Positions 1 to 64,000 of a stretch of DNA of 64,000 nucleotides are shown here, in pieces. Every line of letters begins with the position of its first letter. Positions within the stretch are counted from its first letter, which is position 1. The stretch spans positions 224,001 to 288,000 of the forward strand of contig RDOB01000002.1 of NCBI GenBank assembly GCA_011364965.1, read 5' to 3'. Source of the DNA: Candidatus Heimdallarchaeota archaeon. Its GTDB lineage: Archaea; Asgardarchaeota; Heimdallarchaeia; Hodarchaeales; Hodarchaeaceae. The translations under genes were made by a program, and so were the position numbers. The notes under the pieces are model-generated. The model was given only the letters and a program-made list of their open reading frames with translations. It did no database searches and was not told the origin of the DNA.

Positions 1-161
1 CGTGATAAGCTAGAATTGTTTGTTACAAATCCGAGTTTAAATCCAATGTTTTGCAACTCTTGAAGGGTTTTTTGAGCTCCGTAGATAACCTGTTTCCCTC
101 TCCACACTACACCATCGCAATCAAGTAATAAGAATCGCTTGTTCTCCAATTTTTTACTCAA
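1..161 (-). CDS. HAD-IIA (NagD-like) hydrolase/phosphatase, N-terminal part only (runs off the window)
   Basis: Not in the ORF track. Manual translation from TTG 161 gives MSKKLENKRFLLLDCDGVVWRGKQVIYGAQKTLQELQNIGFKLGFVTNNSSLS, containing HAD motif I (DxDGV) and the IIA 'FVTNNS' motif. Confidence 0.85.
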   Translation of the reverse strand, partial: MSKKLENKRFLLLDCDGVVWRGKQVIYGAQKTLQELQNIGFKLGFVTNNSSLS

Positions 162-280
162 TGTTCGTCGAATGGACAGATCATACTGAATTTCTATTCT
201 TTGTGGTTTATGGTTTCGTAAAGAATATCTTATCGATTTGATTTATCTTTGTATAAAAGAAATAAAATGGTTATCATAAG

Positions 281-1291
281 TCATCGTTCAATAATTTCGG
301 AATCTGAAGGTCCCGTTCCAATGTATGTAAACCTCATTCCGAGTTTAGATTCCTTTTCCTCAATCCATTGTTTAGCTTCATTACTAAGAGCTGAATAGTC
401 AGTAGTTCCTCTATCTTCAGGAAAAAGTATATCTAATTTTGTTAAAGCAATTTTAGTGGCATAATTCAACATAATACTTCTTTTTGCCAAATTATAATTA
501 AAGGGAGCTGCTCTTCGAAGCCTTCCTGTCACTGTACCATATTCCTCCCATCCTCTTCTCTGAGTTTCTGTCTCTGTTAACTCCCCTTCCATTTTATCCG
601 CTTTTGGAGAACCAACACGAGTAACATACGCTTTGAAGACAACAATGACATCAGAAACTGCTGTTGGTCCAATTCCAACATCAGAGCATATTGCAGCAGC
701 AGTAACATCTTTACTTGTTACATGGGGGTATGTACCATGCCATAAAGAAAGATGGGTTGCTTGAGTTCCTTCTAGGAGCACTTCTTTCCCTTTTTCAATA
801 TAATCGTTGATAATAAGTGGGACATCTATCAAATATTCGCTCAGTTCAGGAATATCTTTCGCTAAACGTAGGGATCTTCGTACACGATCTTCATTTGCTG
901 GCCCTGTGCCTGATCCTGATGTTCCAACAATCCCAGTAAGATGAACATCAGTTTTATCCTGATTGATATGTTTTTCAGTAATAATACCACATTTAGGATC
1001 GCAAAATAATTTTCCTTTTACTTTTGTAACACTTAATTCTTTCAAGAATATTTCGGGATTAACTAAGACTCCTGGTCCAATTAATAATTTCTCAACGTGT
1101 TTTCCTGCGAAACCACTGGGAACCATTCGTAATTGATATTTTGTGCCTCTAATAACTACTGTATGGCCTGCATTTGGGCCAACCCCGCCTCTAGCAACAA
1201 TAGAAATATTTTTAGAATTTACTATATGACTAACTATTTTTCCTTTTCCCTCATCTCCAAAAAACCCACCTACCACAACTGAAACAACCAT
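281..1291 (-). CDS. purA: Adenylosuccinate synthetase (short archaeal type)
   Basis: Motifs GDEGKGK, GPNAGHT, EGTQA and EYGTVTGRLRR; 336 aa as in archaeal PurA. Confidence 0.97.
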   Translation of the reverse strand: MVVSVVVGGFFGDEGKGKIVSHIVNSKNISIVARGGVGPNAGHTVVIRGTKYQLRMVPSGFAGKHVEKLLIGPGVLVNPEIFLKELSVTKVKGKLFCDPKCGIITEKHINQDKTDVHLTGIVGTSGSGTGPANEDRVRRSLRLAKDIPELSEYLIDVPLIINDYIEKGKEVLLEGTQATHLSLWHGTYPHVTSKDVTAAAICSDVGIGPTAVSDVIVVFKAYVTRVGSPKADKMEGELTETETQRRGWEEYGTVTGRLRRAAPFNYNLAKRSIMLNYATKIALTKLDILFPEDRGTTDYSALSNEAKQWIEEKESKLGMRFTYIGTGPSDSEIIER

Positions 1292-1441
1292 TTAATTCGC
1301 AACCTACTACAAATCGTGATTTCAAAGAATACTACATCTAAGATAACAATTTGAAATAAATTCTGAAATGAATTAAAGGTTATTTATCATCAAGTCTTCA
1401 ACATTGATTTTCATTATAGAATGGGAATTTTTCCGTCTAAA

Positions 1442-2854
1442 TCATTCAAATTGTTCAAAAAACACCTTAGATGTCAATTTCTTTCTTAAAATAGGATCTT
1501 TTTGAATGATTTTAGTATAAAACTCCTTAGCTCTCTCTGGTTGACTTAGAAGCAGCCAAGATCTTAAAACAAGTTCAAATTCTTCTATTAGTGATTTATC
1601 TTGCTCAATTAATGGAGTTAATAACGAAATAGTATTTTTATAATCTTGAAAATCGAAGGCAAGCTTAGCAGCTAGTTTTTTCGCGGGGATATGAGGTGGT
1701 TCAGAATTGGCAGCTTCATTCGCATAACTATAGGCCAATCGGAGGTTTTTGTCCGCTATAGCAAGAAGTGCTAGCTGTAATTTGCTTTCCTGAAAATTAG
1801 GATCAATTTCAAGACTTTTGTTAAAAATTTTCTTTGCTTCTTCAGCATTACCAGTTTTTAACAAGGTCATTCCCAAATAAAATAGAATTAAAGGATTCTC
1901 CCTCTCTAGATTAGTTGCATCTTCTAGGACTCGTCTTGCGCGATCTGGCCTGTCGATCTCTAGAAAAAGCTCTGTAAGTAAGAGTAAGATTTCTAATGTA
2001 GTTTTATCAAGTTTTTTTGCTTGGTACAGAGTATCAATTGCTTCTTTGGGTTTACCAAGTTTTTTTTGAACTCGTGCCATATTGACAAGAAGGCTCTGAG
2101 GTGGTTTATTCGGCCGAAACATTTCGAGAGATCTTTCATAAGCAGTGAGTGCTTCAGGATAATTGCCACCAGCATGATAAGCAACCCCGATACCATATTG
2201 AGCATGCTGAGAGTTAGGAAATTTCTTTAAAATCGCTTCATAAGTTGTTAAGGCGCTTGAATACTCCTTATTGTCCAAAAATTTTTGTCCCAATAATAAT
2301 CCTGGATCTGGTTTTTTTGCAGAATCAATCGATTCCATTAAAATCTTAATTAGCTTCTTCTCCTCATCCCTCTTACTATAAATTGATGCAATTTCAATTG
2401 GAATTTGGTGAGATTCGGGTAGCTTTTTATGCGCCACTTCTAAAATTTTTAGAGCTTTGTTCAAATCTCCTTGTTTTCGGTGAATTCTACTTAAAAGTAT
2501 CGGTAATTCTGGATCCGTCTTATCAAACTTCATGGCTTTTTCAAAACTTTGCTGGGCTTCCTTAAAAGAATCTAGTTGGCTTTCAATTAATCCTTTCTTC
2601 GTCCAAAGTTCTGCATTTTTTTTATCGATACTAGTTGCTCTTAAAAAAGCTTGTTGGGCTTCTTTTAATCTTCTGAGATTCGTCAAAGCTATACCATAAT
2701 TGGCCCAAACAATTGCATTTTGCTGAATTTCTTCATCCTCTAATGCAGCTTCAAATTTCCGTTGTGCTTTTGCCCATTTTTTTCTTCTCAAAGCAAAAAT
2801 CCCAGATCTGACGAGTTTAATTGGACTTTTGGCTTCTTTTGTTCGGGGAGTCAC
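1442..2854 (-). CDS. Tetratricopeptide repeat protein
   Basis: Many TPR units (e.g. NAIVWANYGIAL, AQYGIGVAY, ILFYLGMTL). Start more likely at GTG 2854 (GAGGA just upstream) than at TTG 3001 in the track. Confidence 0.88.
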   Translation of the reverse strand: MTPRTKEAKSPIKLVRSGIFALRRKKWAKAQRKFEAALEDEEIQQNAIVWANYGIALTNLRRLKEAQQAFLRATSIDKKNAELWTKKGLIESQLDSFKEAQQSFEKAMKFDKTDPELPILLSRIHRKQGDLNKALKILEVAHKKLPESHQIPIEIASIYSKRDEEKKLIKILMESIDSAKKPDPGLLLGQKFLDNKEYSSALTTYEAILKKFPNSQHAQYGIGVAYHAGGNYPEALTAYERSLEMFRPNKPPQSLLVNMARVQKKLGKPKEAIDTLYQAKKLDKTTLEILLLLTELFLEIDRPDRARRVLEDATNLERENPLILFYLGMTLLKTGNAEEAKKIFNKSLEIDPNFQESKLQLALLAIADKNLRLAYSYANEAANSEPPHIPAKKLAAKLAFDFQDYKNTISLLTPLIEQDKSLIEEFELVLRSWLLLSQPERAKEFYTKIIQKDPILRKKLTSKVFFEQFE

Positions 2855-3606
2855 ATTATTTCCTCTATGACTCAAATATTTTAGAGTATGAAAAATCCAT
2901 CGAAAAAAACGTTTATAGATATTTAGAGATGTAATTTGCACAATTGAGTTTCTATGGATATTTTTCTTCCAAATAAAGTGAATTTGGCATTTTAAACTCA
3001 AATCATCATTTAATTAGTTATTAAATACGAAATGAAGACGATGCACTACCAGCGTATCAGTGAGATATTTTAGGGGGATTAAATCTTTTTTTAGCTAGTA
3101 GCTGGTACTCAACTAGTTATTAAATTGGAGAATGTGAGAAAAAGGTGAAAGACTCTAAAAGCATTCAGTCGATTCCACGTTTAACTGAAAATATTTTAGA
3201 GAAAGGCGTTGAAATTGGGATTCAATCAGAAAAGCTTCATCCATTGGAACTCAAATATGGAAAAGAGCCAAAAATTGAACCTCAAGAAAGATGGAGCTGG
3301 CATTAACCCACTCCTCAAAATTTTTTTATATTTAAAGTCAATTCAGCTCTCTGTTATTTCTATTTGGAATTGTGAACTGGTGACATTAAATTTCATTGAT
3401 GATACCAGCTATTACCACAAATAAATTTAGAATCCTAAATTAATATTGCAAATCTAGGTTTAATCTTCATTGGGATAATTGGAGTTATTCTAATTGTATA
3501 TCGGGACAAGAAAGAACTGTTGGGCTGAATTTAATGGATTTTATTTAATACCATAGTTAAATATCATTAAAATTTATTTTATATTAATAAAGGAGAGTAC
3601 TGAATT

Positions 3607-4056
3607 TTGGAAATCACTTTTCGTTTAGCTACTGAATCAGATAAGGAAACTCTAATCGCGCAGTTTGATCATTATAATAATATAATATATCAAGAAAAGC
3701 GTGCAGAGTGTTATATCAATCATAATAGTACCTTATTTATGGTAATTGATGGAAAGATAGTAGGTCGTGTTCAATGGTATGTAAAGGAAGATCCAAGACT
3801 TGGTGTAGTCGAATTAGAAGAGGTTTTTATCGAAAAGAACTACCGGAATAAGGGATTTGGGTATAAAATTATTGAAAGAGCCATTTCTATAATTGAGAAT
3901 AATTTGGGACAATTAAATTCAATTTTTTTATTTATAGGGGAACAAGATTTTGCAATGCAGAAAATAATGGCAAATATGGGTTTCAAAAAAATAGCTGAGA
4001 TCGCAGATCTATTTAAAAAAGAGGAGATAGTTTTTTTTTATTTAAAATCTTTCTAA
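3607..4056 (+). CDS. GNAT family N-acetyltransferase
   Basis: Acetyl-CoA motif VFIEKNYRNKGFG and the 'MGF' C-terminal motif; GGAG upstream of the TTG start. Confidence 0.88.
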   Translation: MEITFRLATESDKETLIAQFDHYNNIIYQEKRAECYINHNSTLFMVIDGKIVGRVQWYVKEDPRLGVVELEEVFIEKNYRNKGFGYKIIERAISIIENNLGQLNSIFLFIGEQDFAMQKIMANMGFKKIAEIADLFKKEEIVFFYLKSF

Positions 4057-4100
4057 TGGTTAAGAAAACGAGTTTTTACGACTTAAGGTAGTGTACTCGA

Positions 4101-5795
4101 TTAGATTTGCTTTTTAGCATAATCACGTCGCAAAGGAGCGTACATTGGCACATAAAGGATTGGTACCCAACCTTTTGGTGAAGGACGCCACCGCCCAATA
4201 ACTGCTTTTACTTCCTGATCTACTATAAAATTATAAATCTTGGGATTATAATTGAATGCTCTAACCATTTTTTGTTCAAATATAACCCAATAGGGGTTTT
4301 CAGGATGACCAGTCTGCTTTTTTCCACCATATAAGGTTACATTGGTAATTTTTGCCCGTTTTGAAACCTTTATTTTTTGTAATTTTGCGCCACAGATTCT
4401 TTTTGCATCGCTTTTATCTTTTTGAATTCCTCGTAAGCATTTACCTCTTAATTCTAAGAATTTATCGGGAGGAGAAAAATCTGGAAAATTATCAGAGGCC
4501 CAGCTATCTCCGAAATACACTGCTCCACATTCAGGACATCCCTCAACCTGATAGTAATCCTCTGATAACGGCTCTACTTCCAAAAGGGCCATATGTCTTG
4601 CTACCTTTTCAGGATTATCACGGAAATTAATATAATCGTCAACTGAGATTTTTTGATTATAATCGATTTGCTCTTGGACTGTTGGCACTTCATTATCGGT
4701 AACAATCGACCCGTCAACATTCATTTTAATACTTATAACATCAGAACCTGCTCCTGATCCGTAAAGAACCGTCAATATCTCCTCACCCTTGATGCTATTT
4801 TCCATTGCTGCACATAATGCAGTTGGAACCGTTGCAGAATAACCATTGGCTATTTGAGGAGCTAGGTTCGAAATTTTCACTTTAGGTTCAATACCTAACA
4901 TATTTCCATCCTTGTCGAATTTTTTCTCTGCAAGCTCGATGCTAAAGTAATCGGAAACATCTAGTAGAGCTTCATTAGGAAAAGAGCCATTAGGACTATG
5001 TATAACCCAAGTTTTGTTAGGAAGACACTCTGGAGCAATTTTATAACGCGAAAGGTGTTTCTTAACTGCAGAAAGAATCATTCCACGAAAAGCCAAACTT
5101 GTTCCTTGACCTTCATGTTCAGGGAATGGTGCACCTTCTTTGCGAATAAAATCAGAAAAATCATAATTAATAGAAGTCCTACCTTGAAGTGTGGCTATAC
5201 TATTCCCACCATCTTCTCCAAGGATCATAGTAGTTGAATAAAATGAAGCAGAAAACTCAAGATCATCCCCAGGCGCTCCTTGAGAAGCATCAGTAGCCGT
5301 AATAGCTACATACCGACATCTATTAGAATCGATTAATGCAGCACCAATTTCTAGGAATTCTCCGAACGGTTTACAGGCAAATTCGCCCCGCACTCCGAAC
5401 TTAAGGTTTGTAACACCTGTTTTCCCAGCAATAGCAGTGCTTGATTTTACTGCATAGGGATATGACTCTGATACAACGAACAAAGCATCGATTTGGTGTG
5501 GTTCAATACCAGCTCGTTTAATGGCATAATTAAAAGATTGAATTCCAGCAGTTAATGCGTCCTCGTTGGGACCTGGAACAATTTTTTCATTTAACATTAA
5601 GCGCTGATTATAAATCCAACGAATAGAACTTAAAGCTTTGCCACGAAAACGATTCACGGTACGTTTCATCATACTTAATGCAATTTTATAGTTTAATTGC
5701 GACATTGCATGATAATGATCAACCAACTCTTCTATTACTAATCTATTCACTGGAATGAACGATGCGATTGATTTTATTTCAGCTAAAGTCATCAC
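4101..5795 (-). CDS. Archaeal-type hydroxymethylglutaryl-CoA synthase fused to a C-terminal DUF35 (Zn-ribbon/OB-fold) domain
   Basis: SESYPYAVK, EFACK (catalytic Cys), QGAPGDDLE, HSPNG and YGSGAGSD motifs. The C-terminal ~160 aa has CPECGAVYF...C...C and a DUF35-like end (EVKAVIGR...ILYVPMYAP). Confidence 0.85.
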   Translation of the reverse strand: MMTLAEIKSIASFIPVNRLVIEELVDHYHAMSQLNYKIALSMMKRTVNRFRGKALSSIRWIYNQRLMLNEKIVPGPNEDALTAGIQSFNYAIKRAGIEPHQIDALFVVSESYPYAVKSSTAIAGKTGVTNLKFGVRGEFACKPFGEFLEIGAALIDSNRCRYVAITATDASQGAPGDDLEFSASFYSTTMILGEDGGNSIATLQGRTSINYDFSDFIRKEGAPFPEHEGQGTSLAFRGMILSAVKKHLSRYKIAPECLPNKTWVIHSPNGSFPNEALLDVSDYFSIELAEKKFDKDGNMLGIEPKVKISNLAPQIANGYSATVPTALCAAMENSIKGEEILTVLYGSGAGSDVISIKMNVDGSIVTDNEVPTVQEQIDYNQKISVDDYINFRDNPEKVARHMALLEVEPLSEDYYQVEGCPECGAVYFGDSWASDNFPDFSPPDKFLELRGKCLRGIQKDKSDAKRICGAKLQKIKVSKRAKITNVTLYGGKKQTGHPENPYWVIFEQKMVRAFNYNPKIYNFIVDQEVKAVIGRWRPSPKGWVPILYVPMYAPLRRDYAKKQI

Positions 5796-6073
5796 ACACC
5801 AAGGAAATTATGCATTCCTAAGAATTCTTTTATAAGAGGGAATATTGCAGTGATTATCTCCAATACTTGTAAATGATAAGAAAAGAGTTAGAGTATAAAA
5901 GACTACTAGAGTATATTCTTTATATAAAATTAATAGGAAGACTTCAATGTTAGATTTTATATCCTGATTTTGAGCGTTTGCTGATTAGTTCTCGAGTAAC
6001 TCTTTTATTAAGTGGGAATAAAAATAACTAGAAGAATTTTATAATGAATTAAAGAGTTGACGATGACTGACCT

Positions 6074-8635
6074 ATGTCATCACGAATTCCCCTGCAAAGC
6101 AGTAGATATTATTTGGAAGCCCTCAAACAACATCGTCGAACTGTTGCACTCATCATTGCATTTACAATTACCGCTCCGTTGTTTGCATTCACCTCTCTTC
6201 CCCCAATAGAAGTAATCGAGGAAATTCCTCAGGAAGTGGAAGAAGAAATTGAAATTCCTATTGAAACCAATCAAACTATTGAAGTTGAGGTCAATAAAAC
6301 CATAGAAGTAGAAATTAATATCACGGAAGAGGTGATTCGCAATCGAACCATTGGTGTTAACATCACGGAAGGTGGAAGCATATTCCTAGAACCTCAACCC
6401 GCTCCTCCTCTAATTGACTCCGATATTGTTCTTTGCATTGATGTATCAGGAAGTATGGACGCAAATCGAATGCCTATTGCTCAAACAGCAATAAAAACAT
6501 TTCTTAACCTTCTAAATGATAGCTGCAGTCGCGGAATATCTAATGATAGGGTCGCTTTGGTTACTTTTTCAGGAACAGATCCTTGGGATGGAAATTGGGC
6601 CAATGATGCTGCAATTCGTGCAGGTTTGGATTTTATATCAAACCAGTCACATTTATCGAATATTATTAGTGAAACGGAGAGTTTGGTTGGCTATGGTTGG
6701 ACAGATGCTTGGGCAGGATTGAATTTCTCTTTAGATCTTCTGCTAAACAATCAACGAGAAACTCCAACACTTAAATCTATCTTATTTTTGACAGATGGGA
6801 AGCATAATACTGGTCCGTGGGGTATTGATGTTTCAAATGGAAACTATACAGGTTTCTTAAGTGAACCCGCAGACTTTATAAGCCAACAAGAAGGAGGGCC
6901 GTATTCTCAGAGTCCAGTAAAAATCGCGAGGGAAAACAATGTAAAAATCCATTCTATTGGGTTGTTTGAGGGTACTAGTTATGAATTTGACGAAAATTTC
7001 CTAAGAAATATTTCACTGAATGAAACATTTGGAGCTAATGGGGACTTTTATACAGGAAATAATACGCTTGACTTATCAGAAGGCTTCTTAAAATCAAGGG
7101 ATAGCGCATCAGGTTGGGCTTTAGTTGATTCGTGTGAGCTATTAATTATAGATAATCAATCTGTTCCCTTATTTGTTTTTAATGTAACTAAAGATATCCG
7201 TAGGATCAAATGGGATTTAAATTGGAATGACTCCGATATTAACTTTAATTTAACCATAATAGATCCGAATGGTACTATCAGGTTGATTACAAATTCAAGT
7301 CAAATTATGCCAGACATAATCACAGTTACTTTAGACATTCCCAAATCGATTATTTTGGATTTTCCCATGTTAGGTGAATGGCAATTCAACCTTACATGTA
7401 CCAATTCATCTGTTTCTGAACGAATTCTGAGCAGACTATCCTCTTTTCAACCTCCAATCTTTATTGAATCAATCACACAGTACAATTCCACTGAATTAGG
7501 TATAAGTATTTATTCTCAGGAGAAAGAGAACATTCTAGGTAATTCGGATGGTATAACATATAAGATCGTAAGTCTTACAGAGAATGAAACCGTTAGTAAT
7601 CAATCAGTTATCTTTTTAGTAAATGTATCTAATAGAAACCCTCTTTTCACATATCATAATATTACACCTTATGTTTTGGCAAATTTTACTTCGTATAATA
7701 TTACAAGTTCATGGAATCCTACAAATATTTCAGCATTAACAACTGGAAACTTTACAATTTTTCAATTTAATATCACATTTAATGAACCTGCCTTTTTACA
7801 AGGCACTATCTTCTTCAAAGTCAATTGTTCAGAAGGTTATTATGATGCTGTCGCTCAAGGTGTATCTCTTGACTATCGAATCACTACTGAAAATGTCACA
7901 ATAGAAACTTACACGGAAAACCAAACTATTACTGTTTTAGAAAATCAAACCACAATTGTCCTTGAAAATATGACCATTACGACGATTATCATTTCTCAAG
8001 GTACGACTAATGTACTCAAGTATACTTATAATCGTCAGGTATTTGATACACTGAAATGGGCTGGATTTTTCACCACATTAGGACTTTTAATGTCATTTTT
8101 GGCTGTGTACGTTGCAGCACAGGCGTACCATCTGAGATCTCTTGCGAAAAGTTTTCGTTCCCGTCTTTTCCCCGACCGATCTGCAATAGAACTAGCACTT
8201 CAAGAAAAAGGTATTTCTATGTCCTCGGAAGATTTGAACGCGGTTATAGATTCAACTAGTGACTTAGATCAATTTGCTATAAATATCCAAAATCTAACGG
8301 GCCAAAAACTCAGTCCAGAGGACTTAATTCGCATGACATCTGGGGCCACTCTTGAACAGATCATTCATAGACTTAGCTATGCAACAGATCTAACTCCAGA
8401 AGCAATAGCATCTCAATTAAAAGATGCTTCAACTATTGGAGAGTTGATAGAAGAATTAAAGCTTGATAAAGAGGCATTTTTAGATATTATAACCCAAGAT
8501 GAGCAGGTTAAAAATTTTCAGGCTAAAATTGCCATGTACATTCAACCAATGAAGAAAGAATTCTCTAATATTTCCTTGAATGATAACATCGATGTCAAAA
8601 GCTTTAGAGAGCGAATTAAAAGGGAAATGAATTAA
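6074..8635 (+). CDS. Membrane-anchored vWA-domain surface protein
   Basis: N-terminal hydrophobic segment, MIDAS motif DVSGS plus LTDG, beta-rich region, many NxS/T sequons, second TM (WAGFFTTLGLLMSFLAVYVAA) and a helical C-terminal tail. Confidence 0.85.
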   Translation: MSSRIPLQSSRYYLEALKQHRRTVALIIAFTITAPLFAFTSLPPIEVIEEIPQEVEEEIEIPIETNQTIEVEVNKTIEVEINITEEVIRNRTIGVNITEGGSIFLEPQPAPPLIDSDIVLCIDVSGSMDANRMPIAQTAIKTFLNLLNDSCSRGISNDRVALVTFSGTDPWDGNWANDAAIRAGLDFISNQSHLSNIISETESLVGYGWTDAWAGLNFSLDLLLNNQRETPTLKSILFLTDGKHNTGPWGIDVSNGNYTGFLSEPADFISQQEGGPYSQSPVKIARENNVKIHSIGLFEGTSYEFDENFLRNISLNETFGANGDFYTGNNTLDLSEGFLKSRDSASGWALVDSCELLIIDNQSVPLFVFNVTKDIRRIKWDLNWNDSDINFNLTIIDPNGTIRLITNSSQIMPDIITVTLDIPKSIILDFPMLGEWQFNLTCTNSSVSERILSRLSSFQPPIFIESITQYNSTELGISIYSQEKENILGNSDGITYKIVSLTENETVSNQSVIFLVNVSNRNPLFTYHNITPYVLANFTSYNITSSWNPTNISALTTGNFTIFQFNITFNEPAFLQGTIFFKVNCSEGYYDAVAQGVSLDYRITTENVTIETYTENQTITVLENQTTIVLENMTITTIIISQGTTNVLKYTYNRQVFDTLKWAGFFTTLGLLMSFLAVYVAAQAYHLRSLAKSFRSRLFPDRSAIELALQEKGISMSSEDLNAVIDSTSDLDQFAINIQNLTGQKLSPEDLIRMTSGATLEQIIHRLSYATDLTPEAIASQLKDASTIGELIEELKLDKEAFLDIITQDEQVKNFQAKIAMYIQPMKKEFSNISLNDNIDVKSFRERIKREMN

Positions 8636-9567
8636 ATATTATACATTTTCTCTTCAAAAAATTTATATTGAGCTTCATTCACAGGTCGTAAGGCGCTAGC
8701 ATCGGTAGAGATCTGAATAAGCATCTCTGCGGATGCTTGGAAGGATTTCGCTGATTTCATTTTATGGAATAATGAATCAATAGTGGGAATTTCATATTGT
8801 CTGAAAACTTTAGAAAGCTCTGGATCGTCTTTAATCATTCCAATTATAGGATATGCAAAATTTTCCATAGTTTTCTCAATCCATTTTTGAGACAGGCACT
8901 TTTCTGTGATATTATTAAATATAAGTCCATTTAACGAAAAACCAGGTTGTGCAAGCAAGTCATATTGAGCTAACGATGCTTCAATAGTCTTAATCTCTTT
9001 AATTACTTCATCTACATTATTTTTATTCATATCAATAATCGCAATTATCAAATTTGAGTTCATCAATCCTGCTAGTTCAATGAAATTATGTCGATGATGT
9101 TCTATGGGAGCTAAATCAAAGAAAATATATTGAGAACCTGCTTTTTCTAGTATTAGAGTGATTTGCCAAATATGCTTTGCCAGTTCGAGAGCTTCTGATC
9201 TAGTTAAAGTGTCACTCACACCTCGTGAAAGAATAGGGATTGTAAAAAAAAGCGGTTCATTTGACTCTTTATGAACAAATTTTGATGGAAAACTGCACTT
9301 TGACCAATCTAAGACTTGAGAAGACTTCATCTGCTCTACCAAAGAAGTTAATTCCCCCATACGCATGAGGATTTTATCGGTTGCAAAAAATTGAATTGTA
9401 GAGTACATTGAGGAGAAATCAAATATGCAGGCAAGAGGAAAGTCTGGACTTACTTCTTTATCCTTTAGATATTTTTTTATAATCTCATACATGACTGTTG
9501 CCATGACAGGGGTTTGAGAAGTTGTAGACCCAGTAGATAGGCATGAAATTTTCAACATTTCAATCAC
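8632..9567 (-). CDS. MinD/ParA-like protein with degenerate P-loop
   Basis: KISCLSTGSTTSQT at the Walker A position, YIFFDLAP (Walker B-like), GLIFNN, IIGMIKDDP and the final SFQASA helix match MinD/ParA topology. Confidence 0.6.
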   Translation of the reverse strand: MIEMLKISCLSTGSTTSQTPVMATVMYEIIKKYLKDKEVSPDFPLACIFDFSSMYSTIQFFATDKILMRMGELTSLVEQMKSSQVLDWSKCSFPSKFVHKESNEPLFFTIPILSRGVSDTLTRSEALELAKHIWQITLILEKAGSQYIFFDLAPIEHHRHNFIELAGLMNSNLIIAIIDMNKNNVDEVIKEIKTIEASLAQYDLLAQPGFSLNGLIFNNITEKCLSQKWIEKTMENFAYPIIGMIKDDPELSKVFRQYEIPTIDSLFHKMKSAKSFQASAEMLIQISTDASALRPVNEAQYKFFEEKMYNI

Positions 9568-9640
9568 TTTTATAGATGAATTGAAGTTTATTTAAATCCA
9601 ATCAAATTCTTGATTAAGTTTTATATCAGAATTTTTCCCT

Positions 9641-10987
9641 TCAGCTTCGATCGATGACTGCTTGAAGAATCCCTAAGAGTTCTTCAACATCTTCTTTTAC
9701 TACAAATCTATCTTGAGACCGATGGAGCATTGCATTTCTTCTTAGACGAATTCTTTTAAGCTCCTTATTCTCTTTGACTGTTAAAAATTTTTCTTTTAAG
9801 AGTACATTAATAATAGAAGGCCAAGATTGATCTTCTGGAAATAATTCATGCTTCCAAAGAATATTACGGAAAAGACTTTCAACTGATCTCCATAAAAACA
9901 GAAATGTAGATATTTGCTCATCAAGAGAGATTTCGTCCCAGTTTTCTAATTTCTTTCTTGTATATAATACATCTAGCTTTATGGATTCTGTTTCTTCCTC
10001 ACTTGAAACCAAATCATCAATAGCATCTGATACACCTTGTCCCAAATAGAATTGTAATTCTAATTCTTTCCGCTTATCTTCTGCAAGATCCAATTGTTCA
10101 AGTAAATTTGAATACTGCTCTTGGACTAAAGCCCTCGCTACTTCTCGTTTGGAGTACTCTCTTAATTCCTCAGTTATATGAGACTCAATTAAATCTGAAT
10201 ACAACCTGGATACCAAATCCCAATTAGCTGCTAGCTTATTACCGATTTTATCAGCCAGAGGAAATTTTCGAATAGAATCCAGCTCAACTTGCCTAGTTTT
10301 AATTCTTATATCATCTGCGTAGGTAGTATATGACAGGTTATAGCTGGTTTTGCTAATTAGAACTGCAAGCTGATTTCTAGAATGATTAAATGAGAATGCA
10401 GTGACACCAATAAAGATTAAAAAGAGGATACCAAAAAAGGCTACATTAACGGGATTAATTATTCTATCAATGTATATGAAATCAAGATCAATCGAATTAA
10501 AGTGTAAATATATAATAGTGAATAGATTTCCGATATTGATTATTCCATAAGTTGTTGAAAAAAGAAGTAAGGTCTCTGAGAAGGACAGCATTTTATCTTC
10601 TGAAGATTCACTACGTGTGAAATATGCATCAATATATCCCCTTCTAAATATATTCTTTAGTTGAGGAAGGAGAATAGCTTGAATATTTGTTCTCAGAGAC
10701 TCTTTTGTATTCGGTTCAAGATCGATCTGTTTAAGGAGGAATATTTCATCCAGATCGCTTTTCAGTGCTTCTAAATAACGTTCTTGAGCTCTAGATAAAT
10801 TAAAAAGGATATATGGACTATAAACATAAAACATAAAGGCAGGAAATAGCAAAATAATTGCTGGGATAAGATTAAAGGGAGGGGGAGCATTTCCTGGTAA
10901 AATTAATAAATAAGCTTCAATTAAACCAATTTCGTAGATAATAGGGAACAATATCCCTAATAAAAATCTATTTTCGCGCAAAGACAT
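9641..10987 (-). CDS. Multi-pass membrane protein with C-terminal HEPN-like domain
   Basis: About 4 TM helices in the N-terminal 200 aa; C-terminal LWRSVESLFR...RRNAMLH (Rx4H). Confidence 0.6.
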   Translation of the reverse strand: MSLRENRFLLGILFPIIYEIGLIEAYLLILPGNAPPPFNLIPAIILLFPAFMFYVYSPYILFNLSRAQERYLEALKSDLDEIFLLKQIDLEPNTKESLRTNIQAILLPQLKNIFRRGYIDAYFTRSESSEDKMLSFSETLLLFSTTYGIINIGNLFTIIYLHFNSIDLDFIYIDRIINPVNVAFFGILFLIFIGVTAFSFNHSRNQLAVLISKTSYNLSYTTYADDIRIKTRQVELDSIRKFPLADKIGNKLAANWDLVSRLYSDLIESHITEELREYSKREVARALVQEQYSNLLEQLDLAEDKRKELELQFYLGQGVSDAIDDLVSSEEETESIKLDVLYTRKKLENWDEISLDEQISTFLFLWRSVESLFRNILWKHELFPEDQSWPSIINVLLKEKFLTVKENKELKRIRLRRNAMLHRSQDRFVVKEDVEELLGILQAVIDRS

Positions 10988-10992
10988 CTATT

Positions 10993-12666
10993 TTAAATCC
11001 CATTTTGCCTTATGAAAGAAAAGACAAATAAGCTTATAGTCAATATTAGGTAGCTGATACATAAGATAAATATCATTACTTCATTTATTTCTGGAAAAGC
11101 GGGAGCCCAGATCACTGTTAGAATTGAGAGAACCAAAATCATCATTATGGCGATAAATATTGTCTTGGATATCACTTTTCCCTCAATTCCAATTTCATCA
11201 ATCGTAGCTGCGGCATTTTGTACTTTTGCTGGAGTAATGACACTAGCTAAGCCCCCTGCAACTCCGTTTGAGGTTCCAACTGTAATTGGATCAATTCCAA
11301 GCGTATTACTAGTTTTTACATGATACTTTGTAAACATAACAATGGAGGAAGCCTCACTACCAGATACAAATCCCCCAAAAAAGCCAATGAAAGGAACAAG
11401 GAATGGAAAAATAGTACCGAAGTTGGTGGAAGTGAAATCTGATAATATAGAAACCATATTCAAACTGGGATTATTTGGTGCGGACTGATTTAAAAGCCAA
11501 GCAACAGCAAAGAAGATAGCAGCGGATGTCATAGGACGAAATCCACGAGATTTAAAACGAGTTAGGGTCATTGTCAAGGTTTTTTTATCCGAGGGTAAGA
11601 AAATAAATGAAATAATGAGAGAAACAATCACCCAAGTATAAGCTTGCCAAAGAATGCGTGTCTTAATAACAAATTCGCCAATAGTGATAGGGAAATATAA
11701 TTCAGAGAAAAGAAAGTCGAAAACTGGAGGAATGAAGTTTGTGATGATAGCAAAAAAGACAAGAAGAATCCAAGGAGAACACGCGCGAAGTAAGGACATT
11801 GATTTTTCGATTTCTATATCATTTGGGCTAAGTGATGATCTATCAATCATCTTAAAGCCCAGAATTTTAGCATATATGCCTAGAACTACCATAACTGCTA
11901 ATCCAGAGACAATACCAGTTAAGGTAACCAAACCGAGATAATTGACAATAATAGCCATCACTCCAGCAGTAGTACCAGACAATAACGCAATCACTAATGA
12001 TAATGGTTCCTTTATCATTTTTTTCCCTCCTGCAATGAAAAGCATGGCAACTGCGATTCCCGTGGATATAATAGGCATATATATACTGAAATATACCCCT
12101 ACTTCTTGTAAAGTCGGCGCTTGCTGAACTAGTATGCCAGATGAAGCCAAAGAGCTCAGCTCTCCAGTAAATACAACCGCAGGTATTGCTAGTAGCGCAT
12201 ATGTAGTCAAAGGATCATATCCAATCGCTGGGAGTGCAACTGCAATTACAGGTGGAAAACCAAGAGCGAGCATTATTGGGGGAAGTATGGAAACTGGTGT
12301 TGCTCCAATGGCAACAAAAAAACATCCTAGACCAAAATTTAGGAATAGTATTTGCCAAGCTTGATGTGTACCTCTTAATGTTTTAATAAAAACTATTATT
12401 CTTTTTAAAGCTCCAGATTCTGACATATAAGTAATCATAAGAATTGATGCCCCTACCATGAGTGTAATCTTGAAAGAGTCAATTATTCCAGCCAAAGAGA
12501 TTACTATTATTGATTCTAGAGATGTTGACCAATAAAAAGCAAGAATAGCAATCATAATAAAAACTAATAATCCTGTTGTATCTGCTTTCCAGCGTTTGAC
12601 AACCAATAGAAAAATTGCAAGTAAAAAGGGAAAGAGAATAAGAAAAAACTGTAGAAAATTCGCCAT
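10993..12666 (-). CDS. L-lactate permease family transporter
   Basis: Polytopic protein with GFFGGFVSGSEASS and GGLASVITPAK motifs typical of LctP/LldP. Confidence 0.85.
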   Translation of the reverse strand: MANFLQFFLILFPFLLAIFLLVVKRWKADTTGLLVFIMIAILAFYWSTSLESIIVISLAGIIDSFKITLMVGASILMITYMSESGALKRIIVFIKTLRGTHQAWQILFLNFGLGCFFVAIGATPVSILPPIMLALGFPPVIAVALPAIGYDPLTTYALLAIPAVVFTGELSSLASSGILVQQAPTLQEVGVYFSIYMPIISTGIAVAMLFIAGGKKMIKEPLSLVIALLSGTTAGVMAIIVNYLGLVTLTGIVSGLAVMVVLGIYAKILGFKMIDRSSLSPNDIEIEKSMSLLRACSPWILLVFFAIITNFIPPVFDFLFSELYFPITIGEFVIKTRILWQAYTWVIVSLIISFIFLPSDKKTLTMTLTRFKSRGFRPMTSAAIFFAVAWLLNQSAPNNPSLNMVSILSDFTSTNFGTIFPFLVPFIGFFGGFVSGSEASSIVMFTKYHVKTSNTLGIDPITVGTSNGVAGGLASVITPAKVQNAAATIDEIGIEGKVISKTIFIAIMMILVLSILTVIWAPAFPEINEVMIFILCISYLILTISLFVFSFIRQNGI

Positions 12667-12707
12667 TAAGACTTATCTCCAAGGTTAATTGTTAATCTAA
12701 TAATTGG

Positions 12708-13457
12708 TTATTTTTTTACCTTTCCTTGATCTGCTACCTTTTTCATTGCTAGTTTCACTAATTCAGGATCTCCGAGATAGTAGTGTTTGAGAGGTTTGAT
12801 CTCTTTATTCAATTCATATACAAGTGGAATACCCGTTGGAATATTCAATTTTAAAATTTCATCGTTAGGTACATTATCTAAGTGCTTTACTAAAGCACGT
12901 AAACTATTTCCGTGCGCTGAAATTAGTACTTTCTTGCCAGTTTTAATAGTAGGAACAATTTCATCAAACCAATATGGTAGAACACGAGCTACGGTGTCTT
13001 GTAAACATTCTGTGAGTGGAATATCCTTTTTAGCAAGATTTTTATACTTTGGATCTATTCCAGGATATTGTATATCTGTTTCAGCAAGTGCTGGCGGTCT
13101 AATATCATAACTTCGTCTCCATATAAGTACTTGATCTTCTCCATGTTTTGCAGCAGTTTCCGCTTTATTTAATCCCTGTAAAGCTCCATAATGCCTCTCA
13201 TTCAAACGCCACGACCTTTCTACAGGAATCCACATCAAATCCATTTCATCTAGAACAATCCATAACGTACGAATAGCACGCTTCAGGACACTTGTATAAG
13301 CAATGTTAAAAGTGAATCCTTCCGATAATAACGCTTTAGCTGATGCCTTTGCTTCCTCTATTCCCCTCTCTGATAGATCCACATCAGTCCAACCTGTGAA
13401 TAATCCCTCTTTATTCCATGTTGATTCCCCGTGACGTAGTAAAACCAGTTTATACAT
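12708..13457 (-). CDS. gpmA: 2,3-bisphosphoglycerate-dependent phosphoglycerate mutase
   Basis: [32 protein letters not shown] and [10 protein letters not shown]; canonical length. Confidence 0.96.
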
Positions 13458-13893
13458 GATAAATAACCCAATCCTTTAAATGAGAAACTCTTACGAATTA
13501 TTTAACAATCTTCTGAATTTAAAGCCATTGGTTTTTTCTAAACCAAATATTTATCTAATTTATTATCAAAGATTTTATCCTTCGTGAACACAAGTTGATT
13601 ATTTTGGTATCTCTTTTATGTATAATTCGTCATGGAGAGTCTGTTTGGAATAACTTAAATCTTTTTACAGGGTGGACTGATGTTTCTTTAACAGAACGTG
13701 GGAGAAAAGACTCAATTCAAGCAGCAAAACAAATAAAAGATCTTTCATTTGAAGCAGCATTTACCTCTGATTTAAAACGAGCAAATGAATCACTGCAATT
13801 GATTCTAAACTATCTTCAGATAAAGATTCCAGTAATTAGAAGTGATCGCTTGAATGAGAGGCATTATGGAGCTTTACAGGGATTGAATAAAGC
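13162..13893. repeat. 44-bp inverted repeat pair (13162-13205 and 13850-13893, 43/44 identical) inside the two gpmA genes
   Basis: TTGAATGAGAGGCATTATGGAGCTTTACAGGGATT(A/G)AATAAAGC read on opposite strands. Confidence 0.9.
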
Positions 13894-14242
13894 TGAACTC
13901 AAGCAAAAATATGGAGAAGAACAGGTTCGTATATGGAGGCGGAGTTTTGACATAAAACCTCCAGGAGAAGAAGGGGAAAGCCTGAAAGATTGTATGAACC
14001 GAACGGTTCCTTATCTCAAAAAATATATTTATCCCTACCTCCGACAGGGCAAAAATGTCTTAATGGTGGGACATGGTAACAGTTTACGATCTTTAATTAT
14101 GTTTATTGAGGGATTTAGTCCAACTCAAATTATGGATTTTGATCTTGAACTTACTACTCCTTATCTCTATTATTTTAATTCCGATTTGCTGTTAATTAAA
14201 AAGGAAATTCGACCTATTCAGGGTGCTCATCATTCTCTTTAA
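13595..14242 (+). CDS. gpmA: Second cofactor-dependent phosphoglycerate mutase (shorter paralogue)
   Basis: [29 protein letters not shown] and GHGNSLR. Confidence 0.88.
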   Translation: MIILVSLLCIIRHGESVWNNLNLFTGWTDVSLTERGRKDSIQAAKQIKDLSFEAAFTSDLKRANESLQLILNYLQIKIPVIRSDRLNERHYGALQGLNKAELKQKYGEEQVRIWRRSFDIKPPGEEGESLKDCMNRTVPYLKKYIYPYLRQGKNVLMVGHGNSLRSLIMFIEGFSPTQIMDFDLELTTPYLYYFNSDLLLIKKEIRPIQGAHHSL

Positions 14243-14682
14243 CGAATCTTAAAACGCGGTTTTCTATCCTCAAACCGTATTTTTTCAACGTATCCAAGTT
14301 CTACAAGTTCATATAAGTAGATCAATTCCGTTTTTCCTTTTCTACGGGTATATCTTGCAACCTCTCCCGCTGTGATCTCATGATTCAGCTTTTTTAGCAT
14401 ATTATAGGTTTTAAATAATTTCTTGGGCATTTCTTCAGGTTTTTTTCGTGTTTTTATCTCTTGTTTGACTTCTTTTGCGATCTTTGAGAATTTAGAAGAT
14501 TCCAACATGAAATCAACAGCTTCTTTAACTGTTATAACTTTCTTATCAGACTTCCAATATTTTTTGATATCCTTAATGATTTCCTTCGCAGGTATATGGC
14601 TATTCTCTAGAACCTGCAAAGCACTAGGTGTGATCTGAAAATTTATCTTTTCTAAACGTAGTAAAAGGTTGTTTTCAGACAT
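14239..14682 (-). CDS. Winged-helix protein with an N-terminal domain resembling the PolD DP1 N-terminus
   Basis: C-terminal ITAGEVARYTRR...IYLYELVELGYVEK wHTH; N-terminal FQITPSALQVL...VITVKEAVDF. Confidence 0.6.
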   Translation of the reverse strand: MSENNLLLRLEKINFQITPSALQVLENSHIPAKEIIKDIKKYWKSDKKVITVKEAVDFMLESSKFSKIAKEVKQEIKTRKKPEEMPKKLFKTYNMLKKLNHEITAGEVARYTRRKGKTELIYLYELVELGYVEKIRFEDRKPRFKIR

Positions 14683-14835
14683 ATTAACACCTTAATTTTT
14701 TATAATATTAAAGTCAGCTGTTTTCAAAAACATTTCCTTTCCACCAATAAAATGGGTAAAGTTAAAGTATTATTCAAGGCAAAATCTGGTGAAAAAAAGC
14801 ATTACTCGAAAAATCCTTAAGTTCAATCCGTAATT

Positions 14836-15327
14836 TTGAAGATAATAATGAATGAGTTTAAGATGATTGCAGAATCATGTCTCTATCGTAATAGAGCACA
14901 ATGTTCGTACTGGAATATCGAAACTCAGTGTCACTTTCTATCTTGTCCCTTATTTTCACTGGATATTCCAGAAGCTAATCGTTTGGCCTTAAAAAAGCAA
15001 ATTATCGATTCTGTGCAGTTTGATATTGAGGATTTTGAGAGCACATCTACTTCAATACGCGACTTAATAGATAAAGTAAGAAATAGCAATCCAGTGCAAA
15101 AATCTTCAGACAATATTCCTAGATTATCTGTTGTGGTTGAAAAACAAGTACAAAGAATGATTTGTTTTGTTTGTGGGGAAAGTATTGTTGATGATAGATA
15201 TTCTACCGTACGGGATCCGAATGGTGTGATTCTTTATTTTCATTCGAAAGGAGAGTGTATACCTCGGATAGAGAATTTAAATGGGACTAGAGAAAGATGG
15301 TTGAAGAACCGTGAATCCAATTTATGA
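14836..15327 (+). CDS. Hypothetical protein with two putative metal-binding Cys/His clusters
   Basis: N-terminal C-x7-C-x8-C-x4-C and C-terminal CFVC...FHSKGEC; the true start may be a downstream ATG. Confidence 0.6.
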   Translation: MKIIMNEFKMIAESCLYRNRAQCSYWNIETQCHFLSCPLFSLDIPEANRLALKKQIIDSVQFDIEDFESTSTSIRDLIDKVRNSNPVQKSSDNIPRLSVVVEKQVQRMICFVCGESIVDDRYSTVRDPNGVILYFHSKGECIPRIENLNGTRERWLKNRESNL

Positions 15328-15331
15328 TTTA

Positions 15332-15607
15332 TTAACTTAATTTATCGTTATTCGCGTTTTTTTTAGCAGTATAATGCTTTTGTCCCCACAGGTGAGCGCC
15401 AAATGATATTGAGATAAACGTAATACATCCTAATAAAAAAAATAACCTTTCTGAGAAATTTTTTGAAGTTAAAAAGAGAATGAAATTCAAAATGGTTAAT
15501 GTTAACGAAATTAAGAGAGTAAATATAATTATTATTGGTTTTTGATCCTTTGTATAAAGTTTCATTTCAATACTATTAAACAAAATTATCCTTTTAATCT
15601 CTGTCAA
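15332..15607 (-). CDS. Small 2-TM membrane protein
   Basis: Two hydrophobic helices; fills the gap between genes. Confidence 0.45.
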   Translation of the reverse strand: MTEIKRIILFNSIEMKLYTKDQKPIIIIFTLLISLTLTILNFILFLTSKNFSERLFFLLGCITFISISFGAHLWGQKHYTAKKNANNDKLS

Positions 15608-15664
15608 AATTGAACTAGATATTCACTGTATAATAATTTAATACTATAAGGATTGTAATAAATC

Positions 15665-17710
15665 ATGTCTATGACTAATTCTAAGAGTATTCAAGCAGAA
15701 GATTTCGTTAAGCTTTATTTTCCTAATTCTCCTGCACTCTCACCTGATGGAGGAAAATTAATTTTCTCCATAAAATCAGTGAATGAGAAAAAAAATACTT
15801 ATAGAGGCGCCCTTTATATAAAAACGAGTGCTTCAGAAGATTATATGCAATTCACTTCAGGAACTCATCTTGATACAGCTCCGCAGTTTTCTCCATCTGG
15901 GGAGTACCTTGCTTTTCTTTCTTCTCGGTCAGAAATGGGTATGCAACTCTATATCATGCCTGTGAATGGTGGAGAGGCATTTCAAATCACAAAATTTCCC
16001 AAAGGAATTCAGGGATTTAACTGGAGCCCAACTAATAACTCTATTCATGTTCTTGCACGTGTAAATGAGGAAGAACTTGAAAAAATTCAAAATCCTGAAA
16101 AAGATATTTCTCCCTCATTTGTTACAGACCCTGTGGAATTTACGGTATTCGAATCTCGTATGAAGCAAAGAGAAGAAATGAAAATCGATCCTAGAGTTAT
16201 TAAAGATGCATATTGTCGTGAACTAACTTCCTATTTGGACGGGCGTTATTCGCAGCCTTTTATCGTCCAACTACAAGGTTTTAATGCTGGAAAAAAAGGT
16301 GAAAAACCCAAAATAATTCATGCTGGTGAATTTGGATTTCATTACACCTTAGGTACTTTTAACGATAATGGAGAATATTTGTATGTATTTCGATATAAAG
16401 CCGATCCAAGTATATCTTTAACTCAGGAATTATTCAAAGTTAACCTAAAAGAACCAATGGAAATGAATTATCTACTTGATGCATATGGATGGATTCATGA
16501 TGTACATATCTCACCTGATGGTAGGTATTTATCTTTTGAGGGAATTCGGGAAGAAAAAATTGTATATGACGACACTCAGATTTTTCTCGTGGATTTAGAC
16601 GAATCAAATAAAGCAATGTGTTTAACAGAAAATTATCCAAGGTCTTCCGTATCATCTCGTTGGTTTGATGAGAAAACGTTGTTTTTTTTAAGCCCTGTTA
16701 ATGGTAAAATAAATATTTATAAAATTGATATTGAAACACATGTTGTTACTTTAGTCGTAGAAGGTGAGCGTAATATCAATTCATTTTCTGTCGGGGGGAA
16801 GAAAATTGCTTTTTCAGCTTCGCATGTAACATATCCCAGTGACATCTTTTGGTCTAATGTGGATGGATCTGAGGAAGAACGAATTACAAATGCTAATAAA
16901 GAATATTTGGAAAACCATAGTCTTTATAAATCTCATGAATTTAATTTTGAACATGATGGAGTTCAATTTCAAGGTTGGATATTAACTCCAGATAATCATG
17001 ACGGTATTACTAAACTCCCGGTCGCTTTAGAGATTCATGGTGGGCCTGCTGCAATGTGGACTCCTCATGAGTTAACAATGTGGCATGAATGGAATTGCCT
17101 CGTTTCTAAGGGTTATGCAGTAGTTTTTTGTAATCCTAGAGGATCCGATGGATATGGTTTTGAGTTTAGAGGTAGTGTACAAGCGAATTGGGGAAATTTA
17201 CCTGCTAACGATATCTTAATGGGTTTAAACATTGCTTTGAAAGATTATCAATTCCTTAATCCAAATCGTTTGGTTGTTACAGGTGGTAGTTATGGTGGGT
17301 ATATGACCGCTTGGTTGGTAACCCAAACAAATCGATTTAAAGCAGCAGTTAGTCAAAGAGGAGTTTATGAGTTCTTTGCATTTGGCATGACAACGGATAT
17401 AGCAATTTGGTTTGAGCTACAATATAAAGGGGAATTACTCGATCATTATCAAAGGATATGGAATGATCAACCCATGGCTCATATTCGTAATATTGAAACC
17501 CCTCTTCTTATAATTCATTCTGAAAACGACTTTCGTGTACCGATTGTGACAGCTGAACAATTTTTCTGGCTTGGAAAGCGTTATGGAAAAACAATTGAAC
17601 TAATTAGATATCCAAGGGATGGTCATGAGTTATCTAGGAGTGGTGAGCCAAGGCATATTATTGATCGGATAAATAAGATCATTAATTGGTTTGAAAAATA
17701 CAATAAATAA
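15665..17710 (+). CDS. S9 family peptidase (acylaminoacyl/dipeptidyl aminopeptidase-like)
   Basis: Beta-propeller SPDG repeats, IHGGP, GGSYGG nucleophile motif, DFRVP and GHELSR. Confidence 0.95.
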   Translation: MSMTNSKSIQAEDFVKLYFPNSPALSPDGGKLIFSIKSVNEKKNTYRGALYIKTSASEDYMQFTSGTHLDTAPQFSPSGEYLAFLSSRSEMGMQLYIMPVNGGEAFQITKFPKGIQGFNWSPTNNSIHVLARVNEEELEKIQNPEKDISPSFVTDPVEFTVFESRMKQREEMKIDPRVIKDAYCRELTSYLDGRYSQPFIVQLQGFNAGKKGEKPKIIHAGEFGFHYTLGTFNDNGEYLYVFRYKADPSISLTQELFKVNLKEPMEMNYLLDAYGWIHDVHISPDGRYLSFEGIREEKIVYDDTQIFLVDLDESNKAMCLTENYPRSSVSSRWFDEKTLFFLSPVNGKINIYKIDIETHVVTLVVEGERNINSFSVGGKKIAFSASHVTYPSDIFWSNVDGSEEERITNANKEYLENHSLYKSHEFNFEHDGVQFQGWILTPDNHDGITKLPVALEIHGGPAAMWTPHELTMWHEWNCLVSKGYAVVFCNPRGSDGYGFEFRGSVQANWGNLPANDILMGLNIALKDYQFLNPNRLVVTGGSYGGYMTAWLVTQTNRFKAAVSQRGVYEFFAFGMTTDIAIWFELQYKGELLDHYQRIWNDQPMAHIRNIETPLLIIHSENDFRVPIVTAEQFFWLGKRYGKTIELIRYPRDGHELSRSGEPRHIIDRINKIINWFEKYNK

Positions 17711-17740
17711 CAAATTTATTATAACAGAAGGATTAAACTA

Positions 17741-19357
17741 ATGAGTGTTAATTTTTGGCGTAGACCTCAATCTGGGAGGTCATCTGTACATGCATTGAAT
17801 GGTATAGTTGCCTCTTCTCAACCGTTAGCAAGCACCGCAGGTATTCATATGTTACAATCTGGAGGTAGTGCTTGTGATGCTGCCATCGCAATGGCCGCGA
17901 TTCTAAATGTAGTTGAACCATTTTCAACTGGTGTTGGAGGGGATGCTTTTGCGTTGATATATGAGCCAGATAATAAAATTCCTCGAGCAATCAACGGATC
18001 TGGTTGGGCTCCTTCCAATCTGACGTATTCTTATCTTTCTGAAGAGCTAGGACTTGATCAGATTCCATTAACAGGTGTACTTCCGATCACGATTCCAGGA
18101 GCAGTAAGTGCATGGTGGAAGATTCACGAAAAATATGGAAAATTATCGTGGAAAGAGCTTTTTAAGCCTGCTATTCATTATGCTCAAAATGGATATCCAG
18201 TTAGCCCATTGATAGCTCAGGTTTGGGAAGAACTAGTACCTAAGTTATTAATGCACGAAGGAGCCAAAAAAAATTATTTAATAGGAGAAGAACGAGCACC
18301 AAATGTAGGAGAAATATTTAAACAACCAGCATTGGCAAAAACATTCATAACAATTTCTAATGATGGAGTGGATGCATTTTATAAAGGTGAAATCGCTGAA
18401 CGTATAATTAACTTCATGAAAGAGCAAAATGGCTTCTTTAGCTCTTCAGATCTATCCCAGTTCGAGGCTGAATGGACTAATCCTATTTCATTAGAATGTT
18501 ATGATCATATTCTTTGGGAACATGGTCCTAATGGACAAGGTATTGTAACTCAACTCATACTAGGGATTGTAGAAGAACTAGATATCGGAAGGTATTCTCA
18601 TAATTCTGTTGACTACTTTCATATATTAGTTGAAGCTAAAAAAATGGCGTTTTCAGACGCTTATGCTCATCTCTCCGATCCCAAAACCATGAAAAAATCC
18701 ATTTCTGATTTACTATCAGAGGAATATTTCCAAACTCGTGCCAGTCAAATTAATCCATTGCGAGCAGCTAAAGACATTCCATTCCCTCTGGAATTAGGTC
18801 AAGATACTGTTTATCTTACCGCAGCAGATAATGATGGATATGCAATATCGTTTATTAATTCCTTATTTTATGGATTTGGGTCAGGGGTGGTAGATCCAGA
18901 AACAGGCATTAGTTTTCAGAATCGTGGCGCAGGATTTACCTTGGAAAAGGGTCATCCTAACCAATATTCTCCAAGAAAACGTCCTTTTCATACAATTATC
19001 CCAGGAATGATAACATCTACCAATGGAGATCTTCTTTATTCCTTTGGAGTAATGGGAGGTCATCATCAACCTCAAGGGCAAGCTCAGGTCTTCTTAAATG
19101 CAATTTTATTTGATTTCGATCCCCAAGCAGCGTTATCCAGCCCAAGATTCCATCATGAACAATCTAATAATACTTTAGCTATTGAGGATCCCATAGAAAT
19201 TGGGATTAGAGCAAAATTAAGAAAAAGAGGCCATTCAATTGTCGATTGTGTTGGTACAAATTTTGGTGGAGGTCAAATGATTAAATATGATCCAGATAAT
19301 TATAGCTTCTGTGCCGGTTCTGATCCAAGAAAAGATGGATCAGCACAAGGTTATTAA
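17741..19357 (+). CDS. ggt: Gamma-glutamyltransferase
   Basis: VVEPFSTGVGGDAF, DTVYLTAAD (Thr nucleophile), RPFHTIIP, GVMGG and GSDPRKDG. Confidence 0.95.
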   Translation: MSVNFWRRPQSGRSSVHALNGIVASSQPLASTAGIHMLQSGGSACDAAIAMAAILNVVEPFSTGVGGDAFALIYEPDNKIPRAINGSGWAPSNLTYSYLSEELGLDQIPLTGVLPITIPGAVSAWWKIHEKYGKLSWKELFKPAIHYAQNGYPVSPLIAQVWEELVPKLLMHEGAKKNYLIGEERAPNVGEIFKQPALAKTFITISNDGVDAFYKGEIAERIINFMKEQNGFFSSSDLSQFEAEWTNPISLECYDHILWEHGPNGQGIVTQLILGIVEELDIGRYSHNSVDYFHILVEAKKMAFSDAYAHLSDPKTMKKSISDLLSEEYFQTRASQINPLRAAKDIPFPLELGQDTVYLTAADNDGYAISFINSLFYGFGSGVVDPETGISFQNRGAGFTLEKGHPNQYSPRKRPFHTIIPGMITSTNGDLLYSFGVMGGHHQPQGQAQVFLNAILFDFDPQAALSSPRFHHEQSNNTLAIEDPIEIGIRAKLRKRGHSIVDCVGTNFGGGQMIKYDPDNYSFCAGSDPRKDGSAQGY

Positions 19358-19521
19358 AAACAGGATTGGAAAAATCATTTCGTTTTTCTATGTCCTTGGG
19401 TTTATTTTCAAGTCATTTAAAGCCTTCCAACGATCTTGCTGAGACACGACTGAAGTTTTTTAAGTACATGAATTATCTAACCTATAAAAATTCAAATTTC
19501 TAGAATTTTGGTAGAAAATCA

Positions 19522-20733
19522 ATGAAAAACAAATTTAATATAAGTAAGCTTTTGGAGGATTCAAAATCATCTATATACTCATGGGCAACTAACGATTTAA
19601 CCTGTCTTTTGGCAATGGAGGTTATGTCCATTGGTTATACTAAAATGAAGCTTTTTTATGATGATTTGGGAGAGGATCCAGAAGACTTAATAGTAATTTT
19701 CGGTCCTGATGGCAGTACTACCAGAAATAAAACACGTTTTGACGAAGGTGTTGGTTATGGTTGCGTTATCGCTACTAAAAAATATATTTTTCCTTCTCTT
19801 TTACATCCTAATGCTTGTGGATTTGGATTATATCGTATTGATGAGCTTCCCAACCGTGAAAGTCTTATAAAGAAATTAAATCATATGAAAATGCATGGAG
19901 TGCCCATAGGTGACAAAAGAGGTAAATGGGATGTTTGGAAGTCAAATCATTTCATCGATTTACTCCAACTTGACCATTTATATTACGATACTTATCAGAA
20001 AATTCTTTTACCTGGAAAATATGTTTTAATTCATTCTTCTCAGCAAACTGAGAAAAATAAATTAAGTTACTGGGAACCAAATGATTTTATAACAATTGAG
20101 ACACCTTTAGGAAAAGCTGCAGGTTTAGAGGGCAAATCTGTATCTGAATATCTTGAATATTTTAAATCAGTGGAACAATATAGCAAAGCAAAGCGCACAT
20201 CTATTGCAAATGAGCTTTTTGGTGAGGAAAATGTTTATTGCGTTTCTAATCCTACTCATCAGGGGTATTTTGTTGAAGGTGAATATTATGTTATGCGATT
20301 AGGCCTTTATAATACTCAAAGTAAATCTGGATCATCTAATCTCTCACTATTTCCATTAGGATTTAATGGATACTCCTCGATTTATTTATATGAGGGATTA
20401 GAAAATATTAAAGATCAATTTTGGAACCAAAAAGAGATCGATAAAGCTAAAGAACTAAATCACTTGAATTTCATTCGTAGAGCTAATATCATGCCCCATG
20501 GCGGAGGATATAAACTTTTTTATCCACATAAGAAAGTTAGATCAGTTTATTATGAAAATCAGATTTTTTTTGAGTTGTTTGATTCAGATGTTCAAAGTAA
20601 ATTATTAATTCAAGATATTGAGGCACTTGAGTATGGTTATAGAGTTCCCGAAGACATTATTCCACTTGTTGATAAATATGAACTTGGAAGACAAATCGCA
20701 ACTTTTTCACCAGAATATGTTATCAAGTTTTAA
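19522..20733 (+). CDS. Divergent RtcB-like (3'-phosphate RNA ligase fold) protein
   Basis: Collinear RtcB motifs: GPD, PNACG, SNHF, LIHSS, PTHQ, MPHGGG, YR and terminal PEYVIK. Confidence 0.72.
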   Translation: MKNKFNISKLLEDSKSSIYSWATNDLTCLLAMEVMSIGYTKMKLFYDDLGEDPEDLIVIFGPDGSTTRNKTRFDEGVGYGCVIATKKYIFPSLLHPNACGFGLYRIDELPNRESLIKKLNHMKMHGVPIGDKRGKWDVWKSNHFIDLLQLDHLYYDTYQKILLPGKYVLIHSSQQTEKNKLSYWEPNDFITIETPLGKAAGLEGKSVSEYLEYFKSVEQYSKAKRTSIANELFGEENVYCVSNPTHQGYFVEGEYYVMRLGLYNTQSKSGSSNLSLFPLGFNGYSSIYLYEGLENIKDQFWNQKEIDKAKELNHLNFIRRANIMPHGGGYKLFYPHKKVRSVYYENQIFFELFDSDVQSKLLIQDIEALEYGYRVPEDIIPLVDKYELGRQIATFSPEYVIKF

Positions 20734-20787
20734 ATAATGAAATTACGAACTTCATAGCATCTAATTTCGAAACTGTGTTGATTTTTA

Positions 20788-21699
20788 ATGACACATGATC
20801 CCAAGCATGAAAATCCTCATAATATCGATGAACCAAGAGAGGATCTCTCTTTTCCTGGGAGAAAGTCATTACTGGAAAATCTCCGCAGTAGATTTGCTGT
20901 AAATGCCGATGTATGGATTCACCACGCATATAATGTCCCTTATGAAGATCCAATCAGTATAGATGACTTTAATAACATTCAATATCAAGATAATGTCATC
21001 ATACCAGCAATTCTACAAACTCTGATAGATAAAGTAGGAGGGAAGCGATCTACAAGTCTTTCAGCAGTCACTGGGATGAAAAAACCAGATATTTTATTTT
21101 TACAAGATCCTGCAACAATGAATACCGCAATAATTTCAAAAGAAAGGGTTTGGATTACTGAAATCTTACTTTCTGAAGCAACTTTTCTTTTTCCTATTCC
21201 ATCTAAACGAACCCATGCCATGAGTGATGTGGACAGAACTGAGGTCGAAGTTTTTCAAGAAGATATTTCCATTCAAATTAATGGTCATCGAACCAAACGT
21301 GGAATTGAGTTAGATCGAATCCTTACTCCAATAGATTCTTATTACAGACCAATTCGGGGTGGTAAGGATCCAATTTCTAAATTCAAATCTTCTCTATCCC
21401 AATTGAGCGATAGTGGAGAATTAGTAATGATGATATCCGATGCTATATCTTCTTCAGCAAAAATGTACTTAGGTACAGTCAATGTTCGATTAAACGAAGA
21501 TAGGGTTGCATTGGAATATCCTTCGGAAATTAATATGGCTGCTATAATAGTTTATAATCGCTATCTCGATGTTATGGAAATAAAATCTCCATCGCAACCT
21601 CCCCCAGTGGCTGAATCCCAACCATTAATCTTTCAAGTTTATAGGACTGAGATATCAAGGTCTCTTCAAAGCTTATTCAAATTATTGCATATTAAGTAG
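20788..21699 (+). CDS. Hypothetical protein
   Basis: 303-aa ORF, ATG start, co-oriented 54 bp after the RtcB-like gene; no confident family. Confidence 0.7.
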   Translation: MTHDPKHENPHNIDEPREDLSFPGRKSLLENLRSRFAVNADVWIHHAYNVPYEDPISIDDFNNIQYQDNVIIPAILQTLIDKVGGKRSTSLSAVTGMKKPDILFLQDPATMNTAIISKERVWITEILLSEATFLFPIPSKRTHAMSDVDRTEVEVFQEDISIQINGHRTKRGIELDRILTPIDSYYRPIRGGKDPISKFKSSLSQLSDSGELVMMISDAISSSAKMYLGTVNVRLNEDRVALEYPSEINMAAIIVYNRYLDVMEIKSPSQPPPVAESQPLIFQVYRTEISRSLQSLFKLLHIK

Positions 21700-21707
21700 T
21701 ATACTCT

Positions 21708-22217
21708 CTAAATTGAACTTGTTTCTTCCTTTTCTTTCTGGTGTTCATTAATTAGTAATTTTGCTTCTTCTATCCAAAGACGGTGTAATTGAAGTGAAAT
21801 TAACTCTTCTTGTTTTTTCAACAAATTTGGTTTTCGCACATCATATTCTTTCCTACTAATTATACCCAAAACAAAATCTCTCTCTAGTTGTTCAATCTCT
21901 GCTTCAATGATTCCATTCATGGATTGAAAGAATGTGAATATAGAATTTTTTACATTATCGATTAGCTCAATTCCAGGAATAGATATGAAGTAGACGTAAT
22001 GGGGAGAAGGGAATGGTTCGACTCTTCTTTCGCATAAATAATTTGTAACGAGCTGTTTGAGGTGTTTCTCAATTGCGGGTCTAGAAATAGAAAGTTGATC
22101 TGCTAGATCTTGAGGATTTGTTGGTTCATCTGATAATAGTTCGAGAATTTTTCTACGAGTCGGATCTGCAATCAATTTGAGCATATTTCCAATCCGTCTC
22201 TCTAATTCCTTAGACAT
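21708..22217 (-). CDS. ArsR-family HTH regulator with C-terminal SHOCT-like motif
   Basis: IADPTRRKILELL...LSISRPAIEKHLKQL; C-terminal LGIISRKEYDVRKPNLL. Confidence 0.85.
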   Translation of the reverse strand: MSKELERRIGNMLKLIADPTRRKILELLSDEPTNPQDLADQLSISRPAIEKHLKQLVTNYLCERRVEPFPSPHYVYFISIPGIELIDNVKNSIFTFFQSMNGIIEAEIEQLERDFVLGIISRKEYDVRKPNLLKKQEELISLQLHRLWIEEAKLLINEHQKEKEETSSI

Positions 22218-22373
22218 TGATGATTCCCATTAAATATCATTCAGATTTTTATAGTAGATTTTCTAATATTATGTCATTTAATGATCTTTAATTCGAGTTA
22301 AATCCAAATCCTTTTACCTTATTAGTTTTAATCACTGTTTTTACTTATCTTCATAAATGAATTTTAGGGTAAA

Positions 22374-22389
22374 TAAACCCATGGGTTTA
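22374..22389. promoter_or_regulatory. Perfect 16-bp palindrome TAAACCCATGGGTTTA, candidate operator
   Basis: Read directly; lies between the divergent ArsR and bactofilin genes. Confidence 0.55.
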
Positions 22390-22510
22390 ACTCTTTAACT
22401 GAGTAGCTGAGACAAATAACTCAATTTTTTAGAATATTATTTAACTAGCTCTTATGATAATAGAGTCAGAAGAAGTTTTAACAGATATGACTCATTAAAA
22501 TCCGTATGAG

Positions 22511-23356
22511 ATGATAGATATGTCTAATAAAGAAGTAGAAGATTTGAAAACCTTAATTAAATCATTAGATATTCGATTGGCTAATAATGAAATCTCCGAG
22601 GCTGAATATAATGAAATGAAAGAGAAATATGAATCAAAATTAAAACAGGAAATTGAATTGCTAAAACAAAATGGCTTTTTAACAGATTTATCCTATGTCT
22701 CTGTATCTGGTTCAGCTAAAATTACTCAGTCATATATCTCTGTATCTGGATCAGGACGAATAGAAGGTTGGAGGGGCGGTACAATCAAAATCTCTGGATC
22801 AGGTAAAATATCAGATGATGAGATCAAGGTTAGTGGTTCTGCATCATTACCAGGAGATTTAACCACTCAATCATTAATCTCTTCAGGATCAGTTGTAGCA
22901 GCAGGTTCGATTAATTGTTCCAAATTTATAAGTTCAGGTTCCTGTAAAGTTGAAGGACATGTTTCAGCGGAAGAAAAGGTAGCAATATCTGGTTCTGGTA
23001 ACATAGATGGAAATCTAACGAGCTCAAATATTAATATCAGCGGATCCTACAAAAGCGATGGATCTATATTTTGCAAGGAAATAGAAATTAATGGTAGCTA
23101 TCACATTGGTAAAAATATAGAATGTGAAGAATTATTTACCTCGGAATTAAACTCAAAATCTACAATTGAAGGTGATTTGATTTCTGGGGGTGATGTTCAT
23201 ATTGAACAGAACAATCGTGGCGGAAAACTAAAAGTAACTACTATTCAGGCCAAAGGGAGTGTGTATCTCGAAGGAGTTACTGCGAAATTAGTCAGTGGAA
23301 AATCAGTTCAATTAGGTCCAGAATGTAATATTGAAAATGTGGAAGAAAATATCTAA
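22511..23356 (+). CDS. Bactofilin-like polymer-forming cytoskeletal protein with N-terminal SHOCT-like motif
   Basis: Repeating (I/V)SGS beta-helix units; ends with IQAKGSVYLEGVTAKLVSGKSVQLGPECNI, as in YhbE/YhbF-type bactofilins. Confidence 0.8.
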   Translation: MIDMSNKEVEDLKTLIKSLDIRLANNEISEAEYNEMKEKYESKLKQEIELLKQNGFLTDLSYVSVSGSAKITQSYISVSGSGRIEGWRGGTIKISGSGKISDDEIKVSGSASLPGDLTTQSLISSGSVVAAGSINCSKFISSGSCKVEGHVSAEEKVAISGSGNIDGNLTSSNINISGSYKSDGSIFCKEIEINGSYHIGKNIECEELFTSELNSKSTIEGDLISGGDVHIEQNNRGGKLKVTTIQAKGSVYLEGVTAKLVSGKSVQLGPECNIENVEENI

Positions 23357-23379
23357 ATCCCTATGTTTAATCTGGTAGA

Positions 23380-24207
23380 TTGGGATTTAGTGTGTCAAGA
23401 ACTCCTAATTTACCATCTTTTTTAACAGATGAATCAGTTCATGTCATTATCTGGTGTTATACTGGAGGAGGACATTTTTTTAAAGAAAATTACCAGGTTA
23501 TTAAAGACTTGATATCAAATAGCGTCCCTTTATGCGTCATATTTTCTCAAGCAGGAGCGATGGTAGCTAATCGATATGGATTTTTCTGGGATTTAAAATC
23601 AAATCCTTTGAACTATAAATCAACTATTTTTCTATTTTCGGGATTAGACGTAATGAAATATAATGTACAAAGAATTCTTGAAGAAGCCAAACTTCCCTAT
23701 TCCGTAATAGAACCTGATCCTGCGTTTTCAATGGCTATATCTTTAGCTAATAGAAGGAATACTACTATAATAATTAGTCCAATGACTAGTAATACTGTGG
23801 CCAAAGTTGTTAACGGTATTTGCGATACTTTTATTACTAATTTAATATGTGGGCGTTTAAAGTCAGGTAAACGTATAATAGGAGTTCCTACCGATGGATT
23901 GGAGCAAATTATTCTTACCAATCTCCCTGTTCGTATGATTCAGTTGGACAAGTCACAGGTTATAAATATTGACATATGTAAGTATGGAGCTTTAAAACAG
24001 GAACCCAGAACCAAAGTGAGTTTCGATCCAAAATATTGCGTTGGCTGTAAAGAATGCGAACAGATGTACCCAGAAAGTTTTGTGTCTGGTGAAAAATTGT
24101 CTTTAAAAATTAGAAAAATTGATATTAGTAATTTAAAAAGGTTATCGAGAGAAATGAAGATTTTAAAGTCTCCTCTCGAAGTAAAAAATACACTCGAAGG
24201 AACTTAA
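23380..24207 (+). CDS. Archaeal flavoprotein (AfpA/DmrX-like) with ferredoxin-type Cys motif
   Basis: WCYTGGGH, SPMTSNTVAKVVNGICDT, VPTD, CKYGAL...CVGCKEC and RKIDISNL. Confidence 0.8.
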   Translation: MGFSVSRTPNLPSFLTDESVHVIIWCYTGGGHFFKENYQVIKDLISNSVPLCVIFSQAGAMVANRYGFFWDLKSNPLNYKSTIFLFSGLDVMKYNVQRILEEAKLPYSVIEPDPAFSMAISLANRRNTTIIISPMTSNTVAKVVNGICDTFITNLICGRLKSGKRIIGVPTDGLEQIILTNLPVRMIQLDKSQVINIDICKYGALKQEPRTKVSFDPKYCVGCKECEQMYPESFVSGEKLSLKIRKIDISNLKRLSREMKILKSPLEVKNTLEGT

Positions 24208-24225
24208 TTATTTAATTTACCCCAA

Positions 24226-24801
24226 TCACCTGTTTTTTAATTTTTTATATTCTATAATATAATCTTTGATACTACGTCCTAGTGTTTGAAATGCTTCAGT
24301 AACATTGAGACCAGATTTGGCTGAAGTATTTAAAAATTTGATCTTAAACTGAATATCACTTACCTCATTTTCTGATTTTTGTACAAATCTTTCTACTTCT
24401 GTGGAATCTATTGCATTCTCAAGGTCACTTTTATTGCCTAGAATGATATAAGGAATCTCTCTTCCAACATTAAGAAATAATTCATGTTTCCAATTTTCGA
24501 GATTGTACAATGATTCCGGCCTAGTCCTATCAAAGACTAAGATAGCCCCATGAGAACCCTTATAATAAAGTGCTCTTACTGCTGAAAACCTTTGTTGTCC
24601 TGCAAGATCCCAGATTTGGAATTTATATTGAATTCCATCTATATCTAAATTCTGTACAGCAAAATCTGCCCCTATTGTCAAAATATACCCAGATTGGAAT
24701 CCTTTCCCTAAAAATCGTTCCCTTAGACTGGTTTTTCCGACACCGCCGTCTCCTAATAAACATATTTTGTACAAAGGCACGCGAGATCCCTCTAGGTTCA
24801 A
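24226..24801 (-). CDS. Rab-like small GTPase
   Basis: G1 GDGGVGKT, G2 TIGADF, G3 WDLAGQ, G4 NKSD, G5 SAK; no C-terminal Cys. Confidence 0.95.
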   Translation of the reverse strand: MNLEGSRVPLYKICLLGDGGVGKTSLRERFLGKGFQSGYILTIGADFAVQNLDIDGIQYKFQIWDLAGQQRFSAVRALYYKGSHGAILVFDRTRPESLYNLENWKHELFLNVGREIPYIILGNKSDLENAIDSTEVERFVQKSENEVSDIQFKIKFLNTSAKSGLNVTEAFQTLGRSIKDYIIEYKKLKNR

Positions 24802-24942
24802 GTTAGAGTGAGTAATAGTGCAAGGATTAAATAATAATGCATTTTAAAAATAATCCCCCTACATATATAATGGTTACTCGATAAAATATGAAAATCACTA
24901 CTCTATTTTAAGAAATAATACGAAAATTCATCCTTTTTTCAA

Positions 24943-26442
24943 TTATCTCAACGCATCTGTGTATTTCTGGATTAATTTTGCTTTTAAATTGAATAATTTC
25001 TCTGTAAGACTCACTTTATATACGTGAGGATTGAGTAATCTCTTATAGGTTGAATCAAGTAGTTTCAAATCATTTTCTGTACGTTTTTGAGCATTTTTCC
25101 AATCAAAAAACTGCTCATCGATTGATAGTACTCCATTCTTCATAAATAATCTATGAAGAGGATTAATAATAATATCAGATGCTAATTCAAAAGATTTAAA
25201 TTGATCAATCGGATGATATATTCTATCTCCACTTCTCGGAGTCGATTCCTCTGATAATGCCATTACATCAGCAAGCAGTTTTCCATTACTATCTGTAATT
25301 CTCCAGACACATTTTTTCCCTGGATTTATTGTCTTGCTTACATTTTCACTAACTTTTATTTTCGGTTTATTGCCCAAAGCGACGAGTTTATATACTCCTC
25401 CCAAAGCACCATCCTTGTTACCAGTTATTAATTTGGTTCCTACTCCATAAGACAAATGTGAGATTGTTTCTTCGCATATTTTTTGATTCTTGGAATTACT
25501 AATCCCCTTTTCCCGGATTTGTTGGACTATTGAATTAATTGTGAATTCATCCAACTCATTTGAAAGGACTATTGTGATATTGGGGAAACCTTCTCGCTTA
25601 AAAACCTTATAGACCTCGAGTGATAAATACGCTAGATCTCCTGAATCAATTCTAACACCAACTAGCTCCTTTCCTTTGTTTCGCAACATTTTTGCTGTTT
25701 TAATGGCATTTGGTAATCCTGAATTTAATACATCATATGTATCTATCAATAACAAGCATGTTTCTGGGAAAACATTAGCATAAGACGAAAAAGCAGTGAT
25801 TTCTGAATTAAAAGCTTGTACCCAGGAATGCGCTTGAGTACCAACAATTGGACAATTCCAAATTTTTCCTGCTTGTACAAATGATGTTCCTTTGCAACCC
25901 CCAATTAATGCTGCTCTCACCCCAATATAAGCACTATCACCTTGTGCTCGTCTTAATCCAAATTCTATAACACTTCCTCCTCCTGCAGCTTGTACAATTC
26001 TTGCAGCTTTAGTAGATATTAAAGTTGAATAATTAATGATATTTAAAAGCGCAGTTTCTACCAATTGTGCTTCTATAATTGGAGCAGTTACAGTAATTAA
26101 TGGAACTGACGGAAAAACTACAGTTCCTTCTTCTACTCCAGTAACAGATCCAGTGAATTGGATTTCTCTTAAATAATCTAAAAAATCTTCAGTAAAAAGA
26201 TTCTGACTTCTCAAGTAAGTTATTTCTTCATCATTGAATTGGAAATTTTTTAAATATTCTAATGCTAGAGAAATTCCACTTGCAATGCTATATCCTCCTG
26301 AAAAAGGATTAGATCTAAAAAAAAGATCAAATGTTGCCTCTTGTTTAATTTTAAGATTGAAATATCCTTGACTCATCGTTAATTCATAAAGGTCTGTGAA
26401 AAGGCCTCTATTTTTGGTATAAAACATTTTATAGCCATCCAT
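24943..26442 (-). CDS. pncB: Nicotinate phosphoribosyltransferase
   Basis: TDLYELTM, EFGLRRAQG, GTQAHS, LIDTYD, VRIDSGDL and GGVYKL. Confidence 0.96.
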   Translation of the reverse strand: MDGYKMFYTKNRGLFTDLYELTMSQGYFNLKIKQEATFDLFFRSNPFSGGYSIASGISLALEYLKNFQFNDEEITYLRSQNLFTEDFLDYLREIQFTGSVTGVEEGTVVFPSVPLITVTAPIIEAQLVETALLNIINYSTLISTKAARIVQAAGGGSVIEFGLRRAQGDSAYIGVRAALIGGCKGTSFVQAGKIWNCPIVGTQAHSWVQAFNSEITAFSSYANVFPETCLLLIDTYDVLNSGLPNAIKTAKMLRNKGKELVGVRIDSGDLAYLSLEVYKVFKREGFPNITIVLSNELDEFTINSIVQQIREKGISNSKNQKICEETISHLSYGVGTKLITGNKDGALGGVYKLVALGNKPKIKVSENVSKTINPGKKCVWRITDSNGKLLADVMALSEESTPRSGDRIYHPIDQFKSFELASDIIINPLHRLFMKNGVLSIDEQFFDWKNAQKRTENDLKLLDSTYKRLLNPHVYKVSLTEKLFNLKAKLIQKYTDALR

Positions 26443-26557
26443 AATTATTTAGAGGAATTTAAAGAATATTCTATTTACTCTTAAAGGAAAATTAAAAGAA
26501 AGTTTTTTGAAGATATTCGGGAATTTAATTTTCATTGATGCAGTCAATGTGAGTGAA

Positions 26558-27238
26558 ATGGAGATACAGGATATTAAACTTACTGGTCTTATCAAATTAG
26601 AACAAACTGATGGGCTAATTGTTATTGATATGCAGAATGATTTTTTACCTGGAGGAGCATTAGCTGTGAATGAGGGTGATATGATAATTCCAGGAATAAA
26701 TAATCTCACATCTAAATTTATTGAAGATGGCAATCCTGTTATTTTTACTCAAGATTGGCATCCGCCTAGCCACAAGTCTTTTGCTAGTTCGTATCCTGAT
26801 AAGAATCCAGGAGATCCAATTGAAACACCTGGTATAGGGCCTATTTTATGGCCCGATCATTGTATTCAAGAAACACCAGGAGCTTCTTTAGCACCAGGGT
26901 TAGCCAATATTGAGAGTGCAAGTCTTATTTTGCGTAAGGGTTTCCATCCTACTGTTGATTCCTATTCAGCCTTTCTAGAAAACGATAAAGTAACTGATAC
27001 AGGTTTACAGGCGTTTTTAGATGCTATGGGAATAACAAGGATTTTTCTTTGCGGTTTAGCCCTCGATTATTGTGTTTATTTTACAGCTATTGATGCTAAA
27101 TCCTTGGGATTTGATGTTGTTTTGGTTGCTGATCTCACTAAACCTGTTAATGCTCCCCCAGGTAGTGTTTCAAACGCTTTATCTCATATGAGAAAAGAAA
27201 AAGTATTGATTGTAACTGCAGATCAAATTTTAATTTAG
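26558..27238 (+). CDS. pncA: Nicotinamidase/pyrazinamidase
   Basis: IDMQNDF, TQDWHP, WPDHC, KG...DSYSAF and GLALDYCV; ATG 26558 preferred over the track's TTG 26507. Confidence 0.95.
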   Translation: MEIQDIKLTGLIKLEQTDGLIVIDMQNDFLPGGALAVNEGDMIIPGINNLTSKFIEDGNPVIFTQDWHPPSHKSFASSYPDKNPGDPIETPGIGPILWPDHCIQETPGASLAPGLANIESASLILRKGFHPTVDSYSAFLENDKVTDTGLQAFLDAMGITRIFLCGLALDYCVYFTAIDAKSLGFDVVLVADLTKPVNAPPGSVSNALSHMRKEKVLIVTADQILI

Positions 27239-27258
27239 GCAACAAAAGATTAACATGA

Positions 27259-27864
27259 TTATGATTTTCTCGGGGAGAGATATTTTTGAACTAAGAATAG
27301 AAGTAAAAACATTGCGAAAGTTATAGATATGCCTAGAGTACCAAAACCTCTCTCCATACCCACTTCAATGAAGAAAGTACTGGTGAGAATTAAAATCCCC
27401 CATGAAACTGAAATGGTAATCCATGCTAAGAATCCTAAAGATAAAAGCTGCGTTTGGAATAGATGGAACAAACTGGTTCTTTCCCAGCTATCATCTGGAT
27501 ACTCTGTGTATTCTTCGTCCAACTGTCGATATTTAGCGACAATGTGCCAAGTCTCAAAAAATAACCAACATAAAACAACTCCAAGAACACTAATGTATAT
27601 GCTATTCAATCCAAAAATAATTCCTAATGAGAAATAAATAGTACTATAAATTCTTAATCCTAGTTTCAGTGTAAAGATGCCATAAATGGCAATTAATCCT
27701 AATAGGAAAAACAATAACATAAGCAGTAAGTAAAAAACAGAGTATGTTTGAAATACTTGCGAATAAATAAGCTGAAGTGCCAATATAAGAGGCACGAACG
27801 AAAAAATCAGAAAGATTAGCTCCATTACCAATTGAATGATCCAAATTATTGGTTTCAGCCTCAT
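27259..27864 (-). CDS. Membrane protein, last gene of the MoxR operon
   Basis: About 5-6 TM helices; 4-bp overlap with the DUF58 gene. Confidence 0.75.
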   Translation of the reverse strand: MRLKPIIWIIQLVMELIFLIFSFVPLILALQLIYSQVFQTYSVFYLLLMLLFFLLGLIAIYGIFTLKLGLRIYSTIYFSLGIIFGLNSIYISVLGVVLCWLFFETWHIVAKYRQLDEEYTEYPDDSWERTSLFHLFQTQLLSLGFLAWITISVSWGILILTSTFFIEVGMERGFGTLGISITFAMFLLLFLVQKYLSPRKS

Positions 27865-29123
27865 TTTGTTCTCCTTACCTTAATGGTTTCATACTTTGGT
27901 CCAAAAGGATACCAAAATATCTGAGTAATGCCCAATTTAGATATCTGCCTCATTACATATGCTCTATCTAACGTTAAGAGTGCGTTTGCTAAGCTAGTAG
28001 CTTTTGATGCTATTTCGGTCGTTTCCTTATCATCCTCTAACCTTGGTATCAACATAGTTATTTCATGACCCTTTTTTGCCAAGTTCTGAAGAAAATCGAT
28101 CATTATTCTATTATATAAAGGACTGATAAGAAATATCTGTGAATTTGGGGGTATTGAAGGTAATAATCTTTTATGAAGTCTAATATTAAAAACCTCATCA
28201 TGTGATGGGTAAGAACAGCGTGTATCTATTAGAAATTCATTTATGCGTAAGAGTTGCCGTTTTCCTGGAGCTGCGGGGATTTCCTCTACAAATTCACCAA
28301 TAGCAATGAAACCAACTTTATTACGTTGAGAAATCAAATATTCAGCCGTTGATAGCGCAGCCATAACTCCTTCCTCTAGTACACGTTTAGTAGAGGTTGT
28401 ATGATCAAAAATTATGAACATTCTCGCTGCTTGATCAAATGCATATTCATTAGTAGCTAGTATATTATATTTCGCAGTCACTCTCCAATTTATAGCTCTA
28501 AATTCATCTCCTTCTTGGTATTCACGAACACCTTGAAAATCAAAATCCCGTCCCTTATACACAAGGCTAGGAATATTCCCCGTTTCTGGTAGTAGACGTT
28601 GTCGTATGACTGGGAGCGTTTTTAGTTTTAAAAGAGCAGGTACAACGGCAAAAGAATTATGAATTTGATACTCTCGGACATACGAATGAAGAAAAAAGGT
28701 ATCAGAGCTTTTTATGACGGCTGGCCCCAAAATATATCGCCCTCGTTTATGACATCTAATAGCATATTTGAACGATACGTTTTCTCCCTCTTTTAGTTCT
28801 ATTATCCAATGATTAGATCCTTCGTGAATAGTACAATATTCTGGTGTTTTATCAACTATTTCTAAAATTGGAATTCTTTTTCCTTTGTTTTGAACCGTGA
28901 GTTTAACGTAAATAAGTTCTCCATTTTCTTCAGTTCGGTTTCTTGAGATCCATCTTTTAATTTCCAGCTCCTGTGGGATTTCTGAGGTACTAAGTGAAAA
29001 GAAGAAAATGATGGTCAGAGGAAGTACTAATCCTGCTATAATCCAAATATGTAAAATTACTGAAGCAATTAAAAGGAGGAAGCTAAAATTTAGAAGCCCT
29101 AAAAGACGAGTTTGTTGTTCCAG
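27861..29123 (-). CDS. DUF58 domain protein (MoxR-associated), 420 aa, probable CTG start
   Basis: GVREYQEGDEFRAINWRVTAK motif. The frame stays open upstream of the track's start (28730) to CTG 29123, adding 2 TM helices and an Ig-like region ending RGRYILGP; GGAGG lies 7 nt before the CTG. Confidence 0.88.
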   Translation of the reverse strand: MEQQTRLLGLLNFSFLLLIASVILHIWIIAGLVLPLTIIFFFSLSTSEIPQELEIKRWISRNRTEENGELIYVKLTVQNKGKRIPILEIVDKTPEYCTIHEGSNHWIIELKEGENVSFKYAIRCHKRGRYILGPAVIKSSDTFFLHSYVREYQIHNSFAVVPALLKLKTLPVIRQRLLPETGNIPSLVYKGRDFDFQGVREYQEGDEFRAINWRVTAKYNILATNEYAFDQAARMFIIFDHTTSTKRVLEEGVMAALSTAEYLISQRNKVGFIAIGEFVEEIPAAPGKRQLLRINEFLIDTRCSYPSHDEVFNIRLHKRLLPSIPPNSQIFLISPLYNRIMIDFLQNLAKKGHEITMLIPRLEDDKETTEIASKATSLANALLTLDRAYVMRQISKLGITQIFWYPFGPKYETIKVRRTK

Positions 29124-29145
29124 TTATAATCCTCCAAAACTAAGG

Positions 29146-30105
29146 TTATTCTTTCCTTGGTGTTTTTACCTCAGATAATACTTTTTCAATTAATAAGTCA
29201 GCTGAAGTTCCAGAAAGCCAAGATCCAATTTCTAAAACCAGTCTATGAGCTAATGCACTCGCAGCTAAATCTTTTACATCTTGAGGAATTACATAATCCC
29301 TTTTGTTTATCATTGCATTTGCTCGTGCCAATGCCATTAGATCTAAAGATCCTCTAGGTGATGAACCTACTTTTACTTGAGGCATATCTCTTGTTTTTTG
29401 AACTATTGCCACTATATATTCTTTTATCTCATCTGACACATGGACCTTTTCAACTGATTGCTGCATATTCCAAAATGTTTCTCGATCGGTAATACGCTTA
29501 AAATCAAACATTTTTTTCTGCCTATTAATACGATTTGTTAATATTTGGCGTTCAGCTTGTGTTGAGGGATATCCGATTTTAATTTTGGCAAGAAAGCGAT
29601 CAATTTGCGCTTCAGGAAGCGCAAAAGTTCCCTCTAACTCAAGGGGATTTTGTGTAGCCACTACAAGAAAGGGTTTTGTATCTCCTGTTAGTTGATAGGT
29701 AGTTCCACCAACAGTTACTTGGTATTCCGCCATCGCTTCAAGTAGGGCACTTTGTGTCTTAGGAGTCGCTCGGTTTATTTCATCAGCAAGTATTATATCA
29801 GAAAATATTGGTCCTCTCTTAAATTGAAAATCATTAGTTTTCTGATTAAATATTTCCGAACCTGTTAAATCCTGTGGTAGAAGATCTGGAGTAAACTGAA
29901 TTCTCTTGAATTCACATCCAAGAGCCCTCGCAAACGCTCTACAAATCATAGTTTTTGCTAAACCTGGATAATCTTCAAATAAAACATGGCCATCTGCTAA
30001 AAATGCAGTCATAACTAGTCTTAAAGTAGTATCCTTGCCAATTATGTGATTTCCGATCTCTTTTAAGATGCGATCGCTTAATTCTGCTGTTTGTTCAATT
30101 ATCAT
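29146..30105 (-). CDS. MoxR family AAA+ ATPase
   Basis: EDYPGLAKT, RIQFTPDLLP, LADEINRA, ATQNP, LPEAQIDRF and SPRG. Confidence 0.96.
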   Translation of the reverse strand: MIIEQTAELSDRILKEIGNHIIGKDTTLRLVMTAFLADGHVLFEDYPGLAKTMICRAFARALGCEFKRIQFTPDLLPQDLTGSEIFNQKTNDFQFKRGPIFSDIILADEINRATPKTQSALLEAMAEYQVTVGGTTYQLTGDTKPFLVVATQNPLELEGTFALPEAQIDRFLAKIKIGYPSTQAERQILTNRINRQKKMFDFKRITDRETFWNMQQSVEKVHVSDEIKEYIVAIVQKTRDMPQVKVGSSPRGSLDLMALARANAMINKRDYVIPQDVKDLAASALAHRLVLEIGSWLSGTSADLLIEKVLSEVKTPRKE

Positions 30106-30111
30106 TATTTT

Positions 30112-30648
30112 TTACTCCATATCAAATACTAAAGGAATATCTATAATCCGTTCAACCTCTGAGAGTATCTGGTAAAACTCATCGCGCAGATAATCCGATG
30201 TATAACGTCGTTCTGATCGGATTGATCTAGAAATTTGATTATATTGATCATCAATCCATTTATTTGGATCTTTTAGTAGCAATCGTAAACTTTCTGATAT
30301 TTCAACTTCCTTCAAATTGTTTTTCAAGCTAAATTGTTCTTTGATAAGCTGAGATAAGAGTAGAGCTAATTGTCTTTGTCTATGGGGAGTTGACATTAAT
30401 GAAAGTTGAAAAAAATTAGAAAAAGTCTTACTATGTGGCCTTGGAGGGGCATTGTACTCAGATTTTCCTCTTGTAAAGTTTTCGGGCTCTTCATTAACAA
30501 GATAACCTTTCAACCAATGTGAGTGAATAGCTCTAGCAGCAACCAAAAATAAAGTCGCGAGAATAAATGTGAATAATAATTCAAAAACAGGTTTTACAAC
30601 AGAATTAATATTCATCCATTTCCTCTCTTTCTTTCTTTTCCGAATCAT
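30112..30648 (-). CDS. Hypothetical single-TM protein of the MoxR operon
   Basis: One TM helix plus a helical region; start possibly at the internal ATG (MNINSVV). Confidence 0.7.
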   Translation of the reverse strand: MIRKRKKERKWMNINSVVKPVFELLFTFILATLFLVAARAIHSHWLKGYLVNEEPENFTRGKSEYNAPPRPHSKTFSNFFQLSLMSTPHRQRQLALLLSQLIKEQFSLKNNLKEVEISESLRLLLKDPNKWIDDQYNQISRSIRSERRYTSDYLRDEFYQILSEVERIIDIPLVFDME

Positions 30649-31534
30649 TTGTCTCTAAATTTATATCCTCTGGTTCACCCGAGGGAAAAAGGATATTACC
30701 TGCTAATTTTTTTGCTAATGCCACCTGATCATCTGTTATTATATGAATGGAAAATTTCGCTTCTTCAAATAATTCCGTTAATCCATCAATATTGTTGGGC
30801 CGGGTTAAATCTTTTTCTTTAACGTCAGTGTCAAATTCAGTAGGTGTGAGACTATCAGATGTCTCTGCACCTCTTTCTTCAAGGGCTGTTGATGCTTGAT
30901 AATAACATTCTAAGATAGACCTCGTAGAATATTGAGTTTTTTCTTTTACTTCCGACTTTCCTGATCCCTCGTCTACAGGAAAAATTTTTTCATCCGATCG
31001 TCGCTGAATTATAAAAATCAAGATAATAGGCAACAATAATATACCAAATAAGATGATATTTCGAAAATTCTCTAAAAGACTGAAACTAGGCATTTCATTA
31101 GTAGTCGGATCTGAATTTCCAGTATTAGTGGTTGAGGTTATAATTGTGCTCGTAGTAACAGGTGTTGTAGTTCCTGGAAGCAAGCTAGTTGTTGTATTAG
31201 AATCTGGTACAATTATATTCTCTACTGGTTCAGGTATGGGGATAAAAATTATGGCTAAATAGAAGATTACAAAAATGAAGATCCATTTTCTAGGAGGAAG
31301 CCATTCAGTCTCTCTAATGTTGCGATTATATAAGAAAAAATAAAAGCTTGCAAATACAGGTAAAAGAAGCCCCAAAGATTCAAGAAGAGAGAGATTTAAG
31401 ACTAAAAAAGGCTCAATCAAACTCATTCTGAACTGCTGTTCAAGTGCTATCTGCGCAGTAGCAATTAACGTAAGGAAAACAAACAAAACTAGAAATCCAG
31501 AGTCCGTTAAAAATGAAAAGTCGTCTTTATTCAC
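30605..31534 (-). CDS. DUF4129 domain membrane protein
   Basis: TM helices, Thr-rich linker, and C-terminal SLTPTEF...LTELFEEAKFS DUF4129 signature. Confidence 0.85.
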   Translation of the reverse strand: MNKDDFSFLTDSGFLVLFVFLTLIATAQIALEQQFRMSLIEPFLVLNLSLLESLGLLLPVFASFYFFLYNRNIRETEWLPPRKWIFIFVIFYLAIIFIPIPEPVENIIVPDSNTTTSLLPGTTTPVTTSTIITSTTNTGNSDPTTNEMPSFSLLENFRNIILFGILLLPIILIFIIQRRSDEKIFPVDEGSGKSEVKEKTQYSTRSILECYYQASTALEERGAETSDSLTPTEFDTDVKEKDLTRPNNIDGLTELFEEAKFSIHIITDDQVALAKKLAGNILFPSGEPEDINLETNDSEKKEREEMDEY

Positions 31535-31738
31535 TTTTTTTCCCTAATAATAATCGCAAAACTATCAATTGCGATTTTTTGCGTACTTAATACTTTTTTC
31601 TCTTTCTGCAGGTTCTTCGGGAATTAAGGTAATCTCATCTAATATAACCAATAGACATATTATTAATCGAAACAAAGAGTACTACAATCCATTTGTTTAT
31701 CTTTCAACATTGAATGAGATTGTACTGGTGTTTCGTTA

Positions 31739-32170
31739 TTGCTTTTATATTGGATAGACAAAAAAAGGTTCGCAGGTTCAAATTCTCCCTCGATAGAGGA
31801 CTTTCCTTTTCTTAAATGCTTTGAGTGGGGAGGATTAATCTGCTTAGAGTCCGAACCTCTATCTGAAGAGATTTCACTACTTTTGGATGTACCTTTCTGC
31901 CATATTCCAATTGCGGATTTTTCACCTCCATCTCATGAAGATTTAGAGCAAATCCTTGAATTTTATAATTATTGTCAAGAAATGAGACCCAACTTTCCGC
32001 TTCTTATTCATTGTTCCGCTGGTCAAGGCCGTACAGGAACGATTTTGGCATCGTTGTTAGTACTTTTAGATAATCAAGATCCAATAAAAGCTATTAATAT
32101 GATCAGAAATGTAAATCCATTTGCTATTGAGACAAAAGAACAAGAAGAATTTATTATGCATTTGAAATAA
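31739..32170 (+). CDS. Dual-specificity/protein-tyrosine phosphatase
   Basis: IADFSPP acid loop, HCSAGQGRTG catalytic motif and AIETKEQ. Confidence 0.92.
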   Translation: MLLYWIDKKRFAGSNSPSIEDFPFLKCFEWGGLICLESEPLSEEISLLLDVPFCHIPIADFSPPSHEDLEQILEFYNYCQEMRPNFPLLIHCSAGQGRTGTILASLLVLLDNQDPIKAINMIRNVNPFAIETKEQEEFIMHLK

Positions 32171-32775
32171 TGATTTATTTAATTGGTGAAATTATAATGC
32201 CCAAAAAATCTACAGCTATTATAGGTTTAATCTTTGCAGCAATTGGTTTTATCATCCCCTCTTTTCTTCTTGTTTGGACTGGAACTGAATCAACCTCAAT
32301 GATTTTAGGAGCTAGTTATATCTACATTTGGGGATTTTTTGAAACTTCAATTGGTATTGGTTCAATAGGAGATTCAAGCATACATTTTTTTAATATTAAT
32401 TGGTTTATACAACCTGATAATATTTCCCAAGGATCTGAACTGATAGATTTCTATTTGAATATTTTTGCTGTCGGTATCTATCCCGGAAACTTTTCATCTA
32501 ACACATTAAGTCTTTCTGGATTAATATTCGGAATCTCTCTACTTTTAACAATACTTGGATTGATTTTTGGATTAATAAAACAAAATATACCAAAATTTTC
32601 GGGTACTGCTTTCCTCTTATCAGGTACTATTGCATTGATGGCTGTTTTTTTAATATGGGGAAATATCACGAACCTTACCTTTATTGGTGGAGGAGTTGAA
32701 GAGAATTTTTTCCCTATTCCTCTTGGGTGTTTGATGATAATTGGCGCAGGTATCTGGAATATTTTTAAAGCTTGA
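32170..32775 (+). CDS. 4-TM membrane protein of unknown function
   Basis: Four hydrophobic helices; abuts the phosphatase stop codon. Confidence 0.7.
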   Translation: MIYLIGEIIMPKKSTAIIGLIFAAIGFIIPSFLLVWTGTESTSMILGASYIYIWGFFETSIGIGSIGDSSIHFFNINWFIQPDNISQGSELIDFYLNIFAVGIYPGNFSSNTLSLSGLIFGISLLLTILGLIFGLIKQNIPKFSGTAFLLSGTIALMAVFLIWGNITNLTFIGGGVEENFFPIPLGCLMIIGAGIWNIFKA

Positions 32776-32793
32776 ACAAGTTTTCTTCATTAT

Positions 32794-33915
32794 TTAATTT
32801 TCTTTCAATATTGCGTTCAAGAATTTAACTAAAATTTTCTCCGTATATTCCACTTCTTTTATTGAAACTCTCTCATTAGTGACATGGATTGCTTTGGGAT
32901 CTCCAGGTCCAAAAATTACAAATGGTACCTCCTTTGCCAATATTGCTGCATCAGTTGCATAATTTAATCCTATAGGAGTTTTGTTATTCGTCATTTCCAT
33001 TAGTTTTTTAACAAATAGATTATCTACTGATGTACTAACCGTAGGCATAGTTTGCATGATAATTGTCTCAAATCTAACATTTTTCCCCTTAGAAAATTCA
33101 GAAATTTTCTCATGGATTTGTGTAGCAAATTCATTGGGATTAATTGGAGGAATTAATCTATAATCGCAATGAATTTCTGCTTTCTCTGGGACCACGTTTG
33201 CGCTTGTTCCTCCTTGAATTAAGCCAATATTTAGGGTACTAGTTCCTAAGATTTCATTTTCTAGATTAGGAAGTTCGGAATATAAAATAGGGAAGATTTT
33301 AATGAGATTTTCGATGGCATTCACTCCTTTTTCAGGTGTAGATCCATGAGCTGACTGTCCATGACACAGGATCTTTAACCATAGGACTCCTTTCTCTATG
33401 ATGCCAATCTTGAGTGAGGTTGGTTCAGTTACTATCAAAAATACCGCAAATTCCATTAATCCTCTGCTTATTGCCGCTTTAGCCCCTCCTAATCCAACTT
33501 CCTCATCTGAGGTTCCAAGAAATAGGATTTTGAATTTCATCTGGTCTTCAGGAATAGTTTCTTTAATTTTTTTTAGTGCACCTAAGCACGCTGCTACCCC
33601 TCCTTTCATATCTGCGGAACCTCGACCGAGGATATAATTATCTAATTCCATTGGTTCAAATGGATCATTTTGCCAGTTTTTTCTTTCACCTGCTGGAACA
33701 GTATCTAAGTGTCCGCATAAGACAATGGTATATTTTTTTTCACCATAGGATAATACTATATTTCCTTTAAATTCATCCAACCAATGGATTTCACTTCTAA
33801 TTTTATTTTCATCAGCCCATTTTTTAATCCAAAGAATATTCTCGCGAGTAATTCCTGGAGGATTTTCTGAATTTAATTTTATTAATTCTTTGAGAATTCT
33901 AATACTTTCAGACAT
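32794..33915 (-). CDS. M20 family metallopeptidase/deacylase (ArgE/DapE-like)
   Basis: GHLDTVP, GRGSADMKGG, DEEVG, EPT, SAHGS and IH. Confidence 0.93.
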   Translation of the reverse strand: MSESIRILKELIKLNSENPPGITRENILWIKKWADENKIRSEIHWLDEFKGNIVLSYGEKKYTIVLCGHLDTVPAGERKNWQNDPFEPMELDNYILGRGSADMKGGVAACLGALKKIKETIPEDQMKFKILFLGTSDEEVGLGGAKAAISRGLMEFAVFLIVTEPTSLKIGIIEKGVLWLKILCHGQSAHGSTPEKGVNAIENLIKIFPILYSELPNLENEILGTSTLNIGLIQGGTSANVVPEKAEIHCDYRLIPPINPNEFATQIHEKISEFSKGKNVRFETIIMQTMPTVSTSVDNLFVKKLMEMTNNKTPIGLNYATDAAILAKEVPFVIFGPGDPKAIHVTNERVSIKEVEYTEKILVKFLNAILKEN

Positions 33916-33935
33916 AAAAGAACCTTCTATAAGTC

Positions 33936-34178
33936 CTAGATTGACATATTTTTCATTCTTTCATACTCCTCAATCTCCATTTCAGCAAATATTGGTCCTT
34001 GGTATTCACAATTGTGACAAATATAGGTTCTTGGCGCTAATATACCTAAAAATGTATTTGGAAGAATACTCAATGAATTTTGGAGACATACTGGGCAAAC
34101 TATGACATTTGTGTTCGATTTTGAAACTCGGTGAGTTAAATTTTTAATTTCTTTCACTTTTCTAAAGAATTGACACAT
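33936..34178 (-). CDS. Small zinc-ribbon protein
   Basis: CPVC...YICHNCEYQGP. Confidence 0.7.
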   Translation of the reverse strand: MCQFFRKVKEIKNLTHRVSKSNTNVIVCPVCLQNSLSILPNTFLGILAPRTYICHNCEYQGPIFAEMEIEEYERMKNMSI

Positions 34179-34547
34179 ATTACGTCCCTAGTTAAATGAT
34201 AAATGAAAATTTGTTGTTTGATCTATGATAAATATGAAGAAAGATGTTTATTATCTGAAATATTGTCATTTTGCTATTCAATCCACATGTTCTCATATAT
34301 TTTTAGTATAAGTGAGCTTTTCTTTGAGGATTTTTTTAGATTATTTATTTGATATCGAATTAATGAACTGTTAACTTATTAATACTAATGTAATTTTCCT
34401 CTCAAACAGGGATATTGAACCTAATCATTTAATTTAATTAAGTATTAACCTGCATTGTGGCAACCTTTTTTTACTCCCTATTATCAATAAGTTATCAATA
34501 GATTAAGTTTTCTTTTATGTAATATAAGATCCTAGGCGATTTAAAAA

Positions 34548-35108
34548 ATGAGTACTATCCAATATAACTACCTAGCTAAGATTCTTCTTCTTGGGGAATA
34601 TAGAGTAGGCAAAAGTAGCATGGTACTACGATATGTCGAGGATAGATTTCCAGGCGATTATATGGCAACCATTGGTGCCAATTTTTTAGTTAAAAGCGTA
34701 AATCTCTCTTTATATGGACGACAATATAGAGTTGGACTTCAGATTTGGGATATAGGAGGGCATGCTCGTTCCTCACAAGTTGGACGTGTGTTTTTCCAAG
34801 GTGTATCAGGCGCTTTACTCGTTTACGATCTCACAAGAAAAGATACATTAGAGAAGCTTCCATTATGGATCGAACAATTGATGAAATATTCACCAGAAGC
34901 AAGGACGTATCTTGTTGGCAATAAAAGTGATCTCTTTTCTGAACGCGAAATAAGTCTAGAAGACGGGGAAAGAGCAAAAATCTCTCTAGGAATGGTTAAT
35001 TTTTTTGAAACTAGTGCAAAAACAGGGGATCATATTCAAGAAACCTTTGAAAATATGGCAAAACTGCTCATTGAGAGTAATCGGGATAAAATTCAATTAA
35101 AGGAATAA
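34548..35108 (+). CDS. Rab-like small GTPase with atypical G1/G3
   Basis: GEYRVGKS, ATIGANF, WDIGGH, NKSD and TSAK. Confidence 0.93.
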   Translation: MSTIQYNYLAKILLLGEYRVGKSSMVLRYVEDRFPGDYMATIGANFLVKSVNLSLYGRQYRVGLQIWDIGGHARSSQVGRVFFQGVSGALLVYDLTRKDTLEKLPLWIEQLMKYSPEARTYLVGNKSDLFSEREISLEDGERAKISLGMVNFFETSAKTGDHIQETFENMAKLLIESNRDKIQLKE

Positions 35109-35121
35109 AATTCTCCTTTCC

Positions 35122-35481
35122 CTAAGCCAACATCATGATCTCTTCAAATGAATGAATACCTTCTAAAGTATTTTTATAAAACTCAATTTCCTCCGATGTT
35201 ATTTCATCATTGGCGCAGAGAAATTCAATGATATCTAAAAACAAATTTTTGGCGTAATCAAAATTTGTCATCACCTCGGGGAGGGAGGAGAAGGCAAATG
35301 TTAATCTATCCGCTAATGTTGCATCTGGTACTTTCAATGCATTTCGAACAGTCTGAATATAGATCTCATCATCAGTGATTTGTTGAGCAATTTTTTTTCT
35401 TTTCTCTGCTTCTTGAGCAGCTTCATGGGTAAGTTCTGGCGGTTGAAAAATCTTCTTGAAGAAACGAATGAACCGACTCAT
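35122..35481 (-). CDS. Hypothetical helical protein with amphipathic N-terminus
   Basis: 119 aa, ATG start, MSRFIRFFKKIF. Confidence 0.7.
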   Translation of the reverse strand: MSRFIRFFKKIFQPPELTHEAAQEAEKRKKIAQQITDDEIYIQTVRNALKVPDATLADRLTFAFSSLPEVMTNFDYAKNLFLDIIEFLCANDEITSEEIEFYKNTLEGIHSFEEIMMLA

Positions 35482-35660
35482 CGAAACTATCTCACGTTAG
35501 TAATATTTATTATATTTCAGAAAATATCAATAGCAATTCGATGTTTATTCAAATGATTTAAAAAACATCTTATTCAAATTTCTAGTAGAATATAGTTTAA
35601 GTAGAGGTTTGCATTCTACAACAGGAGAATTTACGTTCTACCTGATCAGGAGGTTTATTA

Positions 35661-36716
35661 ATGTCAGATACATCTCGTACAAGTCATTCCGAAGCGATCG
35701 CTGGAGTTCGAATCAAACGATTTCTTACGTTGGCTCTATTACATATTTCTAGTGAGTTAATGAATAAATCTGATAGTAAATCTGCAAAAAAATTTCTAGA
35801 AAGTACAATTGATGATCTCGTAAAGTCAAGTTTTACATTAAGTTCTACAGATAATCCTATCAGCCAAGCCAAGCTATTTATGGCATCATTGGGTTTTTCT
35901 CCATGTGAGATAGAATGGTCGGAAGATATTCGGTTAGGACGATTTCTTCTTGGGAAAAGCCGAATTTGGAAACCAAAATCCGCAAAAGAAGAAGAATTAG
36001 TCGCATTATTGATTTTAGCTATAGTTAAAGGCTTGGGTTATGCTTTTCTACAAACCGCTGTGGAAGTCAAATTTGTGAATGATGATTTATTACCTCCCAG
36101 ATTTTCTTACGAAATCCAATTCCGTGCTGCTGAAGATGTTTTTGCTGAATCCATAAAAACAGTAGAGACTAAAGATAAAGAACAGAGGGTTACATTGTCA
36201 GCAGGAGCACTTTTAGAACCCATACTAGGTACCAGTGTGCGGGTTGAAGAAGCAACGCGATTTTTAATTGAAGCTACTCGGGAAGTTACAGAAGAAATCC
36301 AACCAGACTTATTGAACAGAAAAGATATAGCAGATTACCCCCTTAAAATACTAGAGGTTTTATTTATTCATCTCCAGGGTAGTGATAAATCAATTGACGT
36401 AGCTCAGAGGATTGGGGAACTAATGGTAGATAATTTGAAACTAGAATATCCTGATCTCAAAAATCACCAGATTTTAAAAGGCATAGGACTAATTCCAGTA
36501 GAGCAGATTGATGAGCTTCTTTTCTATGGTAATGTTGAAATTTGTGGACGAGGAAAAGAAGGGAAGAATATACAATTTTGTCAGTTTTTAGGACATCTTT
36601 GGAGTGGATTTGCTTCTAAAGTTTTAGGAAAAAAATTCATCATGGCTGAAGATCCTTTATGTGCCTCAGGGAAGGGAAAAACCTGTATATTTACACTTGA
36701 AGAGATAATAGAATAA
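35661..36716 (+). CDS. Tandem Bet3/TRAPP-like and V4R domain protein
   Basis: N-terminal domain LAIVKGLGYAFLQTAVEVKFVND...YEIQFR; C-terminal V4R Cys pattern C...FCQFLGHLWSGF...CASGKGKTCIF; strong AGGAGG RBS. Confidence 0.7.
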   Translation: MSDTSRTSHSEAIAGVRIKRFLTLALLHISSELMNKSDSKSAKKFLESTIDDLVKSSFTLSSTDNPISQAKLFMASLGFSPCEIEWSEDIRLGRFLLGKSRIWKPKSAKEEELVALLILAIVKGLGYAFLQTAVEVKFVNDDLLPPRFSYEIQFRAAEDVFAESIKTVETKDKEQRVTLSAGALLEPILGTSVRVEEATRFLIEATREVTEEIQPDLLNRKDIADYPLKILEVLFIHLQGSDKSIDVAQRIGELMVDNLKLEYPDLKNHQILKGIGLIPVEQIDELLFYGNVEICGRGKEGKNIQFCQFLGHLWSGFASKVLGKKFIMAEDPLCASGKGKTCIFTLEEIIE

Positions 36717-36734
36717 AAAAGGAAGAGAAAAGAA

Positions 36735-37937
36735 TTATTTATATGAACTCCATTTCTCCTCGAGTTTAGGATCCATAATTGTATCCATAATATATTTCCC
36801 AAATTCTTCTCCTGTTGCTCCAGTATCTCTTCCAGTGATTTTAATCTTCTTTTCGAATTCTGCACAAATATCCAAGGCCATTTCCAATTTTTTGGCCTTT
36901 TCAACAAAGCCTATATGATTTAGTAGTAGTGCAGCAGCTTTAATAATGCTTGATGGGTCAGCATAGATTTGACGTCCTTCATCAATCATTTTCAAGGCTG
37001 AACCATGAATAGCTTCAAACATTGCATAACGTTTACCGATATTTGCGGAGCCAGCTGTGCCCACTCCACCTTGAATTTGTGCAGCTTCATCAGTTAAGAT
37101 ATCACCATAAAGATTAGGCATAACAAGAACTTTAAAGGAACTTTGACGTTCTGGATCAATCAACTTTGCTGTCATTATATCAATGTACCAATCGTCCCAT
37201 TTAACTTCTGGATAATCTTTAGATACTCTTTCTGCCATTTCTAAGAATTTTCCATCAGTAGTTTTGACAACATTCGCCTTGGTTACAACTGTGATCTTAT
37301 TTATACTGTTCTTTTTGGCATATTCGAAAGCAGCTCTTATTATTCGTTCAGATCCTTGCATAGTAATAACTTTAAAATCAAAAGTAAGATCTTCAGTAAT
37401 TGCGATCCCCTTTGAACCTAAAACATATTCCCCCTCTGTATTCTCTCGGTAGAACATCCAATCAATTCCTTTTTCAGGAACTTTAACTGGTCTAACATTC
37501 GCGAAAAGATCTAGCTCTCTTCTCATTGCGACATTTGCGCTTTCGATATTAGGCCATGGGCTTCCTTTCCAAGGTGTTGTTGTAGGGCCTTTTAAAAGTA
37601 CATGGCATTTCTTGATTTCAGCTAAAACATCATCTGGAATAGCTTTCATCACTTCTGCACGTTTTTCAATGGTTAATCCTTTAATTTCACGGATTTCTAC
37701 TTTTCCAGAGTTAATTTCATCCTCTAAGAGAAAATTAAGGATTTTTATTGCATGTTTAGTGATCTCAGGTCCTATTCCATCTCCACCAGCTGCACCAATT
37801 ATAATCTTGTCAAGAGACTGATAATTGATCCAGTCTGGTTCAGATTTTAATAGTCGTACTCTTTCGAGTTGTTCTCGAATCAATTTTTCGAAATGTTTGG
37901 AACCTTTCTGAACTAATTCTTCAGACATTTTTATCAC
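36735..37937 (-). CDS. icd: Isocitrate dehydrogenase (isocitrate/isopropylmalate DH family)
   Basis: GDGIGPEI, KGPTTTP, RENTEG, KANV, NLYGDILTD and FEAIHGS; context next to aconitase and ACL. Confidence 0.82.
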   Translation of the reverse strand: MIKMSEELVQKGSKHFEKLIREQLERVRLLKSEPDWINYQSLDKIIIGAAGGDGIGPEITKHAIKILNFLLEDEINSGKVEIREIKGLTIEKRAEVMKAIPDDVLAEIKKCHVLLKGPTTTPWKGSPWPNIESANVAMRRELDLFANVRPVKVPEKGIDWMFYRENTEGEYVLGSKGIAITEDLTFDFKVITMQGSERIIRAAFEYAKKNSINKITVVTKANVVKTTDGKFLEMAERVSKDYPEVKWDDWYIDIMTAKLIDPERQSSFKVLVMPNLYGDILTDEAAQIQGGVGTAGSANIGKRYAMFEAIHGSALKMIDEGRQIYADPSSIIKAAALLLNHIGFVEKAKKLEMALDICAEFEKKIKITGRDTGATGEEFGKYIMDTIMDPKLEEKWSSYK

Positions 37938-37988
37938 GCTATAATTTTAATTAACTTATTTGGTTTTATTACACAAAAAAGGGGAGAA

Positions 37989-39824
37989 TTAATCTGCGAA
38001 GAGGATTTCATCCCATGGTTGTCGATATAAACCAGCGCGCTGACGTTTTTGATCAAAGATATGCCCCATCATACCTATAGATCGTCCAAGGACAAATAAT
38101 CCGTTGAGTATCTCTGCGTCAATGACATCTTGCTTTTCTTCTTCAGTTAAATCTAGATTTTCCATTAAATCAAGGAAGCATATTCCGATACATCCATCAA
38201 CATTTAATATCAAATTATTCCTTTTTTGCGTAGTTAGTTTTTCGACTTCCAGAGCAAAATCCAGATAAGGATGTTTAGGAAACCTGGTGAACACAAATTC
38301 CTTCAATAGTTTAACCCTTACATCAGGATTATTAACAGATTTTATTCTGTGACCAATCCCAGGAATATTTATTTGAATGACAGTTTTCATATGATCAATG
38401 AATTCTTGTGGATGCATTCCTTTATCTCGGGCTTCTTTGAAGTACCTTGCTGCATCGGATATTGCTCCGCCGAACCGTGGACCTATTGTAAGAATACCTG
38501 ATGTGAGTGAGGACATTAGATCCTTACCCGCTCGGGCCGTGATTATTGCATTATGGGCTCCACTAACAGCTGGTCCATGATCAGCTGTTAGCTTTACGAC
38601 CATTTCAATATAATCTTGTGCAAAATCGGGTAATTTCTTTTTGAACCAAAGTAAACCTATAACATATCCTAAAGACATATTTTTTTCAATAATGGTGTCT
38701 AATCCCACTCCTGAAAACAGTGGAACGTCACCTCGATCGTCAGAAATTGTAACAACTACATCAGTTGGTCTTCTCACTAATCCAAGTTTATTTGCCATTG
38801 TATAGTCCATCGGAAGAGATGGAGGTTCGAAATCTTCTATAGGATCAATTTTTCCCTCTACTTGGAGTTTTTCAAATGTTTCTTTTATTTTATCACCAAA
38901 ATCATCATAGGAATTTGGTACGATAACTCCAACTTCCCTAAGGGCTTTATTTTTTGCATCTGCTGTTTCTTTTTCACTTCCCGCCATAGCTCCAGCATGT
39001 CCAAATTGTAGACCTTTGGGTAAAATTTTTGCTGCAGTTCCTGTAACCCATAACACGAGAGGTTTCGTTATTTTCCTATCTTTGACAGCTTCGACAATAT
39101 TCCATTCATCAAGTCCCCCGATTTCTCCCAAACATACTAACATCTTAATTTTTGGATTCGCTTCGAATCGAAGAAGGTGTTCTAGTAGAGTAGCACCAGG
39201 ATATCTATCTCCTCCGATAGCAATTCCTTCATAAATTCCATCTGTGTTTTGAGAAACTGTAAAGTACATCTCGTTACTTAATCCACCAGATTTTGAAACA
39301 AATCCCACTGAACCTGGTCGATATAATTTTGAAAGAACAATATTTTCTATTGTTCCTGCAGTATTACCGATTTTGAATGCTCCAGCTTTTATTCCTCCAA
39401 CAGTGGCTGGTCCAATTATCATTTTATTTTTACTCTTTGCAATTCGAACTAAATCTCGACTTTGCCGTTCTGGTATACCTTCAGCAATAATTACTAATGT
39501 ACGGATGGTTTCTGATTCTAATGCTTCTTTACTAGTTGAGTAGGCTGATCGGAAAGAAGAGAAATTTATTATCACATCAGCATCAGCGTGGTTTTTCATT
39601 GCTAAATTTAATTTCTTGTAGATTGGGATAACGATTTCTTTGCTCCCCCAAAAAACCTTATGATATCCAATTGCTCCATCTTGTGTTGGTCGAATAATAG
39701 CTGCAACAGATGGTGTGTTTCGTTTAGAAACAAAATCAAAATCAAGCATACGTTGAATGGCATTTGCTTGAAGGCCATAAATAATAGCTTTTGTATTCCT
39801 ATCAAATAATTCATAGTCTTCCAT
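37989..39824 (-). CDS. aclA: ATP citrate lyase alpha subunit (CoA-binding plus citryl-CoA lyase)
   Basis: RMLDFDF, GPATVGG, QFGHAGA (phospho-His), ADHGPAVSGAHN, GIGHRIKS and LNVDG. Confidence 0.95.
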   Translation of the reverse strand: MEDYELFDRNTKAIIYGLQANAIQRMLDFDFVSKRNTPSVAAIIRPTQDGAIGYHKVFWGSKEIVIPIYKKLNLAMKNHADADVIINFSSFRSAYSTSKEALESETIRTLVIIAEGIPERQSRDLVRIAKSKNKMIIGPATVGGIKAGAFKIGNTAGTIENIVLSKLYRPGSVGFVSKSGGLSNEMYFTVSQNTDGIYEGIAIGGDRYPGATLLEHLLRFEANPKIKMLVCLGEIGGLDEWNIVEAVKDRKITKPLVLWVTGTAAKILPKGLQFGHAGAMAGSEKETADAKNKALREVGVIVPNSYDDFGDKIKETFEKLQVEGKIDPIEDFEPPSLPMDYTMANKLGLVRRPTDVVVTISDDRGDVPLFSGVGLDTIIEKNMSLGYVIGLLWFKKKLPDFAQDYIEMVVKLTADHGPAVSGAHNAIITARAGKDLMSSLTSGILTIGPRFGGAISDAARYFKEARDKGMHPQEFIDHMKTVIQINIPGIGHRIKSVNNPDVRVKLLKEFVFTRFPKHPYLDFALEVEKLTTQKRNNLILNVDGCIGICFLDLMENLDLTEEEKQDVIDAEILNGLFVLGRSIGMMGHIFDQKRQRAGLYRQPWDEILFAD

Positions 39825-39839
39825 AAAAATCTACTCCGT

Positions 39840-41120
39840 TCAAATCTCCTCTAAGGCCAGTGGAACAATTCGAGTCATGTGCGTATATCTATCAAATACT
39901 TTGATAGGAACACCTACTTCTTTACCCACTTGTTTCATTAGTTCTAATCCTTCTTTTTCATTTGGTCCACCTCGACGAACATAGATTTTCACATTCGCCT
40001 TTTTTAATTGTTCAGCAGACTTCCTGATTGCAGATACTATTCCTGTGAACGTCGCTTTGACATCAGTAAAATTAGCGATTCCTCCACCGATTATGAGAAT
40101 CTTAGGTTTCCCTTGTGGATCTGGTTTTTCAGTTATTAGATCTATTATTGTCTTTGCATACATCTCAGTATGTTCACGACTTGGATCACCACTATATTCT
40201 CCATAATTCGCTAGTTGATTTCCATATCCTAAATCGACTATTGTATCAGTATAAATAACTGATGCTCCTCCTCCCGCCACCATTGTCCAAATGCGGGCAT
40301 CTCTGTTCAATATTCGAAGTTTTAAAGAAGCACCAGTCTGTTCATCGATTGATTGAATGAATTCCTCTTCTTTCGACATTTTTTGTCCAAAAGCAGGCGG
40401 GAATTGAACAGGAGAAGCAAGGTTTCCCCAAGTATCTTGATGTAGAAAAGAGGCAGTATCATCTAGCTTTGCTTTGAGATCTAAAGGGACAATTTTTTTA
40501 TCATCTGTTATAGCAAAAGGATTTATTTCAAGAAAAGCGAAGTCTTGATCAACATAGACCTGAAATAACCCTTTAATAAATGGAATTAAGACATCAGTTA
40601 AATCTCCAAGATTGGGAAGTTTATTTGTTACATTAAATGAATTAATATCTGTACCAATTGGAATAGATACATGCGTTACTTTATCCCAGTTTTCCTCAAC
40701 GTAAATTCCACCTTGAAAACTGAAATGAATGATGTCATTATTTCTATCAGATGTGAAAGATATATAATACTCCTTGGAGTGAGGTACAAAGGGTTCTACT
40801 AAAATTCTCTCTAATATACCTTTTGTATTTCCTACTTCTAACTCTTTACCAATTTTTTCTTTCACAAAGGCTTTTAGTCCTTCGAAATTAGCATTTAGTA
40901 AAAGCAAGCCTGCTTTACCTCGTTTACCAAATAATTGATCTGGTTTTGCTGCTAATTTTTCATTTTTAAGCCACGGATTTCTATTTGCAAGATCATCAAG
41001 GTTTGTATCCGGAGTAATTACAAGTAATTTGCTATGGTACTCATACGTTGGAAAATACTTGATTAACTGAGATGCAAGCAATTTTTTTGCATCATATTCG
41101 TAAATACTTTTCTGAGCCAA
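39840..41120 (-). CDS. aclB: ATP citrate lyase beta subunit (ATP-grasp)
   Basis: KPDQLFGKRGK, IWTMVAGGGASV, NYGEYSG, GGGIANFT and RRGGPN. Confidence 0.95.
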   Translation of the reverse strand: MAQKSIYEYDAKKLLASQLIKYFPTYEYHSKLLVITPDTNLDDLANRNPWLKNEKLAAKPDQLFGKRGKAGLLLLNANFEGLKAFVKEKIGKELEVGNTKGILERILVEPFVPHSKEYYISFTSDRNNDIIHFSFQGGIYVEENWDKVTHVSIPIGTDINSFNVTNKLPNLGDLTDVLIPFIKGLFQVYVDQDFAFLEINPFAITDDKKIVPLDLKAKLDDTASFLHQDTWGNLASPVQFPPAFGQKMSKEEEFIQSIDEQTGASLKLRILNRDARIWTMVAGGGASVIYTDTIVDLGYGNQLANYGEYSGDPSREHTEMYAKTIIDLITEKPDPQGKPKILIIGGGIANFTDVKATFTGIVSAIRKSAEQLKKANVKIYVRRGGPNEKEGLELMKQVGKEVGVPIKVFDRYTHMTRIVPLALEEI

Positions 41121-41201
41121 AAAGGTTCCTCCTTGGTTTATTTTTCCATTTTAAATTCATTTTTAATTCTTTACTTTTCAAAACAAAAGGATAAATTAAG
41201 A

Positions 41202-43157
41202 TTATAAGTTGTGTTGCACGGTGTGGGTTAATTTTCCGCCAGCAATTATGATCTCTCTTTCCCTTTTAGAAAGAAAATCAAAATTAGCCTCATAATCTGA
41301 GTTCTGAGTTACATTATGCACTATGATTTTATTGTTATTGCTCATCAATGCCCTTCTAATTCCCATGATATTCAAAATGTCATTTGGTTTAATTTGATCA
41401 AAATCTCGAGGATTAAGAAACGTTAATGGTAGAATTCCGAAGTTTACTAAATTATCCTTATGTATCCGAGCAAAACTTTTAGTGAGGACCGCCTTGATAC
41501 CTAGGTACATTGGAGCTAGAGCTGCATGTTCTCTTGAAGAACCTTGGCCGTAATTATCTCCTCCAATGATAATTCCTCCACCATTTTCTTTTGCTTCCAA
41601 AGCTCGGGATGGAAAATCTTCATCTACCTGTTTAAAAACATATTTGGAGATCTCGGGAAGATTAGAACGTAATGGAAGAATTTCTGCGCCTGCAGGCATA
41701 ATGTGATCAGTTGTGATATCATCTTCCACTTTGATTAATACTCGAATATTAGTAATATTGTCTGGCATTGGTGAAAAATCTGGTAGTGGGGCAATGTTTG
41801 GTCCACGAATGATTTCGACCTCTTTGGGATCAGAAGCGGGTTCTAAAATCATTGAATCATCAATCTCAATTGTACTTGGAAAAGTAATATTGGGATAATC
41901 CCCAAGGTTTTTTGGATCTGTGAATTCACCAAATACTGCTGCCGCAACAGCTACTTCGGGGCTAACTAAATATATTTCTGCACTGTCTACCCCACTTCGA
42001 CCAAAGAAATTCCGATTAAATGTCCGAACTGAAACACCATTTGAATTTGGAGCAAATCCCATTCCTATACATGGTCCGCAGGCTGATTCTAAAATTCTAG
42101 CGCCTGCTGAAATCATGTCAGTTAATCCTCCACTTTGTGCAAGATATGCTAGTACCTGTCGAGAACCAGGCGAAATTCCAAGAACAGTTTCATTCGAGAT
42201 TTTACGTCCCTTTAGCAGTGCGGCCACGATTAACATATCTTTTAGTGAACTGTTAGTGCATGAACCTATTGCTACTTGGTCTACTTTTTTGCCATATAAT
42301 TCTGATAATGGAACTACATTACCAGGAGAGTGTGGTTTAGCAACAAGAGGTTCTAAGCTTGAGAGATTAATTTCAATTATTTCATCATAATCTTTTTCTA
42401 ATCCTTCGGGAATCTCTATCCAGAGATCTTCGCGTTTTTGGAGTTTTAAAAAAGAACGTGTGATTTCATCGGATGGGAAAATTGATGTTGTTGCGCCTGT
42501 TTCTGCTCCCATGTTTGTAATTGTAGCTCTTTCAGGAACACTTAATGTTTTTATACCTGGTCCAAAGTACTCCAAAATGCTTCCAACTCCTCCTTTAACT
42601 CCAATCCTTCTTAATATTTCTAATATAACATCTTTTGCAGTTACATATGAGGGAAGAGATCCTAATAGCTTAACTCCGATGATTTTGGGCGTTTTTATAT
42701 AAAATGGGCCACCTCCCATTGCTACTGCCACATCAAGTCCACCTGCCCCAATAGCAATTTGCCCCATCCCACCTGCTGTAGGAGTATGAGAGTCAGAGCC
42801 GATTAAAGTTTTTCCAGGGGCGCTGAATCGTTCTAAAAAGACCTGATGACAGATACCATTTCCTGGCCTAGAAAATTTTATTCCATACTTTTTCGCTACA
42901 CTCTGGAGGTAGCGGTGATCATCTGGGTTTTTGAAATCGGTTTGAAGAGTGTTATGATCTACAACACTTACAGATAATTCTGTTCTTACCTTTTCGAGTT
43001 TCATGGCTTCGAATTGGAGATAAGCCATTGTTCCCGTTGCATCTTGAGTAAGTGTATGATCGATTCGAATTCCGATCTCTTTACCCTTTTCGTAAGTACC
43101 CTCTATGAGGTGTTCCTTCAAAATTCTTTCTGCAATACTCGTCATTTGGCGAGACAC
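41202..43157 (-). CDS. acn: Aconitate hydratase (short type)
   Basis: QDATG, GICHQ, DSHT, IGSCTN, CGPCIG, TTDHI and GQGSSREHA. Confidence 0.95.
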   Translation of the reverse strand: MSRQMTSIAERILKEHLIEGTYEKGKEIGIRIDHTLTQDATGTMAYLQFEAMKLEKVRTELSVSVVDHNTLQTDFKNPDDHRYLQSVAKKYGIKFSRPGNGICHQVFLERFSAPGKTLIGSDSHTPTAGGMGQIAIGAGGLDVAVAMGGGPFYIKTPKIIGVKLLGSLPSYVTAKDVILEILRRIGVKGGVGSILEYFGPGIKTLSVPERATITNMGAETGATTSIFPSDEITRSFLKLQKREDLWIEIPEGLEKDYDEIIEINLSSLEPLVAKPHSPGNVVPLSELYGKKVDQVAIGSCTNSSLKDMLIVAALLKGRKISNETVLGISPGSRQVLAYLAQSGGLTDMISAGARILESACGPCIGMGFAPNSNGVSVRTFNRNFFGRSGVDSAEIYLVSPEVAVAAAVFGEFTDPKNLGDYPNITFPSTIEIDDSMILEPASDPKEVEIIRGPNIAPLPDFSPMPDNITNIRVLIKVEDDITTDHIMPAGAEILPLRSNLPEISKYVFKQVDEDFPSRALEAKENGGGIIIGGDNYGQGSSREHAALAPMYLGIKAVLTKSFARIHKDNLVNFGILPLTFLNPRDFDQIKPNDILNIMGIRRALMSNNNKIIVHNVTQNSDYEANFDFLSKREREIIIAGGKLTHTVQHNL

Positions 43158-43200
43158 CTTTAAATTTTCTTATTAAAATCCTATTAATGCCTTCGTTGAC

Positions 43201-43233
43201 CGAATATGGGCATATACAGTCACGCCCATATCG
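43201..43233 (-). promoter_or_regulatory. GC-rich stem-loop 44-76 nt upstream of the aconitase start
   Basis: Minus strand AUAUGGGCGUG-ACUGUA-UAUGCCCAUAU; the stem extends via G-U pairs only on this strand. Confidence 0.5.
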
Positions 43234-43262
43234 TTGAAATGGATTATTTATTGTTATCGTAT

Positions 43263-43307
43263 TTACAATGTAAGCTACAATATTACAATCGAATTACAAG
43301 ATTACAG
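43263..43307. repeat. Five tandem (T/C)TACA(A/G) motifs, including palindrome TTACA-A-TGTAA, in the acn/larA divergent promoter
   Basis: Copies start at 43263, 43275, 43283, 43294 and 43302. Confidence 0.55.
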
Positions 43308-43419
43308 AAAAATTGGCCAAAATCTCTCTAATTCTTATGAGCGAAACATTCATAATTTTTCCTCTTTGTGTGTTTTTTCAAGTGAAAAAGCCGCATTACA
43401 TCCAAGGTGAACTCAGTCA

Positions 43420-44817
43420 GTGAAGGGTCTAAACAGCTTTGTGTTATTCTATGGCGACCAGAAAATTACGGATTTTTTACCCTCTTTTTCAGGAACTGTG
43501 AAATTATTAGAACCTATAGAATACAAATCCCTGATAAACAGTGAGAACATGCAGCAAGAGTTTTATCGTGTCCTTAATTCCCCAATAGGATTCAAAAACT
43601 CTTTCAAGGATTTAATTCATTCAACTGTGATTGGAACAGCTAAAAAACTCGTGATAATCGTTGATGATATTACTCGACCAAATATTCACACTAAAATTTT
43701 GCTTCCAATATTATTAAATTACCTCAATGAACTTGGAGTAAGCTCTCAAGTTATGATCATGGTTGCAAATGGAACTCACTCAATGCCCACCTTAGATCAA
43801 ATTGCAACTAAAGTAATTGGCCTTCCCTTTTTTCATAAAGTGAAAAAATTAATTGAATTGCACAATTGTGACAAAAATATAGAGTACGTTGGACAAACGA
43901 GTCGTGGTACGCCCATTTATATTAATAAGTATGTTTTGGATGCAGGATTAATCGTACCATTAACTGATTCAGAGTATCACTGGTTTGCGGGACAAGCAGG
44001 GACTGTAAAATCATTATGCCCTGGGGTCGCAGGAAGGAAAACAATTCAGTATAATCATCCAATGATGTTTGATCTTCAAATTGGATTCAAAGAAAGTATC
44101 AAGCTTGGGGTAACTGATGGAAATCCAGTCATTGAAGATATGAAAGAAATTGTTTCATTGTTAACCAAAGATCATATAATTTTTGGTATTGATACTATTG
44201 TTAATAACAATCAGATTGTTTATCTACAAGCTGGAGATCTATTAGCTCTGCATCATCTTGCTAAAGAACCATTAAGAGAGCTCCGTGTTGTCCCTGTTAA
44301 ATCAGAAGGAGATATTGTTATTATCAGTCCTGGTAATCTGGGGTTGAATTTATATCAGACGGGTAAAGCTTTTCATGCTGGTTGGCATGCTGTCCGAAAA
44401 GATGGAAGAGGTAAAATTATAGTATTAGCCCCGTGCACTGAAGGACATGGAAATCAAGCTTATTACGAAGCTATGTTGAGTTGTGAATCGTTATCAATTG
44501 AAGAAGCGTTGAAGTATTGTATTAATACTTATTGTTCAGTGGATAGTTTTAAAATAGGAAATCAGAAACCAGTGGATCTTCTTCGTATAATTAAGGATGT
44601 TGGGGAAGGAAACTTGAGTGTGATAACAGAGATGGATAAAAACATACTCCAGAGGGTTTTTAGAATTAAAGCTCTTAATCCAGAGGGCAATTTTGTATCT
44701 AATTGTCTTAAAACAGAACTTTCAACTTATTTACAAAACACTAAAAATGTAATCATATATTTGATAAAAGACCCAGGTATATTAGTGGAACCGAACCAGA
44801 TTAATCAGAGAGTTTGA
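43420..44817 (+). CDS. Lactate racemase (LarA) family protein
   Basis: IIVDDITRP, ANGTH, HNCD, HWFAGQAGTVKSLCPG and NLYQTGK. Confidence 0.85.
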   Translation: MKGLNSFVLFYGDQKITDFLPSFSGTVKLLEPIEYKSLINSENMQQEFYRVLNSPIGFKNSFKDLIHSTVIGTAKKLVIIVDDITRPNIHTKILLPILLNYLNELGVSSQVMIMVANGTHSMPTLDQIATKVIGLPFFHKVKKLIELHNCDKNIEYVGQTSRGTPIYINKYVLDAGLIVPLTDSEYHWFAGQAGTVKSLCPGVAGRKTIQYNHPMMFDLQIGFKESIKLGVTDGNPVIEDMKEIVSLLTKDHIIFGIDTIVNNNQIVYLQAGDLLALHHLAKEPLRELRVVPVKSEGDIVIISPGNLGLNLYQTGKAFHAGWHAVRKDGRGKIIVLAPCTEGHGNQAYYEAMLSCESLSIEEALKYCINTYCSVDSFKIGNQKPVDLLRIIKDVGEGNLSVITEMDKNILQRVFRIKALNPEGNFVSNCLKTELSTYLQNTKNVIIYLIKDPGILVEPNQINQRV

Positions 44818-45430
44818 TCGTCATTTCTAGTCCATTCGGTAAAAAAGGAATGGTTACACTAGAGCAATTTGTTAGACGTTGAAAATAATCTACCAAATCC
44901 TCGCATACTTCTGGATTTTCTTTGTGAATATGAGGACAGTCGAGAATATTATCAGATAATATAATTCCTCCAATCTTAAGCTTTGGAAGTAGTAATTCAA
45001 TGAAATTAATGTAATCTTGCTTATCCGCGTCTAAGAAAACTATATCAATCCTTTTTTCAAGTTTTGGAATCTCTAAGAATGCATTCGAAGTTATTATTTC
45101 AACATAATCCTCTAATTCTGCTTTCCTTAAATTAAGACGGGCAATACGAGCTTTCTCCTCAATTAATTCATATGTGATGACTTTCCCTCCATTTGGTTTT
45201 GCAGCAGCTCCCAACCATATTGTGGAATAACCAAATGATGTTCCTATCTCTATGATGGTTTTAGCTTGGGTAGCAATTACAAGATTAAAAAGGAATTGTC
45301 CCTCTTCAGGAGTAATGGCCAAAGACCTTTTAATCATGGGAATATGCTCCCCAGCTTCTTCTATCTTAATTTCTACTTCTCTTTGGTCTTTTAATTCCGA
45401 TAGAATTTTGAGAATATTCTCAGAAATCAT
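44801..45430 (-). CDS. O-methyltransferase (class I SAM-dependent)
   Basis: IEIGTSFGYS, FLDADK and GGIILSDN. Confidence 0.92.
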   Translation of the reverse strand: MISENILKILSELKDQREVEIKIEEAGEHIPMIKRSLAITPEEGQFLFNLVIATQAKTIIEIGTSFGYSTIWLGAAAKPNGGKVITYELIEEKARIARLNLRKAELEDYVEIITSNAFLEIPKLEKRIDIVFLDADKQDYINFIELLLPKLKIGGIILSDNILDCPHIHKENPEVCEDLVDYFQRLTNCSSVTIPFLPNGLEMTIKLSD

Positions 45431-45707
45431 TCATACCACCAGATCCCCTATAAATGAGTAAATTATAGATCTATCAAGCTACCAGTTTTACCTTTCCTAT
45501 AATAATTCATTGATCCTATTCCCGAATTTAAAAGTTTAAAAGGGGGATTGGGATTACAAGAAGAAAAGAAAAAAGGAGTATATAGAATCCCTTCTCCCGC
45601 CCTTAGATAATATTTAGTAAGATCTACTATCGTATTTAGAGATTTAAGGAGAAAAGAAATAAGGAGTTCAGAGAATAAATTTCTCATCTTGATTATTTAT
45701 ACTGGTA

Positions 45708-46052
45708 GTGTTTTCTATGGTAAGTTTTTGTGAAAATTGCGGATCATTACTAGTTCCTGAAAGAAATGGTTCTGGAAAAATCACCTTAGTCTGTAAAATT
45801 TGTAAGAAAGAGTCGAAAGAGAAATTTAGAGATTCCTCTTATCAGATTTCTAGTAAAATAAAACACACAGAGAAAGATCTTCTAACCGTTATTGAAGAAG
45901 ACTTCGATATCCGTCCTATTACCAAAGTTGGTTGTCCTAGATGTAATAATAACGAAGCTAGATATTGGGAAGCAGAAGACCGTAGGAAAGAAGAATGGGA
46001 AACAACGACATATTATAAATGTACCAAATGTGGCTGGGTTTGGTCTGAATAA
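45708..46052 (+). CDS. Transcription factor S (TFS/RpoM)-like protein
   Basis: Two Zn ribbons: FCENCGSLL..CKIC and CPRC..YYKCTKCGWVWSE. Confidence 0.88.
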   Translation: MFSMVSFCENCGSLLVPERNGSGKITLVCKICKKESKEKFRDSSYQISSKIKHTEKDLLTVIEEDFDIRPITKVGCPRCNNNEARYWEAEDRRKEEWETTTYYKCTKCGWVWSE

Positions 46053-46066
46053 ATACCGATCTAAGA

Positions 46067-46750
46067 TTATATAAGAGGATTCGGGGGAAATTTAATAGTT
46101 AAAAGATCCTCAATCTTTTTTCGTAGTTCTAAGAATGAATAACCTTCGTTACGAAGAGTTAAATCAAAATTTTTCTTATCACGAAAGGAAATTTTGTAAA
46201 TTCTTTCCAAACGAGTACCATCAGTCTTATCACGATGCTTAATACGCTTTACTAATTCCTCTTGATCCATGTTAAATTCCGCTCTAGTTGGGTCATGTGA
46301 AATTCTGTAAGCTATTACTTTTGCTGCCACCTCAAGCCAGATTGTGAGTCCATTTTGTCCGATAGCAAATGGAGCCATTCTTCCTACAAATATTCCTCCT
46401 TCTAATAAAGCTGTTTTTAAAGCGTGTTTCTCTATCTCAATATCAACTTTTTCAGCAAACTGTTTATCCTGCGTTTCTTTGATATGATTCATAAATTCGT
46501 CTAATCTTTTCTCTTCCCAGCCTGATTCTATTGCAATTTTTCTAACAAACTCTCCAGCTCCTGTAATTTTCAAATCCATAGCATGCTGTTTAAGGAAAAA
46601 CTCATGCACAAATCTAGCTACAGTATCCTTACCCGTTCCCGAAAATCCTCCAATAGCGATAATCGGGGTTTTTCTTGATAAAATTTGCGGTTTAAACTTT
46701 TTAAAAAGCTGTAATTCATAATCTCTCAAAAGAGGGATATAGGTACCCAT
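46067..46750 (-). CDS. cmk: Cytidylate kinase-like protein (archaeal type)
   Basis: IAIGGFSGTGKDT, AGEFVRKIA, GRMA and RDKTD..R..RIY. Confidence 0.8.
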   Translation of the reverse strand: MGTYIPLLRDYELQLFKKFKPQILSRKTPIIAIGGFSGTGKDTVARFVHEFFLKQHAMDLKITGAGEFVRKIAIESGWEEKRLDEFMNHIKETQDKQFAEKVDIEIEKHALKTALLEGGIFVGRMAPFAIGQNGLTIWLEVAAKVIAYRISHDPTRAEFNMDQEELVKRIKHRDKTDGTRLERIYKISFRDKKNFDLTLRNEGYSFLELRKKIEDLLTIKFPPNPLI

Positions 46751-46765
46751 TAGGAGTTCATCGAC

Positions 46766-47545
46766 CTATTTTCCAAATTCGGGCTTTCTTTTATTTAAAA
46801 AGGCATCCACACCTTCTTTCATATCATTATGTGCAAAGCACAGAGCAAAAAGTTCTAACTCCATTCTAACTGCATCAGATATGGCCATTTGTGTACCTCG
46901 ATTTACAGCTTCTTTTGCCATATTTAAAGCAAACGAAGGTCCTTCAGCCAAATTTTCAGCGAGTTTTTGAACAACTGAATCCAATTCTTCTTGGGGAACA
47001 ACTTTGTTTACAAGATTAACTTCATAAGCTCTCTTTGCATTAATATTATTACCAGTAAATATCAATTCCTTAGCGATTCCTGTCCCTACAATTCTTGATA
47101 ACCGCTGAGTTCCTCCGGCACCTGGAATAAGCCCTAATTTAATCTCTGGTTGACCAAGGATAGCTGTTTCACTAGCAATCCTAATATCAGCTCCCATCGC
47201 TAATTCTAAACCTCCTCCTAAACAATAACCGTTTATTGCTGCAATTACTGGCATTGGAAGATCCTCTAGCATGTTGATTACAGCTTGAAGATTTAAAACG
47301 AGATTACGAATGGTAACTGGAGTTTTGTTTTTAAATGCAGTGATATCAGCTCCAGCTACGAATGCTTTAGTACCAGCACCCTTTAAAATCACCACTCTAG
47401 TATCAGATGATTTTTTGATATCATTAAGGCAAAAAATCAATTCCTCAATGGTTTCTAAATTTAGAGCATTCAGGGCTTTTTCTCTATTAATAATTATGGT
47501 TGTAATATTATCCTCTGTCTTTACAATTAGATTTTTGTACTCCAT
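46766..47545 (-). CDS. Enoyl-CoA hydratase/crotonase
   Basis: AFVAGADI, GGGLEL and QPEIKLGLIPGAGGTQRL (both catalytic Glu). Confidence 0.95.
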   Translation of the reverse strand: MEYKNLIVKTEDNITTIIINREKALNALNLETIEELIFCLNDIKKSSDTRVVILKGAGTKAFVAGADITAFKNKTPVTIRNLVLNLQAVINMLEDLPMPVIAAINGYCLGGGLELAMGADIRIASETAILGQPEIKLGLIPGAGGTQRLSRIVGTGIAKELIFTGNNINAKRAYEVNLVNKVVPQEELDSVVQKLAENLAEGPSFALNMAKEAVNRGTQMAISDAVRMELELFALCFAHNDMKEGVDAFLNKRKPEFGK

Positions 47546-47764
47546 GAAAAGACCTCTGACTATTAAATAGGTGATACTCCCAAAGTGAAATTTAGTTTAA
47601 AATTCTCGTGTCCCACTTATTTTGAAATAAAAGGAACTTTATAATTCAATTATCGGTTTTAAATTCCTTTGTCCAATTAGATTCTTACAAAAATTTATCT
47701 AGTTGCTACTTTTCTCGAAAAACTTTAAATTTGAAGATTTTTTATGAATTTGTTTTACTAAATT

Positions 47765-49228
47765 TCAAATTCGTTGTCTCCATTTGAAATAGTTAACTAT
47801 ATATCGAAAAGCATGAACCATACGCTCTGGAGAAGGGAATATAGGATAATCTTGATCTGAAAGATAATTAACTGCTGGGGAATTTTGGGATGTCAATAAT
47901 GTGGTGATAAAAATTGGTTTGCAATATTCCTGTGATAGTCTAATTATTTCTTGAAAAAGCTTAATTTCAGCTTTAGAAATGAAATCCAAACTAATCTTTT
48001 GTTCATCCGGAATTAATGGGGATTCTTTAGCTAAATTAGCTAGGAATGAAAATCCTCCAATCCCTAATAGAAAGATTGCCTCAACTACAGGCATTTCCTG
48101 TAAAATAATTTCTATTATGTCTCTGATTGTGTTTAAATTTAGGGATGCAACTGTATCAATTGGATTTCCTTTCGACCAAAAAGGCGGTAGCAAATTATTT
48201 ATTTTTTCAAAAGCTTTCTCATTTAGCTGTTCAAGAATTATTCCATGCTTCGAGCATGAATCTGCAGCCATAACTCCCCATCCTCCACCAAGAGTTAAAA
48301 TGACAACTTTTCCTCGTGGAAAGGACCAATTACCCCACCGAGAGAAAGCAAGTACGAGATCGAACATCTCCTCGAGAGTTTTGATAACAACAGCGCCTGA
48401 GTTCTCAAGTACGTTTTGAAAGACTTGGTCGTCTCCAGTTATCGCTCCTGTATGAGACATTGCAGCTTGACTCCCTGCTTTACTTCCTCCAGCCTTCAAA
48501 ATAATAATTGGTTTCTTTTTCGAGATCTCTCTGACTAAATCAACAAAACGTCTCGCATCTTGTAGACCTTCAATATAAAGCCCAATAACTTTTGTTTTTT
48601 CATCATGGTTTCCGAAATATTCGAGATAATCGGACATTGTTAGATCAGCCATATTTCCTGCCGAAACATATGCATTTAGTCCAATACCTCTCCTAGACGC
48701 AACAGAGATACCTATAGTACCAATGTTTCCTGATTGTGAAATAAAAGTCATTCCTCCAGATTTAAGTCCTTCAACTGGCCACATGACTGCAGTTAGATTC
48801 ACACGAGTTGAGACAATCCCCATACCATTCGGGCCTATTAAGCGGATGTTATTATTTCGAGCAAAATGAACGCATTCCTCTTCTAGCTTACGACCTTCCT
48901 CTCCAGACTCTTTGAAACCTGCTGTGATAATAACAATATGGTGAACCCCCCGTTCTTTAGCTTGTTCCAAAATTGAAAGTACAATATCAGCTTTTACTAT
49001 AATAATAACTAGGTCGAGCTTGATATCCTTAGGGATATCCAATATAGTTGGATAAGCTTTAACTCCCAAAATTTTCTTTTTACGAAGATTGATCGGAAAA
49101 AATTGTCCATCATAATTATTTCTGATTATATTGTGAGCAACAATGAATCCCCATGATTGCAGTTGATCACTTGCACCTACTAGTGCTACTGTTCTCGGAT
49201 TAAAAAATTTCTCAAGATTATTAGTCAT
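47765..49228 (-). CDS. Acyl-CoA synthetase (NDP-forming) alpha subunit
   Basis: VALVGAS, IGPNGMG, SQSG, SHTGA (phospho-His) and GNPID. Confidence 0.92.
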   Translation of the reverse strand: MTNNLEKFFNPRTVALVGASDQLQSWGFIVAHNIIRNNYDGQFFPINLRKKKILGVKAYPTILDIPKDIKLDLVIIIVKADIVLSILEQAKERGVHHIVIITAGFKESGEEGRKLEEECVHFARNNNIRLIGPNGMGIVSTRVNLTAVMWPVEGLKSGGMTFISQSGNIGTIGISVASRRGIGLNAYVSAGNMADLTMSDYLEYFGNHDEKTKVIGLYIEGLQDARRFVDLVREISKKKPIIILKAGGSKAGSQAAMSHTGAITGDDQVFQNVLENSGAVVIKTLEEMFDLVLAFSRWGNWSFPRGKVVILTLGGGWGVMAADSCSKHGIILEQLNEKAFEKINNLLPPFWSKGNPIDTVASLNLNTIRDIIEIILQEMPVVEAIFLLGIGGFSFLANLAKESPLIPDEQKISLDFISKAEIKLFQEIIRLSQEYCKPIFITTLLTSQNSPAVNYLSDQDYPIFPSPERMVHAFRYIVNYFKWRQRI

Positions 49229-49539
49229 TGAATGATATCCTCGTGATTTTTGATTATGATTAGGTATTGTAAAGGAGTTAAAACGTTATTTTAGGGCTTT
49301 TAATATTAGCTTGTTTATTGTACAATATTCTTTTTTATTTGAATGCATTAAGAGGGTGGAAAGGATTTGAAATGCGTCCAACTATTATTTTTTTCTTTCC
49401 TAATACTCGATTTTATTAATTCCTCCAAAAGTCGCTGATAAGCATTGGGAATTCATGAATATACTTTTTCAGTTCTATTTCGTTATGTATAAAGTATTTA
49501 TTATTAATATCTAAAGAGATTTACAAAATCCAAAAGCAA

Positions 49540-49558
49540 ATTAACTCTTCGAGTTAAT
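49540..49558. promoter_or_regulatory. Inverted repeat ATTAACTC-ttc-GAGTTAAT upstream of the SDR gene
   Basis: 8-bp perfect arms, 20 bp before the ATG. Confidence 0.4.
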
Positions 49559-49578
49559 AAAATTAATGAGGTTTAGAG

Positions 49579-50367
49579 ATGGATCTAGGATTAAATCAAA
49601 AAGTAGCTTTGGTAGCTGCTTCTAGCAGAGGTTTAGGGAAAGCAGTTGCGTTTGCTTTAGCAAAAGAAGGGGCATCAATTATTTTATGTTCACGGAATGG
49701 CGATCAATTACTTTCTGTACAGGAAGATATAATGGAGTTAGGGGTTGATGTCTTAGCAATCCCTGCAGATTTGACTATATACACCGAGGTTAAGCACCTA
49801 GTTAAAGAGGCTTTGAATCATTTCGGAAAAATTGATATTCTTGTGACTAATTGCGGGGGTCCTCCCACAGGAGGTTTTTTAGACTTTTCTATAGATGATT
49901 GGGAGAAAGCTATTACTTTGAATTTGATGAGTACGATTTTTCTTTGTAAAGAAGTACTCCCTCAGATGATTCAAAGAAAACAGGGACGCATCATTATGAT
50001 CGCGAGTATTTCCGTGAAGCAGCCTATTGATGGACTTATACTCTCCAATACTGTCCGTGCAGGAGTCGCTGGTTTAGCTAAAAGTCTTTCTAATGAATTT
50101 GGTAAAGATAATGTCTTGATAAATCTTGTTTGCCCAGGATACACAAAAACTGAGAGAGTTACACAACTTGCTTCAGTTATTTCGACAAAACGAAAAATAT
50201 CTACGGACGAAGTAATCAACGAATGGGCCAGCCAAAATGCTTTAAACCGTTTAGCCACTCCAGATGAATTTGCTAATGTTGTTGTATTCTTAGCTTCTGA
50301 AAAAGCAAGTCATTTAACAGGAGTTTCAGTTCAGATTGATGGTGGATTTATTAAATCCCTTCTTTGA
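49579..50367 (+). CDS. SDR family oxidoreductase (3-oxoacyl-ACP reductase-like)
   Basis: AASSRGLG, NCGGP, LSNTVR, PGYTKT and IDGG. Confidence 0.92.
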   Translation: MDLGLNQKVALVAASSRGLGKAVAFALAKEGASIILCSRNGDQLLSVQEDIMELGVDVLAIPADLTIYTEVKHLVKEALNHFGKIDILVTNCGGPPTGGFLDFSIDDWEKAITLNLMSTIFLCKEVLPQMIQRKQGRIIMIASISVKQPIDGLILSNTVRAGVAGLAKSLSNEFGKDNVLINLVCPGYTKTERVTQLASVISTKRKISTDEVINEWASQNALNRLATPDEFANVVVFLASEKASHLTGVSVQIDGGFIKSLL

Positions 50368-50497
50368 AATGATTCAAGACATGCTTTATACATCTATTCA
50401 ATTGTTAAGAAGTCACTTACTCCCTCATCCTTTTAATAGAATGTGGTGAATTTCTAAACTGCCATTACAAACAGTTCTATAATAGGTTGAATTCCAA

Positions 50498-52396
50498 GTG
50501 GCGCAGCTAGAAGTAATATTTCAAAACGAGAGTAATAAAACTCTTGTGTTGCTAGGTAATGAAGCAATCGCAAGGGGAATTATTGAATCGGGGGTTTCTG
50601 GTGTCTTTACGTATCCTGGAACACCAAGTTCAGAGATTCCCACAACACTCTATGAGGCTCAGGATTTTTTAAAAAGTATAGGGTATAAATTATATCTAGA
50701 ATGGAGTACAAATGAAGCTGTAGCCCTTGAGGCTGCTTTCGGTTTCTCATTCTCTGGACAACGTACAATTTTTATATCGAAACATGTGGGCTTAAATGTA
50801 GCTGCAGATGCATTTATGACTTTAGTTAATGCAGGAGTTAAAGGAGGCTTGGTTCTTATCATTGCTGAAGACCCTCATATGCATAGTAGCCAAAATGAGC
50901 AGGATAATCGCTGGTATACAAAATTAGCAAATGTTCCAATGTTTGAACCTTCATCAGCTCAAGAAGCTAAAGATATGCTTAAGTCTGCGTTTGAACTAAG
51001 CGAGAAATTTGAAACTCCAGTAATACTTAGAACTGTAACTCGGATAGCGCATTCTCGTGCTGATATCGTGCTGGATTCGATTAAATTTCCAGAATGGGAA
51101 AAAGATATTTCACTTGAGATTGATCCTCGACGCTTTGTCTGTGTTCCAAGGAACGCTCGGATGAACAAACAAAGAATACTCAATCTAACTAAAAGAATCT
51201 CAGAGGAGTTGGAATCCACAAAATGGAATGTTATGGAAACTGGTGATCAAGTAAATCATATATTCATAACTTGTGGTTCTGCTTATAACTATTTAAAAGA
51301 ATTTCTGAATTTAGTCGGTCTTAATCCACCTATACTTAAAATTGGTATCTCTCATCCATTTCCTAATAAAAAGATAAAAGAATATCTTGAAAGCTATCCT
51401 CACTCGGATTTAATTATTGTGGAGGAAGCAGATGATATTTTAGAAACCTTTGTGAAAAAGCTTGCTTTTGAAGTGAAGTTTAAGGGAGATATTTTTGGTA
51501 GAAGAGAAGGCGTTACACCTTCTTATGGGGAACTAACAACATATAAAGTATGGGAGGGGTTAATGAAAGTTTATCCAGGTATTCCCCCTCTTCCTATCAT
51601 CCCTAATGATCGTCTTGAGCTTTTGATTAATCGTCCACCTGTTTTATGTCCAGGATGTCCTCATCGTGCTACTTTCTATGCTTTAAATAAAGCTGTAAGT
51701 AAGAAAAAACGAGTCGTATCTACTGATATTGGCTGTTATACTTTGGGAGCTGCACCTCCTCTGAATACTGGTCACGTGGTGATTTGTATGGGTTCATCTG
51801 TCGGAATAGGATCTGGGTTGGCTCATATTGAAGGAAATAAAGAACCTATTATTGCTATCATTGGAGACTCAACTTTCTGGCATACTGGCCTCCCGGGTTT
51901 AGTGAATGCCGTCTATAACAAGAGTAAATTATTGTTACTCGCAGTAGATAATTCAGCAACAGCAATGACTGGATTTCAACCGAATCCTGGAGAGATACTT
52001 TCCATTGAGGCTGCTGCTAAAGGCGTGGGTGTTAAATATGTGGCTACAATTGACGCGTTTAAACCAAAAGAATCAATCCCAATAATCAAAGAAGCAATTA
52101 CCCACGAAGACGTATCTGTTATAGTATCTAAAGGAGAGTGCAGAATTCAGTATGTTCGACGAGAAGGTTTACCAACAACAACGTTTTTTGTGGAATCAGA
52201 AAGATGCGTTGGTTGCCATACATGTGTTCGACTTATTGCGTGTCCTGCTATCATGTGGTCAGGAATGATAAATTCTAAAGGTAAAGAAATCCCTGTAATT
52301 GATCAATCCCTGTGTGCCCGGTGTGGTTTATGTGCAGAAGTGTGTCCTTACGGAGTAATAGTATCCAAAGAAATTGAAAATGCTCTAGGTGATTAA
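50498..52396 (+). CDS. iorA: Indolepyruvate:ferredoxin oxidoreductase alpha subunit
   Basis: LGNEAIARG, YPGTPSSE, KHVGLNVA, SQNEQD, CPGCPHR, DIGCY, GDSTF and 2x CxxCxxC. Confidence 0.96.
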   Translation: MAQLEVIFQNESNKTLVLLGNEAIARGIIESGVSGVFTYPGTPSSEIPTTLYEAQDFLKSIGYKLYLEWSTNEAVALEAAFGFSFSGQRTIFISKHVGLNVAADAFMTLVNAGVKGGLVLIIAEDPHMHSSQNEQDNRWYTKLANVPMFEPSSAQEAKDMLKSAFELSEKFETPVILRTVTRIAHSRADIVLDSIKFPEWEKDISLEIDPRRFVCVPRNARMNKQRILNLTKRISEELESTKWNVMETGDQVNHIFITCGSAYNYLKEFLNLVGLNPPILKIGISHPFPNKKIKEYLESYPHSDLIIVEEADDILETFVKKLAFEVKFKGDIFGRREGVTPSYGELTTYKVWEGLMKVYPGIPPLPIIPNDRLELLINRPPVLCPGCPHRATFYALNKAVSKKKRVVSTDIGCYTLGAAPPLNTGHVVICMGSSVGIGSGLAHIEGNKEPIIAIIGDSTFWHTGLPGLVNAVYNKSKLLLLAVDNSATAMTGFQPNPGEILSIEAAAKGVGVKYVATIDAFKPKESIPIIKEAITHEDVSVIVSKGECRIQYVRREGLPTTTFFVESERCVGCHTCVRLIACPAIMWSGMINSKGKEIPVIDQSLCARCGLCAEVCPYGVIVSKEIENALGD

Positions 52397-53006
52397 GGTG
52401 GAGAAAACTCAAAAATTTGAAGTTTTTCTTTGTGGAGTGGGTGGACAAGGTATTCTATCTATCACAGATATTTTATGCAACGCAGCGGTGAAAATGGGAT
52501 TTCGTGTTAGAGGTTCAGAAACTCATGGTATGTCCCAAAGAGGAGGTACAGTGTTCTCAAATGTTCGTTTTGGAAATGTATATTCCCCTCTCTGTTTAGA
52601 ACGAAATACTGACATTTTACTTGGTTTTGAGCCAACAGAAGCACTTAGATATGCTCATTTTGTCAAACCTGATGGTTATATTCTTGTAAATGTTCATCCA
52701 ATACCCAGTCCAAGTTTTATTCTCTCAAAAGCTATTTATCCTGATATAAAAATTGTTTTGAACTCACTTAAAGAATATTGTGCAAATACTATTCCTCTCA
52801 ATGCAACAACTATAGCAATGGAGATGGGAAAAACAATCATTCAGAACATAATAATGCTTGGAACGCTTTCAGCAATCCCTAGTCTCCCCTTATCAAGTGA
52901 GTCATTATTAGAAGCTCTAAGAGAGCAATTTGATCCAAAATACTTCGATCTAAACAAAGAAGCTCTTGAAAGAGGGAGAAAAGAGTTTGAGAAAGGATTA
53001 TCCTAA
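52389..53006 (+). CDS. iorB: Indolepyruvate:ferredoxin oxidoreductase beta subunit
   Basis: GVGGQG and SETHGMSQRGG; overlaps iorA. Confidence 0.95.
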   Translation: MIKVEKTQKFEVFLCGVGGQGILSITDILCNAAVKMGFRVRGSETHGMSQRGGTVFSNVRFGNVYSPLCLERNTDILLGFEPTEALRYAHFVKPDGYILVNVHPIPSPSFILSKAIYPDIKIVLNSLKEYCANTIPLNATTIAMEMGKTIIQNIIMLGTLSAIPSLPLSSESLLEALREQFDPKYFDLNKEALERGRKEFEKGLS

Positions 53007-53014
53007 GTCCTATT

Positions 53015-53635
53015 TTATTTATCTAAGTACAATCTTTGCTCCCATTCATCTATTTTTTCCAGAATATCTTCCAAATATTTCACTTTTTTAATTTTAATTT
53101 CACGATTATAAGTAGCAACATCATATAGCAATCTTGAAGACTGACTTGTTTCAGAAAGAGCATCACGAAATTCTTCAATAAATTCAGGAATTCTTTCGGG
53201 TGATTTTTCCCAAAATCTTGAAATATTTTCTCTTAAAGACTCAATAACAATTCTAAGATCTCCTGCTTCGGAAACGGAAAGAATTGTGGTTGTTCTATCT
53301 TGAATTCTGTTCTTAATTTGATTTATTAATCTTGAAGCAGCATCATTTCGATTTTTCACGATTCCTTCAGTGATCCACTTCTCTACTACTACTTCAATCA
53401 ATTGAAATAAGGCAACATCTTCATTTGCTTGTATTTCAGGAAGGTAGTGAAACAAGCCTAATTTCGTAACTACAAGCCTAAAATTAGCACTAATGTACTG
53501 GTGTTCTTTATTTGTAAATTCAATCCGTTTAAGTAGATCTCTGAAATCTCTGACGCTTAAACGACCAGCTTGGTATTCAATAGTAAGGTTTGGTTTTATT
53601 TTTTCACAAATTTCGTCAATCTTCACTCTAGGCAC
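53015..53635 (-). CDS. Hypothetical helical protein
   Basis: 206-aa ORF with no recognised motif. Confidence 0.7.
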   Translation of the reverse strand: MPRVKIDEICEKIKPNLTIEYQAGRLSVRDFRDLLKRIEFTNKEHQYISANFRLVVTKLGLFHYLPEIQANEDVALFQLIEVVVEKWITEGIVKNRNDAASRLINQIKNRIQDRTTTILSVSEAGDLRIVIESLRENISRFWEKSPERIPEFIEEFRDALSETSQSSRLLYDVATYNREIKIKKVKYLEDILEKIDEWEQRLYLDK

Positions 53636-53760
53636 CAGAAGTATAATTAAATCATGATAATTTCCCGCGAAGTTCTATTAAGCTTTTCTTTTCTATAATT
53701 TTCATAGAGAAAAAAACTTTTAGCATCTTATGAGATTGAATCGGTCTTAAACTAAAATGA

Positions 53761-53812
53761 AAGAAAAAAATTAACAAAGAACTTGTCGAATTGGAGAGTA
53801 TGCACTACTCTC
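53761..53812 (-). terminator. Hairpin (GAGAGTA/TACTCTC, 53794-53812) followed by T-tracts downstream of albA
   Basis: 7-bp stem 44 nt after the albA stop, followed by TTTTTTTCTT on the minus strand. Confidence 0.4.
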
Positions 53813-53855
53813 ATGCATTAGATAATCCCATCTATTCCTCTGTATTAATATGAAC

Positions 53856-54134
53856 TCAAATTTTAGTGATAGTGATTTCAATTGCACTTACGTTTGACAA
53901 GTTTCCTTCTCGTGTTTCGATTTGCTCAGTATCTATTTGAATATTTGTTACATCGACGCGATCTTTCATAAAGCGCCGTCGTAAAACTTCAGCAACATCT
54001 ACAGCCCGACTGATGGCTCTCCCGCGCGCTTTGAGAACTATTGCTTCTGCATCACGATTGAACTGAGTTACGCAGGCCATTACATAAGCGGTCACTGGTT
54101 TATTTCCGATAAAAACAGTATTTTCCTCTGTCAT
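53856..54134 (-). CDS. albA: DNA/RNA-binding protein Alba
   Basis: [25 protein letters not shown] and VSAIEI. Confidence 0.97.
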
Positions 54135-54289
54135 GATTGATTCACTCCATGTATTCGGTTTAGGGTGGAATTCACTGAAATAATGTGTCGATTATTATTG
54201 AATATATAACTTGAAAAATCTTTCCAAAGTAGTTTCAATATTCTAGTTTCTTGATTTTATTAATAATCACGAAGATACTGGTTCATTAT

Positions 54290-54922
54290 TTATAGAGGGT
54301 TATCTTGAATTCCAGTAAAGAAACCAATGAGATTAGCAACAATATGAACTACGAATGTAGTAGGAACAAGTATCAAAAACCATTCAATAGGCCATGGAAC
54401 TATAGGATAAATAAAAATAAATCCTATCACCAAAAAACCAAGCTGATCAAGAAAGATAAATGTTTTTCCGCGTTCAATTCCACTACGACGCTTAATAAAC
54501 GAACCCAAGATATCTCCAGTAAGACCCCCAAATGTTATTACAAATCCTATTATTAAACCAGTACTGATAGGATTCTCTAAAATTTGATTCATTCTTAGGC
54601 TCCTTAAAACGCCAAATAGAAAACCATCTTGAACTAAAGAAAGATATTCAATACGTAGTGTAATATTATTTTCCGGAATGAGACGAATTGGGAAGATAAA
54701 GCTTAGTAAGCCAAACAACCCCCCGATGATTGTTGACACTAGAACTCCAGCCCAAAATCCTCGAATGGTCTTTCCATCTCCAAGTAATCGGTTTCCGTCT
54801 CGCCAATAACGTCCTCCATCAATAGGGCGTCCTCCTCCTAAAACTGTTGGCGAAGCATTACCAAACCATAAAGGAAGCACAAATACTGCGCTATCGATAA
54901 TGATTTGGACGATATCCGTCAT
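54290..54922 (-). CDS. carS: CDP-archaeol synthase
   Basis: GNASP, PIDGG, RLLGDGKT and GDILGSFIKRR...DQ. Confidence 0.93.
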   Translation of the reverse strand: MTDIVQIIIDSAVFVLPLWFGNASPTVLGGGRPIDGGRYWRDGNRLLGDGKTIRGFWAGVLVSTIIGGLFGLLSFIFPIRLIPENNITLRIEYLSLVQDGFLFGVLRSLRMNQILENPISTGLIIGFVITFGGLTGDILGSFIKRRSGIERGKTFIFLDQLGFLVIGFIFIYPIVPWPIEWFLILVPTTFVVHIVANLIGFFTGIQDNPL

Positions 54923-55069
54923 TTCCAGATCAGCTCAAAATCAATTTCTGTTCATCATACCGTAAAAAAGCGTACTACGATTCTAAAATACAATTACTTC
55001 TTTGAGAAAGATATTGATGTATTTTTTTTGGGTTGCTTTTTTGTGTTATGGATTTATTATAACAGAATA

Positions 55070-55597
55070 TCACTCTTCTAGCATCAAAAAAATTTTCTCA
55101 TTCCCACCGATGATTTCCCCTTTTGATATATAGAATGTTACAATGGATTTTTCTTTATTTATTATATATTCCGTTCCTGAATAAACTGCTTTTATTGTAC
55201 CTGCCAGAATCTGCCAAGAAGAGATCGCAGGGTATGTTATTTCTTCTGGTTGAGCATAAAGGTGGATAGTATTTACTTTTGTTCTCTTAAGTTGAAAAGG
55301 ATCAGATTCGATGAGAAATTTGAGAACTGGCTTTTCCGGATTGTCCGCAAAGAAATGTAATTGAATATTTTGAATTGTCATTTGGATTTTCTTTTGATTG
55401 AGTAGCAGGTCATCAATGTTGATCCAATATTGTAAATTGTTTTTAATTAGTTCTAATTCCCCAGAAATAGCTCCCGTGGCTTTTAAGTTATAATAATTCT
55501 TATTTACATCTTCATAATAAAAATAGAGGGATTGTTTTATCATTGTTGAACTAACTTTGAAAAATGACTCAACAAATATCGGGATTTCTTTTTCCAT
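55070..55597 (-). CDS. Conserved archaeal hypothetical protein
   Basis: 175 aa; the YYED..YY and KGEIIGGNEKI pattern recalls an uncharacterised archaeal family. Confidence 0.65.
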   Translation of the reverse strand: MEKEIPIFVESFFKVSSTMIKQSLYFYYEDVNKNYYNLKATGAISGELELIKNNLQYWINIDDLLLNQKKIQMTIQNIQLHFFADNPEKPVLKFLIESDPFQLKRTKVNTIHLYAQPEEITYPAISSWQILAGTIKAVYSGTEYIINKEKSIVTFYISKGEIIGGNEKIFLMLEE

Positions 55598-55681
55598 GAT
55601 TGAATTAATCTCCGATTTCCAATGTATTATTTCCTCCTATACATATAAATATTGAGTGAATTGAAAGTTATTTGACGGATA

Positions 55682-56737
55682 ATGAATGTAATACCAGTAG
55701 GAAAAGCTCCTTGGAGTATTTTAATCGAGTTAATAAAAAAGCAAGGATATACAAAGAATCTTGGAATAATTCAAGCAGCAGAGCAGGGGATTGATGTTGC
55801 AGTTTTAGATATAGCTAGTATAACTAAAACTATAAACGCAACATATAAAACTAATGAATTACCATACTTAATATACAAATCTGATCCAATTACGTTTCCT
55901 ACTCCGAATCCAGCTGCGTATCTTATAATGGTTAATAAAAATGACCTAGCAACTGCAGGTGCACTCCCTTTTGGTATTTTAGTGACCATTCTTTTACCCC
56001 CTAATTGTACTCCAAAGGATTTACTCATAATTCAGAAAAATCTTTCAAAAGAGTGTAATAAAAATAAAATTACTATCTTAGGGGGGCATACTGAGATCAC
56101 AGAGAATGTTGTAAACCCGATTCTTTCAGCTAGCATGATAGGATTTGTTCCCCCAACATTCTATATCCCTAGAAATGTCTTTTCAGGCGACGCCATAATT
56201 TGTTCGGGATGGGTTGGAGCAGAAGGAACGGGTATATTGATTACAGAAGGATTAGAGGTATTCAAAAAGCATTTAACACCTGAAGAAATTCAAACAGGAA
56301 TGAAAATAGGGAGAGAAATAGATATTTCTGATCGGATTATCAGTTGCAATAAAGAGTTCCACCATTCTATTCATTTGGTTCATGATGCGACCGAAGGAGG
56401 TATCTTGGGAGCTATCTATGAATGTATAGCGCCAAAGGGCTTTGGTTGTGAGATTGATTCAGCTAAAATCCCTATTTCAAGTATAACCAAGAAAATAACA
56501 AGTATTTTGGATATAGATCCCAAAAAATTAATATCTTCCGGCGCTGTCCTAATTCTCTGTCCTGAGATTGATTCAATTTCTATAATTAAATTCCTAAGAC
56601 ATTTCGATGTTCCAGCTGAAATTATTGGCAAAGTAACTGATTCTCAGAGCCCCCTCCTGATTGATGGGGAAGATTTGACTCCTCCAGAATCCGATCATCT
56701 AATTTCTGGTTTGTCTTATATTAGAAGGAGTAAATGA
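55682..56737 (+). CDS. AIR synthase-related (PurM/HypE/ThiL superfamily) protein
   Basis: SDPITF, NDLATAGA, GGHTE, HDATEGG and LISSG. Confidence 0.9.
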   Translation: MNVIPVGKAPWSILIELIKKQGYTKNLGIIQAAEQGIDVAVLDIASITKTINATYKTNELPYLIYKSDPITFPTPNPAAYLIMVNKNDLATAGALPFGILVTILLPPNCTPKDLLIIQKNLSKECNKNKITILGGHTEITENVVNPILSASMIGFVPPTFYIPRNVFSGDAIICSGWVGAEGTGILITEGLEVFKKHLTPEEIQTGMKIGREIDISDRIISCNKEFHHSIHLVHDATEGGILGAIYECIAPKGFGCEIDSAKIPISSITKKITSILDIDPKKLISSGAVLILCPEIDSISIIKFLRHFDVPAEIIGKVTDSQSPLLIDGEDLTPPESDHLISGLSYIRRSK

Positions 56738-56771
56738 AAAAACTATAAGATTTTCTTTATTCCTCTTTTTG

Positions 56772-57839
56772 TCAATAAATACGCTTAGTCCCTTCAGAGA
56801 CTTCCGTAATGAATGAGGGGCCAAATTCCTCTAATCTTCTCTTTATTATTAGTGCTGTTTCTCTCTCACCAGCAAGAGCAAACATTGAACCCCCAAAACC
56901 CGCTCCCGAAAGTTTACATCCTAAAGCTCCATATTTTAATGCAATATCACACATTTTATCAAGTTTAGGATGGCTTACTTCATAATCTTCACGCAAAAAA
57001 GTTTGTTGTTCAGTTAGTAAATTTCCTAAATAACTAATACTGGGATCAGGTTTTTTGAGTTCTTCGAATGCCAAGCGTAAATTATCTCTTACCCCAAATA
57101 CACCTTTTAATCGTTTCAATTGAATATTAGATAATTTTCTAATTTTTTCTCCATTTAATTCAGCATCATTTAAATCAGGATTGCCTAAAATATTCAATCC
57201 TTCAAAAATATCTTTTTGAACTGTTTTTAATGGGATATCAGCCTTCCTTTCTACCCCTGAATTTCCAATTATAAAATATGCTTGATTTATCTTCTCAAGA
57301 GTGGTTACAACTGGATTAGAATCAGCAGTCATATGAATAATCCCTCCGAAAGCCACTGAATACTGGTCCATTCTGCCACAAGATATTTTCATAAGATCAT
57401 GTTCACATTCGTAAGCTATTTCAGCTACCTCTTTTGGGGATAATTGTTTCTTAAGGAGCTCATTTCCAACTAAATGAACCATAGCAGTTAGTATAGCAGC
57501 GGAGGAAGATAATCCTGACTTTATTGGAATATCACTAGAAATTTGAATTTTGCTAAGAGTTAAAAGGTCTGATGGTACCCCGAAAAATACCAATACTGAT
57601 TTCAAATAGTCGAAAGGAGAATCATTCAAATAAATGCGATTTTTAAGGAAAACTATCTCATCTTGATTAAATTGGTCGCTCGATAAATATATTTTCTCCC
57701 TGGTTTGCGCTTCAATTGTACATTTTAGATTTAAATACATATTGATCGCCATTGGAATAACAGGGAGATTTAAGTAATCTTGGTGTTCTCCGAATAAACA
57801 AATTCTTCCTGGTGATCTAATCAGTATTTGAGGCGCCAT
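56772..57839 (-). CDS. GHMP kinase, galactokinase-like
   Basis: SPGRICLFGEHQDY, PIKSGLSSSAA, CGRMDQ and KLSGAGFGG. Confidence 0.9.
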   Translation of the reverse strand: MAPQILIRSPGRICLFGEHQDYLNLPVIPMAINMYLNLKCTIEAQTREKIYLSSDQFNQDEIVFLKNRIYLNDSPFDYLKSVLVFFGVPSDLLTLSKIQISSDIPIKSGLSSSAAILTAMVHLVGNELLKKQLSPKEVAEIAYECEHDLMKISCGRMDQYSVAFGGIIHMTADSNPVVTTLEKINQAYFIIGNSGVERKADIPLKTVQKDIFEGLNILGNPDLNDAELNGEKIRKLSNIQLKRLKGVFGVRDNLRLAFEELKKPDPSISYLGNLLTEQQTFLREDYEVSHPKLDKMCDIALKYGALGCKLSGAGFGGSMFALAGERETALIIKRRLEEFGPSFITEVSEGTKRIY

Positions 57840-58254
57840 AAAATTCAGTTGCGATATTTTCTTTCATAATTCCCTCGATAAAATTTTAATCCCGCACTTT
57901 TAATATTTCATCTCCATTGGAAAAATAACTTAACAATCTCACCATATTTTATAAATCATAAATTCTATTCAAACATTTGCCAGAATAGAAAGATATTTTT
58001 TAAATAAGAAAGAAATCAATCTTCTTATGATTTGAAATTTGAGCTAAGTTTACCTTTAAATAAAAAGCTCAGATTAAATCTCTAAAAGGAATTCTGGTGA
58101 GAGTTTCGATCCTCAATTAACAATAACTAAGCAAAAAAAAGATAGAAATAATTAAGTGAAATTATATTCAAGTGCGCATTACCTATAAATTGAAGGTTTT
58201 TAATGGAAGTTATAACATCTACTCAAAATTTAAATCATCTATAATACAGGAGTA

Positions 58255-59157
58255 ATGCATATGACCCTTAACATTAAATTAGAAGAAGATATAGATTTAT
58301 TTACGAAAGTCCTGAATGCTGCAGCTGCAGTACTTGAAGATGAAGGAACTTTTCTTATCACCCCAAGTGATGGGGTTACTTTACGCAATATGGACAAGTC
58401 TCGTTTTGCTATGGTCGATTTAAAAATAAAGCCAAGTTTTTTTAAAGGCAGTTTCAATTGTGACAAGGATTACATTATTACTATTCAAATGCAGGATTTA
58501 AAGAAAATCCTTCAGCGTGCTAGAAAAGACGATACATTGACCCTAGAATTGAATGAAAAGAACGATACACTTAATTTTCTCTTTGAAGGTCCAGTAAAGA
58601 AGAAATTTGTACTTCCTTTGCAAGCTGGGGAAGAAACATCGCTTCCAGATCTAAGTTCGCTTCAACATAGCGCTGAAGCAAAATTAAAAGGTGGAGCTTT
58701 AACAGAATTTATTAAAGATGCAGCAATCATTGGTGGGCATCATCCTGCCGTTAAAATCACAGCTGAAACTGGTAAATTAAAGTTTAGTAGTGCTCATGAT
58801 AAAAAAGAGGTCAGTATTGAGATTACCACTAGTAAGGAAGGTGAATTGCAATCTGATGCCCTTGAGATAGAAGCAGACGGTATTTGTGAGTCACTATATT
58901 CAGTTGATACATTTAAGAATTTGATTCTCGTTGATCAAGCTTTTACCTCCGTTTCACTAGCTTTTAAATCTGATCACCCCTTAAAGTTAGTTTATAATCA
59001 TAATGACGAGTTGATATTAGGCTATCTCCTCGCTCCAATGCAACCTGATGTAGGAACAGAAGAAGAAGAAGATGAATCTGATGAAGCATTATCTGATGAA
59101 GAAGATTGGGACGAAGAAGACGAGGAATTTGAAGATTGGGATGACGACGACGAGTAA
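58255..59157 (+). CDS. pcn: DNA polymerase sliding clamp (PCNA) with long acidic tail
   Basis: MDKSRFAMVDL, LKKILQRA and PLKL...YLLAP; directly upstream of the RFC genes. Confidence 0.93.
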   Translation: MHMTLNIKLEEDIDLFTKVLNAAAAVLEDEGTFLITPSDGVTLRNMDKSRFAMVDLKIKPSFFKGSFNCDKDYIITIQMQDLKKILQRARKDDTLTLELNEKNDTLNFLFEGPVKKKFVLPLQAGEETSLPDLSSLQHSAEAKLKGGALTEFIKDAAIIGGHHPAVKITAETGKLKFSSAHDKKEVSIEITTSKEGELQSDALEIEADGICESLYSVDTFKNLILVDQAFTSVSLAFKSDHPLKLVYNHNDELILGYLLAPMQPDVGTEEEEDESDEALSDEEDWDEEDEEFEDWDDDDE

Positions 59158-59196
59158 AATTTCTAGGGATATCAATCGAATTTCATAGGGGTAAAA

Positions 59197-60183
59197 ATGG
59201 TAACGATAGAGCGAATGTGGACCGAATCATTCCGACCCAAGACACTTAACGAAGTAGTCGGTCAAATTCAAATAATCGAGAGATTAAAACAGTTTGTAAG
59301 AAGGGTAGATTTTCCTCATATGCTTTTCTCTGGCCCTCCAGGAGTTGGTAAAACCACCTGTGCTGAAGCAATCGTAAACGAGATTTATTCAGCCCCTGAT
59401 AGAAGTCGGAACGTGAAAAGACTAAACGCATCTGATGATCGTGGGATTAATGTTGTGAGGGAGGATATAAAGAATTTTGCACGCCTTCTTCCTTCAGGAA
59501 CAGCGAGTTTCAAGTTGATAATCTTAGATGAAGCGGATCAGATGACGAGTGAAGCTCAACATGCTTTAAGACGAACAATGGAAAATTACAACGAAATTGC
59601 TAGATTCATTTTGATCTGTAATTATAGTTCTAAAATTATTAGTCCTATTCAATCTAGATGTGCCATTTTTAGATTCACTAGTCTCGAGAAAGAGGAAATA
59701 AAGCACCGTCTGAAATTTATTGCTACCGAAAAAGGCCTAAAAATTGATAATAATGCATTAGAAGCTTTATTTGAAAGCGGAGAAGGAGATTTGCGTCAAG
59801 CAATTAATGCTCTACAAGCTTCCGCCACTATCAGTACAGATATAACATCAGATATAGTATATCAAGTTCAAGGTTATGTTAAGCCTATAGAAGTGAGAAA
59901 AGCGATAAAAGAATGTTTAAAAGACCCACCCAGTTTTATAAATGCACGAAATCAAATTCAAGCATTAATGGATACATATGGATTATCTGGTCAAGATCTT
60001 GTTAAGCATTTTAATCGAGAATTAACGAGTATGAAAAATGATGAGATCGATCCCCAGATTAGATATTCAGCTCTTTCAATTCTTTCTGAAATCGATTATC
60101 GGCTAGCAATTGGGTGCAATCCTCAAGTTCAATTTGATGCTTTTATAGCAAAATTTATAGCTGAAGCTATCAGAATGGGGTAA
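59197..60183 (+). CDS. rfcS: Replication factor C small subunit
   Basis: WTESFRP, GPPGVGKT, LNASDDRG, LDEAD and SRC. Confidence 0.96.
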   Translation: MVTIERMWTESFRPKTLNEVVGQIQIIERLKQFVRRVDFPHMLFSGPPGVGKTTCAEAIVNEIYSAPDRSRNVKRLNASDDRGINVVREDIKNFARLLPSGTASFKLIILDEADQMTSEAQHALRRTMENYNEIARFILICNYSSKIISPIQSRCAIFRFTSLEKEEIKHRLKFIATEKGLKIDNNALEALFESGEGDLRQAINALQASATISTDITSDIVYQVQGYVKPIEVRKAIKECLKDPPSFINARNQIQALMDTYGLSGQDLVKHFNRELTSMKNDEIDPQIRYSALSILSEIDYRLAIGCNPQVQFDAFIAKFIAEAIRMG

Positions 60184-60188
60184 TCTTT

Positions 60189-61784
60189 GTGGGTTCTTGG
60201 ACCACCAAGCATGCTCCTAAACGGAGATCTGATATTGTTGGTAATGAAGACTCAGTAAATGAGATAATTGCTTATTTAAACAAATTCAGAAATCCTCGCT
60301 TACGAAGTAAACTTACAAAGAAAGCTTTACTCCTGGTTGGTCCTCCAGGCATTGGCAAAACCAGCTCAGTTTTAGCCATAGCTAATGGATTAAATTTTGA
60401 TGTTGTTGCTGTTAATGCAAGTGATAAGAGAAATAAACTTTCTCTGCAAGGATTAAGACACGCATCTCTCTTTGGATCGTTAAAGGAGGAATTGAATGAT
60501 CGAATTATTGGCCAAATTCTCTTAGTAGATGAAATCGATGGATTGAGTGGAACTGCAGATCGCGGGGGTATTCGGGAAATTATTGATATTATTGAAAAAA
60601 CGCGAGTTCCCATGATACTGACTGCTAATGACGTAAGCTCTCAAAAATTCAAATCTTTAATAGATCATTGTACAGTTTGCGAGTTTTATCCTCCTAAAGC
60701 TTCAGATATAGTTGGAATTCTCAGTAGAATTTGTAAAAATGAAAATTTAGACGTATCAAAAGAGGTTCTTATCAAACTTAGCGAGTTAAGCTTATTCGAT
60801 ATTCGAGGTTCGATAAATTCCTTACAATCTTTAGCCAGTGGAAGAAAGAAAGTTAATTTAGAGGATCTTTCTTTAATAGTGACGCGTGACACTTCGATAA
60901 ATATTCGTGAGTTTCTCCACACTTTGTTTGTAGAAGCAAATGGAGATAAGGCTTATCAACAAACAAGAGTCTTAAAAGATGTTGATTACGGAAAATTGCT
61001 ACTAATTTTAAGAGATGTTTCATATCGATTCACTGAACTGGGAAATTATGACCAACTGGCGAATATATATGACTTACTCGCTCGAGCTGACGTTGCTCTT
61101 GCCAGAGCCCAAAGAGAACGTGTTTGGTCTCAACTCGTATATTTTTATGGGATGCTCACAAAAGAATTAGCTGATAGCATCACACCTGCTCCCGAATTTC
61201 CTGCAATTCCTGACTGGAAACTTCAAGTTCCATCATATTGGATTACTCTATCTCGTCAACGGAAAGGATTGGCTATCGCGGCAAAAGTTGGACAGTCATG
61301 CTTAGTTTCAAGAAATGACGCAATAAATTATTATTTTCCCTATTTACGCTATATTTTTAGTTACGGTATTGAGCTTGCTGCGAATTTAGCAATTGAATTT
61401 CAATTATTTGATGTTGAACCCGGCGTTAGGAAAACAAAAATTGTCTGGAATGGAGAGATTGACTATTTTTGTAAAGAAAAAGAGATTAATCGTTTAATAA
61501 AGAATCGAATTAAAGAGTTATATCCACAAGTTCCACGAATTGTTGAAAAGGAAGTAGATTCAGCTATACTAGAAAAAATAAAATCTGAACAAAATCTAAT
61601 CAAGACAGAAAGGCAGAAAATTAAAACCAAAGCCAGAACTAAGAAATCTCGTGAATCTAAACCTATAAAAAACAGACCAGAGAGTGTTTCAAAGCCAAAT
61701 AAGAAAAATTCTTCTAATCAAATAGAAGATTCTCAAAAAAGCACTAAAGAAAGCTCAAAAAAGAGCTTGACAGACTTTTTCTAA
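60189..61784 (+). CDS. rfcL: Replication factor C large subunit
   Basis: WTTKHAP, GPPGIGKT, NASD, DEID, basic tail and terminal PIP-like KKSLTDFF. Confidence 0.94.
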   Translation: MGSWTTKHAPKRRSDIVGNEDSVNEIIAYLNKFRNPRLRSKLTKKALLLVGPPGIGKTSSVLAIANGLNFDVVAVNASDKRNKLSLQGLRHASLFGSLKEELNDRIIGQILLVDEIDGLSGTADRGGIREIIDIIEKTRVPMILTANDVSSQKFKSLIDHCTVCEFYPPKASDIVGILSRICKNENLDVSKEVLIKLSELSLFDIRGSINSLQSLASGRKKVNLEDLSLIVTRDTSINIREFLHTLFVEANGDKAYQQTRVLKDVDYGKLLLILRDVSYRFTELGNYDQLANIYDLLARADVALARAQRERVWSQLVYFYGMLTKELADSITPAPEFPAIPDWKLQVPSYWITLSRQRKGLAIAAKVGQSCLVSRNDAINYYFPYLRYIFSYGIELAANLAIEFQLFDVEPGVRKTKIVWNGEIDYFCKEKEINRLIKNRIKELYPQVPRIVEKEVDSAILEKIKSEQNLIKTERQKIKTKARTKKSRESKPIKNRPESVSKPNKKNSSNQIEDSQKSTKESSKKSLTDFF

Positions 61785-63697
61785 AATTGATCCAATCGGA
61801 ATTTTGTTTTTCGATAAATATATCCTATCTCTGAATCCTGTGCTTCAGTGGCAATGCGTCTGAGCGCATTAATACCAGCAATATCCTCCCCTGTTTCTAT
61901 CATATAGGCAGCTTTTATTAAATAAGTGTCCAAAATTGAAGCTTTTGATCCTGACATCATTGCATATTGCTCTGCAGCTTGTATATATCTTTCTGCATGT
62001 TTAAAATTATCTTTTTCAATAGACATGTATCCCAACTGTAAATTGGCATCGATAGCTATTCTTAGATCCATCAACTCATTTTTACCAAGTTCTAATGATT
62101 TGTGATACCACTTTGCTGACTCATCAAATTCCTCTAGTAACAAATATGTATATCCCAAAGCGAGATAAGTTCGTGCAAGACCGTGAACAGAATTCCATTT
62201 TGTAAGAACCTCTAGAGATCTTTTGAGTATCTTGAGTGCTTCTGTTTCATGATTGTGTAAAGCTAATAATTCTGCTAGATATGCTACATTTAAAGGATTT
62301 ATTTGATCTTTTTGTTGAAATAAAGGTTGAAGAGTAGCAATAGCTTTTGAAAATTCTCCTTGATTTCTATAAAACGTCGCTTCAGTCCGTAAAAATTCAT
62401 TATAAGCTGGAGATCTAAAGAGAACTTCAGGATTAATATCATTTCTTATTAAAAAGAGCTGCTTCGCATTCCCGAAATTTCCTCTAGAAATTTCTATATG
62501 TCCACGCATCCGATGGATGTCTAATAATATCTGACAAAAATAATCTTCAGAAAATTTTACATTTTCTATTGTCTTCTCTGAAATTTGAAGATATTTTTCT
62601 GCCTTTTCCCAAGAATTTAGTCCAATTAATATTTCAGCAAAATTCTTATTCGATTCCAAGAAGAATATAGCTTTCATTTTATGATCAGATGTTCTAATTG
62701 AGGAGTTTAAAAATCTTAAACCCCACTCTTGAGCTTCTTGGTATCTACTTAAATTCTGAAAGAAATGACTTAATTTTTCTTCGGAAAGCATGACAGCCAA
62801 ATTGTTTTTTTGTTTGGCATGAATGTCAATCATAATTGAGAGGTAATCCAGAGTTTCTCGAAATAATCCCTGTGTCCAACTGGCGTGAGATAATTCTGAC
62901 ATGCACTCTGCCATTAAAACTTTATCATCAATTGATCTAGCTGTTTTTTCAGCTCTTTTTAGAAAATAAATCCCCTTAGAAATGGTCTCTGAGTAAAGGC
63001 TTAGTACGGTTCCAACTAGCAAAGCGAATTTTAGAGAAATAGTCTCCTTCTCAACCTCTTGAAGTTTGTGCAAAGCAGTTTCAAAATGAAAGATTGCTTC
63101 TTTAAATTCAGAATTTCGGAATAATGAAATAGCCTGAGAAACAATTTTATTAATAGTTTGATATGCAGATGAAGATGGTTCTGATATCCTATAATTGCCT
63201 TCAACTATTTTAACTAAATTACTAGAAATTTTAAGATATGTTAATAATTGATTATCTCTTTCGGGGGTTAGTCGAGGGTCACGATCTTTCAGTAAAACAC
63301 GAGTTGTTTGTTCAAATCTGCCTGTTTCAATAAAATTCCAAATAATTTTCGCAGAACGAACTTCTGCTTCGTGAGGGTCAATTCCTTTTTCCCGTGCCTT
63401 CATATAAAATTTTTTAAAGATATTAAGGAAATCTTGTTGGAAATTATAACATTCCTCTAAATCTTTCGAATATTGAGCCATGTCTTTTGTAATTACTTTT
63501 GAAAATAATTTACTTTCGAGAAGATAGTAAGTATCTTTATCTAATATACTTCTTAATCTAAAAAATATTTCCTCCTCTCGGTTTTTACTAAAAAAAAGCC
63601 TATCTAGATTACCGAAATAACGGGTTGGTTCACTCTTATAGAAATTAGAGATGAAATCCTCCCAATCATCATTCTGAATCGGATATTCTAAAGACAA
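61781..63697 (-). CDS. Tetratricopeptide repeat protein with N-terminal helical domain
   Basis: MalT-like long TPR units (e.g. LARTYLALGYTY, ANLQLGYM). Confidence 0.8.
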   Translation of the reverse strand: MSLEYPIQNDDWEDFISNFYKSEPTRYFGNLDRLFFSKNREEEIFFRLRSILDKDTYYLLESKLFSKVITKDMAQYSKDLEECYNFQQDFLNIFKKFYMKAREKGIDPHEAEVRSAKIIWNFIETGRFEQTTRVLLKDRDPRLTPERDNQLLTYLKISSNLVKIVEGNYRISEPSSSAYQTINKIVSQAISLFRNSEFKEAIFHFETALHKLQEVEKETISLKFALLVGTVLSLYSETISKGIYFLKRAEKTARSIDDKVLMAECMSELSHASWTQGLFRETLDYLSIMIDIHAKQKNNLAVMLSEEKLSHFFQNLSRYQEAQEWGLRFLNSSIRTSDHKMKAIFFLESNKNFAEILIGLNSWEKAEKYLQISEKTIENVKFSEDYFCQILLDIHRMRGHIEISRGNFGNAKQLFLIRNDINPEVLFRSPAYNEFLRTEATFYRNQGEFSKAIATLQPLFQQKDQINPLNVAYLAELLALHNHETEALKILKRSLEVLTKWNSVHGLARTYLALGYTYLLLEEFDESAKWYHKSLELGKNELMDLRIAIDANLQLGYMSIEKDNFKHAERYIQAAEQYAMMSGSKASILDTYLIKAAYMIETGEDIAGINALRRIATEAQDSEIGYIYRKTKFRLDQF

Positions 63698-64000
63698 TTC
63701 GATTATCTCTTCAAAGTTTTTTTTTGTTCAAAAAACGAATGTATAAACAATTTGAGAGAAAGGATCATATTCTCTGCTTCTAGCCCTAGATAAATATTCC
63801 ATATATTTAATGATTACGAAATTAATTCCTTTCTTCTGTGTCCATCAATTCATCTATTATTAAGATTCCGTGAAAAACTTAAAGATCCCTATTCCCTCCA
63901 ATATCACTAGATTCAATTGATAAGCGCAAAATTTCAATTCTCATTGTTGAATTATATTAACTAAGAAATCTCCTAAACTTAAGTTATGAATCCAACAAGA

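Follow-up and report, generated by a model that had tools for sequence, protein, structure and literature searches.

The window analysed here is a stretch of 64,000 nucleotides from the genome of a Candidatus Heimdallarchaeota archaeon (G000). The locus of interest begins with an 80-aa open reading frame on the reverse strand (33936..34178), which contains four Cys residues and gives weak zinc-ribbon matches only. Divergent from it, on the forward strand, is the gene of a 186-aa Rab-like GTPase (34548..35108), followed on the reverse strand by a 119-aa open reading frame, p119 (35122..35481), and on the forward strand by a 351-aa open reading frame, p351 (35661..36716). The p351 protein, which appears to be a tandem Bet3/V4R-fold protein, is the core of our finding. 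In the sequence, p119 and p351 are separated by an A+T-rich spacer of 179 bp (35482..35660), and a GGAGG precedes the start codon of p351, an ATG, by 9 bp. The last three reading frames lie as the first-pass annotation had described them, and the distance it gave as about 550 bp is 552 bp from the stop of the GTPase to the start of p351.

The p351 protein belongs to a family that is invisible to the Pfam models and as a rule has one locus per genome. It has no Pfam or NCBIfam match at E ≤ 1, and this includes the two models of closest interest, the V4R model PF02830 (cut-off 31 bits) and the Bet3 model PF04051 (cut-off 27 bits); a Pfam domain was found in none of the 54 homolog clusters that make up its relatives. 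The family is nevertheless conserved across the class (Heimdallarchaeota/Hodarchaeales), where it is present in 78 of 83 genomes and in all seven coded families, and it extends to one coded family outside the class (f9, 2/2 genomes). Among 1.84 billion proteins only 27 representatives were found. No paper was found that describes the tandem family or a link between V4R/Bet3 proteins and MglA in Heimdallarchaeia, and the accessible portions of PMC12962969, PMC10307638 and bioRxiv 10.1101/2020.10.19.343400 contain nothing specific on either.

The AlphaFold2 model of p351 (pLDDT 81.8) has two domains, at about residues 1–161 and 179–351. The N-domain (residues 1–161; 35661..36143, forward strand) is predicted to be a Cys-poor Bet3/V4R/BcsD-type fold, and the C-domain (residues 179–351; 36195..36713, forward strand), which modelled alone reaches a pLDDT of 90.3, a V4R-type fold. 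Between them is a linker (residues 162–178; 36144..36194, forward strand) that is predicted to be disordered, with pLDDT below 50 over about residues 161–178; its length varies and its columns are gapped in the family alignment. The full-length model has a pTM of only 0.54 and gives low confidence in how its two domains are placed relative to each other.

The fold of the N-domain is well supported by structure comparison, with residues 6–161 as the matching part. Its VIA matches include MopR (Z 10.4), TPC6B (2cfh_C, 10.1), the V4R protein MJ1460 (9.9) and Bet3 itself (2j3w_E, 1wc8 and 1sz7, 9.3–9.4), all spanning 125–143 residues. When 48,161 chains were searched without bias, the top 12 all belonged to the Bet3/V4R/BcsD superfold, 11 superfold chains scored Z 8.3–10.0, and the first unrelated chain came at Z 6.2. 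The best Foldseek match is TRAPPC3 (6aq3_E, 4.8e-4). The proposal that the N-terminal half has a Bet3/V4R fold was right. For the C-domain a wide VIA search returned PoxR (6.8), DmpR (6.7), BcsD (6.3), a TRAPP subunit (6.0), H-NOX (6.0) and MJ1460 (5.9); the 16 chains at Z ≥ 5 are nearly all of the V4R/Bet3/H-NOX superfold and unrelated chains reach at most 4.4, with the best score, 6.8, remaining below 8. These comparisons of predicted models confirm that most of each domain is taken up by the two-layer alpha/beta fold of the Bet3/V4R/H-NOX/BcsD superfold, within which the Z-scores of the domains cannot tell Bet3 apart from V4R or BcsD.

The distribution of Cys residues agrees with what had been noticed at first sight. 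Across 38 family sequences only one Cys of the N-domain, C82, is conserved, and the C-domain carries the four-Cys V4R pattern C295, C307, C334 and C342. Conservation is 90% or higher for C307, C334 and C342; most sequences also have C295, whose stretch is deleted in four of the 38, and one member, P0053, has none of the four. As modelled, then, p351 is a Bet3/V4R-fold N-domain joined in a single chain to a Cys4 V4R-type C-domain.

At the level of sequence the picture is more restrained. The resemblance of the N-domain to a Bet3 segment, on which the first-pass annotation leaned, is not significant: no Bet3 chain appeared at E ≤ 10 in PDB searches with p351 or with the family profiles A1 and A6. 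What the PDB searches with p351 and profiles A1, A6 and A2 did return, the TOM1L1 VHS domain (0.14–0.41), prolactin (0.23) and the MJ1460 V4R protein (0.71), was non-significant throughout. The C-domain fared better. Family profile A3, which covers C-domain positions about 219–337, finds matching proteins in five Asgard genomes from other classes, with E values per genome of 9.4e-6 to 9.2e-4. Three of the four matched proteins put to Pfam pass PF02830 (5.4e-12 to 7e-10), and the fourth is just under its cut-off (29.7 vs 31 bits, E 6.9e-7). Two distant members of the family, P0064 and P0074, themselves score 15.0 and 14.7 bits against PF02830 (E about 0.03). Judged from these profile matches, whose scores are modest, the C-domain appears to be homologous to accepted V4R proteins. 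The two domains of p351 had been thought to be related to each other, which holds for the fold and not for the sequence (hhalign E 0.057). Aligned by hhalign to 12 Bet3-like and 11 V4R proteins of Thorarchaeota, the N- and C-domain alignments gave E values of 0.05–0.3, so the idea that a Bet3-like and V4R gene pair in Thorarchaeota is the counterpart of a fused p351 remains unproven; Thor Bet3 against Thor V4R gave an E of only 0.0067.

The two neighbours of p351 are of a different character. The GTPase matches Pfam Ras (PF00071) at 1.9e-39, and its best PDB relatives are Rab2A, Rab21 and Rab1 (1.8e-33 to 1.4e-32), with Rab3 also among the top matches and a Thorarchaeota Rab structure at 1.5e-30; its description as Rab-like was thus correct. 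The G1, G2, G4 and G5 motifs are conserved among its orthologs. The G3 motif reads WDIGGH (WD[IL]GGH in orthologs), with a His that aligns to the catalytic Gln of Rab2A and is invariant in 18/18 orthologs of the window's own family, f1, and 2/2 of the sister family, f2. As had also been noted, there is no Cys for prenylation: none is found in the C-terminal tail of 18 aligned orthologs. These orthologs occur only in f1 (74–81% identity) and f2 (57–59%).

The p119 protein has no family match in Pfam or NCBIfam and no usable match in the ESM Atlas. Its basic N-terminus is amphipathic as claimed and could be a membrane-targeting element: residues 1–12 have a net charge of +4 and a hydrophobic moment of 0.91, the highest in the protein, which was reached by only 0.46% of 5000 shuffles. 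The motif is kept in 18 f1 sequences and less exactly in two f2 homologs, and p119 occurs only in f1 (20/21) and f2 (2/2). Its paralogs and f2 homologs lie near neither a GTPase gene nor p351. A comparison of the p119 profile with a Roadblock profile gave an E of 0.38, so p119 is not a detectable Roadblock protein.

A different set of GTPase genes comes into view once the p351 orthologs outside f1 are considered. Thirteen of these 36 loci lie within about 6 kb of genes for MglA-family GTPases and/or Roadblock proteins. This count includes loci of the same family, which are not independent of each other, and several loci cut off by the end of a contig, and the test was chosen after the data had been seen. 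In f6 the arrangement Roadblock–MglA–Roadblock is adjacent to p351 and divergent from it in 3/3 loci; f4 has an MglA/Roadblock neighbourhood in 7/11 loci; in f9 (2/2 loci) a 255-aa MglA-like gene lies 300 bp upstream of p351 on the same strand; and one of the two f2 loci has a nearby Roadblock gene orthologous to that of f6. No MglA or Roadblock genes were found near p351 in f3 (0/8), f7 (0/9) or f5 (0/1). A DUF6125 protein near p351 in B3_Heim has no match in the window's own genome. The identity of the recurrent neighbours is fairly clear: a 198-aa GTPase matches MglA structures at 1.2e-33 (next family 2.8e-10), the structure matches of the 255-aa GTPase are MglA only (4/4), and the flanking Roadblock genes match PF03259 at 2.7e-14 and 3.2e-18. 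The neighbouring GTPases of f4, f6 and f9 can thus be assigned by sequence comparison to the MglA family. Five genomes were checked and each has just 2–3 MglA-like genes, which puts chance proximity to p351 at about 1% per genome. In the window's own genome a Roadblock–MglA–Roadblock operon is present on another contig (G000:C13), away from p351.

Gene neighbourhood thus makes it plausible that p351 is tied to MglA/Roadblock signalling. The reading we prefer, with a confidence of about one half, is that p351 is a tandem Bet3/V4R-fold adaptor of MglA/Roadblock-type switches and that the Rab-like GTPase and p119 are incidental neighbours. Of the original suggestion that a Bet3/V4R-fold protein is tied to small-GTPase signalling, the general connection would stand, with MglA and Roadblock proteins as partners in place of the adjacent Rab-like protein. 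The two domains may pair intramolecularly, and p351, as a pseudo-dimer that binds a ligand or zinc, would act as an adaptor for MglA-type small-GTPase switches and their Roadblock (MglB-like) partners. In PoxR the C-terminal Cys cluster is a zinc site, and by analogy with PoxR and with Thor-TRAPPC3 the cluster of the p351 C-domain probably holds zinc as well. In TRAPP, Bet3-family subunits flank longin dimers; p351 together with MglA and Roadblock proteins would, again by analogy, parallel this arrangement.

It is also possible, if rather unlikely in our estimate, that p351 acts by itself as a sensor or carrier that binds zinc and a small molecule or lipid, as is usual for the pockets of V4R, H-NOX and Bet3 proteins, that it has no direct part in GTPase function, and that its GTPase and Roadblock neighbours are remnants of an ancestral gene order. 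The conserved Cys cluster of the C-domain suits such a role, as do the f3 and f7 loci: these 17 are free of GTPase and Roadblock genes near p351, and the linkage is therefore not needed for its core role. In Thorarchaeota-like genomes, moreover, Bet3-like and V4R genes are found among HTH regulators, not GTPases. According to Tran et al. 2024 (PMC10933270), small hydrophobic ligands are bound by V4R, H-NOX and Bet3 folds in general, and Thor-TRAPPC3 uses four Cys to bind zinc; the ligand binding of these folds fits p351 as a GTPase-independent sensor equally well. Against this, MglA/Roadblock proximity recurs in f2, f4, f6 and f9 despite different other neighbours and only a few MglA-like genes per genome, a recurrence that would hardly be expected unless linkage were under selection.

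The adaptor reading can be taken one step further, to a proposal that we consider improbable: p351 would be a single-chain Bet3-like pseudo-heterodimer that docks on a Roadblock dimer and regulates an MglA-type GTPase, as an archaeal analogue of the TRAPP core or an intermediate towards it. The TRAPP core consists of Bet3-family subunits, longin/Roadblock-fold subunits and a small GTPase, and the archaeal class that carries p351 is thought to be the closest to eukaryotes. Under this proposal, p351 may have been re-paired in f1 with the His-for-Gln Rab-like GTPase and with p119 as a helper that binds the membrane.

The first-pass annotation had itself proposed a three-gene module, in which p351 and the membrane-targeting p119 form a dedicated regulator, for example a GEF, of the neighbouring Rab-like GTPase, itself non-prenylated. 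We regard this as doubtful. The three genes are certainly adjacent in 18/18 complete f1 loci, and in 17/17 loci with long flanks; p119 and p351 are divergent across their short spacer; the atypical traits of the GTPase, its G3 His and Cys-free tail, are conserved in 18/18 orthologs; and the strong basic amphipathic helix of p119 is kept in the copy at the locus and lost in three f1 paralogs elsewhere. The zinc-ribbon-like gene, however, is likewise upstream of the GTPase in 17/17 f1 loci with flank, and the synteny covers equally the unrelated MoxR ATPase, DUF58-like gene, PTP phosphatase and M20 peptidase. The whole block of roughly 7 kb (moxR–DUF58-like–PTP–M20 peptidase–Zn ribbon–GTPase–p119–p351) is syntenic in 17/17 f1 loci, so that in conservation the triplet does not stand out from the unrelated genes around it. 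In f2 the orthologs of GTPase, p119 and p351 are on separate contigs with other neighbours, and the 311-aa neighbours of p351 and of the GTPase there are mutually unrelated; the adjacency on which the module rested is therefore conserved in f1 alone. The GTPase and p119 are confined to the order, but p351 is found across the class. Each of the four genes of the locus is oriented opposite to the next, which rules out an operon. The Rab-binding surface of TRAPP is formed mainly by longin subunits, and no longin subunit is encoded at the locus. A complex prediction for p351, p119 and the GTPase, run without controls, gave a score of 0.01 where the mark is 0.32, a value that weighs neither way on binding. 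Given the block-wide synteny in f1, the dispersal in f2 and the 54 Ras-family matches in the 2.97 Mb of the window's own genome, the Rab adjacency looks incidental. Probably, the GTPase and p119 form an order-specific neighbourhood inherited in a larger syntenic block and are not dedicated partners of p351.

That p351 is an enzyme or a transcription-linked V4R-fold regulator, unrelated to trafficking and GTPases, is very improbable, for although PoxR, MopR and DmpR are among its structural matches and bioRxiv 10.64898/2026.10.19.760177 ascribes ligand binding or enzymatic activity to the V4R domain, Pfam and NCBIfam detect no DNA-binding or catalytic domain in p351 and no conserved regulator gene lies beside it across families.

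The adaptor reading bears on a more general problem. As Tran et al. 2024 (PMC10933270) state, the small-GTPase genes of Asgard archaea do not as a rule share operons with genes for Roadblock, longin or TRAPPC3 proteins, and the matching of GTPases with their regulators is hard to predict from genome layout. With its presence throughout the class and its MglA/Roadblock neighbours in four coded families, the p351 family offers a concrete and testable case for such matching. Should p351 and the MglA/Roadblock proteins interact, a Bet3-fold protein in archaea would for the first time have a defined set of partners, with a bearing on the origin of TRAPP-like GTPase regulators. Should they not, p351 would still be an unannotated, class-defining family with a clear fold assignment.

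Among the known systems, Thor-TRAPPC3 (7yh2/7yh3) is also from Asgard archaea and has the same superfold (N-domain Z 6.9–7.3, C-domain Z 5.1), and its four-Cys zinc site, as described in Tran et al. 2024 (PMC10933270), is comparable to the Cys cluster of the p351 C-domain. Thor-TRAPPC3, however, has one domain only, is about 157 aa long, forms a homodimer and passes PF04051, whereas p351 has two diverged domains in one chain, of which the first is without the Cys site; PF04051 itself found nothing in nine sampled f1 genomes, nor in the window's own genome at E ≤ 1.

The V4R proteins (PF02830; MJ1460, 2oso; PoxR, MopR, DmpR) match the N-domain at Z 9.4–10.4 and the C-domain at 5.9–6.8 and share the C-terminal Cys pattern with p351. 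In bacteria, many V4R domains are parts of transcription activators. Unlike the prokaryotic V4R proteins, p351 has its two domains in tandem, lacks an output domain and is limited to one archaeal class and one further family. In the MglA–MglB system (3t12, 6h17), as among the recurrent p351 neighbours, MglA-family GTPases go with flanking Roadblock/LC7 proteins, but a third component of Bet3/V4R fold is not part of that system as described.

The eukaryotic Bet3-family subunits compared were Bet3/TRAPPC3, TPC6/Trs33 and Trs31 (2cfh, 2c0j, 2j3w, 3cue), which match the N-domain at Z 8.5–10.1 over 125–146 residues; Bet3 itself has the highest sequence identity to the N-domain of any match, 15–19%. 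p351 differs from the TRAPP subunits in having no significant sequence similarity to them and no longin encoded nearby in the window, and since it ends directly after its last strand, it has no long C-terminal tail, unlike them. Bet3-family proteins dimerise by means of their two N-terminal helices and assemble with longin subunits; what bears on such an assembly in the p351 family is the presence of Roadblock genes near its orthologs in f2, f4 and f6. All the same, its two unlike Bet3-fold units recall the Bet3–TPC6 heterodimer, and those orthologs that lie beside Roadblock and GTPase genes recall the arrangement of Bet3-family subunits, longins and Rab in TRAPP.

The 351-residue protein encoded at 35661-36716 on the forward strand (p351) belongs to a class-wide family and has two Bet3/V4R-fold domains in tandem, the second with a cluster of Cys residues. 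Searches of Pfam and NCBIfam with p351 returned nothing at E ≤ 1, and no PDB chain was matched by sequence. Its homologs form 54 clusters among 5.8 billion proteins, none of them annotated and all of the named ones derived from MAGs labelled Heimdallarchaeota or Hodarchaeales; among 1.84 billion representatives, only 27 proteins matched a profile at E ≤ 0.001. The AlphaFold2 model, for which 38 sequences were used (mean pLDDT 81.8; pTM 0.54, which does not settle how the domains lie relative to each other), shows residues 1-160 and 179-351 as two well-modelled domains, separated by a linker of pLDDT < 50. The first-pass annotation had described two related domains; the division stands, but a relationship between the two sequences was undetectable by profile comparison.

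The best Foldseek matches of the N-terminal domain were TRAPPC3/Bet3 structures (6aq3_E at 4.8e-4, then 1wc8, 2j3w and 1sz7), with V4R sensor domains and BcsD next. The VIA-align Z-scores over 125-143 residues (MopR 10.4, TPC6B 10.1, Trs33 and the V4R protein MJ1460 9.9, Bet3 9.3-9.4) are tied and thus cannot tell whether Bet3 or V4R is the nearer relative. When 48,161 chains were scanned without bias, the best 12 all belonged to the Bet3/V4R/BcsD superfold, with Z from 10.0 to 6.9, and the first unrelated chain scored 6.2. The segment that had been likened to eukaryotic Bet3 does fall in a structurally equivalent place (model residues 15-159 on Bet3 12-170), but as sequence similarity the likeness is statistically unsupported; identity is greatest to Bet3 itself, at an insignificant 15-19%, and profile A6 of the p351 family found no Bet3 chain at E ≤ 10.

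Modelled alone, the C-terminal domain reached a pLDDT of 90.3 and a pTM of 0.89. Its Foldseek matches were weak (E ≥ 0.017) and were all to H-NOX, V4R or TRAPP subunits. An unbiased VIA scan was led by PoxR (Z 6.8), DmpR (6.7), BcsD (6.3), a TRAPP subunit (6.0), H-NOX (6.0) and MJ1460 (5.9); 16 chains had Z ≥ 5, almost all of the Bet3/V4R/H-NOX superfold, and unrelated chains appeared from 4.4 down. At the C-domain positions, family profile A3 matches single-domain proteins in five genomes of other classes (per-genome E 9.4e-6 to 9.2e-4), and of the four such proteins scanned with PF02830 three passed and one fell slightly under the cut-off; these matches to V4R proteins support a V4R-type C-domain. 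Distant members of the p351 family match PF02830 weakly (E ~0.03). The four-Cys V4R pattern first seen in this domain is borne out by the alignments, in which conservation reaches 90% or more at C307, C334 and C342, and most sequences have C295.

Of 24 genomes in the order, 23 have the family, as do 78 of the 83 in the class, covering all seven coded families, usually with one locus per genome. Across a phylum sample of 201 genomes it was found in all families of the class and in one outside it, f9, whose relatives (2/2 genomes) are two-domain proteins of 365-368 aa; elsewhere there were weak V4R matches only. Bet3 homologs of the PF04051 type are common in f11, another family (43/43), and were not found in the window's family, f1 (0/9), or in its own genome. 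At 11 of 12 f11 loci (L030-L041) a PF04051 Bet3-like gene of 156-160 aa is followed directly by a same-strand gene of 181-214 aa, a PF02830 V4R protein in both loci scanned (n = 2). The pair is flanked by HTH regulators, with a second PF04051 gene ~3 kb off; its gene order mirrors the domain order of p351, although profile comparison gave no link. Separately, the window's own genome carries a second tandem V4R protein outside the window (C11:300914-301759), a single 534-aa frame with two PF02830 matches (4.9e-12 and 4.6e-8) that is visible to Pfam and unrelated to p351 by profile.

p351 is the last of four ORFs of alternating orientation between 33.9 and 36.8 kb, the others being an 80-aa four-Cys ORF (33936-34178, reverse), a 186-aa GTPase (34548-35108, forward) and the 119-aa p119 (35122-35481, reverse). 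p119 converges on the GTPase, 13 bp apart, and diverges from p351 with 179 bp between. G+C is uniform at 0.31-0.37 throughout the window, and the flanks are ordinary metabolic and housekeeping genes: a MoxR ATPase, DUF58, a PTP phosphatase, an M20 peptidase, isocitrate dehydrogenase and two ATP-citrate-lyase-type subunits. The last three lie at 36735-41120 on the reverse strand, the subunits having Citrate_bind/ATP-grasp and CoA-ligase/citrate-synthase domains, and the subunit pair is seen again in at least one relative (L047).

The 186-aa GTPase matches Pfam Ras at 1.9e-39, and the closest solved structures are Rab2A, Rab21, Rab1 and Rab3 (1.8e-33 to ~1e-31), followed by a Thorarchaeota Rab (1.5e-30). 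In 18 aligned orthologs the G1, G2, G4 and G5 motifs are canonical, the G3 motif is WD[IL]GGH, with His replacing the catalytic Gln (H on Q in the Rab2A alignment), and none has a C-terminal Cys, in agreement with the earlier observation of no prenylation Cys. His is likewise found at the catalytic Gln position in Sar1 and translation GTPases. The G3 His and the missing Cys together make "atypical Rab-like" a fair label. The 2.97-Mb assembly has 54 Ras-family matches, this gene included. Among the matches listed, 12 are on the window's contig, and a second Ras/Rab-like GTPase lies 10 kb upstream (24226-24801, reverse; PF00071 7.5e-45). Orthologs are confined to f1 (74-81% identity) and its sister family f2 (57-59%); elsewhere the best matches are paralogs at ≤42%.

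p119 has no family match in Pfam or NCBIfam and no usable one in the ESM Atlas. Its N-terminus is amphipathic, as first noted, strongly so and basic: residues 1-12 have the protein's maximal hydrophobic moment, 0.91, matched by only 0.46% of shuffles (n = 5000), and a net charge of +4. The segment is conserved among the 18 f1 sequences, and two f2 homologs have a less exact version of it. p119 is found in 20 of 21 f1 genomes, in both of f2 and in no other family. A Roadblock identity was not detectable (hhalign E 0.38). Three f1 paralogs encoded elsewhere (L118, L120, L121) lack the amphipathic segment and lie directly upstream of a gene of 579-582 aa, which in the one locus scanned (L118) is a C25-family peptidase (PF01364 1e-50).

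The GTPase, p119 and p351 had been proposed to form a Rab-regulator module. They are adjacent in every f1 locus with sufficient flank (all 18 complete loci, and 17/17 with long flanks). However, the same 17 loci also retain the 80-aa Zn-ribbon ORF together with the genes for the M20 peptidase and PTP phosphatase, as well as the MoxR block where flank suffices, and synteny breaks only downstream of p351 (isocitrate dehydrogenase is next in three loci), so conservation of the triplet does not exceed that of the unrelated genes around it. Neither f2 genome keeps the three orthologs together: each is on a separate contig, among other neighbours. Judged by the refuting condition set in the first-pass annotation, a linkage that relatives do not conserve, the module fails beyond one family. 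Two f1 genomes, G001 and G009, lack both the GTPase and p119; p351 is absent in G001, and G009 holds a 98-residue C-terminal fragment only, in a different context. This shared absence may reflect joint loss or an unassembled block and, given one contiguous block, is expected and uninformative on function. The Rab-regulator reading of the triplet is therefore doubtful, while the first-pass observation overall was largely confirmed.

A different association appears outside f1, where 13 of 36 p351 loci (mostly with ≤6 kb per side, several truncated by contig ends) have MglA or Roadblock genes nearby. All three f6 loci have a Roadblock(128)-GTPase(198)-Roadblock(111) set directly divergent from p351, two of them with a 255-aa paralogous GTPase two genes downstream. 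In both f9 loci the 255-aa type shares the strand of p351 and lies 300 bp upstream of it, and 7 of 11 f4 loci have a GTPase of the 198-aa or 255-aa type, or the Roadblock(111) ortholog, within 1-4 kb. In the f2 genome G022 a divergent Roadblock gene (PF03259 1e-13), an ortholog of f6 Roadblock(128) (E 1.8e-24), adjoins p351. None was seen near p351 in f3 (0/8), f7 (0/9), f5 (0/1) or G023. Judged by sequence, the GTPases are of the MglA family: the 198-aa type matches Thermus and Myxococcus MglA at 1.2e-33 (next family 2.8e-10), and the 255-aa type, 42-60% identical among f4, f6, f9 and the window's genome, matches MglA only. With 2-3 MglA-like genes per genome (five checked), chance placement within 6 kb of p351 would be ~1% per genome, for a test chosen post hoc in which same-family genomes are not independent; both such genes are near p351 in G225 and two of three in G224. 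Other neighbours vary by family (pantothenate synthetase, GHMP kinase, beta-lactamase, a LOR-like protein).

In the window's genome a Roadblock-MglA-Roadblock operon is on contig C13, far from p351. On C12 (173692-174705) the genome's best-scoring Rab-like GTPase (PF00071 8.3e-51) is followed directly by a 250-aa MglA-like paralog, whose orthologs adjoin p351 in f4, f6 and f9. At five f3 loci (L102-L104, L108, L109) p351 is flanked by an aEF-1beta gene (PF00736, EF1_GNE), followed at several by a conserved, beta-rich ORF of 154 aa that belongs to no known family. At L059 (B3_Heim) a DUF6125 protein (7612-8121, reverse; PF19620 1.4e-77), with no homolog found in the window's genome, is encoded two genes downstream from PWI47526.1, the ortholog of p351; the order of accessions suggests that it may be PWI47524.1, the "Heimdall-TRAPPC3" of which Tran et al. 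2024 made a model.

A broader link of the p351 family to MglA/Roadblock GTPase signalling is plausible, and is open to bench testing. The two domains may pair as the Bet3-family heterodimer does, which the 18-residue flexible linker would permit; the C-domain would bind zinc, and perhaps a hydrophobic ligand, and the whole could work as an adaptor or sensor input with MglA/Roadblock switches. Our literature searches found no paper on the tandem Pfam-invisible family or on the MglA/Roadblock association, although the supplements of Tran et al. 2024 could bear on these. The V4R-Bet3 relationship has been known since Podar et al. 2008, and Tran et al. 2024 (PMC10933270) already described the TRAPPC3/V4R-like proteins of Asgard archaea, with their homodimers and zinc site. 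In that account the single-domain Thorarchaeota protein Thor-TRAPPC3 binds zinc through four Cys residues, like PoxR, and the site is lost in mouse TRAPPC3. By analogy with these three proteins, the C-domain of p351 would be of the zinc type and its N-domain of the Bet3 type.
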